Shown piece after piece: positions 1-64,000 of a stretch of DNA of 64,000 nt (positions within the stretch are counted from its first letter, which is position 1; the number at the start of each line of letters is the position of its first letter). The translations under genes and the position numbers were made by a program. Under the pieces are notes generated by a model. It searched no databases and was not told the DNA's origin. It saw only the letters and a program-made list of their open reading frames with translations. Origin of the DNA: Sulfolobaceae archaeon (GTDB lineage: Archaea > Thermoproteota > Thermoprotei_A > Sulfolobales > Sulfolobaceae); the NCBI GenBank assembly GCA_038893355.1, contig JAWARQ010000001.1, positions 224,001 to 288,000 on the forward strand, read 5' to 3'.

Positions 1-877
1 TGCCAAACTTTTTATAGAACTTAAATGGTACGTATCCTTCTAGTTGTACAAAGTATTCTGATATTCTAGCTCTTGACATTAATGAAAAAGCATCCCTAAG
101 TGTTAATAGTTTACCATAAATCTCTTTAATCTCTTCTTCTTTATCCTTGAGCTTATCAGCCAAGATTTTTCTTTCTCTTTCTAAAATTTTACCTATATTT
201 TCTATTTTATTTTGTATTTCATAATAGATAGATTTTAGAGAACCTTTACCTTCTACTTCTAATCGCTTTAACTTAAGTTCCTTTATTATCTTTTCTGCCT
301 CACCTTTAGGTGCAATAATAATTGTTGCATATAAATTTTGATCTTTATTATTTGTAAGTTTTTTTACTTCTATTAAGAAATTATTTCTACTTAATTTTTT
401 ATATTGTTCTTCATTTATTATTCCTATATACATATCGAAATATTCTAAGTTATATAATTTTTCTAAACTTTCATCAATTTCTTTAAATGGTTCCAATAAT
501 TTTAAGTTTTCCTTTAGTCTATTTTCTTCTTCTTCAAGCTGCTTAATTTCTACAAGCAAATTCTTATATTCCTCCTTTATCTTTTCACCCTCCTCATAAA
601 CTTTCTTAGAAACTTCAAACCAACTTCCACTAAATTTCATTTTACCAGTAGGTTCTAGTGATATTCTAGCCTCCTCCATTAATTTTTTAATTATGGCAAT
701 ATATTCACTAGTTATAGAAAGTTCACGTCTAGCTTCTTCAATTCTAGAGTTCGATATAGGGGTTTTTGGTTCATCCGGCTGGAAATACCCAAATTTCAAA
801 ATTTTAGTTATTATTTCATTTAACTTCTCCTTAAGTCCGATTATACTTACTCTAATCATGTCCTCTGGAAATATCAA
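1..877 (-). CDS. atpI: A/V-type ATP synthase subunit I, N-terminal part (runs off the window start)
   Basis: Manual translation from TTG at 877: MIFPEDMIRVSIIGLKEKLNEIITKILKFGYFQPDEP..., followed by a coiled-coil-like soluble domain. Divergent from atpF as in Sulfolobales. Not in the ORF track because it is truncated. Confidence 0.88.
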   Translation of the reverse strand, partial: MIFPEDMIRVSIIGLKEKLNEIITKILKFGYFQPDEPKTPISNSRIEEARRELSITSEYIAIIKKLMEEARISLEPTGKMKFSGSWFEVSKKVYEEGEKIKEEYKNLLVEIKQLEEEENRLKENLKLLEPFKEIDESLEKLYNLEYFDMYIGIINEEQYKKLSRNNFLIEVKKLTNNKDQNLYATIIIAPKGEAEKIIKELKLKRLEVEGKGSLKSIYYEIQNKIENIGKILERERKILADKLKDKEEEIKEIYGKLLTLRDAFSLMSRARISEYFVQLEGYVPFKFYKKFG

Positions 878-947
878 TTCTAGTCATGAAATTAGACAGA
901 TTCAGAGCTAAAAAAATATAATCTAATTTAACTAGTCTAGAGTCGTA

Positions 948-1250
948 ATGGGAAAAGTTTTAGTTATGGGTGATAGGTATACTGTATCATTATTTAGGCT
1001 ACTAGGTACTGAGGGAAAGGTTATTGAAGATCCTCTAACGATTGAAGATCATCTAAGAGAATTAAGAAAAAGAGAAGATCTTGACGTAGTATTAATAACT
1101 AAGGACATATATGAGCCTATTAGAGAAAAGATTGATAGTTTTGTTATAGCTAATAAAAAACCTCTAATTGGAATTATCCCTTCACCTTTTTCAGAGGCGA
1201 AACCAATTGATGTAAGAAAGATAATATTAAAAGCATTGGGGTTTGGTTAA
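948..1250 (+). CDS. atpF: A-type ATP synthase subunit F
   Basis: 100 aa; VMGDRYTVSLFRLLG and IIPSP motifs; first gene of the atp operon. Confidence 0.9.
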   Translation: MGKVLVMGDRYTVSLFRLLGTEGKVIEDPLTIEDHLRELRKREDLDVVLITKDIYEPIREKIDSFVIANKKPLIGIIPSPFSEAKPIDVRKIILKALGFG

Positions 1251-1252
1251 AA

Positions 1253-1822
1253 ATGAGTTTAGAAAAAATTTTTGATATAATCTCTGATAGGGTAAAAAAT
1301 GAATTAAAAGAGAATTTTAATCAAGCAGTATCTGAAGTAAATAGGATCATAGAAAACGAATATTCAAGAATTCTAAATATTTATATTTCAAAAATTACAG
1401 AAATTATAAATCAAGCTAAAGAGAGAATAGAAGGGGAGAAGGCAAAACTGGATATTGAGCTTAAAAGACTCATAATGAACGAAAAGGGTATATGGCTACA
1501 ACGTGTTTATGAGGAAACTCTGAAGAACCTAGAAAATTTCTTAAGTTCAGAAAGTTATAAGAAGGGTTTAAAAAATATCTTAGAAAGAGAATCGTTAGAT
1601 AATGCAATAATTTACTGTTCTGAAAATGATGAGAAACTTGTAAAGAGCCTCGTAAGCAATAGGAATGTTAAAGTTGTAAAGGATCGTAAAATTAAGGGAG
1701 GAATAAAGATAGAGTATACTGATCAAGGACTTGTAAAGGATTATACAATAGATTTAATACTGAATCAAGTATTTGAAGCAATGAAAGGAAAAATAGCTGA
1801 AATCCTATTTGGTGGTATATAA
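1253..1822 (+). CDS. atpE: A-type ATP synthase subunit E
   Basis: N-terminal coiled coil and C-terminal IKGGIKI...DYTID motif; position before atpA. Confidence 0.9.
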
Positions 1823-3603
1823 TGAGTGAGACAGGTAGGATAATTAGAATTAGTGGACCATTAGTAGTTGCAGATGGTATGAGAAATGCTCAGATGTTTG
1901 AAGTAGTTGAGGTAGGAGAACTAAGACTAGTTGGTGAAATTACAAGAATAGAAGGTGATAAAGCATTTATTCAAGTTTATGAAGATACTAGTGGAATAAG
2001 ACCGGGCGAAAGGGTATATAGAACTGGTTCTCTATTATCAGCAGAATTAGGTCCGGGACTAATAGGCAAAATATTTGACGGAATACAAAGACCATTAGAT
2101 GAAATTGCTAATTTAACTAAGAGTCCTTTTGTACAAAGGGGAGTAAAAGTTCCAACGCTAGATAGGAAGAAAAAGTGGCACTTTATTCCCTCAAAGGATA
2201 TTAAAATAGGAGATGTAGTAGAAGGTGGTGATGTTTTAGGTTATGTTCAAGAAACTCCACTTATCCAACACAAGATTCTTGTTCCACCTAATGTTAGAGG
2301 TAAATTAGTAGATTTAGTTAGAGAAGGTGAATATACTGTAGAGGATATTATTGCGGTAGTAGAGTATCAAGGAGACAAGAAAGAATTAAAGATGATGCAA
2401 AAATGGCCAGTAAGAAATCCCAGACCTTATGCTGAAAAACTAGAGCCAACAGAACCGTTATTAACTGGAATAAGAGTAATTGATACTATATTTCCAATTG
2501 CTAAAGGCGGAACAGCTGCAATTCCAGGGCCGTTTGGTAGCGGAAAAACTGTAACTCTTCAAAGTTTAGCTAAGTGGAGTGAGGCTAGAGTTGTAATTTA
2601 CGTTGGATGTGGAGAAAGAGGAAATGAAATGGCTGATGAGTTGAGATCTTTCCCAGAACTTAAAGACCCATGGACCGGCAGACCATTACTGGAGAGGACT
2701 ATATTGATAGCAAATACTAGTAATATGCCAGTAGCAGCAAGAGAAACTAGTATTTACATGGGAGTTACAATGGGTGAATACTTTAGAGATCAAGGATATG
2801 ATGTATTAATAGTAGCTGATTCTACCTCAAGATGGGCTGAAGCACTAAGAGAATTAGGCGGAAGATTAGAAGAAATGCCAGCCGAAGAAGGTTATCCCTC
2901 TTATTTACCGTCAAGGCTTGCAGAGTATTATGAAAGAGCAGGAAGGGTAGTAGCTCTAGGCAGACCAAAAAGACTAGGTTCTGTTACCTTAGCCTCGGCT
3001 GTTTCGCCTCCTGGCGGTGACTTTACAGAACCTGTGACTAGTCATACTTTAAGATTTGTAAAAGTCTTTTGGCCTTTAGATGTTTCTTTGGCACAAGCAA
3101 GGCACTATCCAGCGATAAATTGGATTCAAGGTTTTTCAGGGTATGTTGATTCGGTAGCAGAATGGTGGGCAAAAAATGTTGATCCACAATGGAAAGCATA
3201 TAGAGATGTGTTATCTAACATTTTAATAAGAGAAGATGAATTAAAACAGATCGTAAGATTAGTAGGCCCAGAATCGTTAGCAGAGAAAGATAAGTTAATA
3301 TTAGAGACTGCTAGGATAATTAGGGAAGGCTTCTTAAAGCAAAATGCATATGATGAAGTTGATGCATTTTCTACACCTCAAAAACAATGGAGAATTATGA
3401 AACTCATTGTAATGTTTTATGAAAATGCTAGTAAGCTAATAGAACTAGGACTACCTCTAAGAAAAATTTTAGAAAAAGTTACGATTGTGCCAGAAATAAT
3501 AAGGTCTAAAATGACAATAAGAAATGAAGAGTTACAGAAGTATGATGAATTAGAAAAGAAGTTAAAGGAGCAATTTAGCGAATTATTTAAGGAGGTAAGT
3601 TAA
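1822..3603 (+). CDS. atpA: A-type ATP synthase subunit A
   Basis: Walker [37 protein letters not shown]. Confidence 0.99.
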
Positions 3604-5007
3604 ATGGAAAGCACATTACTTAATGTAAGAGAGTACAGTAACATTGCCACAATAAAAGGGCCATTACTAATGGTAAAGGGTGTAAGTGATGCAGCGTTTA
3701 ATGAGTTAGTAGAGATTGAATTACCTAATGGAGAGAGAAGAAGAGGGTTAGTTATTGATACACAAATGGGGATATCTGTAGTACAAGTATTTGAGGGTAC
3801 AAGAGGCATTTCACCGACTGGTACTAAAGTTAGATTTCTAGGTAGAGGTTTAGAAATTAGGATTTCTGAAGAGATGTTAGGTAGAATATTTAATCCATTA
3901 GGAGAACCTCTAGATAATGGTCCACCGATAATAAAAGGAGAAAAAAGGGATATTAATGGTTCTCCTTTAAATCCTGCACAGAGAGAATATCCAGAAGAGT
4001 TTATTCAAACTGGAATTTCTGCTATTGATGGTTTGAATGCGTTATTAAGAGGTCAAAAATTACCAATATTTAGCGGAAGTGGACTTCCATCATCGAAGTT
4101 AGCAGTACAAATAGCTAAGCAAGCTACAGTTAGAGGTGAAGAGAGTAAGTTTGCAGTAGTTTTTGCAGCTATAGGAATAAGATATGATGAAGCATTATTC
4201 TTTAAGAAATTCTTTGAGGAGACTGGGGCTATAAATAGGACTGCAATATTTATGAGCTTAGCAAATGACCCGCCGGTGATGAAGATTCTTACGCCAAAGA
4301 TAGCATTAACATTAGCTGAATATCTTGCTTTCGAACAAGATCTACATGTACTTGCTATATTAATTGATATGACAAACTATGCTGAAGCACTTAGAGAATT
4401 GAGTGCATCTAAAGAAGAAGTTCCAGGCAGAGGAGGATATCCTGGTTATATGTATACTGATTTAGCTACAATATATGAAAGAGCTGGAAAGATTAAAGGT
4501 AAGAAAGGTTCAATAACACAAATGCCGATATTAACGATGCCGAATGACGATATTACTCACCCTATACCGGATTTAACCGGATATATTACTGAAGGCCAAA
4601 TAGTTTTAGACAGAAATCTGTTCAATAAAGGCATTTATCCACCAATAAACGTATTAATGAGTCTTTCAAGGTTAGCTAAAGATGGAATTGGAAAGGGTAA
4701 AACTAGAGAAGATCATAAGGATTTAGCAAACCAATTGTTTGCTGCTTATGCTAGGGCGGTAGATACTAGAGGACTTGCTGCAATAGTAGGCGAAGAAAGT
4801 TTACCAGAAGTTGATAGGAAGTATTTAGTATTCGGAGAAGTCTTCGAAAGGAAATTCTTATCTCAAGGTTTTAACGAGAATAGAGATATTGAAACTACGT
4901 TAGATCTAGGTTGGGAAGTACTGTCTGTATTGCCAGAAAGTGAGCTCACTAATATAAGGCCAGAATATATTAAGATTTATCATCCTAAGTACCGTGGAAA
5001 GAAATGA
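3604..5007 (+). CDS. atpB: A-type ATP synthase subunit B
   Basis: [46 protein letters not shown]. Confidence 0.99.
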
Positions 5008-5645
5008 GCTCACAAAAAGTATTACCTACTAAAATAAACTTAATAAATATAAGAAGACAATTAAGGTTAGTAAGAATAATAAAGAGATTACTCGAAAACA
5101 AAAGAGAGGTACTACTACTTTACTTAAGGACTTATGCTAGTGAATATGAAAAGTTATTTAGTGAGGTAAATGATTCATTAAAAGAGTTATATAAAACATA
5201 TCTTGATGCAGTTATAGATGAAGGAATTAGTAGAATAGAATCGCTAGCAGAGAGTCAAAAAAGTTCACTTGAAGTTAATGTAAAAACAAGGGTTATTTTT
5301 GGAGTAAAGCTACCTTCTATTAAATTAAATGAATCAAGTATACCTTCAAGAATATTAAGTGATTTAGAAACTTCACCATATCTAGTGAAATCGTATGAAA
5401 TGGTTAGGGTTATATTACCTAAAATTTTCCAATTAATAGAATTAGAGTCAATAATTAGGGGTTTAGCTTCAGAGTTAAGAAGTACTCAGAAATTGATAAA
5501 TTCCATAGATAATTATATACTTCCGTTTTATACTTCATCAGTTAGATATATTAAAGGAGTACTAGAAGATAGGGCAAGAGAGGAATTCACAAGACTTAAA
5601 ATGATAAGGAGAATATTACAGAGGGCTAGGGAAAGTGGACAGTGA
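5004..5645 (+). CDS. atpD: A-type ATP synthase subunit D
   Basis: PTKINL N-terminus, [22 protein letters not shown]; ATGA overlap with atpB. Confidence 0.95.
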
Positions 5646-5796
5646 AAAATACTATAACCTATTAAGAGAAAGATTAGAGAAGAAAAAGATGGAGATTCTA
5701 TCTCAGATCCAAAAAGAATATGAAAAACTTTTAGAGAATAGGATAAAGAGTATTGAAAACATAAAAGTAAATATTTTAAGGGAGTCCATGAAATAG
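5635..5796 (+). CDS. Small ATP synthase subunit (Sulfolobus epsilon / G-H-like stalk subunit), 53 aa, absent from ORF track
   Basis: Manual translation from GTG 5635: [53 protein letters not shown]. Helical and charged; fills the atpD-atpK gap and overlaps the atpD stop. Confidence 0.8.
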
Positions 5797-5813
5797 TAGA
5801 TGGGTTTTAAGAT

Positions 5814-6122
5814 ATGAAATGGAAGAGGCTCTTGATAGGACTTCTGCCACTACTATTATTAACTAGTATAGTAACTACAGCCCAAACGCCAGCAGATACT
5901 CCTCAAGGTTTCTCAGGATTAAATATTGGTGCTGGTTTAGCAGTAGGGTTAGCTGCAATTGGTGCTGGAATAGCAGTAGGTATGGCTGCTGCCGCTGGTA
6001 TAGGCGTGCTAACTGAGAGGAGGGACATGTTTGGTACCGTTTTAATATTTGTAGCTATTGGTGAAGGTATAGCAGTTTATGGAATTCTATTTGCTGTACT
6101 CATGCTCTTTGCAAAGATATAA
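5814..6122 (+). CDS. atpK: ATP synthase proteolipid subunit K/c with N-terminal presequence
   Basis: Gly/Ala-rich hairpin [14 protein letters not shown]...[10 protein letters not shown] with the conserved Glu; signal-like N-terminus [16 protein letters not shown]. Confidence 0.95.
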
Positions 6123-6124
6123 AA

Positions 6125-6145
6125 ATTTTTTATTTTTGTATTTTC
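6125..6145 (+). terminator. Putative T-rich archaeal terminator after the atp operon
   Basis: Oligo-T runs (tttttttatttttgtatttt-like) immediately after the atpK stop; may double as the proS promoter. Confidence 0.45.
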
Positions 6146-6158
6146 CTATCTGTTAAAT

Positions 6159-7604
6159 GTGAAGGTTTCTAGAGAAAAGTGGGAAAAGAACTTTAGCGAA
6201 TGGTTCGATAGAGTACTTTTTGAGGGCGAATTTTATGATTATGGAAGATATCCAGTAAAAGGTGTTGGAATATGGATGCCTTATGGGTTCAAGTTTAGGC
6301 AAAATGTCTTAAATCTAATGAGAAAATTACTTGATAGTACGGGACATGAAGAAGTTTTATTCCCTCTTCTTATTCCAGAAGATCTACTTAGAAAAGAAGC
6401 GGAGCATATAAGAGGCTTTGAAGGTGAAGTATTATGGGTTACTAAAGGAGGAAAAGAAGATTTAGATGTAAAGTTAGCATTAAGACCAACTAGTGAGGTA
6501 GCAATAACTTATATGGAAAGTTTATGGATAAAGAGTTATAGGCAACTTCCAAAAAAATATTATCAAATTGTTAGTGTATTTAGATACGAAACTAAGGCAA
6601 CTAGACCTATGATAAGGTTAAGAGAAATTACGAGTTTTAAAGAAGCTCATACATTACATGAAACTTATGAGGATGCAGAAAGACAAGTTTATGAGGCTAT
6701 TGGAATTTATAGAGAATTCTTTGATGAATTAGGAATTCCATACGTAATATCAAGAAGACCAGATTGGGATAAATTCGCTGGTGCAGTTTATACAATAGCT
6801 TTTGATACAATAATGCCGGATGGAAGGGTAATGCAAATAGGAACTGTTCACCATTTAGGTCAACATTTTACTAGGGCTCTCGATTACAAAATACAAAAGA
6901 AGGATGGAAGTTTAGATTACCCATACCAAACTAGCTACGGAATTTCGGATAGAGTAATTGCTGCATTAATAGCTATAAATGGAGATGATAATGGGCCAGT
7001 GCTTAATCCTATTGTTGCACCAATAAAGGTAATAATAATCCCAATACCTGCGAAATCCGATGAAGAGACCGAAAAAATAATAAAGTACTCTCGAGAAGTT
7101 TTAGAAGAGCTTAATAATGCAGGAATAAATTCTTATTTAGATGAAGATAAGGAAAAGACACCAGGGGAGAAGTTTTATATTTGGGAATTAAAAGGCGTCC
7201 CATTGAGGATCGAAATAGGTCCAAGGGAAGTTTCAACGAATACTGTGTTCATGAAGTCTAGGCATGATTTTAAAGGATTTAGTTTTCCTAGAGCTGAGTT
7301 AGTAAAAGAGGTTAGGAACCAATTAGAGAGAATTAAAAAAGAATTAAAAGATAGGGCTTGGGAATACTTTAAGAGTAAGATTAGATATACTGAGAATTTA
7401 ACTGAGGCAAAGAAAATAGTTGAAGAGAGAGGGGGAATAGTAGAACTTCCATGGTGCGGTGAAAATTCTTGTGGATTGAAGCTAGAAGAATTAATTAATG
7501 CAAGAGTTTTGGGAGAGCCAATAGAGAAAGTGAGTGTTAGTGGAAATTGTGTAGTGTGCAAGAAGCCAGCAAAGACTATACTACGCATAGCTAAAACTTA
7601 TTAA
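6159..7604 (+). CDS. proS: Proline--tRNA ligase (archaeal/eukaryotic type)
   Basis: YPVKG, ALRPTSE, FRYETK...RLREI, C-terminal Zn site and AKTY end. Confidence 0.98.
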
Positions 7605-7638
7605 TATTTATGTAGAAGTGAATATAAGTGAGTTAATT

Positions 7639-7926
7639 TTGCCAAAGAAGAGAGAGAACAGAGGAAGAAGAAAAGGAGATAAAGGTCATGTTGGATACGT
7701 TTCATGTGATAATTGTGGAAAGAGGATACCAGAAGATAAGGCAGTATGTGTTACAAAAATGTACTCACCAGTAGATGCTGCATTAGCACAAGAACTAGAG
7801 AAAAAGGGAGCGATTATAATGAGATATCCAGTAACGAAATGCTATTGTATAAATTGTGCAATTTTCTATGGAATAATAAAGATTAGAGCAGAAGAAGAAA
7901 GGAAACAAAAGGTATCGTTAAAGTAG
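7639..7926 (+). CDS. rps26e: 30S ribosomal protein S26e
   Basis: PKKRENRGRRKG, CDNC...PEDKA, YCINCA; likely TTG start at 7639. Confidence 0.97.
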   Translation: MPKKRENRGRRKGDKGHVGYVSCDNCGKRIPEDKAVCVTKMYSPVDAALAQELEKKGAIIMRYPVTKCYCINCAIFYGIIKIRAEEERKQKVSLK

Positions 7927-7970
7927 CTTTAAAAAAGACTTTTTATAGTTTTATAAGGTAAATAGTTTTG

Positions 7971-8987
7971 ATGAGGATATACGAACTTTCATTTTATGAA
8001 ATTGAGAATTTCTTTTATAAGCTTGCTGAGATTAAAGACATTATAAAGGATGAAGGATTATTAGAGTACTTACCACCATTTAAGAAAGAACTTCCATTAA
8101 TAGAATCTGGTACAACATTGGTTAAGCATGCCTTTCCAATATTCCAGAAAGGTGGAGTAATAATGGATGTTACTAATGTAAAGCAAGCAGAAATAGCTGA
8201 AAATGCAGGTGCTACTGCAGTAATGGTTCTTGATAAACTGCCCTATGATGTTAGGAAAAGTGGTGGAGTAGCTCGAATGGCTGATCCTAAAGTAATTGAA
8301 GAAGTAATGAACTCTATTACAATTCCAGTAATGGCTAAGGTTAGAATTGGACATTATATGGAGGCTAAAGTTTTAGAAGCCTTAGGAGTTGATATGATAG
8401 ATGAAAGTGAAGTTTTGACTCCTGCAGATGAGGAGCATCATATTAATAAATGGGAATTTAAAGTTCCATTTGTTAACGGTGCAAGAAATTTAGGAGAGGC
8501 GCTTAGAAGAATATCTGAGGGTGCTTCTATGATTAGAACTAAAGGGGAAGCTGGTACTGGAAATGTTAGTGAAGCGGTAAAACATATGAAGATAATGAAC
8601 AGTGAAATTAGATCCTTAATATTTATGGCAGAGGAAGATAGGATAAAGAAGGCTAGGGAATTGCAAGTTCCTTATCAATTACTTGAATTAGTAGTTAAGC
8701 TGAAAAGATTACCAGTAGTAAATTTTGCAGCAGGTGGTATAGCTACTCCTGCAGATGCTGCATTAATGATGTGGTTAGGCTCTGATGGTGTTTTTGTAGG
8801 CTCAGGGATATTCAAGAGTCAAGATCCTGAGGAGAGGGCAAGGGCTATTGTTTTAGCAACTGCAAATTGGGAAGATCCGGAGATTGTGTTAGAAGCTCAG
8901 AAAATGATATCGGAATCAAGAAGTATGATGGGAATAGATATTAGGACATTAAAACCAGAAGAATTATTACAAGTGAGAGGACAATGA
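7971..8987 (+). CDS. pdxS: Pyridoxal 5'-phosphate synthase lyase subunit
   Basis: [43 protein letters not shown]. Confidence 0.98.
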
Positions 8988-9586
8988 AGATAGGGATAAT
9001 AGCATATCAAGGTAGTTTTGAAGAGCACGGATTAGCAGTAATTAGAGCTTCTAAGAATTTAGGTTTATCAATTCAAGTAGTACCGATAAAGAAACCGTCA
9101 GACCTTAAAGAAGTTGATGGTATCATAATTCCTGGTGGTGAGAGCACAACTATAGGAATCTTGGCATCCAGATTAGGTGTATTAGAATTATTGAGAGAAT
9201 TAATAATCTCTGGTTTACCAGTTATGGGAACATGTGCTGGTGCAATAATGCTTGCTAAAGAGGTTTCAGATGCAAAGGTAGGTAAGAAGTCTCAGCCATT
9301 ATTAGGAGTTATGGATATGGAAGTTATTAGAAATTTCTATGGAAGGCAAAGAGAGAGTTTTGAGGCTTTTATAGACTTATCAGAAATAGGTCTTGGTAGA
9401 GTTAGAGCACCATTTATCAGAGCTCCAGCAATTATTAGAGTCTGGAATGATGCAAAGGCTTTAGCTAAACTAAATGATGTTATCGTAATGGCTAGACAGA
9501 AGAACATGTTAGCTACAACTTTTCATCCAGAACTTTCCTCATCTACTTCTATTCATGAGTACTTCCTATCCATGATTAAGAAATAA
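8984..9586 (+). CDS. pdxT: PLP synthase glutaminase subunit
   Basis: PGGESTT, GTCAG, FIRAP, FHPEL. Confidence 0.98.
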
Positions 9587-9635
9587 TTTTTATACTTCTA
9601 ATTACGAATACTAAGCGAGTTAAGGGGCTTTAAAT

Positions 9636-11156
9636 TTGAATGATTTGATGATTGATAAATCAGCCTTATTAATAGGTTTATCTAAATATGTAGAAAGAGG
9701 TTTAGTCGTAGGTAACTTTTTAGTTCATAGAAGTCTGTTAGAGGAACTTGAAAAAGAGAGTCAAAATGGTCTATTAACTGCAGAAGTTGCATTAGAGGAA
9801 TTAAGGAAAGTTTCTGAATTAACTGAGAGGTTACTATTAGGTTTTGAAGTTGTAGGTGATGCAAAGGGTGGTAAAGTAGAAGAAATTATAAGAGATTATT
9901 GTTTAAAACATAAATGCACGATACTTACTGCAGATGAAATTCAAAAGAAAATTGCAGAGATTATGAGAATTGATGTAATTTATTTAAAACCATTAGATGA
10001 ACAACTAAGTATAGAAAAATTCTTTGATGAGAGTACAATGAGTGTTCATTTAAAAGAAGGAACTACACCTAAAGTTAAGAAGGGAAAACCTGGATCATGG
10101 TCATTTGTAGAATTATCTACTCAACCAATTACTGCAAGTGAAATAAAGAAGATTGTAGCTGAGATTTTAACAGCAACTAAGGTATTTAAGGATTCATTTA
10201 TTGAAGTAGAAAGAAAAGGTTCTACGATAATACAGTTAGGAAAGTATAGGGTTGTAGTTACTAGACCGCCATTAAGTGATGGTTGGGAGGTTACAATTAC
10301 GCGCCCTGTTACTAGAAAGACCTTAGAAGATTATAATATTAGTGAACAACTAATAAAACGATTTAAGGAGAAAGCAGAAGGAATAGTTATTGCTGGAGCA
10401 CCTGGAATGGGTAAGACAACTTTTGCACAAGCATTGGCAGAGTTTTATATGAGATTAGGTAAGGTGGTAAAGACAATAGAATCTCCAAGGGATATGTTCT
10501 TACCACCTGAAATAAGTCAGTATTCTAAAAATTATGCTGAAATTGGTGAGTTGCATGATATATTATTACTTAGTAGACCAGACTATACTGTCTATGATGA
10601 AATGAGAAATGATGAGGATTTTAAGTTATATGTTGATTTAAGATTAGCAGGGATTGGTATGATAGGAGTAGTCCATGCAACATCGCCTATAGATGCTATA
10701 CATAGATTTGTTAATAGGGTAGATATAGGTACTATTCCAAATATACTTGATACTGTAATATTTATACATTCTGGAGAAGTGAAGAAGGTCTATACGCTTG
10801 AAATGACGGTAAAAGTACCAACAGGATTGAGGGAGGCTGATTTAGCAAGACCAGTAGTGGAGGTTAAGGATTATATTACAAATACTGTAGAGTATGAAAT
10901 CTATGTTTTTGGAGAACAAACAATGATAGTTCCAATTAGGAAAGTTTCTAGACAAGATAATATTATGAATAAGATTAAGATGGCATTAGAAAATTCAATA
11001 CCAGATGCAAAGGTGGAGTATGAGAACGGTGAGTATGTAATTATAATACCTAAAACTTCGATACCAGTATTTAATAGGAAAATAGTGAGTAAAATCAGAA
11101 GATTAGAAAAGAAATTGGGTATAAAAACTAAAATTAAGTTTCAGGAGAGTTCGTAA
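9636..11156 (+). CDS. PINA: PIN-domain/VapC-like P-loop ATPase with C-terminal KH-like domain (Holliday junction migration)
   Basis: N-terminal PIN-like domain, GAPGMGKTT, YDEMR, GVVHA, DLARPV; adjacent to hjc. Confidence 0.9.
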   Translation: MNDLMIDKSALLIGLSKYVERGLVVGNFLVHRSLLEELEKESQNGLLTAEVALEELRKVSELTERLLLGFEVVGDAKGGKVEEIIRDYCLKHKCTILTADEIQKKIAEIMRIDVIYLKPLDEQLSIEKFFDESTMSVHLKEGTTPKVKKGKPGSWSFVELSTQPITASEIKKIVAEILTATKVFKDSFIEVERKGSTIIQLGKYRVVVTRPPLSDGWEVTITRPVTRKTLEDYNISEQLIKRFKEKAEGIVIAGAPGMGKTTFAQALAEFYMRLGKVVKTIESPRDMFLPPEISQYSKNYAEIGELHDILLLSRPDYTVYDEMRNDEDFKLYVDLRLAGIGMIGVVHATSPIDAIHRFVNRVDIGTIPNILDTVIFIHSGEVKKVYTLEMTVKVPTGLREADLARPVVEVKDYITNTVEYEIYVFGEQTMIVPIRKVSRQDNIMNKIKMALENSIPDAKVEYENGEYVIIIPKTSIPVFNRKIVSKIRRLEKKLGIKTKIKFQESS

Positions 11157-11580
11157 TAAAGTAATCTAATGGTTTTACAAGTTTCGAGTCTACATATCTA
11201 ACTAGTTCATCAAATGTTAATGCCTTATTTAATACTTCCTCATCTATAAGAAAGTTCCCATTGTCTGTTCTTTTTAAATTCTCGAACTTAATGAAGTATA
11301 ATTCTTTCGGGTACTTAACGCCTATAAATAATTCAGCACCAGCCTTTCTTGCAAATTCAGCTATTCCTAATCCTTGCTCTTTGGATATATATATTCTTCC
11401 TTCTCTTCTTCTACTCTTCATTTCAATAAGTATAATAACTCCAGATTTCATGAGTATTATATCTGGTATATGATCTTTTCTCTTACTTCCACTTGCCGGT
11501 GTCCTAACTACTGCAAAACCTCTATCTCTAAATTTATTTACTATTTGCCTCTCAATACTACTTCCTCTCTGTTTATTCAC
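11134..11580 (-). CDS. hjc: Holliday junction resolvase Hjc
   Basis: GSSIER, GFAVVRTPASGS, PDII, IEMK (PD-(D/E)xK); convergent with PINA. Confidence 0.95.
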   Translation of the reverse strand: MNKQRGSSIERQIVNKFRDRGFAVVRTPASGSKRKDHIPDIILMKSGVIILIEMKSRRREGRIYISKEQGLGIAEFARKAGAELFIGVKYPKELYFIKFENLKRTDNGNFLIDEEVLNKALTFDELVRYVDSKLVKPLDYFITNSPET

Positions 11581-11602
11581 AATGTATAATAAAAAGGAAG
11601 GT

Positions 11603-12954
<1,352 letters not shown>

Positions 12955-12977
<23 letters not shown>

Positions 12978-14673
12978 GCACTATCACCTGCTTTAATCTA
13001 CCGCCTGGTGGTAAAGTAGGTAAGGCTAACTCATTTTTGTCGATAGGAAGTCTTATTATCGTTGGAACATTCTCCTTAATAGCAATTCTTAATGACTTTT
13101 CTAATTCTTCATAGGAATCTGCATTAAATCCTAATGCGCCAAAAGCCTCAGCAAATTTGACAAAGTCTGGAGATGGTCCATAATCTACTCCAACTATTCT
13201 CTTATTCTGGAATAAATCTTGAACTTGCCTTACTAATCCTAAAGTTCTGTTATCAAAGATTACAACTATAACTGGAATACCCTCATCAACTGCTGTTGCA
13301 AGGTTTGTAGCTGTCATTAAAAACGAACCGTCACCATCTAGATCTACCACGATCTTATCTGGTTTTGCTAGTTTTGCACCCATTGCTGCAGGTAAACCAA
13401 ACCCCATAGTACCCATTCCAGTAGATGATAGGAACGTTCTAGGTTCTAATACTTCCCAAAATACTTCAGCCCACATTTGATGCTGTCCTACACCAGTAGT
13501 TACTATTGCATCCCTTGGTAATACCTTCCTAATTACCTTTAATATCTTCCATGGCTTTAGTTTTCCTGGTTCATCGTAGTAATAAAACTGTGAATAGTAC
13601 TCCTTTAGTTCCTTAACCCTTTTTAGCCAACTAGAGTTATCTCTCTTAATTCCGATACTTACTACTGCCTTTATTAATTCTCTTAGAATTATTTTAGCAT
13701 CTCCAAATAGGCTAACATCCATTTTTATTGATCTTTCGGCATCAGTAGGATCTATATTTATCATTATAAATTTCTTTCTCGTTTCAATCATTTCGTCATA
13801 TGAGGTGAAGGTTCTATCGCTTAGTCTAGCTCCTACTATTAGCATAACATCTGCCTCTAAAGCCGCAAACGAAGCTTCAGCTCTGCCATAGTAACCCATA
13901 GGACCTACGTAGAGTGGGTGATCATGTGGTATTGCAGACTTCCCTGGAAGAGTAGATACGATAGGACTCTGTAATATTTCTGCTAGTTCTAGAACTTCTG
14001 GAGTAGCATTAGACCATACTACTCCGGTTCCAACTAATATTATCGGTCTTTCTGCATTTATTAAAAGTTCTGCAGCACGTTTAAGTGAGACAGTATCAAT
14101 TATTGTTTTAAATGGCTTATATCCTCTGACAACTGGTTCTTCAGGCCATTTTATCTCATCTATCTTTTCTAATTGAACATCTCTAGGGATATCTATTATT
14201 ACAGGTCCTGGTCGACCTGTTGTAGCTATATAGAATGCGTTTTTTACCCAAATTGGTATTTCATCAATTCTCTTTATTTGTACGGCATACTTTGCTATAT
14301 GAAATCCTACACCAGGGGTATCAGCTTCTTGAAATGCCATTTTTCCTATTGAATTTCTAACAACTTGTCCAGTTATTGCAATAACTGGCGAGCTATCCCA
14401 ATATGCAGTTATTAATCCAGTTGTAAGGTTCATTGCACCAGGACCAGAGGTTGCAGTACATACTCCAGGAAAACCGGTTACTCTTGCATAACCATCTGCT
14501 GCATGTGCTGCTGCTTGCTCGTGTCTCATTAATACATGCCTTAATTCTCCCCTTTCTAAATCCTCTAAGAATGCATCGTAAAATGGCATATTCGTTAATC
14601 CAGGGATTCCAAATATAACTTTTACACCTTCTCTTTTTAGAGAATCAACTAATAATCTAGCACCTGTCGGCAA
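12955..14673 (-). CDS. ilvB: Acetolactate synthase large subunit
   Basis: FGIPG, MRHEQAAAHAADGYAR, TSGPG, TPP motif DGDGSF...DN; TTG start 5 nt after GGTGT. Confidence 0.98.
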
Positions 14674-14761
14674 TTTTCACACCTTCTTCTTCTGAGAATT
14701 TCTTATTGTTAAAAAATCCTCTAGTAGATTGAAATATATCAAATTTGGAGGGTAAACTCAC
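14657..14761 (-). CDS. Putative 34-aa leader peptide upstream of ilvB
   Basis: GTG at 14761 gives MSLPSKFDIFQSTRGFFNNKKFSEEEGVKIADRC*. Spans the ilvB leader and overlaps the ilvB start by 17 nt; preceded by AGGTGA. Confidence 0.4.
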   Translation of the reverse strand: MSLPSKFDIFQSTRGFFNNKKFSEEEGVKIADRC

Positions 14762-14802
14762 CTGTCACCTTTCTTCACGCTTAGTTAACTCACGAATTTA
14801 TA

Positions 14803-14810
14803 TTTTTAAA
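14803..14810 (-). promoter_or_regulatory. Putative TATA box of the ilv operon
   Basis: TTTAAAAA on the minus strand, predicting a TSS near 14780-14778. Confidence 0.5.
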
Positions 14811-14858
14811 TATTACGCTGAAATTTTAATATACCCCATTTAAAAATCGTTTAATACC

Positions 14859-15350
14859 CTAAATGTGTTTTTTAATAAAATCTAATAATTCATTAAAAGA
14901 CTTTACATCTTTCCACATTTCTATGCATTTAATGTTACCATTATAGAGCCATACATAACCAAAGTGTTGTCTCCTATCATCTACGAATAATATCTCTTCT
15001 GGTTTTATTTGGATTCCCCGCTCTATTAGCATCCTAATTATTTCTTTTATCATTATAAACTTATATGGATAAGGTCTAGAAATTATTATATCAAAATAAT
15101 CTCGTATTTCTAACATTGTTAATATTTTAATTAGTTTTTCTTCATAATTCCATGTTGCCATTCCAATAATTTTCTTCATACTTTTTAGAAATTCTAAAGT
15201 ATCTCTAACCCCTTCAGCTAGCTTAAGTTTGTTACCTTTACTATCAGTTATTGTATCTTTATCAATTCTTATTAATTCTCCTTCAAACTCCGAAATATTG
15301 TGGTGATCCCATAATGTCTTATCCGCATCAAAAATTACTACCTTTATCAT
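14859..15350 (-). CDS. Magnesium-dependent phosphatase-1 (HAD superfamily)
   Basis: FDADKTLW motif I, ATWN, LFVDDR; likely start ATG 15350. Confidence 0.88.
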
Positions 15351-15409
15351 TTCATCTCCCTTAAAAACAATAGAATTTCTTTTATTAAATCTCATTCAAT
15401 CATACATAT

Positions 15410-16372
15410 ATGCCAAATGGAAAACTACTAACTATTGCAGAGGGTTCATTTGATGGTATAATTGAGATTCAAAACTCATTAAAAACTAGTATATTAGGAA
15501 ATGATAATAAAAAGTATAGTACAATCTTTGAAGTTAAGAAAGATCCTACTAACGTTTTTCTTATTATCTTCACAGAGTCCAGAAGTACTGTTAATAAATG
15601 GAGGGTATGGATTAATCATTTCTCTTTAACTAAGGAATTTAAACCAAATTTAGATATAAAATTAGATAATAATAAAAATTATTATATAGTAATATATGAT
15701 ATCACTCCTATTATTAAAAATGAATTACAAAAGTATGAAGTAGTTGTAGAGTATTCTGGAGCAGAACCATTAAAGATAGATAACATTTCATTTATTTCAT
15801 TTTATAAAATTAATAGTTTTAATACTAATTATAAATTAAATATAGGTAAAATATTACTTAAATCCAATGAAGAAATTTACCTTGATAGTCTAGGTAGAAA
15901 TTTTATGATTGCAAAAAATCCGAATTCTACTAAAATGATCATTTATTATAATAATAATGAATCTTACGAGCTTTCTGGACCTTTTGATAATGAAGAGTTT
16001 GAGTTTGAAGGTAGTGGTAAAGTTAAGATTAAGCATGATGGTTATTCAAATTCTGCATTGAGTATAATTAGTTTCCATACAATGCAGGTTAAAGAACCAA
16101 AAATTGATTTAGAATTGAATGGTAAGATAGTTGATGGTGTACTAAAGTTTGATATAATTAATAAAAGTGAAATCGATCTAGATAAGGTAATAATAAATGT
16201 AATGGTTAATGGTATTACCCAATTTTACAAAGTATGTGATAATGTTAAAATTAATTTTTATGAAAAATATGAAATTCCAATAAAAGCAAAAAATGGTATT
16301 ATTTCTCTACGTATAGTAGGTGTGAAGGCAAGTATAAGAAAGGTATTCGAGAAACAGTATAAATTAGGGTAA
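15410..16372 (+). CDS. Hypothetical beta-rich protein
   Basis: 320-aa ORF, N/I/K-rich, no motif I recognise. Confidence 0.75.
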   Translation: MPNGKLLTIAEGSFDGIIEIQNSLKTSILGNDNKKYSTIFEVKKDPTNVFLIIFTESRSTVNKWRVWINHFSLTKEFKPNLDIKLDNNKNYYIVIYDITPIIKNELQKYEVVVEYSGAEPLKIDNISFISFYKINSFNTNYKLNIGKILLKSNEEIYLDSLGRNFMIAKNPNSTKMIIYYNNNESYELSGPFDNEEFEFEGSGKVKIKHDGYSNSALSIISFHTMQVKEPKIDLELNGKIVDGVLKFDIINKSEIDLDKVIINVMVNGITQFYKVCDNVKINFYEKYEIPIKAKNGIISLRIVGVKASIRKVFEKQYKLG

Positions 16373-17215
16373 TGGAAAACTTCCAAGAAAGAATGCTATA
16401 ATACCTATTAATGCGGAAATTTTTAAATAACTTCTTGCCTTAGCTGCGTCATCTATATTTTCTTTACTAAAAATTACTAAGAGGATAAATAAATCAGTTA
16501 TAGATACTAAAATTAAATAAATAAAATTAAAATTAAATAATAAAATCGGTAGGGGGGATATTGCTATTATTATTAATAATATTATTTTACTAATTTTCCA
16601 GGCTCTTTCTATCCCTAATCTTACTGCTATTGTTTTAACATTATATGTCTTATCACCCTCATAATCTTCAATTCCTTTTACTATCTCTCTAGAGATTGTT
16701 AAAAGAAAAGAATAAATAAATGGTACTAAAGCTGGTAAGATTCTATCAATGCTTTGAGTGTAACTTAATGCCCCATAGACGAATACTAATGAGCTATCTG
16801 TTGCTATAACTATATTACCCCAAAATCCGGTCTTTTTAATTTTTTTAGCATAAAAAAATAATGAAATAATAACTAATATTGTAATAATAATTAATAATGT
16901 ATTATTAAGAAATACTGAGGATATTATTGATATAGAGAAGAAAACTATTGTGATATACCAGGCTTCCTTAATACTTACCTTACCAGATGGCAAAGGTCTA
17001 TTAGGCTTATTTATTTTATCAATCTCTATATCATAGATATCATTTATAACATATCCACCAGCGGATGTTAAACCTACTATCGCTGCACTTAATATGAGAT
17101 ATTGTAATTTATCTAACGCCCAATTAGATGCTATAAGAAAACCAGTTATTGCACCAATCGATGATCCCAACACATTATGAATCCTTACAAGTTGAAGAAT
17201 ATCCCTAATTCTCAC
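16364..17215 (-). CDS. UbiA-family prenyltransferase, likely digeranylgeranylglyceryl phosphate synthase
   Basis: NDIYDIEIDKINKPNRPLPSG, REIVKGIEDYEGD, multiple TM segments; likely GTG start at 17215. Confidence 0.9.
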   Translation of the reverse strand: MRIRDILQLVRIHNVLGSSIGAITGFLIASNWALDKLQYLILSAAIVGLTSAGGYVINDIYDIEIDKINKPNRPLPSGKVSIKEAWYITIVFFSISIISSVFLNNTLLIIITILVIISLFFYAKKIKKTGFWGNIVIATDSSLVFVYGALSYTQSIDRILPALVPFIYSFLLTISREIVKGIEDYEGDKTYNVKTIAVRLGIERAWKISKIILLIIIAISPLPILLFNFNFIYLILVSITDLFILLVIFSKENIDDAAKARSYLKISALIGIIAFFLGSFPLP

Positions 17216-17250
17216 GAAATTTAAAAAGTTACAAGTTTTAATAAATATTT

Positions 17251-17448
17251 GTGTCTGAAGAAAAGGAGCTTGAGATAGCAATAAAATACTTTAAGGAAAA
17301 TGTTTCAGTTGGTGAATTCATAGCGCTCAGGGAATTAAAATATAGGGGGGTAAAAGATCCAGAAAAGGTAATAGCTAAGCTGATACGTATGGGAGTTATA
17401 GAGAAGGGTGAAGGTTGTTATAATTTGGTAAGGAAGGAAAAAAGATGA
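17251..17448 (+). CDS. PolB1-binding protein PBP2-like small winged-helix protein
   Basis: 65 aa; [13 protein letters not shown]...[17 protein letters not shown] matches my recollection of Sulfolobales PBP2. Confidence 0.78.
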
Positions 17449-18341
17449 GAATGAAAGTCAAATTGTTTATCTACATAAATAGTTTTATCCTTATATAATT
17501 TAAAAATGAAACCAATACTTTTCCATAACCTTTCAAGAAATGATGTTATTAAATATTGTTTTGTAATTTCCTTTATAATCATTAACTTTGCTTTATTATA
17601 TTCTTCCCATGAATTATTTTTAATACCATATATTAATGGGTCTAACAATAATGAAATTGAAAATATCCCGCCACCTGTGAAGGTTTTAATTAAGCCAGTT
17701 GAGTCACCAATTCTTAAGTCATTAAATATTTTAGGCTTTACTCTAGGAATTGCACCACCATGAATTTCAAAAATTCTTTTATCTAATCTAGGTATAAATA
17801 AGTTAGGATTTTGATAAGATAATGCACCAACTAGTGTTCGATCTGGTAAAGGGACAATCCATCCGAATCCGCCCATATTTTTTGAATTTATGTGAACTAT
17901 AATTCTATCTTCATTTATAGGTTCTTGAGTATACTCAATTGCTCTAATCCATTTGCATTTTCCTTTCCATCCACTAGCATTTATTACTAATCCTTCATAT
18001 TTTTCCTTTCCATCCATAATAATATAATTATTTATGATATTAACATTTCTAGGTCTTATAGTATTTACTTCTCTATCTAAGAATTCTTCTAGTTTCTCTC
18101 TATTTAATCTAATTATATTTGCTCTTATATATACACTATATTTATTATTATAGACAATTTCTATTTCCTTAAATTTATAATCAATAAATTCTTTTGAAAT
18201 ACCTAATCTTTCGAAGGTACTTTCACTTATTATTCCAGTGCATTTTTTACCAGCTTTCCATCTCCTATCAAATACTAATGGTTTGAATTCAATAAGCTTG
18301 TATGCCGTAAGTAATCCAGCTATTCCTCCTCCTACAATCAA
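17418..18341 (-). CDS. FAD-dependent oxidoreductase, geranylgeranyl reductase-like
   Basis: [37 protein letters not shown]; TTGA overlap with speD. Confidence 0.85.
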
Positions 18342-18709
18342 AATCTTGATGATCTATCCTCCTCTTTTATCGTATACCTTTTAGCCTTAAGCTTCTCGAC
18401 TATATATAAGAATGCAGCTTTTGGATTAGTATGGGAACCACATGAATATACGTCGACTGTCGCAAAAAGATATTCTGGCCACGTGTGAATAGTTATATGG
18501 CTTTCTAGTATTATTGCGATCACACTTACTCCTAAACCTATCTTGTAAGATTTAATATCTAGTAATTTCATATTTCCTACGTTTGTTGCCTCTATAACTA
18601 TTTCCTTAAGTTTTTCCTCATCAACTAAGATATCTTTGTCACATTCATATAATTCTCCCATTACTTGTCTTCCTATAACATTTGTCGTATACACTTGTGC
18701 CCCCATCAT
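18338..18709 (-). CDS. speD: S-adenosylmethionine decarboxylase proenzyme (pyruvoyl)
   Basis: [21 protein letters not shown] (E-S cleavage site), DVYSCG. Could be the arginine decarboxylase paralogue, but recalled synteny favours SAMDC. Start ATG 18709 or 18706. Confidence 0.85.
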
Positions 18710-18723
18710 CCCCCCACACCCAT
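18706..18723 (-). CDS. Putative leaderless micro-uORF MGVGG* coupled to speD
   Basis: ATG GGT GTG GGG GGA TGA; the stop overlaps both speD ATGs; BRE/TATA (GGTAAA-TA-CTTAAATA, 18760-18745) at leaderless spacing. Confidence 0.4.
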
Positions 18724-18965
18724 TATTTAAACCCCCATATATCATATTTAAGTATTTACCCCTTCTTCATCTAACTATGTACTTCAAATATTCTTATTCT
18801 GGAATTCATTTTACATATACAATAGTTTGAAATAAGAGATTATACAGTTCGAAAATACTAAGAGATATTAGACCTAAATATAATTTTTAAATTTAATTTA
18901 TGAAAAATATCAGTAACCCCTTTATGCTTAAGTTTATAATAAGGCATAGGGAATTAAATTTGTAG

Positions 18966-19247
18966 ATGCCAATTAGACGTTTAGTTTTAGATGTTCTTAA
19001 ACCAATACGTGGTACTAGTATAGTTGATCTTGCAGAAAAAATATCAATGTTAGACGGGATAGAAGGTGTGAATATAAGTGTTACTGATATGGATGTCGAA
19101 ACTATGGGTTTAATGATAGTAATTGAAGGGCAAAGAATAAATTTTGATGAGGTAAAAAAGACTTTAGAAGAAGAAGGATGTGCTATACATAGCATTGACG
19201 AAGTAGTTAGTGGTGAAAAATTAGTTGAAAGCAGGCGCTATAAATAA
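18966..19247 (+). CDS. DUF211-family protein
   Basis: [32 protein letters not shown] signature. Confidence 0.88.
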
Positions 19248-20182
19248 TGTTATGTGACGTTTGTAAAATAAATGAAGCTTCTGTTTTTCAATCTCATACT
19301 AAAAGGAAATTATGTAAAAAATGTTTTATGGAAGATATAAGGAAAAGAGTAGAAGATGAAGTAGAGAGGAAGAAGTTAAAAGGAAAGAAAATACTAGTAG
19401 CAGTATCTGGTGGAAAGGATAGTATTGTACTTACGGATACTTTAGCTAAAATTTTAGATTCCTCCAATTTAATTGCATTAAATATAGAAGAAGGTATACA
19501 TGGTTATAATAGAAGAGAGAATATAATTAAACTTAAAGATTATTTTAAACAATTAGGAGTAGAGTTAGTTCTTACTAGCTTTAAAGAAGATATAGGATTG
19601 ACTTTAGATGAAATGGTTAAGAGAAGTGTTGAAAATAAAGTTAGAATTTCAGCTTGTACTTTTTGCGGTGGATTCAGGAGGAAAATAATGAATGAATTTG
19701 GTAGAAAGTATAATGTAGATTTCGTAGCTACAGGACATAATTTAGATGATGAGGCACAAACTATAATTATTAACTTATTAAGAGGCGATATAAATCGGTT
19801 AATAAGATTTGGAGAGAATATGGTAAGGGTAAGTGAAAAGTTTGTACCTAGAGTAAAACCTTTAAGAAAAATTTATGAATGGGAGACTACAACATATGCC
19901 TACTTTTTAGGGTTTGAGTTTCAGGATACTGAATGTCCTTATATAATATCAAGACCGACCTTAAGGGCTAAGGTTAGGGAATTATTATATGAAATCGAGG
20001 AAATATATCCAGGTACATTGTTAAGAATTGTGGAAAATTTTGATAAGATAGCAGATAGAGTTAAATCTAGCGTAAATATTACGAGACTCTCTGAGTGTAT
20101 AATATGTGGCGAGCCTACTACACCACAGAGAAAGGTTTGTAAGAATTGCGAATTACTTATGTTAATAAATTATAAAAAATAA
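19247..20182 (+). CDS. TtuA/Ncs6-family tRNA 2-thiolation PP-loop ATPase
   Basis: N- and C-terminal Zn fingers, SGGKDS, CTFCG, ATGHNLDDE, ECPY. Confidence 0.9.
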   Translation: MLCDVCKINEASVFQSHTKRKLCKKCFMEDIRKRVEDEVERKKLKGKKILVAVSGGKDSIVLTDTLAKILDSSNLIALNIEEGIHGYNRRENIIKLKDYFKQLGVELVLTSFKEDIGLTLDEMVKRSVENKVRISACTFCGGFRRKIMNEFGRKYNVDFVATGHNLDDEAQTIIINLLRGDINRLIRFGENMVRVSEKFVPRVKPLRKIYEWETTTYAYFLGFEFQDTECPYIISRPTLRAKVRELLYEIEEIYPGTLLRIVENFDKIADRVKSSVNITRLSECIICGEPTTPQRKVCKNCELLMLINYKK

Positions 20183-20183
20183 C

Positions 20184-20723
20184 TTAGAAATATTTGTTAA
20201 TATCAAAGATACGTTCTTGAATTCCTTTTCTCTTATTTGCGACTATTGCCATTATGAATAATAAAGAAGAGAGTCTATTTAAATAAATTAAAATATTATT
20301 ATTAATAATATTTATATTATCTTTTATATCTTTTTTTAATTTTACAAATTCTCTTTCAACTCTTCTCACGACAGTTCTCGCAATATGTAATATCACTGAA
20401 ATTTCACTACCACCCGGTAATACAAAAAGTTTAACTGGTCCACTCTCTTTCCTATATTTTATAATCCTCTCTTCTAACCACTTTATATCATTTTCAGATA
20501 TTTTATTTGATTTACCTAAGATATCTTGCCCAATTTTGAATAGGTCTTCTTGTACTTTCATCAGATCTTCAGCGATATCTTGCCATTCTGACTTTACTAT
20601 TGCATATCCAATAAATGCACTTGCCTCATCTAATTCTCCGAGGAAATTAACAATTGGTGAATCCTTACTAACTCTTTTATCCCTAATACTAGTTGTACCA
20701 TCATCGCCTTTTTTAGTAAACAT
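20184..20723 (-). CDS. PduO-type cob(I)alamin adenosyltransferase
   Basis: [38 protein letters not shown]. Confidence 0.93.
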
Positions 20724-20773
20724 TATTCAATTTTTAAAAATCATAGATAATAAGAATTGTGTGGTGAGAAACA

Positions 20774-23626
20774 ATAAGTCAGCCAGCTGATTTCGTTGAG
20801 TTTTTAGTGAAAATCTCTGAAAAATGGCAGAAGGAATGGGAAAAAGCAAAGATTTTTGAAGCGAATCCAGTTAGAGGTAAAAAGAAATTTTTTACGACCG
20901 TAGCATTTCCGTATCCAAATAGTCCTTTTCATTTAGGCCATGGTAGAACGTACGTTACTGCTGATATTTATGCAAGATATATGAGAATGAGGGGTTATAA
21001 TGTACTTTTCCCCATGGGATTTCATTATACTGGTACCCCGATAATAGCAATGGCTGATGATATAGCAAGGGGTGATAAAGAATTAATAAGTATATTTAAG
21101 GAAATATATGAAATACCAGATAATATAATAACTAAACTTACAGATCCATTATTTATGGCAAATTACTTTAAAGAGGAAATAAAATTAGCTATGAAGGAAA
21201 TAGGGCTGTCAATAGATTGGAGACGAGAGTTTACAACAATAGACCCAGAGTTTTCTGCATTTATTACATGGCAGTTTTTAAAATTACATGAAAAAGGATA
21301 TATTGTAAGGGACACTCATCCAGTTGGATGGTGCCCAGTTCATCATCTTCCAGTAGGGATGCACGATACAAAAGGCGATGTTGAGCCAGAAATAGGCGAA
21401 TTTGTTTTAATTTATTTCCAAGATGATGATTTAATATTTCCAGCAGCTACATTAAGGCCGGAAACTGTTTTTGGTGCTGTTGCTATTTGGGTAAATCAGA
21501 ATCAAGATTATGTTATAGCTGTTATTGACGGAAAGGAAATGGTAATCTCTGAGAAAGCTGCTAAAAAACTTTCATTTCAAATAGATGATCTCAAAATACT
21601 TAAGAAGATCAAGGGTTCAGAATTAGTAGGTAAGTATGTTATAAATCCGTTAAGTGGAAAAAAGATACCTATTTTACATGGAGAATTTGTAGACGTTATG
21701 ACTGGAACTGGTGTTGTAATGAGTGTTCCTGCGCATTCGCCAGTTGATTATTTTTATTTAAGGAAATATAAGAAGGGTGATACAATTATTAAAGTAATAC
21801 AAGTTGAGGGATACAATGAGCCACTAGGTAAATTTGTTGTAGATAATAACGAACCAAAGACTGACGAGGATCTTAAGAAATTAACTGAATTTGTTTATAG
21901 GACTGAATATAATAAAGGTTTTATAATCTCTGAAGTTTTAGAATTAATAGATATTAAATATAAAGAAAAACTTAAAGAGATTATAAATAAGCCTGTCCCA
22001 GAAGCTAGGCAAATAATTACTAACTTTCTTATTTCAGAGGGTCTCGGAAGGAAGATACTAGAAATAATGAATAGACCGGTTTATTGCAGGTGCGGAAATG
22101 AGGTAGTTGTTAAGATATTAAAGGATCAATGGTTTATAGACTATGGTAATAAAGAATGGAAAGAAAAAGCCAGAAAGTTATTATACTCTATGAGAATTTA
22201 TCCAGAGGAAGTTAGAAAAGATTTTGATTTTGTTATTGATTGGTTACAGAAAAGGGCATGTGCAAGAACTAGGGGTTTAGGTACTCCTCTAATTTGGGAT
22301 AAAAAATGGATTATAGAAAGTTTAAGTGACTCTACGATATATATGGCATATTATACAATATCACATAAAATAAAAGAGTATAAATTGAGACCATCACAAC
22401 TAACATCAGAATTTTGGGATTACGTAATTCTCGGTCTAGGTGATATAAATGAGATTTCAAAGAAATTAGACATTCCTATACAAATTCTAGAAGATTTAAG
22501 AAGAGAATTCTTATACTGGTATCCGCTAGATATTAGGCATAGTGGAAAGGATCTAATTCCTAATCATTTAACATTTTTTATATTTAATCATGCTGCATTG
22601 TTCCCAGAGGAATTATGGCCTAAGGCTATAGCAGTTAACGGCTTTGTGCTTTATGAAGGTAAGAAGATGAGTAAATCATTAAGAAACATAGTACCACTCA
22701 GAAAGGCAATTAAACAATATAGTCCAGATGTAGTAAGAGTAGTATTAACTTCAACTGCAGAGCTAGGTTCTGATACTAATTTCTATGACTCTTATGCTAG
22801 ATCATTCGTTGAAACTCTAAGGAGATTTTACGAATTAATTAAGAAATCTAAAGATTATAATGGTAATATTTATGATTATCCTGAAAAAATATTGGAAAGT
22901 AAATTAAATAGTTTTATAAAAGAGATAGCTAAATATATGGATGAATTAAGTTTGAGAGAGAGTATGAATAAACTATTTTATGAATTTTATGATTTAATAA
23001 GATTTTATTTTGAACTAGTTCAAGCTGAAGGAAGAGAGCCTAATAGAAACGTATTAGCTAAAGTTTGGAATAAATGGGTAAGGATGATTGCACCGTTTGT
23101 TCCTCATTTTGCAGAGGAGTTATGGAGAGAATTAGGTAATACAACATTTGTCTCCTTAGAATCATGGCCTGAAATTGAAGAAGAGAAAGTCGATAAGAAT
23201 TTAGAATTGATGTTAGAATATCAACAAAAAGTTTTAGAAGATATTAAATCAATACTTAATATTTATAAAGGAATTCCTAATTCTATTAGAATTTATGTTA
23301 GTGATGAATCACAGTTTAACGAATTAAAAAATATAATTAAAATGATAAACGAAGGAAAAACTCTAAAACAGATAATAGAAACCTTGAAACCTTCAAATGT
23401 AAGAATTTATCAAAGGTTATACAACTATGCATTACAACTTGATGAGAAGATGAAGAAAATTTTAGAATATAATATAAATGAAATTGAAGCACTACGCAAA
23501 ATGATTCCACTTATAAAAATAAGGTTTAATGTTAAGGACGTATACGTTTCAAAGTTTACAGAAGAGGAGAAGAAGAAGTATAATAAGGAGGCTTTGCCAT
23601 TAAGACCAGCTATTATTATTGAATAA
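20774..23626 (+). CDS. leuS: Leucine--tRNA ligase; start possibly ATA 20774 (ORF track uses GTG 20807)
   Basis: [12 protein letters not shown] (HIGH), KMSKS, CP1 motifs TLRPET and [15 protein letters not shown]. Confidence 0.97.
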
Positions 23627-24223
23627 TTTTTCTTTATTTAATTTAATTATTCCATTTTTTATTTCTATTATTCCTAAACTTTTGAGAAATAGTAATGCAT
23701 TCTTAATCTCATTCTTGCTAATTCCTATCTTATAAGTAATTATATTCATAATATCTTTCATAGTGATATTATTATCCCAATCCTTTATCGTGTTTAATAT
23801 AATTTTTTCTAGATCACCAAAATCTTCATCAATAATCTCATTCTCAGTCACTCTTACTAAAAAATAATTATTCTCTATTTGTACCTTAAAAATATTTTGA
23901 CGAACTTTGTTTGCCTTTATTATATATTTAACATTTTTTAATATTTTATAGGATGTTGCAAATTTAAAATACTTTTCAAGATCACTCTCAGACTCTACTT
24001 CTATTAGAATCTTTTTGGCATCTTCTTCACAAATGCTTTGTATATTTAATGGTATTCTTAATGAAGTCTTTATACAAATTTTCTCCCCAACATGTTCTAA
24101 CGCCCTGGCTACCTCTAGCGCAAATTTTATATTAAAATTCTTATAATAAGATACCAATAATACATTATCAAGATCTATAATTTTTCTAATAACTCTATTC
24201 ACATAGGTACTTAAACCATTCAT
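23600..24223 (-). CDS. Hypothetical protein with a possible C-terminal winged helix
   Basis: 207-aa ORF; C-terminus ...[28 protein letters not shown] is wHTH-like. Confidence 0.7.
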
Positions 24224-24310
24224 GGCTAAAAATTTTTTCTTAGATAGAGAGCTTAATTTAACATGAGGTAATTTAGAGTAATATTTATAATGTAATTCCC
24301 CTCTTCAATT

Positions 24311-25405
24311 GTGGGAGTAAATATTGCACAATATCGTAAAGAAAAGAATATTAAAGATTTAGTTAAACCTTGGCTTTTTGAGGCAGAGGAATATAATTTT
24401 ACAGATATTAAGGATGGAATTAGGCTTCATTTAAATGAATCACCTTTTCCAACTCCAGAATTTATAATAGAAGAAGTTAAAAAAGTATTAGATAAAGGTA
24501 ATAGATATCAGCACCCAGAATTATTAGAAGAGTTAAGATTAAGAATAGCGGATTATGCTAATGTAGAGAAAGAAAATGTATTTGTTAGTACTGGTGCAGA
24601 TAATTGTATAAGAATTTTATTTAATACATTACTTCTACCATACGACCTAGTTGTATTTAATTATCCGTCTTATGGGATGTATCCAGTATTTTCTTCATTT
24701 AGAGGTAATAAAGTAGTTAGGGTAAATATGATTGAAGGAGAAGAGTGGTGGAATGCTGATTTTGATAAAATTCTTGAAGCATCTAAATCTGCAAAGCTAG
24801 TAATAATAGATGACCCAAATAATCCCACTGGCTCTCCAATATTTAGGGGGAGATTAGATATTTTAAAAGAATTATTAGAATTAACTAACGGTTTTGTTGT
24901 AATAGATGAAGCTTATTATGAATTTTCTGGATATACGGTTGTACCATTAATTAATGAGTACCCTAATCTGATAATAGTAAGGACATTAAGTAAGGCATTT
25001 AGCCTAGCATCCTATAGAGTAGGCTACATTATAGCTAATTCAGAACTAATTAAATTATTAATGAAAGGCTTTACACCATTTGAAATTCCTTTACCTAGTA
25101 TGATAGCTGCAATTACTGCACTCTCAAATCCATCTTATTCTAGAAATGTAGTTGAGGAAATAGTAAAAAATAGGGAATATTTAAAACAAGGTTTACGTAA
25201 ATTAGGTTTTAAAGTTTTTAATTCTTTAACAAATTTTCTCTTAGTTAAGTCCAGTATTAATTTGCAGCAAATATTAATGAAGCACAGAATTGCAATAAGG
25301 AATCCATTAAACGGATACTATAGAATAACAGTAGGTAAAAAGGAAGAAGTTGAAAAAGTATTAGAAGTATTGGGTGAGGAAGTTGAGAATAGCAATACCA
25401 AATAA
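24311..25405 (+). CDS. hisC: Histidinol-phosphate aminotransferase
   Basis: LHLNESP, PNNPTG, DEAYYEF, RTLSKAFSLASYRVGY. Confidence 0.96.
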   Translation: MGVNIAQYRKEKNIKDLVKPWLFEAEEYNFTDIKDGIRLHLNESPFPTPEFIIEEVKKVLDKGNRYQHPELLEELRLRIADYANVEKENVFVSTGADNCIRILFNTLLLPYDLVVFNYPSYGMYPVFSSFRGNKVVRVNMIEGEEWWNADFDKILEASKSAKLVIIDDPNNPTGSPIFRGRLDILKELLELTNGFVVIDEAYYEFSGYTVVPLINEYPNLIIVRTLSKAFSLASYRVGYIIANSELIKLLMKGFTPFEIPLPSMIAAITALSNPSYSRNVVEEIVKNREYLKQGLRKLGFKVFNSLTNFLLVKSSINLQQILMKHRIAIRNPLNGYYRITVGKKEEVEKVLEVLGEEVENSNTK

Positions 25406-26240
25406 GGGTAGACTTCAACAACCAATACTTGATTTCTTATCCAACGTTGGGATAAAACCATTAGCTAGTGATGAAAAGGCTTTAATAATTCCTACAAGTT
25501 GGGAAGGAATACAATTAGTAATGATAAGGACAGAGGATATTCCTAGTATAGTAGAATCAGGGGGTGCAGAGATAGGAATAACTGGAAAGGATTATGTTGT
25601 AGAGAGTGGTGCAGATGTTGAAGAGTTGATAAAGTTAGATTTTGGAAAGGCGAAGATAGTTTTAGCAGTGCCTATAAGCTGGAATATAGATTCTCCGTTC
25701 GAGATAAAGAAGGAAATTAGGATTGCGACAAAGTATTATAATATTGCTAGGAGATTTGTAGAAGAGATTGGAATAAGGGCAAAGATATTTAAAGTAAGTG
25801 GTGCTACGGAAGTGATGCCATCCTTAGGCGCTGCAGATGCAATTATTGATGTTATGAGTACTGGTACTACACTTAGGATTCATGGTTTAAAACCCATAGC
25901 AACTGTTTTAGAATCTTACGCCGTAGTAATTGGCAACAGAAAATGGATGATGAGTGAAGAAGCTGATAAAATAAACTCAGTGTTAACCATAATGAAAGGT
26001 ACTATAACGGCAAAGGGTAAGAAGCTAGTACTAATGAATGTTCCTGATGAGAAGTTAGAAGCTGTACTCAAAAATTTACCAGCAATGTTAGCCCCTGCTA
26101 TAACTAAGCTTAGTAAATCAAATGTGTGGGAAGTAATAACTGTAGTTGACGAGGACAAGTTGCCGGAGGTTATAATATCGACAAAAAATGCTGGTGCAAG
26201 AGACATAGTAGTCGTTGATATAGAAAAGGTGATTCCTTGA
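25383..26240 (+). CDS. hisG: ATP phosphoribosyltransferase (long form)
   Basis: IAIPNKGRL, RIATKY, GATEV, STGTTL; TTG start 5 nt after GGTGA. Confidence 0.97.
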   Translation: MRIAIPNKGRLQQPILDFLSNVGIKPLASDEKALIIPTSWEGIQLVMIRTEDIPSIVESGGAEIGITGKDYVVESGADVEELIKLDFGKAKIVLAVPISWNIDSPFEIKKEIRIATKYYNIARRFVEEIGIRAKIFKVSGATEVMPSLGAADAIIDVMSTGTTLRIHGLKPIATVLESYAVVIGNRKWMMSEEADKINSVLTIMKGTITAKGKKLVLMNVPDEKLEAVLKNLPAMLAPAITKLSKSNVWEVITVVDEDKLPEVIISTKNAGARDIVVVDIEKVIP

Positions 26241-26241
26241 A

Positions 26242-26937
26242 ATGATTGTAATGCCGAGTATAGATATTAGTAAAGGTAAAGCAGTAAAAAGGATAAGAGG
26301 CGAAAAGAATTCTGGAATTGAAATTGCTGACGCACTAAAGGTTGCTGAAGAGATATATGAATTAGGTTATGAACATTTACATGTAGTAGATTTAGATGCT
26401 GCAGAAGGTTCAGGAGAGAATGAGGATAAAATAAGGCAAGTAGCAAATCTAGGTTTTAAATGGATTCAGGTAGGTGGAGGGATTAGAAGTTTAGAGAAGG
26501 CTTTAAGAATTTCGAGAATTGCTTCTGCTATAGTTATCTCAACCCTACCATTTGTTAATTTTAAAGAATTCGAGAAAATTAATTCTGTAATTGGTTATGA
26601 GAAGATACTTTTAAGTCTAGATTATGATGAAAATTACTATATACGAGTTAAGGGCTGGAAGGAGAAAATAAATATTAAATTACAAGATTTTCTAAATAAT
26701 ATTAAATTTGATATTAAAGGTATAATATTCACTTATATTCCTAATGAAGGTAGTATGAGTGGTATAGATAGGGGAATTAAAGATTATGCTAGGAAATTAC
26801 CCTTTAAGATAAAGGAATATGCAGGCGGGATATTCTCGTTTGATGATTTATTAGAGTTAAAAAATGCAGGATTTAATTATGCAATAGTTGGAATGTCATT
26901 CTATAGGGGTCATTTAAAAGGTGTTAAGTATGTCTAG
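26242..26937 (+). CDS. hisA: ProFAR isomerase
   Basis: PSIDISKGKAV, HVVDLDAA, QVGGGIRS. Confidence 0.95.
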   Translation: MIVMPSIDISKGKAVKRIRGEKNSGIEIADALKVAEEIYELGYEHLHVVDLDAAEGSGENEDKIRQVANLGFKWIQVGGGIRSLEKALRISRIASAIVISTLPFVNFKEFEKINSVIGYEKILLSLDYDENYYIRVKGWKEKINIKLQDFLNNIKFDIKGIIFTYIPNEGSMSGIDRGIKDYARKLPFKIKEYAGGIFSFDDLLELKNAGFNYAIVGMSFYRGHLKGVKYV

Positions 26938-27511
26938 ACAGGTCAAGATTGTTAGGGAAACTGCAGAGACAAGAATTGAAGTAGAAATAGACCTTGATAA
27001 TTTAGGCCAAATAGAGGTAAACACTCCAGTACCATTCTTTAATCACATGCTCCATACATTTCTTTTCTATATGAATTCTTCAGCTAGAGTTATTGCAATT
27101 GATAAGAAGAATTATGATGATCATCATGTGATAGAGGATACTGCAATAGCTTTAGGGGAGGCTATTAAGAGAGCTTTAGGAGATAAAAGAGGGATTAAAA
27201 GGTTTTCAACTCATATTGTCCCAATGGATGAGGCATTAGTATTAACTTCTATTGATATTTCTAATAGAGGTTTATCATTCGTTGATTTAAATTTAAAAAG
27301 AGATGTGATAGGCGGTCTTGCTACTGAAAATGTTAAGCACTTCATTCAATCATTAGCATATAATTCTGGAATTACAATTCATGTTATTCAACTTAGGGGT
27401 GAGAATACGCACCATATAATTGAGGCTACTTTTAAGGGATTAGGAATGTGTATATATGATGCTTCTAGGATAATTTTTGGTGAAGTAAGGAGTACTAAGG
27501 GATCTTTATGA
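26930..27511 (+). CDS. hisB: Imidazoleglycerol-phosphate dehydratase
   Basis: [35 protein letters not shown]. Confidence 0.97.
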
Positions 27512-28263
27512 CTGCAAAGAGAATAATACCTTGTCTTGATGTTAAAGCGGGAAGAGTAGTAAAAGGAGTGAATTTTCTGAACCTAAGGGATAAGGGAGAT
27601 CCAGTAGAATTAGCTGCAAGATATGAAGAAGAAGGAGCAGACGAGATAGTATTTTTGGATATAACTGCTACTATTGAGGGAAGAAGGGCCTTCATTGAGG
27701 TTATTAAAAATACTGCGAGCGTTTTAAGTATTCCACTTACAGTAGGCGGAGGAATTAAATCTTTAGAAGATATTTCTGTCATTCTATCTAGTGGTGCAGA
27801 TAAAGTTAGTATTAATACTGCGGCGGTAAATAATCCAAGGCTAATATATGAGGCTTCACAAGAATTTGGTTCACAAGCTATAGTTGTAGCTATTGATGCT
27901 AAAAAGGAGGATGATAAGTGGATTGTATATACTCATTCAGGTAAATATAGGACTGGAATAGATGCAATAGAATGGGCTAAAAGGGCTAGTGAATTAGGTG
28001 CAGGTGAGTTATTAGTAACTAGTATAGATAAGGATGGAACTAGAGAGGGATATGATATAGAATTGCTGGTTAAGATTGGAAATGAGGTTAATATACCAAT
28101 TATAGCAAGTGGTGGTGCAGGTACTTTCGAACATTTTCTAGAGGTATTTAAGAGAACTAATGTTGATGCCGCATTAGCTGCTGGCGTATTTCATGATGGT
28201 TTGATAAGAATATCAGAATTAAAAAAGTATTTAAAAGGCTATGGTGTTGAGGTAAGATGGTAG
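27508..28263 (+). CDS. hisF: IGP synthase cyclase subunit
   Basis: [30 protein letters not shown]. Confidence 0.98.
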
Positions 28264-29456
28264 TTAAATACGAATTACCAAAAAGAAGGCCAAATGATTT
28301 TAGTGATATCTTGGATTACGTTAAACAAATAGTAAATTATGTAAGGGAAAAAGGAGATAGGGGAGTAATAGAGATTACTGAAAAAGTTGATGGGATAAGA
28401 ATTGATAAGATTAGAGTGGACAGAGAAGAACTTGAGAATTATGCTGAAAGAATCCCAAGTGATGTGAAATGGGCATTAGATCTTATATCTGAACAATTAC
28501 GGGAATATAATCAACTTCTTAAGCCACCGAATATAGGTGGCGGTAGAAATGGCGTAAGGTATGGTATATTATGGAGACCAATTGAAAGGGTTGGAATTTA
28601 CATCCCTGGCGGTAGAAAGGCGTATCCTTCAACAGCATTGATGGCAAGCATTACTGCAGTAGTAGCCGGTGTAAAGGAGATATTTTTCTCGACGCCTCCA
28701 AGAAAGGATCAATCAATTGATGGTGCTATAGCTTATGTTGCATTAAAATTAGGCATTAAGGAAGTATATAGAATAGGTGGACCACAAGCTATAGCTTCAA
28801 TGGCATTTGGTACTGAAAGTGTTAAAAAAGTTGAAAAGATTGTGGGTCCTGGTAATAGATATGTTCAGGCCGCAAAACTTCTAGTCAGTACTGAGGTAGG
28901 AATTGATGGTATTGAAGGACCTACAGAGTTGGTTATAATAGCTGATAAATTTGCAAATCCGCGTGATGTGATTCTAGATCTCCGAGCGCAATCAGAACAT
29001 GGATTTGATTCTTTCCTTGTCCTAATTTCAGATAGTGAGGAATTAATTAGAAGTGTTAGCCAAGTTCTAATGAATGACGATAAAACTTACTATTTAATTA
29101 AAGTTAATAACATTACTGAGGCGATAAATCTTGCTAACGAGATTGCTCCAGAACATTTATCTTTGAATATAAGAAACGCTAAGGAGATGTTAGATCTCAT
29201 AAGAAACGCTGGAGTAGTTACTATTAATAATACCCCTCCTGCACTTGTAGATTACTCTGCGGGACCTAACCACATACTTCCAACCAATTCGTGGGCTAAA
29301 ATAAGAGGTGGTATTACTGTCTATGATTTTCTTAAGCCAATAAGTTATGCAGAGGCTAATGAAATTTCAAAGGATCTTATTAATGCAACATTAATACTAG
29401 CAGAATATGAGGGATTTAAAATTCATAAGGAAAGTGTCAGGATGAGATATGAGTGA
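28257..29456 (+). CDS. hisD: Histidinol dehydrogenase
   Basis: [29 protein letters not shown]. Confidence 0.97.
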
Positions 29457-29733
29457 GGTTTTAGATGAGTTGTTTAAAATAATATTAGAGAGAAAATCTA
29501 AGATGCCAGAAGGAAGTTATACTACTGAACTTATAAAGAAAGGAAGGGGTTATATTGCTAGAAAAGTAGGTGAAGAGGCTGTAGAATTTATAGTCGCATC
29601 ATTAAGTGAGAGTAAAGAGAGAATAATAAGTGAAGCTGCAGATTTATTATATCATATGTTAGTGTTATTAGCTATAAATAATATTGATATAGGTGAGGTA
29701 TATCAAGAACTGAGAGCTAGGATGAGAAAATGA
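29449..29733 (+). CDS. hisE: Phosphoribosyl-ATP pyrophosphatase
   Basis: GSYT, KVGEEAVE, EAADLLYH. Confidence 0.96.
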   Translation: MSEVLDELFKIILERKSKMPEGSYTTELIKKGRGYIARKVGEEAVEFIVASLSESKERIISEAADLLYHMLVLLAINNIDIGEVYQELRARMRK

Positions 29734-30338
29734 TGGCATTCATTCTAAACTATGGCGTCGGTAATATATTTAGTGTAAAGAACGCCCTAGAAAGGGTAGG
29801 ATTTAATGTGAAAGTTACTAATGATGTAAAAGGAATTAAAGAGAGTCAGGTAGATTTAATCGTTTTTCCAGGTGTCGGGGCCTATAGAGCTGTGAGTAGT
29901 TATATTCTATCTAACATAAATACATTAAATAATCTTAAAGATTCTGGTGTAGGGTTTCTAGGTATTTGCTTAGGGATGCAAGTAATGTTTGAAGAAGGAA
30001 CTGAAGGCGGCAGATCTAAAGGTTTAGGTTGGTTTAAGGGAATTGTAGATAAATTACCTACAAATTTAAAATTACCGCATATAGGTTGGGATAGAATATA
30101 TGCAGTAAGATACTCAGAGCTAACTGAAGGTCTTGAAGGGAGATATGTTTATTATGTTCATAGTTTTATTGCATTCCCTAAGAACAAAGAGATAATTCTT
30201 ATGGAGAGTGAATATGGAATAAGATATCCAGCAATTGTAGCAGAGAATAAGATAGTAGGTACACAATTCCATCCTGAAAAAAGTAGTAATATCGGAAAAA
30301 TTTTCTTTAATAATTTAATTAGGTGGTTGAAACGTTAA
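29730..30338 (+). CDS. hisH: IGP synthase glutaminase subunit
   Basis: YGVGN, PGVG, GICLGMQ, PHIGW, QFHPEKS. Confidence 0.97.
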   Translation: MMAFILNYGVGNIFSVKNALERVGFNVKVTNDVKGIKESQVDLIVFPGVGAYRAVSSYILSNINTLNNLKDSGVGFLGICLGMQVMFEEGTEGGRSKGLGWFKGIVDKLPTNLKLPHIGWDRIYAVRYSELTEGLEGRYVYYVHSFIAFPKNKEIILMESEYGIRYPAIVAENKIVGTQFHPEKSSNIGKIFFNNLIRWLKR

Positions 30339-30703
30339 AGGTTTCTATAGAACAGGCAGAAAAGATAGTGAATAAATTAAATTTTAGACATGAAGATAAC
30401 ACTATAATTGCGGTAATTCAAGATTACGTAACGAAAGAAGTATTAATGGTAGGTAATATGAATAGGGAGGCATTATTTAAGACTCTTTTAACTGGTTATC
30501 TTCACTTTTGGTCATTATCTCGGAAAAAAATATGGTTAAAAGGCGAAACGAGTGGCAATTTTCAAGTATTAGAGGATTTTAAAGTAGATTGTGATGGTGA
30601 TGCAATTTTATTACTTGTAAGACCCTTAGGTCCTATTTGTCATACGGGTAATAGGACATGCTTTTTTAGAGATTATAATGATTTACAGAAGGAAGAAATA
30701 TAA
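30323..30703 (+). CDS. hisI: Phosphoribosyl-AMP cyclohydrolase
   Basis: WLKGETSG, DCDGDA, CHTGNRTCF; start GTG 30323 or ACG 30332. Confidence 0.96.
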   Translation: MVETLKVSIEQAEKIVNKLNFRHEDNTIIAVIQDYVTKEVLMVGNMNREALFKTLLTGYLHFWSLSRKKIWLKGETSGNFQVLEDFKVDCDGDAILLLVRPLGPICHTGNRTCFFRDYNDLQKEEI

Positions 30704-30727
30704 TCTAAGTAGTAGAGATAATTAATT

Positions 30728-31117
30728 ATGAGTATAAATAAGGAAGAATGGAAGCATAAGATTATGGAAGCATTAACGCAAGTATATGATCCAGAGATTC
30801 CTGTGGACATTGTAAATTTAGGTTTAATATATGATCTAAAGATAAGTGATGAGGGTGAAGTTTATATAAAAATGGGACTTACTGCTCCTGGATGTCCAGT
30901 TGTTGATGATTTAATATTCACAGTGGAACAAGTAATTAAAGAAACTGTACCAGCGAAGTCTGTTCAAGTGGATTTAGATTTTGAGACACAATGGACCCCA
31001 CTTAAGATGACTGCAGAAGGTCGTGAAAAATTTAAGAAATTATATGGTTACGATATTGTCGAAATGTGGATTCAAACATACGGTTTGCCTTTAGACGAAG
31101 TTCAGCAACAGAAGTAA
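30728..31117 (+). CDS. DUF59/SufT-like metal-sulfur cluster assembly factor
   Basis: VYDPEIPVDIVNLGLIY, TAPGCP. Confidence 0.92.
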   Translation: MSINKEEWKHKIMEALTQVYDPEIPVDIVNLGLIYDLKISDEGEVYIKMGLTAPGCPVVDDLIFTVEQVIKETVPAKSVQVDLDFETQWTPLKMTAEGREKFKKLYGYDIVEMWIQTYGLPLDEVQQQK

Positions 31118-31145
31118 TAAAAGCTAGTAAGTAAACTCTCCTTTG

Positions 31146-32516
31146 ATGTCATGGAGTATTTTAGAACTGTTAAGAAGTAATCCCGAGATTCTTAAAGAAA
31201 ATCTGAAAAAGAGATATATTGATACTTCGATTGTAGATAATGCTGTACAATTAGATAAGAAATGGAGAGAAGTTTTAAGGGAAGTAGAAAGACTTAGGCA
31301 TCAGCATAATTTAATAACTTCAGAGATTGCGAAATTAAAGGTAAAAGAAGAAAGAGAAAAGAAAATAGAAGAAGCAAAGAAGCTTCTACTTGTTCTTCAA
31401 GAAAAGGAGAAGGAGTTAAATAAAATTGAAGAAGAGCGAGAGAATCTCTTACTCTCACTTCCTAACCTTGTTCATGAAAGTGTACCTGTAGGCCCTGATG
31501 ATAGTTATAATGTTCCAATTAGATTTTGGGGCAAATTTAAAGTGTATAGAGATGATCTGAATGAGTTTTTAAGGCAAGTTAATAACAATACTAATATTAA
31601 TTATGAGATAATAAACTGGAAGCCTAAAGGACATGCTGAAATGTTAGAAGAGGTCTTAGGATTAGGAGACACACTAAAGGCTGCTGAAGTATCTGGTTCT
31701 AGATTTTATTATTTATTCGATGATATAGTCTGGCTAGACTTTGCACTTTTGTTGTATGCAATTGACTATATGACAAGTGTAGGCTATACATTAATTCTTC
31801 CACCATACATGCTGAGAGGTGAGATTATAAAATCGGTAATAGATCTAAATACATTCAAGGATGCTATTTACAAGATCGAGGATGAAGATTTATACTTAAT
31901 AGCTACTGCAGAACATTCTATTGCAGCTTATCTATGGAAGGAGGATATAGATAAGGAAAAATTGCCGTTGAAATTTGTAGGTTTTAGTCCAGCATTTAGA
32001 AAGGAGGCTGGTGCTGCTAACAAAGACTTAAAGGGAATATTCAGAGTCCATCAATTTCATAAGATCGAACAATTTGTGTTTTCTGCTCCAGAAGATAGTT
32101 GGAAGTTATTTGAAGAGTTAATAACTAATGCTGAAAGTCTATTTCAAGGCTTAGAATTGCCTTATAGGATAGTAAATATAGCATCTGGTGATTTAGGTGC
32201 ATGTGCAGCTAAGAAATACGATTTAGAAGTTTGGATGCCCTCACAAGCAAAATTTAGAGAAATGGTAAGCTGTAGTAATTGTACTGACTGGCAAGCTTAC
32301 AGGCTAAAGATTAGGTATATCGACAGGAAGAATAATAAAAAGGGATATGTACATACTCTAAATAGCACTGCAATTGCAAGTACAAGGGTAATTACTGCAA
32401 TTTTGGAGAATAATCAAAGGGAAGATGGTGTTGTAGAAATTCCTAGGGTATTAAGGAAATATCTAGAACCATTTAAAAAAGCTCCTAAAGATTATATATA
32501 TCCAAGAAAGAAGTTA

Positions 32517-32528
<12 letters not shown>
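31146..32528 (+). CDS. serS: Serine--tRNA ligase
   Basis: N-terminal coiled coil, [36 protein letters not shown]. Confidence 0.98.
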
Positions 32529-34028
<1,500 letters not shown>

Positions 34029-34076
34029 ACTTAATCCCTTTCTATATCCTAAGTAACTGATATATAAAAAGAATAA

Positions 34077-34319
34077 TTATGATGAACTTAATATTTCTCT
34101 TAATGCTCTTTTTATATCCTCTGGTAACTCTTCTCGTTTTACAGTCTTAGCATCATCTAGTTTAGGTTCCCATTTTTCGCCATTAGGTAATACATAACTC
34201 TTTACAACACTAAATACTAAGAACCTTTCCCCTTTTTCATTTGTTGTATCTTCAATAAGTATTCTCTTACCCTTTCCAATTTCTACTATGTACTTTGCAC
34301 TTATGTTGTTAATCTTCAT
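34077..34319 (-). CDS. Small hypothetical protein
   Basis: 80-aa ORF filling the gap between grsA and TFS2. Confidence 0.75.
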   Translation of the reverse strand: MKINNISAKYIVEIGKGKRILIEDTTNEKGERFLVFSVVKSYVLPNGEKWEPKLDDAKTVKREELPEDIKRALREILSSS

Positions 34320-34353
34320 ATGGAGTAAATAGGAATGTTAAATATTAAAAATC

Positions 34354-34659
34354 TCACTCCTCTTCGGATTCTTCACTACTTTCAAATTCCTCTTTTAGCA
34401 AGTCTAAACCAATCTCTTTATAATACTCTTCTCTTTCTTGTGCTAACTGTTCCTCATGTGGGTTTCTTCCACTCTTATCACTGACAAGAGAGGTAGTAAG
34501 GACTTTTTCAGATTTACTTTTAGTACTTTTTATTGTATACTCCTTTTTCTCCTTTTCATCCATTACTCTCTCATATCCGCACTTGTTACACTTTAAATAT
34601 TCCTTTCCATCCTTCTTATTAGGTACTAGGAACCCACCACATCTAGGACAAAATCTCAT
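34354..34659 (-). CDS. TFS/RpoM paralogue (TFS2-like): N-terminal zinc ribbon only, acidic tail
   Basis: MRFCPRCG...CNKCGY; no C-terminal Zn ribbon or DE hairpin; AGTGA 5 nt before ATG 34659. Confidence 0.82.
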
Positions 34660-34730
34660 GTTAATCACTATACTATAGTTTGTTTATAGGTGAAAATATA
34701 GTATATAAAAATTTCGCATAAAGCTTTATC

Positions 34731-35198
34731 TTAAAATACTCTTATCCGTGGGTCTTCCTTTATTACATTCAGTACGATGCTTGTGTAAGTTCTCTCAACT
34801 TTAGGATTTTTAAGTAATGATTTAATGAAGTTATCAAGGTCTTCGACCCCTTTAAATTTGGCTATCACAACTACATCATATTCACCAACCACATCATAAA
34901 TTGCAACTACATTATCAGCACTAGCAACTTCTTTTTCGAATTCAAGTATATGTTTACCATCAACTTTAATCATTATTATTGAAGTTAATGAATAACCTAA
35001 TTTACTGTAGTCTAAAAGCGTAGTAAAGCCTTTTATAACACCTTCTTGGATCAGTCTTAGAAGTCTATTATGCAGAGTTGCGGGAGAGACATTTAACTCT
35101 TCAGCTAACCTTCTTAAACTACTTCTCGAATCTCTAACTAATTCGTGTAACAATTTCTTGTCTACAGTATCTAATTCTACTCTTTTTCTATTAGACAC
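34731..35198 (-). CDS. Lrp/AsnC family transcriptional regulator (Ss-Lrp/Sa-Lrp-like)
   Basis: [15 protein letters not shown] domain VVGEYDVV. Confidence 0.95.
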
Positions 35199-35253
35199 AT
35201 AAAACTTAATGGAATATCAGTTAAAAAATTTTCACAATCATACGATATCTGTG

Positions 35254-35865
35254 TTATAACTTTATTTGGGATATCGCATCTAATATTAACTGGACACCAA
35301 ACGCTGCTATTATAATTGCTGTAAACCTTCCTGCAGCTACTGTACCCGTTCTTCCTAATACTCTAACTAAAAATGGAGCAAAGAGCAAGACGAAATACGT
35401 ATATAGTGCCGCTAGAAAGCTAGCTAGCAGGAGTACATATGGTGAATAGTTTACGGATAAGGTTATTAAGGCAGTCATTGTCCCTGGTCCTACTATTAAG
35501 GGTGTTGCTATAGGAGTAACTATTGCCTCTTCTAATCTACCTACAAATCTTAACTGTTGAAAACCCCCGAGAGTGTCTATTCCTATATAAACTAATACTA
35601 TACCACCACCGATCATTAATGCGATAGGTTGCAGTCCTAAGAAATCAAGAAGCGGTCTTCCTAGTACGGAAAAAATGAATAATAGTATACTTATTGCTAT
35701 CATTATTCTATTTACTAAATATCTCCATGATATTACCTTTTGCATGTTTTCGCTATAAGTCTGATATACGGAAAGTAAATATGGTATTACGGCAAAAGGA
35801 TCCATAATCGCAAAAAGCTTAACTGATATTACCACAGAATTTGTTAGATCTTCAATTACTGGCAT
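35254..35865 (-). CDS. MarC family membrane protein
   Basis: [19 protein letters not shown], several TM segments. Confidence 0.93.
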
Positions 35866-36170
35866 TATTCATCTAGTATCCGAGAAATCTCTTCTAGACT
35901 TTTAATCTTTTTACTATTATCACTACTAAGGCTGGCAATAATTATCTTACTTAAGATTCTATATATTCTCGAGATCTCTTTCTTACACTCTTCTATTTCC
36001 TTACTTTTCTCATCTAACTTAACTTGCAGTAGTTGTAAAGAACTCAAAATTTCATCAAGTAATTCCTCTGCATGATGGTGGTGTGAAGCTTCTTCTCTAC
36101 TATGGATTTCGTTCTCTATCTCCTCTAAATCCTTTTCCGTCTTTGGAATCTTATCTATTCTAAACTTCAT
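35865..36170 (-). CDS. Hypothetical coiled-coil protein with His tract
   Basis: 101 aa with HHHH; overlaps both neighbours. Confidence 0.75.
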
Positions 36171-36457
36171 TTTTGCTCACTCTCCTCCGGTTCCATGTCT
36201 ACATTACGTGTAGTTTCTTTTTGTTCTGTTATTATTATATTTCCTAAACCCATTTTTAAATAATGTTTAATTACTACAGAAATTTTACCTGCAGCCCTAG
36301 TCGGTATACATTCAGTTTCTACTTCTTCTCCATCGTTCGTAATTCCAATAACTTTTGCCTCTTTCTTTTCATCGTCACAATATTCAAGCTTTACTGAAAC
36401 TAATTTTCCTGCAAACATTAATGATTCTAGATCTCTTCCTTTCATTTTATTAGTCAT
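36167..36457 (-). CDS. Hypothetical protein
   Basis: 96 aa; ATGA overlap with the pyrD stop. Confidence 0.75.
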
Positions 36458-37329
36458 TTTTTTACTCCAATACCAATTATGTCTTTAAAGCTTAATTTCT
36501 TTTCTTTAAGATACGAGATTAGACCTTCTCTAATCTCCTTAATTATATTGAATCCCTTCTCGATTATTACACTACCTAATCCTACTAACTTTGCACCAAC
36601 CATCATCATACCTATTACATCTTCCCAAGAAAATACACCACCAGTTCCTATTATATCTACTTCATATTCGCTATAAACTTCTCTAATTATCCTTAGTGCT
36701 AATGGATATATGCATTTTCCTGAAATCCCACCGGTCTCATAACTTAATATTGGCTTTGCAGTTTCAATATCTATTAGCATCCCCCTTAATGTATTTATTA
36801 ATGTTAGTCCATCAGCACCGGCTTCTAATGCTTTTCCTGCAATTTCTAGTATATTTTCACTAGGAGGCAATTTTACAAATACTGGTTTCTTGATAGATGA
36901 TTTTACAGAGCTTACTATATCCTTTACATAGTTTAAAAGGGAAATTCCATATCCTGCCCTATTAGGACTGCTTACATTTAATTCTATAAGTACAGAAACT
37001 CTTTCTAATTCCCTAGCTACGGCTGAATATTCTTCTATACTACTTCCACCTACACTTCCTATTAATTGACACGGTATATCTTCTAAGTCTCTGATTACCT
37101 TTACTCCCGGATTTCCCAGCCCTATGGCGTTTAAATAACATCCCTCATGGAACTTAATAACCGTAGGTGGTTTATGAGGTTCTAAAGGATTTAGAGTTAA
37201 TGTTTTAAGAGTTATTGCTGATGGTTGATACTCTACACATACTTCTCTCATTAAATTTCTTGCATAAGGTAAAATGCCAGAGGCTATAATTAATGGGTCT
37301 TTAAACTCCTTTCCAGCTACCTGGATCAA
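36454..37329 (-). CDS. pyrD: Dihydroorotate dehydrogenase catalytic subunit (Ser-type active site)
   Basis: [31 protein letters not shown]; likely TTG start at 37329. Confidence 0.95.
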
Positions 37330-38482
37330 ATGGATTAATCCCTCTAATTGGATATACCTCACCATCTTCATATACTACCTTTCCTTGAACTATCGTCATG
37401 TAGACTAATGCATCTAATGGGTAACCATCAAAGGGGGTTTGTGTTACCTTAGAATATCGAGTGGAATATCTCCATCTTTCAAATTTTATTACAGTAAAAT
37501 TAGCAAAATAGTTTTTCTCAATTTTTCCATACTTTATATCAAGAATTTTAGCTGGATTTAAAGAAATTAATTTTATTGTGTTTTTAATATCCAATATACC
37601 TTTTTTTACCAATGAAAACAAGAAAGGTACAGTAAATGAAATAGCCGCAATACCAGGCGGGCATAGCTCAAAGTCCTGAACTTTTTCCCATTTAGCATGT
37701 GGTGCATGATCGCTAGCAACAGCATCTGCCTCAAATAATGCTTTAAGTAATTCGAATCTAGTTATATTATCCCTAATAGGCGGGTTAACCTTTGTTAAAC
37801 AGTCTTTTTCACCATTAATTAAAATATGGTGTGGAGTAACATCTGTGGTTAATCCTAAATTTTTAGCTAATTTTAATGTATAATAATTAGTTATATGTGT
37901 TATATGAATTTTTGTAAATTTGTTATCGGAGAATAATATTCTTAATGGTGCTAATTCCATCCATATACTTCTAAATTTTCTAAATACCTTATTTGCCTTC
38001 ATGATTTCAGAATGTATTACTTTCAATTTTTTACTCTTTAGTACTGAATATAATTCATCTTTCTCTAAATCTTCTGGGTATATTTTATACCCTGCAATTG
38101 GTAATTTATCAATTTTTTCAGTCTCTTTTCCTACTCCTGCATATATACCAAAATCTGTTCTAGAATAGTTTTCAAATTCTCTTAATCTTTCAATAACTCT
38201 TTCATACGTTATTATAGGCGGAATAGTATTTGGCATATCTACTACTACAGTTATTCCACCATAGGCTGCTTCACTTGTTGCTGTAGCTACAGTTTCTTTA
38301 TAGCTTAATTGAGCACCTCTGACATGTACGTGCATATCTATAGCACCAGGTAAAAGGATTGTGGATTGAGGAAGACTAATATCAGGTTTACATTCTTTCT
38401 TTATATTCCTAATTATTCTATCAAATTCTATACAAATTTCTTCTATTTCGTCATTATAGAAAGCTTTACCTCTTATCCACAA
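37301..38482 (-). CDS. pyrC: Dihydroorotase
   Basis: DMHVHVR, DMPNT, PHH, KVNPPIR, SDHAPH. Confidence 0.96.
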
Positions 38483-39071
38483 TTCTCTCTAACCTCATAA
38501 AAGGCCCTTGAATGCAAGGTAAATATCCATTGAATTCACAAACTCCACATACTCCTAACATACAGTTCATTTTAACCCATCTTACATAGACATAAGAATT
38601 TTTTGGTAGTTCTATTTTTTTAACTAAGTCTAGAGGTAATGATGCTAATATAGTATCATAATGTTCCATTTCCTTTACTCTTGGTATTTCCTCACATTCA
38701 CAATTTTCTATACAATAGAGTCTTGCGATCTTACCTTGTCTTATTCCGTAAAGTAAGGGATAATTTAAATCATAACAATATTTACCTATTGATATTCCTA
38801 ATATTCTTTCACCATTAAGATCTATGGGTATGCCTAACGGACCTTTAATTAATATATTTGAAAGTTTTGAGATTTTTTCTATTATTTTTCTTGATTCTAC
38901 ATATAATGTTAATATATCATTATTATAATCGCCTATACTTAATGGATACTCTCCTTCCAGAGGGAGTACTATACTTATATATTGCCCAGGCTTTGGATTA
39001 AATTTTATTCTTATTGTTATTTTCCAAATTTCATTATATTTATCTATTGAAATTAATTTACCCCTTAACAT
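38466..39071 (-). CDS. Dihydroorotate dehydrogenase electron-transfer subunit (short PyrK-like)
   Basis: [22 protein letters not shown]...CIQGP 2Fe-2S motif; lies inside the pyr operon. Confidence 0.85.
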
Positions 39072-39537
39072 CTAAAACTTGCCTCAAAATTTCATCTTCC
39101 TCTAATCTCGTTTCGCAGTATATACAGCTTATTATTAGTGGATTTGATCTCACTACTACAAATTTACTTTTAGCTTCGGGGTCGTTATTGGTTATACAAT
39201 AGGGATTGGGACATTTTAATAAGTCTAAAATAACTTTAGGTAGGCTAATTTTTCTCTTTTCTATAACCTTATAGTCTCTAACTATATTTATCGTAGCAGT
39301 TGATGCTACTAAAGATATAAGGCTTGTTTCTTTTTCGTCTAAAAATCTATCTTCAATTTTTACTATATCCTTCTTACCTAATTTTTTACTTTCTACATTC
39401 ATTACCAAACTAACTCTATTACTCTCATTACCTGAAATTCCTAAAATTTTAAGTACTACCAAAGCCTTCCCGGCAGGAATATGGTCTATTACAGTTCCAT
39501 TTTTTATCTTACTTACAACGAGTTCTTTTTCACTCAT
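39058..39537 (-). CDS. pyrI: Aspartate carbamoyltransferase regulatory subunit
   Basis: [28 protein letters not shown]. Confidence 0.98.
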
Positions 39538-40443
39538 TTAACTTTCACCTAATATAAGCGAAAGTAGTGCCATTCTAATTGGAACTCCTAATGAGGCTTG
39601 TAAGAAGTATTTTGCCCGTGTATCGTTATCAACATCTCTATCTATCTCATTTACTCTAGGTAGAGGATGAAGAATTATAGCATCTTTTTTCATCCTCTTT
39701 ACTAAATCCTTACTAACTTTATAGCTTTCCCTTACCCTTTGATATTCAATTTCGTCAGGAAATCTCTCCTTTTGAATTCTAGTAACATATAATACATCAA
39801 TTTCCTCGATAACATCATAAGGACTTTCAAGTTCCTTGATAGGGTAATTAAGATCTTCTAATATTTCTCTTCTTGGCCTTAATTGTTGTGGAGAGATTAA
39901 GTATACCATTTTTGGTTTAAAACGTGTTAATGCCCTAAGTAGACTATTTACTGTTCTTGCATACTTTAAATCACCAAATATTCCAAATACTAAATTATCC
40001 ACCTCACCAAATATTTCATTTACCGTAAATAGGTCAATTAATGCTTGTGTAGGATGTTCATGTTTTCCATCTCCAGCATTTATTACTGGCTTACTTGCTA
40101 CTTCTGCAGCAAATCCTGCTGCACCATCATATTTATGCCTAATTACGATTAAGTCAGAGTAAGAATCCAGCATTCTGATAGTATCTGCCAAATTCTCACC
40201 TTTTGCTATTGATATTGCCTCAACTCCAGAGAATCCTATTACTGATGCTCCTAGCTTTAAAGATGCTGTATGGAAGCTTAACATTGTTCTTGTACTAGGC
40301 TCAAAAAATGCCAAAGATATTATTTTATTCTTTAATATTTCAATTTTACCTTTTAAATTTTTATATTTTTTTGCTTCTTCAAATATTAAATAATATTCGT
40401 TACGATCTAGATCAAGTGAGGAAATTATGTCCTTATACTTCAA
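39538..40443 (-). CDS. pyrB: Aspartate carbamoyltransferase catalytic subunit
   Basis: [17 protein letters not shown]. Confidence 0.98.
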
Positions 40444-40549
40444 ATACTGCCCTAAAATAAGGTTATTAAAATATTAGTAAAAGCTTTTTGCTGTATCGTG
40501 GAAAGAATGAATGGTACTTTTTTATATTGAATACTGTAGTCATAAAATA
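40444..40549. promoter_or_regulatory. Divergent pyrB/pyrE promoter region
   Basis: AT-rich intergenic region with TATA-like TTTATA near 40521 (+) and TTTAATAA near 40470 (-); bipolar pyr organisation is known in Sulfolobus. Confidence 0.65.
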
Positions 40550-41137
40550 ATGAAATTTTCAGACGTATTACTTGAAAGGAAGTTATTATTAATTGGTAAT
40601 TTCATTTTAACCTCTGGAAAGTCTAGTCCATATTATATTGATCTAAGAAAATTACCAAGTTATCCAGAATTTAACGTTATAGTAAATGAGGCTATCAATA
40701 TTGTGAAGAATATAAAATTTGACATTATAGTCGGTATTGCAACAGGGGGAATCATATTAGCATCATATCTAGCATGTAAGCTAAACAAACCAGTCGGGTA
40801 TGTAAGGGTCGAGAAAAAAGGTCACGGTACAGATAAATTGCTTGAAGCTGAGGTAGAGGGTAAAAGGGTTTTGGTTGTGGATGATGTATGCACTACCGGC
40901 GGATCAATAGAGAAAGCTGTAAAAGAAATAGTTAACAATGGGGGGAGAGTTGTTGGAGCCTTGGTAATAGTTGATAGGGAAGAAGGTGCAAGAGAGAGGC
41001 TCAAGAATTTAGGAGTTGAACTTTATGCATTGTATAAAGTTTCTTACATACTGAAGGAGATATTAAACTCAAATAAGCTTTCTGAAAAAGAGAAAAATAT
41101 AATAAAGGAATATTTTGGTGAAAAAGTTGAGAAGTAA
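40550..41137 (+). CDS. pyrE: Orotate phosphoribosyltransferase
   Basis: [29 protein letters not shown]; ATG 40550. Confidence 0.97.
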
Positions 41138-41783
41138 AATAATTTTAGCCATTGATGATGCTTCTTTTTTTAATAAATTGGGAGATGTAAGTGAATTATT
41201 AGCTGGAGTAAAATTAGGATTGCCTATTTTTCTTGAATTAAATATATTAAATATAAAAAATATTATTTTAAAAAATAATATAAAAAATATAATAATAGAT
41301 TTAAAACTTGCAGATATAGGGGATATAATGATTTCTTCTGTTTCTAAATTAATAGATATAGGGGATGGATTTATTGCACATTCGTTCATCGGTAAGGAAG
41401 AATCTTTAGATAAATTAAAGAAATTCCTAGATGATAATAATAAGAAGCTCTATTTAATCTTATCAATGTCTCATCCTGGTTGGAGGGATGAGTTTTTTTA
41501 TGATCATTTAAAGAGAATTATAGCTGAAGTAGATCCATATGGGATTGTAGTACCAGCCACTAAACCACAAATTATTGAAAGGGCTAGGAACGACTTTCCT
41601 AAAAAGGTAATAATATCTCCCGGCGTTGGAACTCAAGGTGCACCATTTGGAATTGGATTATGTAAGGGTAGTGATTACGAAATAATTGGCAGGAGTATTA
41701 CTAAATCAATTAGGCCAAGAGAAATAATTTTGAAGATAATTGAAGCACAAGAGAGGATGTTAAATGAATGTAAAAAAGGATGA
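41127..41783 (+). CDS. pyrF: Orotidine 5'-phosphate decarboxylase
   Basis: [26 protein letters not shown]; TTG 5 nt after GGTGA. Confidence 0.97.
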
Positions 41784-42426
41784 GAGATTATTACTATCTC
41801 AAGAAAGTAAAAATTTAGCAGAATTATTATCAAAATTGGCTTTAGCAGAAGATTACCATGAAGAAAGTGGTATTGAGCCTACTACTGATATGAAGGATAT
41901 ATATGTGGAGGATTTAAAAGCAAGAGAATATGGGTTTAAAGTAGGAAGTATGAATTTATCTTATAGATACTTATATTCTTATACTGCGAATTTATTTATA
42001 GAATTTATAAGGAAATATATGTTAGAATTTGCTAATAACACGATAAATACTGGAATTGAATATTTATTAATTCTCTTGAGAGATGGAAAATTTTTAATTT
42101 TAGAAGGTGATGAAAATAAAGTTCAAATTCCATTTCCTGACGGTTTAGCCACTGTCCATACGCATCCGGGTATATGTTTATTCTCAGAAAAGGATCTGGA
42201 AACTGCAGATTATTTATTCTCTAGGGGCTATTTTATTATTGGAGTAATGAATAACACATGTATTTCAATTATTTATAGAAATGGTGTGTATACATTAGAA
42301 GATAAAGAAATGTTAATTAAATTTTATAAAAAATTAAAGAAAATTAAAAATTTAAATGAATATATTCAATTATTTAAAAATTTTAATACTGAAAATTTAA
42401 AAATAACTATCTTAACTTTTCTTTAG
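41764..42426 (+). CDS. Hypothetical protein with a JAB/MPN-like metal motif
   Basis: GIEY...VHTHPGICLFSEKD; overlaps the pyrF end. Confidence 0.7.
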   Translation: MNVKKDERLLLSQESKNLAELLSKLALAEDYHEESGIEPTTDMKDIYVEDLKAREYGFKVGSMNLSYRYLYSYTANLFIEFIRKYMLEFANNTINTGIEYLLILLRDGKFLILEGDENKVQIPFPDGLATVHTHPGICLFSEKDLETADYLFSRGYFIIGVMNNTCISIIYRNGVYTLEDKEMLIKFYKKLKKIKNLNEYIQLFKNFNTENLKITILTFL

Positions 42427-43420
42427 CTAACATATTTATAGTAACTTCTGCGATATCAAATGAGTATCTATTAATTCGTCTTAAAGAGTCAAGTACAAGC
42501 AATGCATTACTTAAGCTTTCAACATCACCTTTAGAACTTACTAACCTACTAGTAATGTCATAGTGTTCTTGTATAATTTTGTTATCTTTGAGAACTTCGT
42601 AACTTATCTCCTTCTTCCTATTTATAAATGCATTAATTGATTTTTTATATATTTGTGAGATTTTTATTCCATAATCGTAAATTAAGCTCGTAAGTTCTTT
42701 TTCTAATTTTATCTTTTCAGCTAATGTTGCTATCCTAACTGCATGGTCTGCAACCCTTTCTATATATCTAGATACAAGGTGATAGTCTGGAATTTGAAAG
42801 AAATTTATTTCTTCCTTTTCTAATATTTCATATATAGATAACGATAATGTTAGTTGTCTAGATATATAAAAATATAGCCTATCGACTTCATCATCCCTCA
42901 ATATCACTTGTTTTGACAACTCATAATTTTCATCCTTTATAGAAGTTAAGCTATCTAACAACATGTTTAATGCTAAGTGTGAGGCTCTACTTATAGCCTT
43001 AGAGATCGATAATTCTTTTACACTTACTAGAAATTGTATCACTAGAGAATTTGCGGTTTCGTCTACTATTTCACCACCAAGCAATCTTCTCCTTATGAAG
43101 TCTTTAATAACTGCAATATCATTTGCTTTCATCTTAGTACAAAAGATAGATACAGTAGAGTAACCTGCCATATAATATGCAATCATTTCTCGTATTATAT
43201 AATCGATTTCAGAATCTCTACATTCTATAACTGAGTTTAAAGATTCCTCTTTATTGCCTGCCTTTCTAGGGACTATTATTAGCTTCATGTCTTTATCTTG
43301 ATAAATTTCAACGATATCTCCTGCATTAAGTCCTAGCGTCTTTATCCATGATTTAGGTAAAGATACTATAAATGTTGAACCTCCAGTAATCTGTAGCTTT
43401 CTTAATATAGGTCTATTCAT
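42407..43420 (-). CDS. AbrB-PhoU family phosphate uptake regulator
   Basis: RKLQITGGSTFIVSLPKSW (AbrB), DDEVDRLY and ERVADH (PhoU). Confidence 0.93.
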   Translation of the reverse strand: MNRPILRKLQITGGSTFIVSLPKSWIKTLGLNAGDIVEIYQDKDMKLIIVPRKAGNKEESLNSVIECRDSEIDYIIREMIAYYMAGYSTVSIFCTKMKANDIAVIKDFIRRRLLGGEIVDETANSLVIQFLVSVKELSISKAISRASHLALNMLLDSLTSIKDENYELSKQVILRDDEVDRLYFYISRQLTLSLSIYEILEKEEINFFQIPDYHLVSRYIERVADHAVRIATLAEKIKLEKELTSLIYDYGIKISQIYKKSINAFINRKKEISYEVLKDNKIIQEHYDITSRLVSSKGDVESLSNALLVLDSLRRINRYSFDIAEVTINMLAKEKLR

Positions 43421-43457
43421 ATTATTACTTCTATATAAGTAAATATATAGTTTATCT

Positions 43458-43898
43458 TCAAGTCACAATAGATTCCTTCTTTTGATTTATGAGTTTTTCA
43501 AGGTTCTCTTTAGATTCTTTAAAGAACTTATTACCTAAAATAGTTTCAGGAATAGAAATTTGTGGTAAACTCTCTTCTAATTCCTCTAAGATGAGTATTA
43601 CCTCTGGGAGCTGAAAATCTTTGACCATATCTTTTGTAACCTTAATCGCTGAATATAAATAAGGAACTATAAAAATCCCCAATTCTATATAAATCTCTAA
43701 TCTTAACTCTATAATTTCTAAAAGAAGATCTATTATATTTAATTTATAAAGAAGTAAGGATAATTGTTTTCTCTCTTTCTCAAAAACATTAATATTTAAA
43801 TTATTTAGTCTGTTATTAATTTTATAAATATTATTTCTGATCCTATTTCTGAAAATTCTTATATCGGTCAGCAGTGATATTATATCCTTTTTTCTCAT
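43458..43898 (-). CDS. Short ESCRT-III paralogue, CdvB3-like
   Basis: Basic helical N-terminus, LLEIIELRLE motif, recalled synteny next to phoU, and an AGTATTA box at its start. Confidence 0.6.
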   Translation of the reverse strand: MRKKDIISLLTDIRIFRNRIRNNIYKINNRLNNLNINVFEKERKQLSLLLYKLNIIDLLLEIIELRLEIYIELGIFIVPYLYSAIKVTKDMVKDFQLPEVILILEELEESLPQISIPETILGNKFFKESKENLEKLINQKKESIVT

Positions 43899-43905
43899 TA
43901 ATACT
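43899..43905 (-). promoter_or_regulatory. aCcr1-box-like heptamer AGTATTA
   Basis: Minus strand reads ...cagaAGTATTAatg, directly abutting the ATG of the CdvB3-like gene. Confidence 0.55.
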
Positions 43906-43954
43906 TCTGATTAGCAGTACTAGGCTTAATATTATTTTTACTCATTCGTAAACC

Positions 43955-44353
43955 CTAACTTTTAACTCTATTTATCTTCTCTCTTTTTTCTATAATTTTC
44001 CTTAATTTATTTAATATATTAACTAGGTCTTCATGAAGATCGTTATATTTTCCACAAATTGCAAGAAATTCTAGTTCGTTAAATACTTTATACTTCTTAT
44101 GAATGTCTAAAAGTGAGAATGATAAGTTAAGATAATCTCTTACGAATTCTTTACTGCATCTTTCATAAATTATCTTCAATATACTTAAATCCATTATTCT
44201 CTTCCTCTTATTTCTTCTTGAATATAGAATGATTCTCATATTTGTTGGTACTTCTTCTCTCTCGAGCTCTTCTGCTTTAAGTTCACCTTCCTCTATTTCA
44301 ATAATATATGACTCTGCAATTATGTACTTCTTTATAATTTCTTTTAATCCCAA
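43955..44353 (-). CDS. Hypothetical protein
   Basis: 132 aa; TTG start 6 nt after GAGGT. Confidence 0.75.
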   Translation of the reverse strand: MGLKEIIKKYIIAESYIIEIEEGELKAEELEREEVPTNMRIILYSRRNKRKRIMDLSILKIIYERCSKEFVRDYLNLSFSLLDIHKKYKVFNELEFLAICGKYNDLHEDLVNILNKLRKIIEKREKINRVKS

Positions 44354-44374
44354 ATTTGAACCTCTAATAGAAGT

Positions 44375-44980
44375 ATGAATTGGGAAGAGAGAAAAAAATT
44401 AGCATGGGAAAGGATATTAGTCGATAAGGAAATTGGTTATTTAGACCCAGATATATATGAAGTTTTAGAGGCCTTTTTTAAGAGACCAAAATCTTATACA
44501 AAGAGTAGCTGTTCTGGCAGAATTATAATAATAGATTCACTATATCCTTGGCAAAGGAAAAATTCTACAATAATTTATAAAAATCATTTTGGAATAAAAT
44601 TGGAAATTCTAGAAGATATAGTAAATAAACCTCATGAGTACATGCTTTGGTTATTAGTACAGAGTCCCATTATTCATGTATATACTTTTGATTATGATGA
44701 GGCATGGGAGGTTTTAAAAATAGCAAGGGCTGCAGGTTTTAAACATAGTGGTATTCTCGTCCATAATGAAAATGGAATTTTAGTTGAAATAAGGTCAGGT
44801 ATTGGAATGATTCAGTTATTAAAAGATAAGAACGGTAAAGTTGTCAGTGATTTAAAAGCTGTTACGGTAGTAGCAAATGATATATTAGCTAAAGGTAAAG
44901 AAAAACTAAACAAACTAAAACAACATTTACTATCTGAAGTCAATTATTCTATGAAGCTGCGGGAGGACTCTAAAGGGTAA
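44375..44980 (+). CDS. taw3: tRNA(Phe) wyosine-derivative methyltransferase Taw3/TYW3
   Basis: YLDPDI, TKSSCSGRI, PIIHV, AGFKHSG. Confidence 0.93.
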   Translation: MNWEERKKLAWERILVDKEIGYLDPDIYEVLEAFFKRPKSYTKSSCSGRIIIIDSLYPWQRKNSTIIYKNHFGIKLEILEDIVNKPHEYMLWLLVQSPIIHVYTFDYDEAWEVLKIARAAGFKHSGILVHNENGILVEIRSGIGMIQLLKDKNGKVVSDLKAVTVVANDILAKGKEKLNKLKQHLLSEVNYSMKLREDSKG

Positions 44981-45565
44981 TTTCATTTCTAATATTGTTT
45001 CAGAGAGTTCTCTTAACGCTTGTATATAATCCTTTCTCCTTCCATCAGGTTGTACTATAACTTTTTCTGGATCAATACCGTTTTTAACTACAAATTCTTG
45101 AACTTCTTTAAGATCCTTTTTAGGATTTAATATCACAAACTTATAGTATGTTGGCCAAGTCTCATTTTTAAGATTATAAGGTATAAAAAAACCTGCATTA
45201 GACAGTTTAGGTGATACTGAAAATACATCAACTAGTTCAATTAACTTCTTACTAGGTCTAATTGTTCCACTAGTTTCAACTATTATCTTATGTTCCATCT
45301 CCTTAAGCTTTGATGCTAATGGAACTAGATCTTGTAATAGGGGCTCACCACCGGTTATTGTAGTGACCTTTACCTCCTTATCCAGCTCATTTATTATCTC
45401 ATCAACAGACATTAACTTACCTTCATATTTAAACCAAGAATATTTTGTATCACACCATATACATCTTAATAAACATCCAGCAAGTCTTATGAAGTTAGAT
45501 GGAATACCTATCACATTACCTTCTCCTTGTATCGATGTGAATATTTCAGAAATCCAATATTTCAT
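44930..45565 (-). CDS. queE: 7-carboxy-7-deazaguanine synthase (radical SAM)
   Basis: EIFTSIQGEG, CLLRCIWCDT, TGGEP, SVSPK, PQLH. Confidence 0.93.
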   Translation of the reverse strand: MKYWISEIFTSIQGEGNVIGIPSNFIRLAGCLLRCIWCDTKYSWFKYEGKLMSVDEIINELDKEVKVTTITGGEPLLQDLVPLASKLKEMEHKIIVETSGTIRPSKKLIELVDVFSVSPKLSNAGFFIPYNLKNETWPTYYKFVILNPKKDLKEVQEFVVKNGIDPEKVIVQPDGRRKDYIQALRELSETILEMKLPFRVLPQLHRIIDFR

Positions 45566-46551
45566 TTACCAGTAGCCTTTATACCTAATAATTTAAAAGT
45601 TTCTTGTAACAGTATATCAAGATTATATCCTTTCTCGGAACTTATTTCTATCCATTTTCTATTCATTCTTAATAATTCTGATATAACTTGATTATAAATT
45701 GTTTCATCTTTTTTATCAATTTTATTTAAAACTATAATAACTTCTTTTCCAGTATTTATTACCTCCTTAAGTAAATTAATTTGTTGTTCTGGGGTATATA
45801 ATGAATCTTTCGATACATCTATAAGAAATACTATGATACCATTAAGATTAACTATAGCATTTATTGCTTTTCTCTCTATTAGGTTTCTTTCACTCATTGG
45901 TCTATCTAAAATACCGGGTGTATCAATAACTTGTACCCTACTATCGTCTATAAAAATATGGCCTACATGAATATCTTTAGTAGTAAATGGATAATGTGCA
46001 ATTTCTGGTTTTGCAGTAGAAATTTTAGAAACTAGTGTAGATTTTCCAACATTCGGAGCTCCAGCTATTATAATTGTTGGTAAAGTAGGATCAACTGATT
46101 TTAATTTCTTTGCTTCTTTAGCTATAGAAATAAGAAAATTTATACAATCTTTATTTTCTCTCAGTACCGATGAAGCCCTTCCAAAACCTTGCCTCATTAA
46201 TAAATTAGGATCATTTTCCTCCTTTTTAATTTTATTTATATATTTTTTTAATAAAATTTTTGCGATTTTTATTGATTTATAAGACTTTATTAAACATCTC
46301 TTTACATCGTCTATACTACTCTTTGCAATAATTTCTATAGACTCTTTATAGAATGGGTGAAGATTATCTAGGTTTGGAAAGCTTTTTAAAAATATTTCGT
46401 ATTTACTGAGATTATTAAAATATCTTGCTAATCTCCTAATTTCTCTATCCTTTTTCGTGTTACCTTTAATTTTACGTAAACTTTCGAGTTGTATTTTAAT
46501 AAACTCCTCTACGTTCTCTGGTATTTGCAATCTTTCAAAAGGATTTAACAT
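45562..46551 (-). CDS. NOG1-family GTPase
   Basis: GAPNVGKS, YPFTTK, DTPGILDRP, NKID. Confidence 0.93.
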   Translation of the reverse strand: MLNPFERLQIPENVEEFIKIQLESLRKIKGNTKKDREIRRLARYFNNLSKYEIFLKSFPNLDNLHPFYKESIEIIAKSSIDDVKRCLIKSYKSIKIAKILLKKYINKIKKEENDPNLLMRQGFGRASSVLRENKDCINFLISIAKEAKKLKSVDPTLPTIIIAGAPNVGKSTLVSKISTAKPEIAHYPFTTKDIHVGHIFIDDSRVQVIDTPGILDRPMSERNLIERKAINAIVNLNGIIVFLIDVSKDSLYTPEQQINLLKEVINTGKEVIIVLNKIDKKDETIYNQVISELLRMNRKWIEISSEKGYNLDILLQETFKLLGIKATGK

Positions 46552-46886
46552 ACTTTTGTTCCCGGTGGTATTTCCCCATCTACTGTTAAAATTTTAGGCT
46601 TAATTCCTCTAATTTCATCTTCTTTACATCCTCCTGCAAGAATCATTCCTTGACTTTCATAACCTCTAATCTTTTTAGGTTTTAAATTTGCGACAACTAC
46701 AACTCTCTTATTTAGTAACTCTTCTGGCGAATAATAATCCCCTAACCCTGCAATAATCTGTCTTTGTTGATCTCCAAGATCTACTATTAACCTTAAAAGT
46801 CTAGTACCCTCTATTCTCTCTGCCGACTTTACTATACCAACTCTTAGATCTATCTTTTGAAACTCTTCTATAGATATTTCTTGCAT
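46545..46886 (-). CDS. tRNA-binding OB-fold protein (CsaA/Trbp111/MetRS C-terminal-like)
   Basis: DLRVG, VDLG, VANLKPKKIRGYESQGMIL. Confidence 0.92.
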   Translation of the reverse strand: MQEISIEEFQKIDLRVGIVKSAERIEGTRLLRLIVDLGDQQRQIIAGLGDYYSPEELLNKRVVVVANLKPKKIRGYESQGMILAGGCKEDEIRGIKPKILTVDGEIPPGTKVC

Positions 46887-46998
46887 GTAAAATATTGTAG
46901 AGTAGATTTAAATTAAGTCTGTTCTTTTACTTAAATAAGTAAAAAGAACTAGCGTAATACGTACTAAATTTTTTAAACAACTATGTAAATACTTACTC

Positions 46999-47709
46999 AT
47001 GTTAAGTTTTCAAAAAATAGGTGAGGGTAAAACTAAGGAAGTTTATTACTTTGACAATACTCGTATATTGTTGAGATTTAAGGATACGATTACTGCTGGA
47101 GATGGTCAAAAACGAGATTTGATTCCAAATAAAGGAGTAATAAATGCTCAAACTTCTGCAATACTTTTCAGAGTATTAGAAAGCCGAGGAATTAATACCC
47201 ATTATATAGGAATGTTCGATGAAAGAACGATGATAGCTAAAAAGTTAAACATGATACCGTTAGAAATTGTAGCGAGAAAAATTGCTACTGGTAGTATAAT
47301 AAGGAGATTACCGATAAAAGAAGGTGAAATTTTCGATCCTCCTATCGTTGAGTTTTTCCTTAAAAATGACGCACTTCATGATCCACTTCTGAATAATCAT
47401 CATATTCGATATCTAAAGCTTATGAATTACGACGAGATAAATAAGGCAGAGGAAATTGCCATTAAAACGCTCAATATACTTTATGACTTTCTTAAACCTA
47501 AAGGCTTGATATTATATGATTTAAAGATAGAATTAGGGAGGGATGAGAACGGAGAGTTAATTATAGGTGATGAGATAAGTTTAGATTCCATGAGGGTTAG
47601 GGAAGAAGGAAGTAATAGAATATTAGATAAGGATCTATATAGGAAAGGTGCTGAAATAGGAATTGTAAAGGCTGCATATGAAGAGTTCTTATCAAGGATA
47701 ATGAGGTAA
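46999..47709 (+). CDS. purC: SAICAR synthetase
   Basis: [35 protein letters not shown]. Confidence 0.97.
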
Positions 47710-47715
47710 ATATAA

Positions 47716-47973
47716 ATGTTCATAGTAGAGCTATTAATTTACACTAAGGATGGTGTTAGAGATCCTGAAGGAGAGACAATATATCGCTATATGGTCTCAA
47801 AGGTATCTAGTCTAGTCAAAGAAGTTAGAGCTGGGAAATATTTACGGTTTACGTTAGATGTTGAGAGTAAGGAGAAAGCAATAGAGGAAGTAGTAAGAGT
47901 TTCAAATGAGCTAATGTTATACAACCCTCTAGTTCATAAAATAGAGGTAAGGATTCGTGATAGCAATAGTTAA
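47716..47973 (+). CDS. purS: FGAM synthase subunit PurS
   Basis: RDPEG, VRAGK, NPLV. Confidence 0.92.
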   Translation: MFIVELLIYTKDGVRDPEGETIYRYMVSKVSSLVKEVRAGKYLRFTLDVESKEKAIEEVVRVSNELMLYNPLVHKIEVRIRDSNS

Positions 47974-48634
47974 GTTTCCTGGCTCTACTTGTGAGTATGA
48001 TACTTATAAGGCGCTAAAAGAACTAAAATTAGATGCAGAAATCGTTAGGCATAGAGAATTTGATCCCGATAAATATACTGCAGTCATTCTGCCTGGAGGG
48101 TTTAGTTTCGGGGACTATTTGAGAGCTGGTGCGATTGCAGCTCATACAGAAATAGTGAGAAAGATAAAGGAAATGGCAAATGAAGGAAAGGTAGTAATTG
48201 GAATTTGTAATGGATTTCAAATATTAGTAGAAAGCGGTATATTGCCTGGAGCATTACTGAAGAACTTAAATCTTCGATTTATTAGTAAGTGGGTTTATTT
48301 AAGGGTTTTAAGACGAGATACTATCTTGACAAAGAGATTACAGAAGGAAATTCTTGTAATGCCAATAGCGCATTCTGAGGGTAGGTATTTTATTGATGAT
48401 TTAGAAAAGGCAAAAAAATTAGCATTTCTAGCATACTCTAACCAACGAGGTGAAATTACTCCAGAATTTAATCCAAATGGGTCTATTCTCAATATAGCAG
48501 GTATTGCAAATGAAGAAGGAAACGTAATTGGAATGATGCCACATCCAGAAAGGGCATCTTTCATAACTACTTCACCTTTCAATTCAATAGATGGACTTGA
48601 GCTTTTAAGGGGGTTAAAATACATTGAAAATTAG
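47957..48634 (+). CDS. purQ: FGAM synthase subunit PurQ
   Basis: FPGS, PGGFSFGDYLRAG, GICNGFQ, MPHPER. Confidence 0.98.
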   Translation: MIAIVKFPGSTCEYDTYKALKELKLDAEIVRHREFDPDKYTAVILPGGFSFGDYLRAGAIAAHTEIVRKIKEMANEGKVVIGICNGFQILVESGILPGALLKNLNLRFISKWVYLRVLRRDTILTKRLQKEILVMPIAHSEGRYFIDDLEKAKKLAFLAYSNQRGEITPEFNPNGSILNIAGIANEEGNVIGMMPHPERASFITTSPFNSIDGLELLRGLKYIEN

Positions 48635-50756
48635 TCTTACACCTAAGGAAATGGAAATTATAAGACATAAATTAAAGAGAGAACCTAATGAGGTAGAATG
48701 GGCTATATTTGATGCTGTATGGTCTGAGCATTGTGCCTATAAATCCTCTAAATTCTTCTTAAGAGGCTTTTCGTATAAGGATGAGAAAGTAATAATGGGA
48801 ATTGAAGATTGGCAAGATGCTGGTGCTATCGATATAGGCGACGGATGGGCTTTAATACTAAAAGTAGAAAGCCATAATCATCCGTCAGCAGTTGATCCTT
48901 TTAATGGTGCTGCTACTGGCGTAGGCGGAATTATAAGGGATATTATAAGTAAGGGTGCAAAACCAATAGCACTTCTAGATATGCTAAGAGTTGGAACAAA
49001 TAGAAGAGCTAAATGGCTACTAAAGAACATAGTTGCAGGTATCGGTTTCTATGGAAATAGCATAGGAGTGCCAGTAATAGGAGGAGAATTATCTTTTGAC
49101 GAAAGTTATAATGATAATCCTCTGGTCGATGTAGCTGGTATAGGAATAGTAAGAAAGGATAAGATAAAAGCTAGTGTAGTAAAAGAGTCAGGATTACTTT
49201 TAGTAATAGCAGGTGAAACTGGATTAGATGGAATTGGTGGTGCGTCATTTGCTTCTAGGAAATTAAGCGGAGAGGACGAAAGAGGTGCAGTACAAATTGC
49301 CGATCCGTTTGCTGGAAAGATCATAATAGATGTGACCTTAAATATAGTTGATTACGTTGAAGCTATAAAAGATTTAGGAGGGGGTGGTTTAGCAGTAGCG
49401 GTTACAGAAATTTCTAATGGGCTTGGTGCGAGAGTTTATCTAGATAGACTTCCATTAAAGGTAAAGGAATTATCTCCACTAGAAATGATAGTCTCTGAGA
49501 CGCAAGAAAGAATGTTATATGCTGTAAAGCCAGAGAATGTAGATAAAGTCTGCAAAGAATTTGAATACTACGAATACCCTTGTGCAGTTATCGGGGAAAT
49601 AACATCAGATCATTATATTAGATTCTTCTATAATAATATAGAAATTGCTTCTTTACCCTCAAATTTATTATTAGACCCTCCGATATATGTGTGGGATATT
49701 AGAAGACCAAAGAATAAATCGAATTTAGGAGATAATAGAGTAATTGAAGTTGAATTAGAAACTGCGATTAGGAAGGTAATTTCTCACCCAGATCTAGTAA
49801 GTAAGGAATGGGTTTATTCACAGTATGATTATGAAGTAGGTACTTCTACAGTAATAAAGCCTGGTGAAGCAGATGCAGCAGTCATTGAACTTCCTAATCA
49901 TAAGTTTCTGGCAGTTAAAGGGGATGCTAATCCAGATTGGTGTAGTGTCGATCCATATGAATGTGGTAAAGGTATAGTTGGTGAGGCATATAGAAATCTC
50001 GCGACAGTAGGTGCTAGAGGAGTAGCAATGGTAGATCATCTGCAGTTTGGAGATCCAAGAAAGCCAGAAATCTACTATTACTTTGAAGAAGCATTAAGGG
50101 GTATAGCAGAAGCTTCAAGATTTTTTAAAATCCCTATAGTTGGTGGAAAGGTTTCTTTCTATAATGAGAATAATAAAGGAGAAGCAATAAAGCCTACACC
50201 ATTAATAGTAATGGCTGGTTTAGTGGATGGTAAGGTGCTAAGGAATAAGGTCGAGGAGGGTCTATACATAGTTCTAATAGGATTTACTAGGGAGGAAATG
50301 AACGGATCTCTGTTATGTAAAATCTTTGGAAATTATGGATCACCAATGAAGTCACGTCTGGAAGAGGATAGAGTAGCTAGTGAAATAGTCATATCATCTA
50401 TAAATTCTTCTAATATAACTTTTGCAAAAGATGTTAGTAAAGGAGGAATAATAGGTGCGATCTTACCTATACTTGCTAAAGGTTTTGGGGTAAAAATAAA
50501 TACTTACAATATTCGTGCAGATACCGATTCTATTCTTCATAAACTCTTCTCGGAAAGTGCAGGCAGGTTTATTGTTCTCACGTCAGAGCCAGATAGTATT
50601 ATTCAATTATCCCATAAATTTGGAGTAGTTAGCTCAGTTATAGGCAAGACAACAACTGTATCATATTCGCTTAATGTCGATGATAATGTATTTGATTTAA
50701 CTAGAGAGATTGAGAATTATTATAATTACCTTGAGTTGGTGATGAGTAATGATTAG
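48624..50756 (+). CDS. purL: FGAM synthase subunit PurL
   Basis: WSEHC, ESHNHPS, GAATGVGG, SETQERM, GGKVSFYN. Confidence 0.98.
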   Translation: MKISLTPKEMEIIRHKLKREPNEVEWAIFDAVWSEHCAYKSSKFFLRGFSYKDEKVIMGIEDWQDAGAIDIGDGWALILKVESHNHPSAVDPFNGAATGVGGIIRDIISKGAKPIALLDMLRVGTNRRAKWLLKNIVAGIGFYGNSIGVPVIGGELSFDESYNDNPLVDVAGIGIVRKDKIKASVVKESGLLLVIAGETGLDGIGGASFASRKLSGEDERGAVQIADPFAGKIIIDVTLNIVDYVEAIKDLGGGGLAVAVTEISNGLGARVYLDRLPLKVKELSPLEMIVSETQERMLYAVKPENVDKVCKEFEYYEYPCAVIGEITSDHYIRFFYNNIEIASLPSNLLLDPPIYVWDIRRPKNKSNLGDNRVIEVELETAIRKVISHPDLVSKEWVYSQYDYEVGTSTVIKPGEADAAVIELPNHKFLAVKGDANPDWCSVDPYECGKGIVGEAYRNLATVGARGVAMVDHLQFGDPRKPEIYYYFEEALRGIAEASRFFKIPIVGGKVSFYNENNKGEAIKPTPLIVMAGLVDGKVLRNKVEEGLYIVLIGFTREEMNGSLLCKIFGNYGSPMKSRLEEDRVASEIVISSINSSNITFAKDVSKGGIIGAILPILAKGFGVKINTYNIRADTDSILHKLFSESAGRFIVLTSEPDSIIQLSHKFGVVSSVIGKTTTVSYSLNVDDNVFDLTREIENYYNYLELVMSND

Positions 50757-52095
50757 AGAACATTGTGGTGTTGTGGCAGTAAGGGGCAAAGACGCTGTTA
50801 AAATTGCATATGAGGCGTTAAAGTTATTACAACATAGGGGTCAGGAGTCTGCAGGGATAGCGTTTGTTAAGAGGGGAAAGATCTATATAGAGAAGGGGTT
50901 AGGATTAGTTGAAGAGGCACTAAGGGAGAGTATAGTTAATGAGGAAAGCGAGGCAGCAATAGGTCATGTAAGGTATTCTACAACTGGGCAGAGTTCTATA
51001 GTTGAGGCACAACCTATTAGTAGCAATGAACTAGCGCTTGCATTTAATGGTAATATTACTAATTATTTTGAACTAGACATAGAAGCTAAAACTGATACGG
51101 AATTTATATTACACTTCCTAGAAAGTAGAAAGGAAAAATCTATTATTTCTAGGCTAATTGAATTCTCTAAAGTTTCTGATGGTTCGTTCTCGATTGTGAT
51201 ATTAACTAGAGAGGGTGAGATTATAGGCTTTAGGGATCCGCGCGGATTTAGACCTTTAAGTGTAGGTAAAGTTGGTAATAGTATAATTATTGCTTCTGAA
51301 GACTCAGTAATAAGGCAATTAGGTGGTGAGGAAGTAAGGGATGTTTTACCTGGCGAGATCTTAATGATAAAAGGGAATGATATGCTTAGTATAAGGGTTA
51401 AAAGCTCATATAGCATTAGTACTTGTGCTTTTGAATACATTTATTTTTCAAGACCAGATACAAAAATAGATGGAATATCCGTATATTTAGCTAGGGTAAG
51501 GTTAGGTGAGATACTTGCAGAAAATCATCCAGCTAATGCGGATATAGTAACATACGTACCAGACTCTTCAAGACCAATAGCTATAGGATTTAGCAGAAAG
51601 AGTAAATTACCTTTAGAAGAGGCGATTTTCAAAACTTTTATTTCAAAACGTTCATTTATCATGCCTAATCAAGATAAACGATTAAGTATGATTGAGGAAA
51701 AATTTGGTATTGTAGCCGATGTAGTTTATGATAAGAGAATAGTGTTAATTGACGATTCTATAGTTAGGGGTAATACTTTAAGAAAAATAATAGCTAGATT
51801 GAGAGATGCTGGTGCAAAGGAAATCCATGTTCGTATTGGCTCACCTATGATAAGATATCCATGTTATATGGGTATTGACTTTCCTACTAGACATGAGCTC
51901 ATAGCTTATAATCGAAATGAAAAGGAAATCGCAAATATCTTAGGAGCAGATTCGCTAGAATATTTAACTATTGATGAATTAATTAAAGGAATAGGAAGAA
52001 AAGATTTATGCTTAGCATGCTTTAGTGGTAATTATCCTTTATCTAAAAGTTATGACATCTCTCTACTCGAATCCGTTTTTAGTAGGGGGAAATAG
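50749..52095 (+). CDS. purF: Amidophosphoribosyltransferase (copy with catalytic Cys)
   Basis: Propeptide plus CG, QHRGQESAG, HVRYSTTG, IDDSIVRGNT, Fe-S cysteines. Confidence 0.96.
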   Translation: MIREHCGVVAVRGKDAVKIAYEALKLLQHRGQESAGIAFVKRGKIYIEKGLGLVEEALRESIVNEESEAAIGHVRYSTTGQSSIVEAQPISSNELALAFNGNITNYFELDIEAKTDTEFILHFLESRKEKSIISRLIEFSKVSDGSFSIVILTREGEIIGFRDPRGFRPLSVGKVGNSIIIASEDSVIRQLGGEEVRDVLPGEILMIKGNDMLSIRVKSSYSISTCAFEYIYFSRPDTKIDGISVYLARVRLGEILAENHPANADIVTYVPDSSRPIAIGFSRKSKLPLEEAIFKTFISKRSFIMPNQDKRLSMIEEKFGIVADVVYDKRIVLIDDSIVRGNTLRKIIARLRDAGAKEIHVRIGSPMIRYPCYMGIDFPTRHELIAYNRNEKEIANILGADSLEYLTIDELIKGIGRKDLCLACFSGNYPLSKSYDISLLESVFSRGK

Positions 52096-52097
52096 TT

Positions 52098-53312
52098 ATG
52101 GGAGGAATAGTTGGAATATTAGCGTTTGATAAGGTATGGAATGTAGCACCATTTATAAAGTATTCTCTTATGGGACTTCAGCATAGAGGATATAGAAGTA
52201 CTTTCATAGGACTTCTAAATGAAGGTAGTTTAAGTAGTAAGGAGTTTAGCGCAGCGCCAGAAGATATTGAAATTGAAGGCCTTAATGGTTGGATAGGTGT
52301 AGGTGAGAATTCAAGTTCTGGGAAAAACTATGTAGTATCTAATAATGGTATTTTAGTTTATGACGGTTATGTTAGCAATCCGAAAGAGCTAATCGAATGC
52401 GTAGAGAAAGATTATGAAAAAGTACTAGAGAACGATTTGGGCATTTTTTCAATGATTTATCTGTCAAGATCTGGATATATTATAGGTTTTAGAGACGAAA
52501 GCGGTATAAAGCCTTTATGGCTAGGAGGATTTGGATTTGATTTAGCAATTCTTGCATCAGAGTCAGTAGGTATTAGTGTAATTGGTGCAGAACCTATAAG
52601 AGAAGTTAAGCCGGGAGAAGTTATATTCATTGATAGATACAGAGTTCATTCAAAACAGTTAAAGGAGCCAAAACCGCAATATTGTAGTATAGAGTATATA
52701 TACCAATCAAGAATTGATAGTGTTTATAATGGTTCGGCAATCTACGATGTTAGAATTAAAATAGGTGAGGAATTAGCTAAAGAGAGGCCAATAGTTGCAG
52801 ATGTAGTTATAGGAGTACCAGATACTGCAATTCCTTTCGCGATAGGTTATGCTAGGGCTTTGGGTTTAAGATTTGATTTAGGATTTGCAAGGACAGGCAG
52901 CCCAATAAGGACAATGTTAGCTTCAGATGAATTCATGAAGGTAGTAGGGGTTCAACTTAAATTAAATCCAATACAATCGGCTGTTTCTGGAAAGCGAGTA
53001 GTTTTAATAGACGATTCTATGGTTACGGGGACTACTCTAAAATTAACTGCATTTATGCTAAGAAAAATGGGAGCTAAGGAAATCCATGTTCTTATTGGCA
53101 GTCCTAAGTTAACTAATAAATGTCCTTATGGTGTTGAAATACCAGATCAAAAGTATTTGATAGCAGCAAATTTAGATGAAAGGTCTATTATAAGAGAATT
53201 AGGTGTAGATTCTATATATTGGTTAAGTATAGACGGGTTATATAGAGTCATAGGGCATAAAAATTTATGTTTAGGTTGTATGTTAGGAAAATATCCTAAA
53301 GTGGTGAAATAG
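52098..53312 (+). CDS. Amidophosphoribosyltransferase paralogue lacking the N-terminal Cys
   Basis: Starts MGGIVG; LQHRG, IDDSMVTGTT and cluster cysteines retained. Confidence 0.88.
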   Translation: MGGIVGILAFDKVWNVAPFIKYSLMGLQHRGYRSTFIGLLNEGSLSSKEFSAAPEDIEIEGLNGWIGVGENSSSGKNYVVSNNGILVYDGYVSNPKELIECVEKDYEKVLENDLGIFSMIYLSRSGYIIGFRDESGIKPLWLGGFGFDLAILASESVGISVIGAEPIREVKPGEVIFIDRYRVHSKQLKEPKPQYCSIEYIYQSRIDSVYNGSAIYDVRIKIGEELAKERPIVADVVIGVPDTAIPFAIGYARALGLRFDLGFARTGSPIRTMLASDEFMKVVGVQLKLNPIQSAVSGKRVVLIDDSMVTGTTLKLTAFMLRKMGAKEIHVLIGSPKLTNKCPYGVEIPDQKYLIAANLDERSIIRELGVDSIYWLSIDGLYRVIGHKNLCLGCMLGKYPKVVK

Positions 53313-54743
53313 ATGAAAAAAGTCTTGTTAATTGGTGATGGTGCAAGAGAACATGCACTAGCAGATGCTTTAATGAGATCTAATGAAGGTTATAGAGTTT
53401 TTGCAATTTCAAGTTATAGAAACCCTGGAATAGATGAAGTAGTTAGAGCTACTGGCGGAGAATACTATTTCGGTAATATAAACTCTAGAGAGGTAATTAG
53501 AAAAGTAATAAATTTAGTTAATCCGGATTTCGGAGTAATAGGACCGGAGGAACCATTATTTCATGGAATAAGTGATGAATTTCGAGAAAATGGAATTCCA
53601 GTTGTTGGGCCTTCTAGTAAATGTGCTATGATAGAAAAATCTAAGGTGTGGATGAGGGAGTTAATGTGGAAGTATAAGATACCCGGGAGACTAAGATTTA
53701 AGGCTTTTATTAGTATAGAGGATGCTATAAGTTTTATTATTCAAAAATCTGGTTCGATTGTTATCAAACCTGCAGAACAGGCTGGCGGAAAGGGTGTAAA
53801 AGTCATTGCTGATATCCAAAGATATCTATCTAATGAGAAAAAGAGCGCTGCTGTTAAAAGTTTAAAAGAAATAAGTAGTCTTGCAAAGGGAGAATATAAG
53901 ATACTAGTAGAAGAAAAAGTTGACGGTATTGAATATACATTACATATTCTAACTGATGGAAAATCTTTTCTTGCCTTACCATTAGCCCAAGATTATAAAC
54001 ATGCATATTCAGAAGGTATAGGGCCAGAAACTGGAGGTATGGGATCAATATCTGGACCCGGCTATTTATTACCGTTCATTAATGAAGAAGAGCATAGGAA
54101 AACGGTAGAGATAATAACTATGACTATTCAAGCTATACAGAGAGAAACAAATGAAAAATACATAGGCATTATTGGGGGTCAAATGATGCTAACAGATTTA
54201 TGGGGACCAACCCTAATAGAATTTTACGCTAGAATGGGAGATCCCGAGACTTCTGCAATATTACCTAGAATAATAGAGGATTATGGTAGAATTTTAGAGT
54301 TAACAGCAACTGGTCATATTAATAAAGGGAAATTAGAAATCAAAGAAGATATATCTGTAGTTAGGGCGATAGCTCCATTAGGATATCCTATAGATAGGCA
54401 AATGGCTTCTAATAAAGAAATTTATATAGATATTAATAAATTAAAAGAAGAAGGTTGTTATATATACTTTGGATCTGTTGCACTAGAAGGCATGAAACTT
54501 ATTACTAAAGGCTCTAGAGCACTCGAGATAGGCGTGGTTTCAAGAAATTATCCTTCAGCAATTGAAAAGTTAGATAAATGTATCAAATATATTAATTCAA
54601 ATACTGTACTAATATATAGGACTGATATAGGGCGAGATATAGAAAAAATGATAAATAAATCACAGATAATAAGGTATTCCTATTTGAAGAGAATAGAAAA
54701 TGGAACTTTAGGTAGTAGTGAAGAGTGGTACGAATATGTCTGA
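53313..54743 (+). CDS. purD: Phosphoribosylamine--glycine ligase
   Basis: GDGAREHA, GPEEPL, GGKGV, GPETGGMG, RMGDPE. Confidence 0.97.
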   Translation: MKKVLLIGDGAREHALADALMRSNEGYRVFAISSYRNPGIDEVVRATGGEYYFGNINSREVIRKVINLVNPDFGVIGPEEPLFHGISDEFRENGIPVVGPSSKCAMIEKSKVWMRELMWKYKIPGRLRFKAFISIEDAISFIIQKSGSIVIKPAEQAGGKGVKVIADIQRYLSNEKKSAAVKSLKEISSLAKGEYKILVEEKVDGIEYTLHILTDGKSFLALPLAQDYKHAYSEGIGPETGGMGSISGPGYLLPFINEEEHRKTVEIITMTIQAIQRETNEKYIGIIGGQMMLTDLWGPTLIEFYARMGDPETSAILPRIIEDYGRILELTATGHINKGKLEIKEDISVVRAIAPLGYPIDRQMASNKEIYIDINKLKEEGCYIYFGSVALEGMKLITKGSRALEIGVVSRNYPSAIEKLDKCIKYINSNTVLIYRTDIGRDIEKMINKSQIIRYSYLKRIENGTLGSSEEWYEYV

Positions 54744-55698
54744 GTATAAGAAGGCAGGGGTGGATTTAGATAAATTAAGGGAGTATCATGATATAATAAA
54801 GAGCAAAATTACTTCAATATACTCTAAAACTATCCTAGGTGCAGGACATTATGCAGGAGTTTTAGAACTAGGTGGGATTAAATTAGCACTTCATGTTGAT
54901 GGTGTAGGAACAAAAACTGAGTTAGCATTAAAGACTGGAATAGTTAAGCCTATTGGAATAGATTGTGTTGCTATGAACGTTAATGATTTATTATGCGTTG
55001 GTGCTACTCCTATAGCAATCTTAGATTACATAGCATTGGAAAAGCCTATGGATTATGTTATAAGAGAGATTATTGACGGATTAATGGAAGGTGCTAGAGA
55101 GTCAAACGTAGAGATTGTAGGTGGGGAAACTGCAATTATGCCAGGAGTTATTAAAGGTTTTGATATAGCATGTACTGGAATTGGTATTGTAAAGGAATTA
55201 AAAGTAGGAGATCAAGTAAAACCTGGAGATATAGTTTTAGGGTTAGAAAGTAATGGAGTCCATGCTAACGGTTTTTCGTTAATAAGAAGATTAATTTCTG
55301 AAGGAAGGTTAGATCTAGAAAGTTGGAAAGATGAACTGTTAAAGCCAACTAAAATTTACGTTAAGGTATTAGAAGTTATAGATAAGATTAAAGGTTTAGC
55401 TCATATCACTGGTGGTTCTTTTTTAAAAATTAAAAGGATAACAAATTATAAAGTCGTACTAAATTTACCAGAACCTCCAGAAATTTTTAAGGCGATTGAG
55501 AATGCTGGAGTATCTCATGAGGAAATGCATAGAGTGTTTAATATGGGTATTGGAATGGTTGTTTTTGTAAGCCCTAATTTAGAAAAAGAGGTAATAAAAG
55601 TTTTATCCAACTACTTTAACGTATACAAACTAGGTATAGTAGAAGACGGTAGCGGGATAATAATAAAGAGTTATAAGAACCTTATTCTAAGATTATAG
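54736..55698 (+). CDS. purM: AIR synthetase
   Basis: YKKAGVD, DGVGTK, AMNVND, GGETA, HITGG, FNMGIG; ATG 54736. Confidence 0.98.
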   Translation: MSEYKKAGVDLDKLREYHDIIKSKITSIYSKTILGAGHYAGVLELGGIKLALHVDGVGTKTELALKTGIVKPIGIDCVAMNVNDLLCVGATPIAILDYIALEKPMDYVIREIIDGLMEGARESNVEIVGGETAIMPGVIKGFDIACTGIGIVKELKVGDQVKPGDIVLGLESNGVHANGFSLIRRLISEGRLDLESWKDELLKPTKIYVKVLEVIDKIKGLAHITGGSFLKIKRITNYKVVLNLPEPPEIFKAIENAGVSHEEMHRVFNMGIGMVVFVSPNLEKEVIKVLSNYFNVYKLGIVEDGSGIIIKSYKNLILRL

Positions 55699-55754
55699 AA
55701 TGAAAAGAAGTCCTTTTTAACCTCTTTGTGGTAAAGACTAGTTTAGTGACCTAT

Positions 55755-56210
55755 ATGAAACAAGTAGACATCAAGTCATTGGTAAACTATATAGCATTAA
55801 AGATATTAGGTGGAAGTGATTTCATTATTGAAGCATTAGAAGAGTACTTGGTAAAGGGTGAAGGACCAGCTACTGTAGCTCATAAGTATAATATTTCGAA
55901 GCATCAGCTAAGGGGTTATGCGCAAAGGATAATAGAAAAGAGTGGAAGTGAGATAAGAGCTAAGAAGTTAATTCCGATACTTAAACAAGCAGCTGCTGAT
56001 ATAAAGCCTATAGTAAAGAAGTCACCGGAAGATGAATATTATGTATGTGAATTATGTAATTTAACAATGAATAGAGAAGATGGTGAGGAGCATGTTAGAA
56101 AGAATCATAAAGAGGCTTTAGCTTTAGCTACTAAGAAAATGTTAGATTATATTGAAAGTATTAAACAAGAGAGACAAAAACAAGCCATAATATTTACATC
56201 GGCAAGTTAA
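55755..56210 (+). CDS. Putative DNA-binding protein with HTH-like region and C2H2 zinc finger
   Basis: GPATVAHKYNISKHQLRG and C-x2-C-x12-H-x4-H (CELCNLTMNREDGEEHVRKNH); AGTGA 5 nt before ATG 55755. Confidence 0.7.
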   Translation: MKQVDIKSLVNYIALKILGGSDFIIEALEEYLVKGEGPATVAHKYNISKHQLRGYAQRIIEKSGSEIRAKKLIPILKQAAADIKPIVKKSPEDEYYVCELCNLTMNREDGEEHVRKNHKEALALATKKMLDYIESIKQERQKQAIIFTSAS

Positions 56211-56304
56211 TTATTTTAAAACCTTCCGGGATTTTAGATATTTATACTTCTATTGTTGTATATACTGGGAAATATTTTTATATATGTAATACTATTTTTT
56301 ATTC

Positions 56305-56463
56305 ATGAAACGTGTTATTAGTGTAAGATTGAAAGAAGACATTGTAAAGAAAATAGATAACTTATGTAAAAATAAGAAATTTGAGAATAGAACTGAATTC
56401 TTAAGAAGAGCCTTAGAATTTTATGTCGATCTTCATAAAGATAAAATTAAGAGAAACCTTTAG
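56305..56463 (+). CDS. Ribbon-helix-helix (CopG-like) protein, 52 aa, absent from ORF track
   Basis: MKRVISVRLKEDIVKKIDNLCKNKKFENRTEFLRRALEFYVDLHKDKIKRNL*; TATA-like TTTATATA 20-28 nt upstream (leaderless). Confidence 0.85.
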   Translation: MKRVISVRLKEDIVKKIDNLCKNKKFENRTEFLRRALEFYVDLHKDKIKRNL

Positions 56464-56540
56464 CATTCTATAAATTTAGAATACCTTTTTTTAAGGAATC
56501 ACGAATTTTATAAGCCTTATATTCACGAAAAAATGTCGAT

Positions 56541-57716
56541 ATGAAAATAGTACTTGCATATTCTGGAGGTCTTGATACTACAGTTTCAATAAGGTGGTTA
56601 AAGGAAACCTTTAATGCTGAAGTTATAACAGTTACTGTCGATGTTGGACAGAAAGAGGATTTTAAGAACATAGAAGAAAGAGCTTATATTGCAGGATCAG
56701 TAAAGCATTACTTGATTGATGCTAAAGAGGAGTTTGTAAATGATTATATAATACCTTGCATAAAGATGAATGGTTTATATGAAGATGTTTATCCACTTTC
56801 TACTGCTTTAGCAAGGCCTTTAATAGCTAAAAAAGTTGTAGAAGTTGCCAAGAAAGAAGGAGCAGAGTATATAGCTCATGGTTCTACATCAAAGGGAAAT
56901 GATCAAGTAAGGTTTGATTTATCGTTAAAGGCACTATATCCTGAAGTTAAGATAATTGCACCTGCAAGAATATGGAAGATGACTAGAGAAGATGAAATTG
57001 TATATGCAAGAAGTAGGGGTATACCAATAAAGCAAGAAAGTAGTAAATTTAGCATTGATGAAAATTTATGGGGCAGGAGTATTGAGGGGGACATAATAGC
57101 AGATCCTGCAGTTGAAGTTCCAGAGGAAGCATTTGAATGGACAAAAAGAGTTAAAAATGAACCGTTAAATTTGAGTATAGAATTTGAAAGAGGAATTCCA
57201 ATAAGCATAAATGGTAATAAAATGAATATATTAGATTTAATAATTTATTTAAATAATGAAGTAGGAAAGCATGGTTTTGGTAGAGTGGAACACTTAGAAA
57301 ATAGGGTTGTAGGTTTTAAATCAAGAGAAGTATATGAGGCCCCTGCTGCACTTACATTGATATATGCGCATAAGGATCTAGAAAAGACGGTATATACACC
57401 ATTGGAGTTAAGATTTAAGAAACAAATTGATATTCAATGGGCTGACTTAGTATATCAAGGCTTATGGTTTGAACCCTTGAGGGATACGATTCAGTTAGCA
57501 GGGGATAATTTAAATAGATGGGTTGAAGGTGAAGTTAAGATAAGAGTAGAGGCAAATAGCTTAACGATATTAGGAAGGAGCTCAAGATTTTCGCCATATT
57601 CTGAAAAGATTGCGAGTTACAATAAAGGATGGTATCCTTCTGATGAGATGGCTAGGGGGTTTATAGAGATTTTTGGTATGCATTCATTACTTGCAAGAAG
57701 AGTGAGGTACGGTTAA
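56541..57716 (+). CDS. argG: Argininosuccinate synthase
   Basis: [35 protein letters not shown]. Confidence 0.98.
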
Positions 57717-59056
57717 TGATATATAGAAAGTGGGGTTCAAATAAAGACTTTGTCATTAAATACACTTCATCCTTAGATAGTGACAAGTATATCATAGAAG
57801 AAGTAAAATTAGTTATGAAAGTTCACGTAATAGAGCTTTTCCTTTCGAAATATATCGACGAAAATGTAGCATCCTCAATTATAAAATCAATAAACAGTTT
57901 TACTATGGACGAGAAAGGAGAATTTGAGGATATTCATGAAGCATTAGAGGCTTATATACTTAAACAATTAGGGGAGGTTGGTGGATGGATAGGATTAGGA
58001 AGAAGTAGAAATGATCACGTTGCTACTGCACTAAGAATTAAAATGAGAAATGAAATTATAGATATTTTAGAAAAAATGCTGAATTTTAGAAAAAATATTA
58101 TAAGTAATGCGGAAGCTAATTTAGAAACTATAATACCATCTTTTACTCATTTTCAACCTGCACAACCTACGACATTAGCTCATTATTTTCTCTATATAGA
58201 AGAAGAACTCTCATCTAGATGGGAGACTCTATTCTCTATTTTAAAATTAGTGAATAGATCACCTTTAGGTAGCGGGGCTATTGTAGGAAGTAACATAGCA
58301 CTAAATAGGCTTAGGGAAGCAGAGATGTTAGGATTTGAGAGTATAATAGAAAATACGTTATATGCAACTTCAACTCGCTCTGATTTGATATCAGCTGTAA
58401 ATGAGATGTGCCTAACGCTAGTTTCATTGAGTAGAATTGCAGAGGATTTAATACTACTATCGTCAAAGTTCGTAGGAATATTAATGTTACCAGACACTCA
58501 TGTTTCAACGAGCAGTTTGATGCCACAAAAAAGAAATGCAGTAACAATGGAAATATTGAGGTCTAAGGCTGGAGTATGCATTGGAATAGTTTCAACTCTT
58601 CTCTCAGTATATAAATCTTTGCCATCTGGATACAATCTTGACTTGCAGGAATTGAATTCATACTACTGGAAAATAACTGAAGATCTTAAAGATGCTATAG
58701 AAGTACTGAATGATATTTTACTTGGTTTAAAGGTTTTAAAAGAGTATGACGATAAGGAGTTTCTATCTACTGATGTAGCTGAAATAAGAAGTGTAAGGGA
58801 AGGAAAACCTTATAGAAAAATTTATAATGAAATTGTAGAAAAGATTAGAGCGGGCGTCTTTATTGCCGAGATGTCTCCTTTAGACTCTATAAAGCTGAAA
58901 AAGGTAGAAGGTTCTCCGAATCCAGAATTTCTAAAAATTTCGATAAAAAACGCAAGTAAAAGAGTAGAAGATCATGAAAATATGTTGAAGTCATATAAGG
59001 AGAGAATACAATTAGGCTTAGCTCAACTTAGGGCGATTGAAAATGAGCTTATGTAA
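57716..59056 (+). CDS. argH: Argininosuccinate lyase
   Basis: EDIHE, GRSRND, THFQPAQP, SSLMPQKRN, GYNLDLQE. Confidence 0.97.
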   Translation: MIYRKWGSNKDFVIKYTSSLDSDKYIIEEVKLVMKVHVIELFLSKYIDENVASSIIKSINSFTMDEKGEFEDIHEALEAYILKQLGEVGGWIGLGRSRNDHVATALRIKMRNEIIDILEKMLNFRKNIISNAEANLETIIPSFTHFQPAQPTTLAHYFLYIEEELSSRWETLFSILKLVNRSPLGSGAIVGSNIALNRLREAEMLGFESIIENTLYATSTRSDLISAVNEMCLTLVSLSRIAEDLILLSSKFVGILMLPDTHVSTSSLMPQKRNAVTMEILRSKAGVCIGIVSTLLSVYKSLPSGYNLDLQELNSYYWKITEDLKDAIEVLNDILLGLKVLKEYDDKEFLSTDVAEIRSVREGKPYRKIYNEIVEKIRAGVFIAEMSPLDSIKLKKVEGSPNPEFLKISIKNASKRVEDHENMLKSYKERIQLGLAQLRAIENELM

Positions 59057-60167
59057 GAGAGGTTATAAGGCCAGATTATATCTTGAAGATGGAACAATAA
59101 TTGAAGGATGTGGATTTGGTGCAAGGACTAAGAGATTTGGTGAACTGGTCTTCACAACTGCAATGAATGGATATCCCGAAAGTATGACTGACCCATCTTA
59201 TAAGGGTCAAATTCTGATAATCACTCATCCATTAGTAGGAAATTATGGCGTTCCTAAACCACAATACGAAGAAGGGATTTTAAGGAACTTTGAATCAGAA
59301 AAGATTCAGATTGAAGGTCTAGTAGTAAGTGAAGAAACAGATCCTAGTAAATGGAATTCTGTAATGAGTTTACATGAATGGATGAGTAGTGAAGGAGTAC
59401 CTGGAATATCTAATGTAGATACGAGAATGTTAGTGAAGAAAGTAAGAAATTATGGTGTAATGAGTGGTGTGATTGTAACTTCTGAAGATCTAGAACTAGA
59501 TTATGAACTATTTAAGTCAAAGTATGATGAAATTGATTTTATAAGTAAAGTCTCGCCTAAGGAACCAATAATTCATAGAGGATTATCAGAAGAGACAATA
59601 GTCGTTGTAGACTGTGGAATTAAACATGGAATATTATATGAATTACATAAACTAGGTTTTACGATTGTAAGAGTTCCATGTAGGTCAATTGCTAATGAGA
59701 TAATTAAATACAATCCAGTTGGTATAGTGTATAGCAATGGTCCAGGGAATCCGTTATTATTAAGAGACGTAATTAACGTCTTTAAGGAAATTTCAGAGTA
59801 TAAGATTCCTATATTAGGAATATGCTTAGGTCATCAGATTGCAGCAATTGCATTTGGTGGTAAGGTTAGAAAGATGAAGTTTGGACATAGGGCAATAAAT
59901 AAGCCGGTAGTAGATTTGAATACAAATAGGTGTTACATTTCTACTCATAATCACGGTTATGCAATGTTATCTAAATCGGATATACCTATGAATACGAAAG
60001 TATGGTTCGTGAATCCAGATGACGAAACAATTGAAGGACTTATTTACGAGAAATACCCAATCATTACCGTTCAATTCCATCCAGAGGCAAGACCCGGACC
60101 ATGGGATACGACTTGGATATTTAGAAAATTTGAATTAATGGTGAGAAAGTATGAAGGAAAGTATTAA
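59043..60167 (+). CDS. carA: Carbamoyl-phosphate synthase small subunit
   Basis: [29 protein letters not shown]. Confidence 0.98.
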
Positions 60168-63100
60168 AAAAGTATTAGTAATAGGCTCAGGGGCTATAAA
60201 GATAGCAGAAGCAGCAGAATTTGACTATAGTGGTTCTCAAGCACTTAAGGCCTTAAAAGAAGAAGGGATTACTACAATATTAGTAAACTCTAATGTAGCT
60301 ACAGTACAAACTAGTTATAAATTTGCAGATAAGGTATACCTTTTACCAGTTACTTGGTGGGCAGTGGAAAAAGTTATAGAAAGAGAAAGACCAGATGGTA
60401 TATTAATCGGATTTGGAGGTCAAACTGCACTTAATGTTGGAGTAGATCTCGCAGATAGGGGGATTTTAGATAGATATGGGGTAAAAGTGTTAGGAACACC
60501 TATCAGAGGTATAAAGAGGGCGTTAAGTAGGAAAGAGTTTCAAGAGACTATGAAAAGAGTTGGATTGCCAGTACCGCCTGGCGCCTCTGCAAAATCTGAA
60601 GATGAAGCATTAAATATTGCAAAAAAAGTGGGCTATCCGGTAATGGTAAGAGTGAGTTTTAACCTAGGCGGCGGTGGTTCCTTTGTTGCATGGAATGAAA
60701 GTGATATGGCACAGAGACTTAAGAGAGCATTTTCGCAGAGTTATATAGGAGAAATTTTAGTCGAGAAGTATCTATATCATTGGAAAGAATTAGAGTATGA
60801 AGTTATGAGAGATTACAAAGGGAATTCTGCGGTTATTGCATGTATTGAGAATTTAGATCCAATGGGTATACATACTGGTGAGTCTACGGTAATTTCTCCA
60901 TGCCAAACACTCGATAATTTAGAATTTCAGAACATGAGGACTGATTCTATTAAGGTTGCTGAGTCAATAGAATTAGTTGGAGAATGTAATGTTCAGTTCG
61001 CATTAGATCCAAATAGTTATACATATTATGTGATAGAAACTAATCCTAGAATGTCTAGATCAAGTGCATTAGCAAGTAAAGTTACTGGTTATCCATTAGC
61101 CTACGTTTCTGCAAAGCTGGCATTAGGTTATACTCTTCAAGAGATTCTAAATAAAGTGTCTGGAGTAACTTGTGCATGCTTTGAGCCTAGCTTAGATTAT
61201 GTTGTAATAAAGATACCAAGATGGGATTTACAAAAGTTCGAGGATGTAGATCAAAGTATTTCTAGTGAAATGATGAGTGTAGGAGAAGTTATGAGTATAG
61301 CCAGGTCATTTGAAGAAGCGTTACAAAAAGCAATAAGAATGTTAGATATTGGTGAAATAGGATTAGTAGGAGGAAAAATTTATGAGTCTAGGATGAGTAA
61401 GGAAGAGGCACTAAACGCATTAAGAAATGCAAGACCGTATTGGTTTTTATATGCAGCTAAAGCTTTTAAAGAAGGTGCTACGATAGAGGAAGTTTATGAG
61501 GCTTATGGTGTAGATCCATTCTTCCTGAAAAAGATAAAAGAAGTTGTAGATTTCTATGAATCATTAAAGTTAAATAAGAATTTAAATAGGGATATACTCT
61601 ATAAAGCTAAGAAGCTCGGATTTAGTGATCTTCAGATAGCTAAAGCTGTTGGAATTAGTGAAGAGGAAGTCAGAAATCTAAGATTAAAATACTCAATAGA
61701 ACCGGTAATTAAAAGGATAGACACGCTAGCTGGTGAGTGGCCATCAGTTACTAATTATTTATACTTAACTTATAATGGTTCAGAGGACGATATAGAACGT
61801 GAACAGTCTGATAATAAACTCCTAGTAGTAGGTGCAGGAGGGTTTAGAATAGGCGTCTCTGTAGAATTCGATTGGAGTGTTGTTGCACTTTATGATGCTG
61901 CAACAAATTATTTTGATAATGTTGCTGTGTTGAACTATAACCCAGAGACAGTAAGTACTGATTGGGACGTTTCTCGTAATTTATTCTTTGATGAGATAAG
62001 TGTTGAAAGAATATTAGACATTGCAAGGAAAGTTGGATATAATAAAGTTGCGCTTTTCGGAGGAGGGCAAATAGGTAATAATATAGCTAAAAAGTTAGAG
62101 GAGAATGGAATTTTGATCTTTGGAACTTCGGGTAAGGCTGTGGATACTGCTGAGGATAGGGAGAAGTTTTCTAGACTCTTAGATAAGTTAGGTATAAAGC
62201 AACCGGAGTGGATTTCAGCTAAATCTAAAGAGGAGATTAGAAGATTTGTGGATCAAATCGGATTTCCAGTCATAATTAGACCTAGCTATGTTTTAGGAGG
62301 GAGTGCGATGTTTATAGCATGGAATGAAGAGGAATTATGGGGCTATTTATCTAAGGCTACAGAGGTTTCGAGGGAACATCCAGTAGTAATATCAAAGTAT
62401 CTCGATAATGCTATAGAAGCAGAAATTGATGCAGCTTCTGATGGTAAAAGTGTTGTTGGCGTTGTAATTGAGCATGTTGAAGAAGCTGGAGTTCATAGCG
62501 GTGATGCTACGATGTCAATTCCAACTAGGTTACTTGAAAGAGACGTCGTTAAGAAAATGAAGGAATATGTATTAAGAATTGCAAGAGAATTAAATATTAA
62601 GGGACCGTTTAATACGCAGTTTGTAGTAAAGAATGGAATTCCGTATATAATAGAATTAAACTTAAGGGCTAGCAGATCAATGCCATTCTCTAGCAAGGCT
62701 AAAGGAATTAATATAATAAAAGTAGCTGTTGATGCTATTGTTAAGGGATTGAAGCTAGAAGAGGAGTTTTACGAACCGGAAAGTAAGAGTTGGGCTGTAA
62801 AATCTCCTCAATTTTCTTGGGCAAGATTAAGAAGAGCATATCCTTTCTTAGGCCCTGAGATGAGAAGTACAGGTGAGGTTGCTGCATTTGGTTTTAGTTT
62901 CTATGACGCATTATTAAAGAGTTGGTTATCAGTCCAGCCTAATCGCTTACCCGAAAAAGGTAGTATTGCGCTAGTTTATGGTAAATCTAATGTTAGTTAT
63001 TTGAGGGAAAGTGCTATGAATTTAGCAGAATATGGAGTAGATGTGTACTCTTTAGAAGAGATTCCGTTAGACTCTTATCCTACTTTGTCCGTTAAAGAGG

Positions 63101-63306
63101 CTTTAAATTACATTCTCTCTAAAAAAGTTAGTATAATAATAACTGATGGATATCTCAAGCAAATTGACTATCTTATAAGAAGGAGTGCAGTAGATATGAA
63201 CATTCCATTAATATTAAATGGCAGGTTAGGAAAAGAAGTTACCAAATCTTTCCTAATACAAGATATTTCCTTCCTAGAAATGAGAGAGTATGGCGGGGGA
63301 ATATGA
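60151..63306 (+). CDS. carB: Carbamoyl-phosphate synthase large subunit
   Basis: AEFDYSG, duplicated ATP-grasp domains, [30 protein letters not shown]. Confidence 0.99.
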
Positions 63307-64000
63307 AGGTAGCTATTGTTTTAGATATTGTTAGGCAGGAGGAAAAGCTAATAATAAAGGCGTTAGAAAGTCAAAAAATTCCTTATGAGATAATAAATGT
63401 AAATCAAGAACCATTACCTTTTAATAGGACTCTTGCTAGATTTAATGTTGCAATTATAAGACCAATCAGTATGTATAAGGCATTATATAGTGCGGCGGTT
63501 TTTGAAAGCGTTGATGTTCATGCTATAAATTCTATGCAGACAATTTCTATATGCGGTGATAAAATTTTAACGTATTCAAAATTATACAAAAACGGAATAC
63601 CAATCCCCGACTCCATAATTGCAATGTCTCCAGATGCAGTGCTAAAGGCTTATGAACAAAAAGGTTTTCCACTAATAGATAAACCACCAATTGGAAGTTG
63701 GGGTAGAATGGTGTCTTTAGTTAGAGATATTTTTGAGGGTAAGATGATCATAGAGCATAGGGAGATGCTTAATAATGCAGCATTAAAGACTCACATTATT
63801 CAAGAGTACGTGAACAATAGGAATAGGGATATAAGATGTCTAGTGCTTGGAAAAGAAGTGTTAGGATGTTATGCAAGGGTAATTAATAAAGAAGAATGGA
63901 GGGCTAATGTAGCTTTAGGCGGTATACCTACACCAATACAACAAGATGAAATCTTACATAAAATTGCATTAAAAGCAGCAGAGATAGTAGGAGGAGAATT
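63303..64000 (+). CDS. argX: LysX/ArgX family RimK-like ligase, likely LysW-glutamate ligase ArgX (truncated at window end)
   Basis: ATG 63303 (ATGA overlap with carB): [16 protein letters not shown]...CGDK...KPPIGSWGR...WRANVALGG; located in the arg cluster. Confidence 0.85.

Follow-up and report, generated by a model that had tools for sequence, protein, structure and literature searches.

A near-cognate AUA codon as the probable translation start of a leucyl-tRNA synthetase gene in a Sulfolobaceae archaeon

In the 64,000-nucleotide stretch of Sulfolobaceae DNA analysed here (the window), the gene for leucyl-tRNA synthetase (LeuRS; leuS) most probably has its main translation start at ATA 20774, a near-cognate codon whose use would be driven by a Shine-Dalgarno (SD) motif. 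A preliminary description had proposed this start, and comparison with relatives supports it well: the homologous codon is ATH (ATT, ATA or ATC) in 19 of 25 family genomes, and all 19 carry GGTGA or GGTGG 5-7 nt upstream of it. The leuS AUA matters because current accounts of archaeal initiation, in the portions available, list no start codons other than AUG, GUG, and UUG.

The leuS start region and its product

The features on which the argument turns are the following.

20184 to 20723, minus strand: divergent neighbour, cobalamin adenosyltransferase family (Pfam PF01923, E 3.2e-49)
20731 to 20739, plus strand: TATA-like A/T-rich box TTTTTAAAA, presumed leuS promoter (sequence and orthologue spacing)
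20763 to 20767, plus strand: SD core GGTGA (complementary to the 16S rRNA 3' end)
20765 to 20767, plus strand: TGA closing the frame upstream (sequence)
20774 to 20776, plus strand: ATA, proposed LeuRS initiation codon (homologous-codon comparison, 25 family genomes)
20777 to 20806, plus strand: N-terminal extension, the ten codons that separate ATA from the annotated GTG (codon conservation)
20807 to 20809, plus strand: GTG, annotation-track start (first canonical codon)
20774 to 23626, plus strand: LeuRS coding sequence, 950 codons plus stop (Pfam domains, HLGH and KMSKS)
12596 to 12608, minus strand: ilvC SD (GGTGA) and ATA (12598-12596), the comparison case of the preliminary description

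The arrangement originally described is confirmed in each of its parts. GGTGA is followed by the 6-nt spacer gaaaca (20768-20773) and by the ATA, which is in frame with the 950 codons of LeuRS and continues as AGT CAG CCA GCT GAT TTC GTT GAG TTT TTA before the GTG. Since the TGA that forms part of GGTGA is a stop in the leuS frame, a start further upstream is impossible. Between that TGA and 20807 the frame holds no ATG, GTG, or TTG, and GTG 20807, 11 codons downstream of ATA, is thus its first canonical start. As had been noted, this GTG is without a clear SD: the sole match ahead of it is GAG, approximately 9-11 nt upstream, and there is no motif of the GGTG type. The divergent neighbour has its ATG 50 nt away from this ATA.

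By its motifs and domains the product is an archaeal-type leucyl-tRNA synthetase of class Ia. P0001 contains HLGH (residue 55) and KMSKS (residue 633), Pfam assigns the tRNA-synt_1 domain (PF00133, E 3.7e-35), the LeuRS editing domain (PF13603, 1.2e-12), and the anticodon-binding domain (PF08264, 1.3e-26), and the N-terminal 142 amino acids match Pyrococcus horikoshii LeuRS (1WKB, E 2.4e-35). The protein is an orthologue of entries that UniRef calls 'Leucine--tRNA ligase 2', and a second LeuRS paralogue with both signature motifs and a GTG start lies on contig C4 of the same genome. Sulfolobaceae reportedly have two LeuRS paralogues, one of which is said to be inactive.

The motif by itself is no rarity: the window holds 28 copies of GGTGA-N5-7-ATH, compared with 16.1 +/- 4.3 in 100 shuffles, none of which reaches 28, so that a single copy proves nothing alone. 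What stands above chance at leuS is that ATA comes third among the 952 codons of an open frame and is conserved in relatives. In 48 long open reading frames of the genome the boundary is formed by the TGA of a GGTGA. Six nucleotides past this GGTGA, 25 of them carry a canonical codon and nine carry ATH, which makes up 9/23 of the non-canonical codons at that spot; the share over six control positions is 31/273 (p = 0.0012, one-sided Fisher test). The excess is seen only in this strict set: a looser scan of the whole genome, for GGTGR plus 5-7 nt within the first 60 codons of 1157 open reading frames, finds no ATH excess, as 48 cases are observed where 45.7 would be expected (p = 0.38; with canonical codons left out, p = 0.043).

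Conservation of the codon and of the N-terminal extension

The codon homologous to ATA 20774, which the preliminary description had asked to see in relatives, is ATT in 12, ATA in five, ATC in two, and ATG in six of 25 Sulfolobaceae genomes from 14 genera, these genomes being relatives and not independent samples. An SD-like motif (GGTGA, GGTGG, GGTG, or GTGA) lies 5-7 nt ahead of it in 23 of the 25; the ATG genomes have GGTG or GTGA at this distance in four cases and no such motif in the other two. In the tree the ATH genomes fall within a single clade with good support (100/99), which comprises 22 rows and 12 genera: 11 ATH genera and g3, the sole ATG genus inside it, which is nested beside ATT genera. 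ATH at this position has consequently been retained over at least five changes of the third base.

Canonical alternatives are poor in much of the family. Ten of the 19 ATH genomes have their first canonical in-frame codon 34-54 codons past the W of the KWQ motif, and HLGH occupies +35 to +38 on the same count; the codon falls one position before HLGH in three of these genomes and beyond it in seven. A canonical start would therefore give a protein with no more than one residue in front of the catalytic signature, or with the signature deleted. Five ATH orthologues (L002, L003, L006, L019, and L020) have an in-frame GTG within the SD itself and so leave a canonical start possible.

The extension between ATA and GTG evolves as coding sequence under protein-level constraint. 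Its Phe at -11 is conserved in 24/25 genomes (TTC 12, TTT 12) and its Leu at -7 likewise in 24/25, spelled by six synonymous codons; the second codon is Ser in 18/25 with both AGY and TCN codons represented. These observations bear on the view that translation begins at the annotated GTG 20807 and that the open frame 20768-20806 is an untranslated leader. GTG is a canonical archaeal codon and the first in frame, and it could also serve as a second start; moreover, the S. acidocaldarius UniRef/NCBI entry P0011 has its first residue at the homologous position. However, in the matching locus L004 that entry begins at ATT, which is equally non-canonical, and the position of the window's GTG is occupied by GTG in 1/25 genomes (the window's own), by AAT or AAC in 14, and by varied codons in the remainder. 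The lack of a GGTG-type SD ahead of it, the purely synonymous variation at the conserved Phe and Leu of the ten upstream codons, and the N-terminus of the same-genome paralogue, which is of similar length and shares the F-x-x-I-x-x-KWQ segment, all argue against initiation at this GTG, which we regard as unlikely. Distant LeuRS structures do not serve as arbiter of the N-terminus, as the P. horikoshii enzyme has seven residues before the aligned segment and its length falls between the two candidate starts. Public leuS annotations are themselves inconsistent: the starts of LeuRS entries fall on five different codons, and the NCBI entry P0004 starts MSAKEFVDFL, which is the L007/L010 translation with ATT read as Met.

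Promoter, initiator tRNA, and the proposed decoding of the AUA

With ATA 20774 as the start, the events of initiation may be pictured as follows. The leuS mRNA would have a very short leader of perhaps 11-13 nt, beginning at or beside GGUGA; GGUGA would pair with the 3' end of 16S rRNA, which in this genome reads ...GGATCACCTCA and is complementary to it, and would thereby place the codon 6 nt downstream in the P site; and the ordinary initiator Met-tRNA, with anticodon CAU, would be accepted on AUA despite the third-base mismatch. The genome has one initiator-type tRNA, with a CAU anticodon, A1-U72, and the GGG/CCC anticodon stem. The reading of the codon by the initiator Met-tRNA, the transcript start, and the expression level are inferred. 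For S. solfataricus, PMC6237735 (in the part available) cites a report that aIF1 discriminates against starts of the non-canonical kind. A loop of the infC kind on the factor's own gene, that is, autoregulation of aIF1, is ruled out because the aIF1 gene starts with a plain ATG.

The position of the promoter bears on whether GGUGA is in the message at all. The 32 nt that separate ATA from the end of the main leuS A/T box fit a short leader. For the strongest box in 16 of the 19 ATH orthologues the corresponding distance to the start codon is 26-34 nt; in the remaining three the longest A/T run stops 19 nt (L011) or 39 nt (L019 and L020) short of that codon. Under the usual archaeal geometry from promoter to transcript start, the leuS transcript probably begins at GGTGA or 1-2 nt before it. 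A second, weaker A/T-rich stretch (20743-20754) lies approximately 26 nt upstream of ATA, and were it the promoter, transcription would start near ATA and GGTGA would be absent from the mRNA. It is on this stretch that a leaderless reading rests, in which the message begins at the A of ATA and GGTGA is a promoter-proximal DNA element rather than a ribosome-binding site; the gene for the TATA-binding protein (TBP) lends it some colour, given that in several TBP orthologues a TATA-like box ends just ~10 nt before GGTGA, which would put the transcript start near the ATH. Such a message is nevertheless a shade less probable again than initiation at the GTG. The prevailing box spacing fits a transcript start at GGTGA, GGTGA is an exact anti-SD match with its spacing held at 5-7 nt, and the two g11 orthologues whose box lies 20-22 nt before the start, in leaderless geometry, both carry ATG, one of them without an SD. 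Reviews, in the portions available, likewise give AUG, GUG, and UUG for leaderless starts.

How the codon is read raises a further alternative, namely that AUA is decoded by a dedicated route, by agmatidine-modified tRNA-Ile2 or another elongator, and that the protein starts with Ile. A tRNA with a CAU anticodon and an acceptor stem resembling that of tRNA-Ile(GAU) is present, and LeuRS would begin on an Ile codon just as IleRS apparently begins on a Leu codon. Yet tRNA-Ile2 reads AUA and not ATT or ATC, and the orthologues interchange ATT (12) and ATC (2) with ATA (5), so that the agmatidine link raised as speculation in the preliminary description does not fit. In g3 the same architecture carries ATG, and the 41 tRNA genes of this 84%-complete genome include no initiator-like tRNA whose anticodon differs from CAU. 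A dedicated decoding route is accordingly very improbable.

That ATA is a sequencing or assembly error for ATG can be set aside almost entirely: the assembly is a 17-contig draft at 83.8% completeness, but ATH occupies the codon in 19/25 genomes of the family, many being assembled as one contig, and RNA contigs from four studies confirm ATT in orthologue L004. This RNA evidence concerns L004, which matches named S. acidocaldarius proteins, and not the window's own ATA. In four runs, one from each of the four studies (of 24 runs), the ATT region L004:1150-1950 is reproduced with zero differing letters and is spanned in each by a single contig of 16-25 kb; as assembled contigs that run through the region, without 5' end or strand, they confirm the letters only.

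Candidate non-canonical starts beyond leuS and their relation to known systems

The preliminary description had linked leuS with ilvC, a second branched-chain amino-acid gene, and had taken their common AUA as a sign of selection. The ilvC start itself is supported by comparison: the string GGTGAGAAATATA occurs once (12596-12608, minus strand), the homologous codon is ATG in five, TTG in six, GTG in four, and ATA in four of 19 genomes, and a stop directly precedes it in six orthologues. The GAGAAA that follows GGT in both genes is unconserved in orthologues, whose spacers differ, and appears coincidental. Selection tied to branched-chain amino-acid genes finds no support, as the same architecture occurs at unrelated genes. 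In this genome SD-plus-ATH is also seen at FEN1, TBP, TrpE, topoisomerase VI-A, TruD, two alcohol dehydrogenases, a protein phosphatase, and an Mre11-like gene, and it is conserved family-wide at FEN1 (ATH in 24/24 genomes) and TBP (16/17). ValRS has TTG 7 nt past GGTGA, so not every branched-chain aminoacyl-tRNA synthetase gene is unusual. On this comparison the leuS AUA is one case of a wider Sulfolobaceae habit that is unconnected to branched-chain amino-acid genes. Mre11 was rejected as a conserved ATH start, its ATT being limited to this genome (1/25). The crystallised FEN1 of S. solfataricus (2IZO) is five residues short at the N-terminus, and it is these five that align with the universal MGV start.

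A separate, post-hoc observation concerns IleRS, whose start position is TTA in 19/24 genomes and apparently conserved; it is the one result that leans toward the branched-chain idea.

A broader interpretation can be offered tentatively. The core Sulfolobaceae clade might have a third-base-relaxed start recognition on SD-led mRNAs, in which essential genes (AUH in FEN1, TBP, and LeuRS; UUA in IleRS) are kept non-canonical by selection as a control point for aIF1/aIF2 fidelity, an archaeal counterpart of the infC AUU circuit, and the pairing of an Ile codon in LeuRS with a Leu codon in IleRS might reflect cross-sensing. We consider this possible rather than likely. If AUH (and possibly UUA) starts in LeuRS, FEN1, TBP, and IleRS are real and conserved, many public gene models are shortened or inconsistent, gene finders for Sulfolobaceae need to admit ATH starts behind strong SD motifs, and the group would offer a natural system for understanding codon checking by aIF1 and aIF2 at high temperature. 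Because S. acidocaldarius and S. islandicus are genetically tractable, the question is directly testable.

In the literature searched, no description of AUH starts in cellular genes of Sulfolobus was found. Archaeal initiation is divided into SD-led and leaderless classes in a 2020 review (PMC7531240) and a 2025 structural paper (PMC11698992), the available portions of which name AUG, GUG, and UUG and make no mention of AUU, AUA, non-AUG, or near-cognate starts. The leuS case shares with SD-led initiation in S. solfataricus the GGUGA-type SD, the short spacing, and the organism group, and departs from the canonical archaeal form in its AUH codon, as IleRS does in its TTA. Scattered precedents exist. 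The fusellovirus SSV10 has open reading frames C34, A49, and D60 annotated with CUG, AUU, and AUA starts (PMC6080066), and ribosome profiling in Haloferax volcanii places approximately 30% of putative alternative initiation sites at near-cognate codons (PMC7261190). As far as the available parts of these papers go, they represent annotation choices or unfiltered profiling calls set aside by their authors, whereas leuS concerns the conserved start of a core cellular gene compared across genera. Closer in subject is the haloarchaeal leuA paralogue HVO_1510, whose conserved N-terminus lacks a canonical start in several species and whose authors, in the portion available, speculate on leucine-dependent translation (PMC8305020). 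Like leuS it is an archaeal leucine-pathway gene with a suspected atypical start; unlike leuS it belongs to another gene and lineage, has CTG or a frameshift as candidate, and, as described there, is without the SD-plus-ATH architecture.

The classical near-cognate start is the AUU of the bacterial IF3 (infC) mRNA (reviewed in PMC4705826, in the part available). Together with the AUU, AUA, and AUC starts of Escherichia coli, it resembles leuS in placing AUH behind an SD in an essential translation gene with conservation across species. The differences are these: leuS is archaeal and would be initiated with eukaryote-type factors (aIF1, aIF1A, and aIF2) and a non-formylated initiator Met-tRNA, no autoregulatory loop is claimed for it, and all three ATH codons interchange among species.

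The probable leuS start and its homologues

In G000, the genome of the window (G000:C1:224001-288000, from a 17-contig draft assembly, 83.8% complete), leuS encodes a class Ia leucyl-tRNA synthetase (LeuRS) of 950 codons when counted from an ATA behind a Shine-Dalgarno (SD) motif. Its product has catalytic, LeuRS-editing and anticodon-binding domains by Pfam, both the HLGH and KMSKS signatures, and an N-terminal 142 residues that match P. horikoshii LeuRS (E 2.4e-35). The closest named proteins are those of Sulfurisphaera, Sulfolobus, Stygiolobus, Acidianus and Metallosphaera, which places the organism in the Sulfolobaceae. The preliminary description, which proposed initiation at this ATA, matches the window sequence exactly on re-reading, and the next in-frame GTG is preceded by no GGTG-type motif.

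Features of the leuS start region
20763-20767: GGTGA, the SD motif upstream of leuS in the window sequence
20765-20767: TGA within GGTGA, in frame with the leuS ORF and closing it upstream
20774-20776: ATA, in frame with the leuS ORF after a 6-nt spacer
20807-20809: GTG, the next in-frame canonical start (ATG, GTG or TTG)

Given that GGTGA-N5-7-ATH (ATH being ATT, ATA or ATC) is common in the window, with 28 occurrences against 16.1 +/- 4.3 in shuffles, one occurrence alone is no evidence. A protein search with the window LeuRS found a match in 40 of 40 related genomes, and 5' ends were inspected at the 30 best loci, 25 in the same family (14 genera including that of G000) and five in other families of the order; these genomes being relatives, all counts overstate independence. 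The codon homologous to ATA 20774 is ATT in 12, ATA in five, ATC in two and ATG in six of the family genomes, and GGTGA or GGTGG lies 5-7 nt ahead in all 19 with ATH. A LeuRS start at AUA 20774 is well supported and likely. In 10 of the 19 (loci L004, L007-L011, L014, L017, L018 and L021), the first canonical in-frame codon falls 34-54 codons past the Trp of a conserved KWQ motif, and HLGH lies at +35 to +38 from that Trp. Consequently, a canonical start would leave at most one residue before HLGH or delete it; a non-canonical start appears unavoidable in these species, with the ATH behind the SD as the obvious candidate. In five of the 19, an in-frame GTG inside the SD offers a possible canonical start. 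Contigs from RNA runs of four studies agree in every letter with the orthologous start region at L004, the locus matching named S. acidocaldarius proteins.

The N-terminal extension that an ATA start would add is likewise conserved in relatives. With codons numbered backwards from the invariant Trp in the 25 genomes, Phe occupies -11 in 24 (TTC 12, TTT 12), Leu occupies -7 in 24 through six different codons, and Phe occupies -8 in 18, a pattern that points to coding sequence under purifying selection. Codon -6, the window's GTG, is GTG in no other genome and AAT or AAC in 14. Ser directly follows the ATH codon position in 18, encoded by both AGY and TCN, which fits a conserved second residue. 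A LeuRS paralogue in the same genome, starting at GTG, is comparable in N-terminal length and shares the F-x-x-I-x-x-KWQ segment. Public models of LeuRS disagree: the NCBI entry P0004 reads the ATT homologous to the window's ATA as Met, the S. acidocaldarius entry P0011, checked against L004, takes as its first codon a different ATT, 11 codons further on, and other entries start at CTG, TTG or a GTG inside the SD.

History and promoter geometry

In a maximum-likelihood tree of the 30 LeuRS proteins (the start codon assigned to outgroup row L026, a poor pick, being left out), the ATG genera g9 (L025) and g11 (L023 and L024) are basal within the family, and all 19 ATH genomes fall inside a single 22-row clade (support 100/99), within which a third ATG genus, g3, is nested beside ATT genera. 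On this topology, the proposed ATH start arose once and has survived five or more changes at its third base, a single one of which was to G. In g11 an A/T box lies 20-22 nt before the ATG and one of the two genomes lacks an SD, an arrangement that looks leaderless, unlike the SD-led one of the core clade. There, an A/T box ends 26-34 nt ahead of the start in 16 of the 19 ATH genomes which, given Sulfolobus promoter spacing, predicts that transcription begins at GGTGA or immediately upstream of it.

Candidate non-canonical starts in other genes

Genome-wide, the ATH signal is modest. Among 1157 long ORFs of G000, 48 have the TGA of a GGTGA as their upstream boundary; the codon 6 nt past this motif is ATG in 13, TTG in eight, GTG in four, ATT in six and ATA in three, and ATH makes up 9 of 23 non-canonical codons there vs 31 of 273 at six control positions (one-sided Fisher p = 0.0012), but a looser scan of the genome gave no ATH excess (48 observed, 45.7 expected). 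Candidates by Pfam are TrpE, topoisomerase VI-A, a Mre11-like phosphoesterase, TruD, two alcohol dehydrogenases, a protein phosphatase and a methyltransferase, together with FEN1 and TBP; in several the Pfam domain begins ahead of the first canonical codon. At loci L031-L040, which include those named before FEN1, ATH stands 6-7 nt past GGTGA and is followed by 13-49 codons without a canonical start. At window position 37353 (minus strand), an ATC 5 nt past GGTGA heads a 299-codon frame, an ambiguous case with in-frame canonical codons 3, 4 and 6 codons upstream.

Codons at the start position of other genes compared across the family
FEN1 (L094-L117; G000:C5:96340-97401, minus strand): ATA 17, ATC 6, ATT 1
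TBP (L044-L060; G000:C5:29602-30195): ATH in 16 of the 17 family genomes, 5-6 nt past GGTGA or GGTGG
ilvC: ATA 4, ATG 5, TTG 6, GTG 4; in six orthologues an adjacent stop fixes the position
Mre11: ATT in G000 only
IleRS (1054 aa; L143 at G000:C1:180870, outside the window; orthologues L144-L166): no canonical start near the N-terminus

The FEN1 ATH aligns with the universal Met-1 (MGV...) of archaeal FEN1 in all 24 family genomes with a match, a stop codon lies 1-3 codons upstream, and the S. solfataricus crystal structure 2IZO begins five residues after the ATH codon. For TBP, an in-frame GTG inside the SD is a possible start in 8 of the 16 ATH genomes. Several TBP orthologues have a TATA-like box ending a short distance, about 10 nt, ahead of GGTGA, so that the predicted transcript start is near the ATH itself; this geometry could mean that the promoter differs, or that TBP acts on its own leader. 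Two Mre11 orthologues of genus g7 (L119 and L120) read GGGGTGA-GTAAG-ACG at the homologous region, with no nearby ATG, and may start at ACG or at the GTG that the SD carries in frame.

The further proposal that AUA starts shared by leuS and ilvC reflect selection in branched-chain amino-acid genes is unsupported as stated, for ATH with an SD also occurs at FEN1, TBP and other genes, and ValRS has TTG (aIF1 has ATG). IleRS leans toward that idea: in 19 of 24 family genomes GGTGA or GGTGG is followed, exactly 6 nt on, by an invariant TTA with a Ser codon behind it, which looks like a UUA start codon. The five genomes that remain, of genera g9, g13 and g14, carry ATG or GTG close to the TTA position, and in L162, L163 and L166 this codon lies exactly 10 codons ahead of a conserved Tyr/Phe. 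A second ORF with TTA 6 nt past GGTGA, its frame of 233 codons bounded by the motif's TGA, lies outside the window at G000:C1:161787.

Decoding and known systems

The 16S rRNA of G000 ends ...GGATCACCTCA, complementary to GGUGA. ARAGORN found 41 tRNA genes, three with anticodon CAU: one with the initiator features A1-U72 and a GGG/CCC anticodon stem, one intron-bearing elongator and one resembling tRNA-Ile; there is a single tRNA-Ile(GAU) gene. No initiator-like tRNA with an anticodon other than CAU was found among these 41 genes of the 83.8%-complete genome. Because ATT, ATA, ATC and ATG interchange at the leuS start codon, the simplest reading is that ordinary Met-tRNAi would be accepted on a third-base mismatch, with positioning done by the SD. 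Agmatidine-modified tRNA-Ile2, the speculative link first suggested, decodes AUA only and is a misfit to a codon that is also ATT, ATC or ATG.

The more interesting result is the wider pattern, in which core genes of the Sulfolobaceae conserve apparently non-canonical starts, and this pattern is directly testable. In the freely accessible main texts searched, no description of AUH starts in Sulfolobus cellular genes was found. Passages of two recent papers on archaeal initiation name no start codons other than AUG, GUG and UUG, and aIF1 is stated to discriminate against non-canonical starts (PMC6237735). Nearest to the present case are ORFs of SSV10 annotated with CUG, AUU and AUA starts (PMC6080066), near-cognate sites that a ribosome-profiling study of Haloferax disregarded (PMC7261190), and a haloarchaeal leuA paralogue whose start is suspected to be atypical (PMC8305020).
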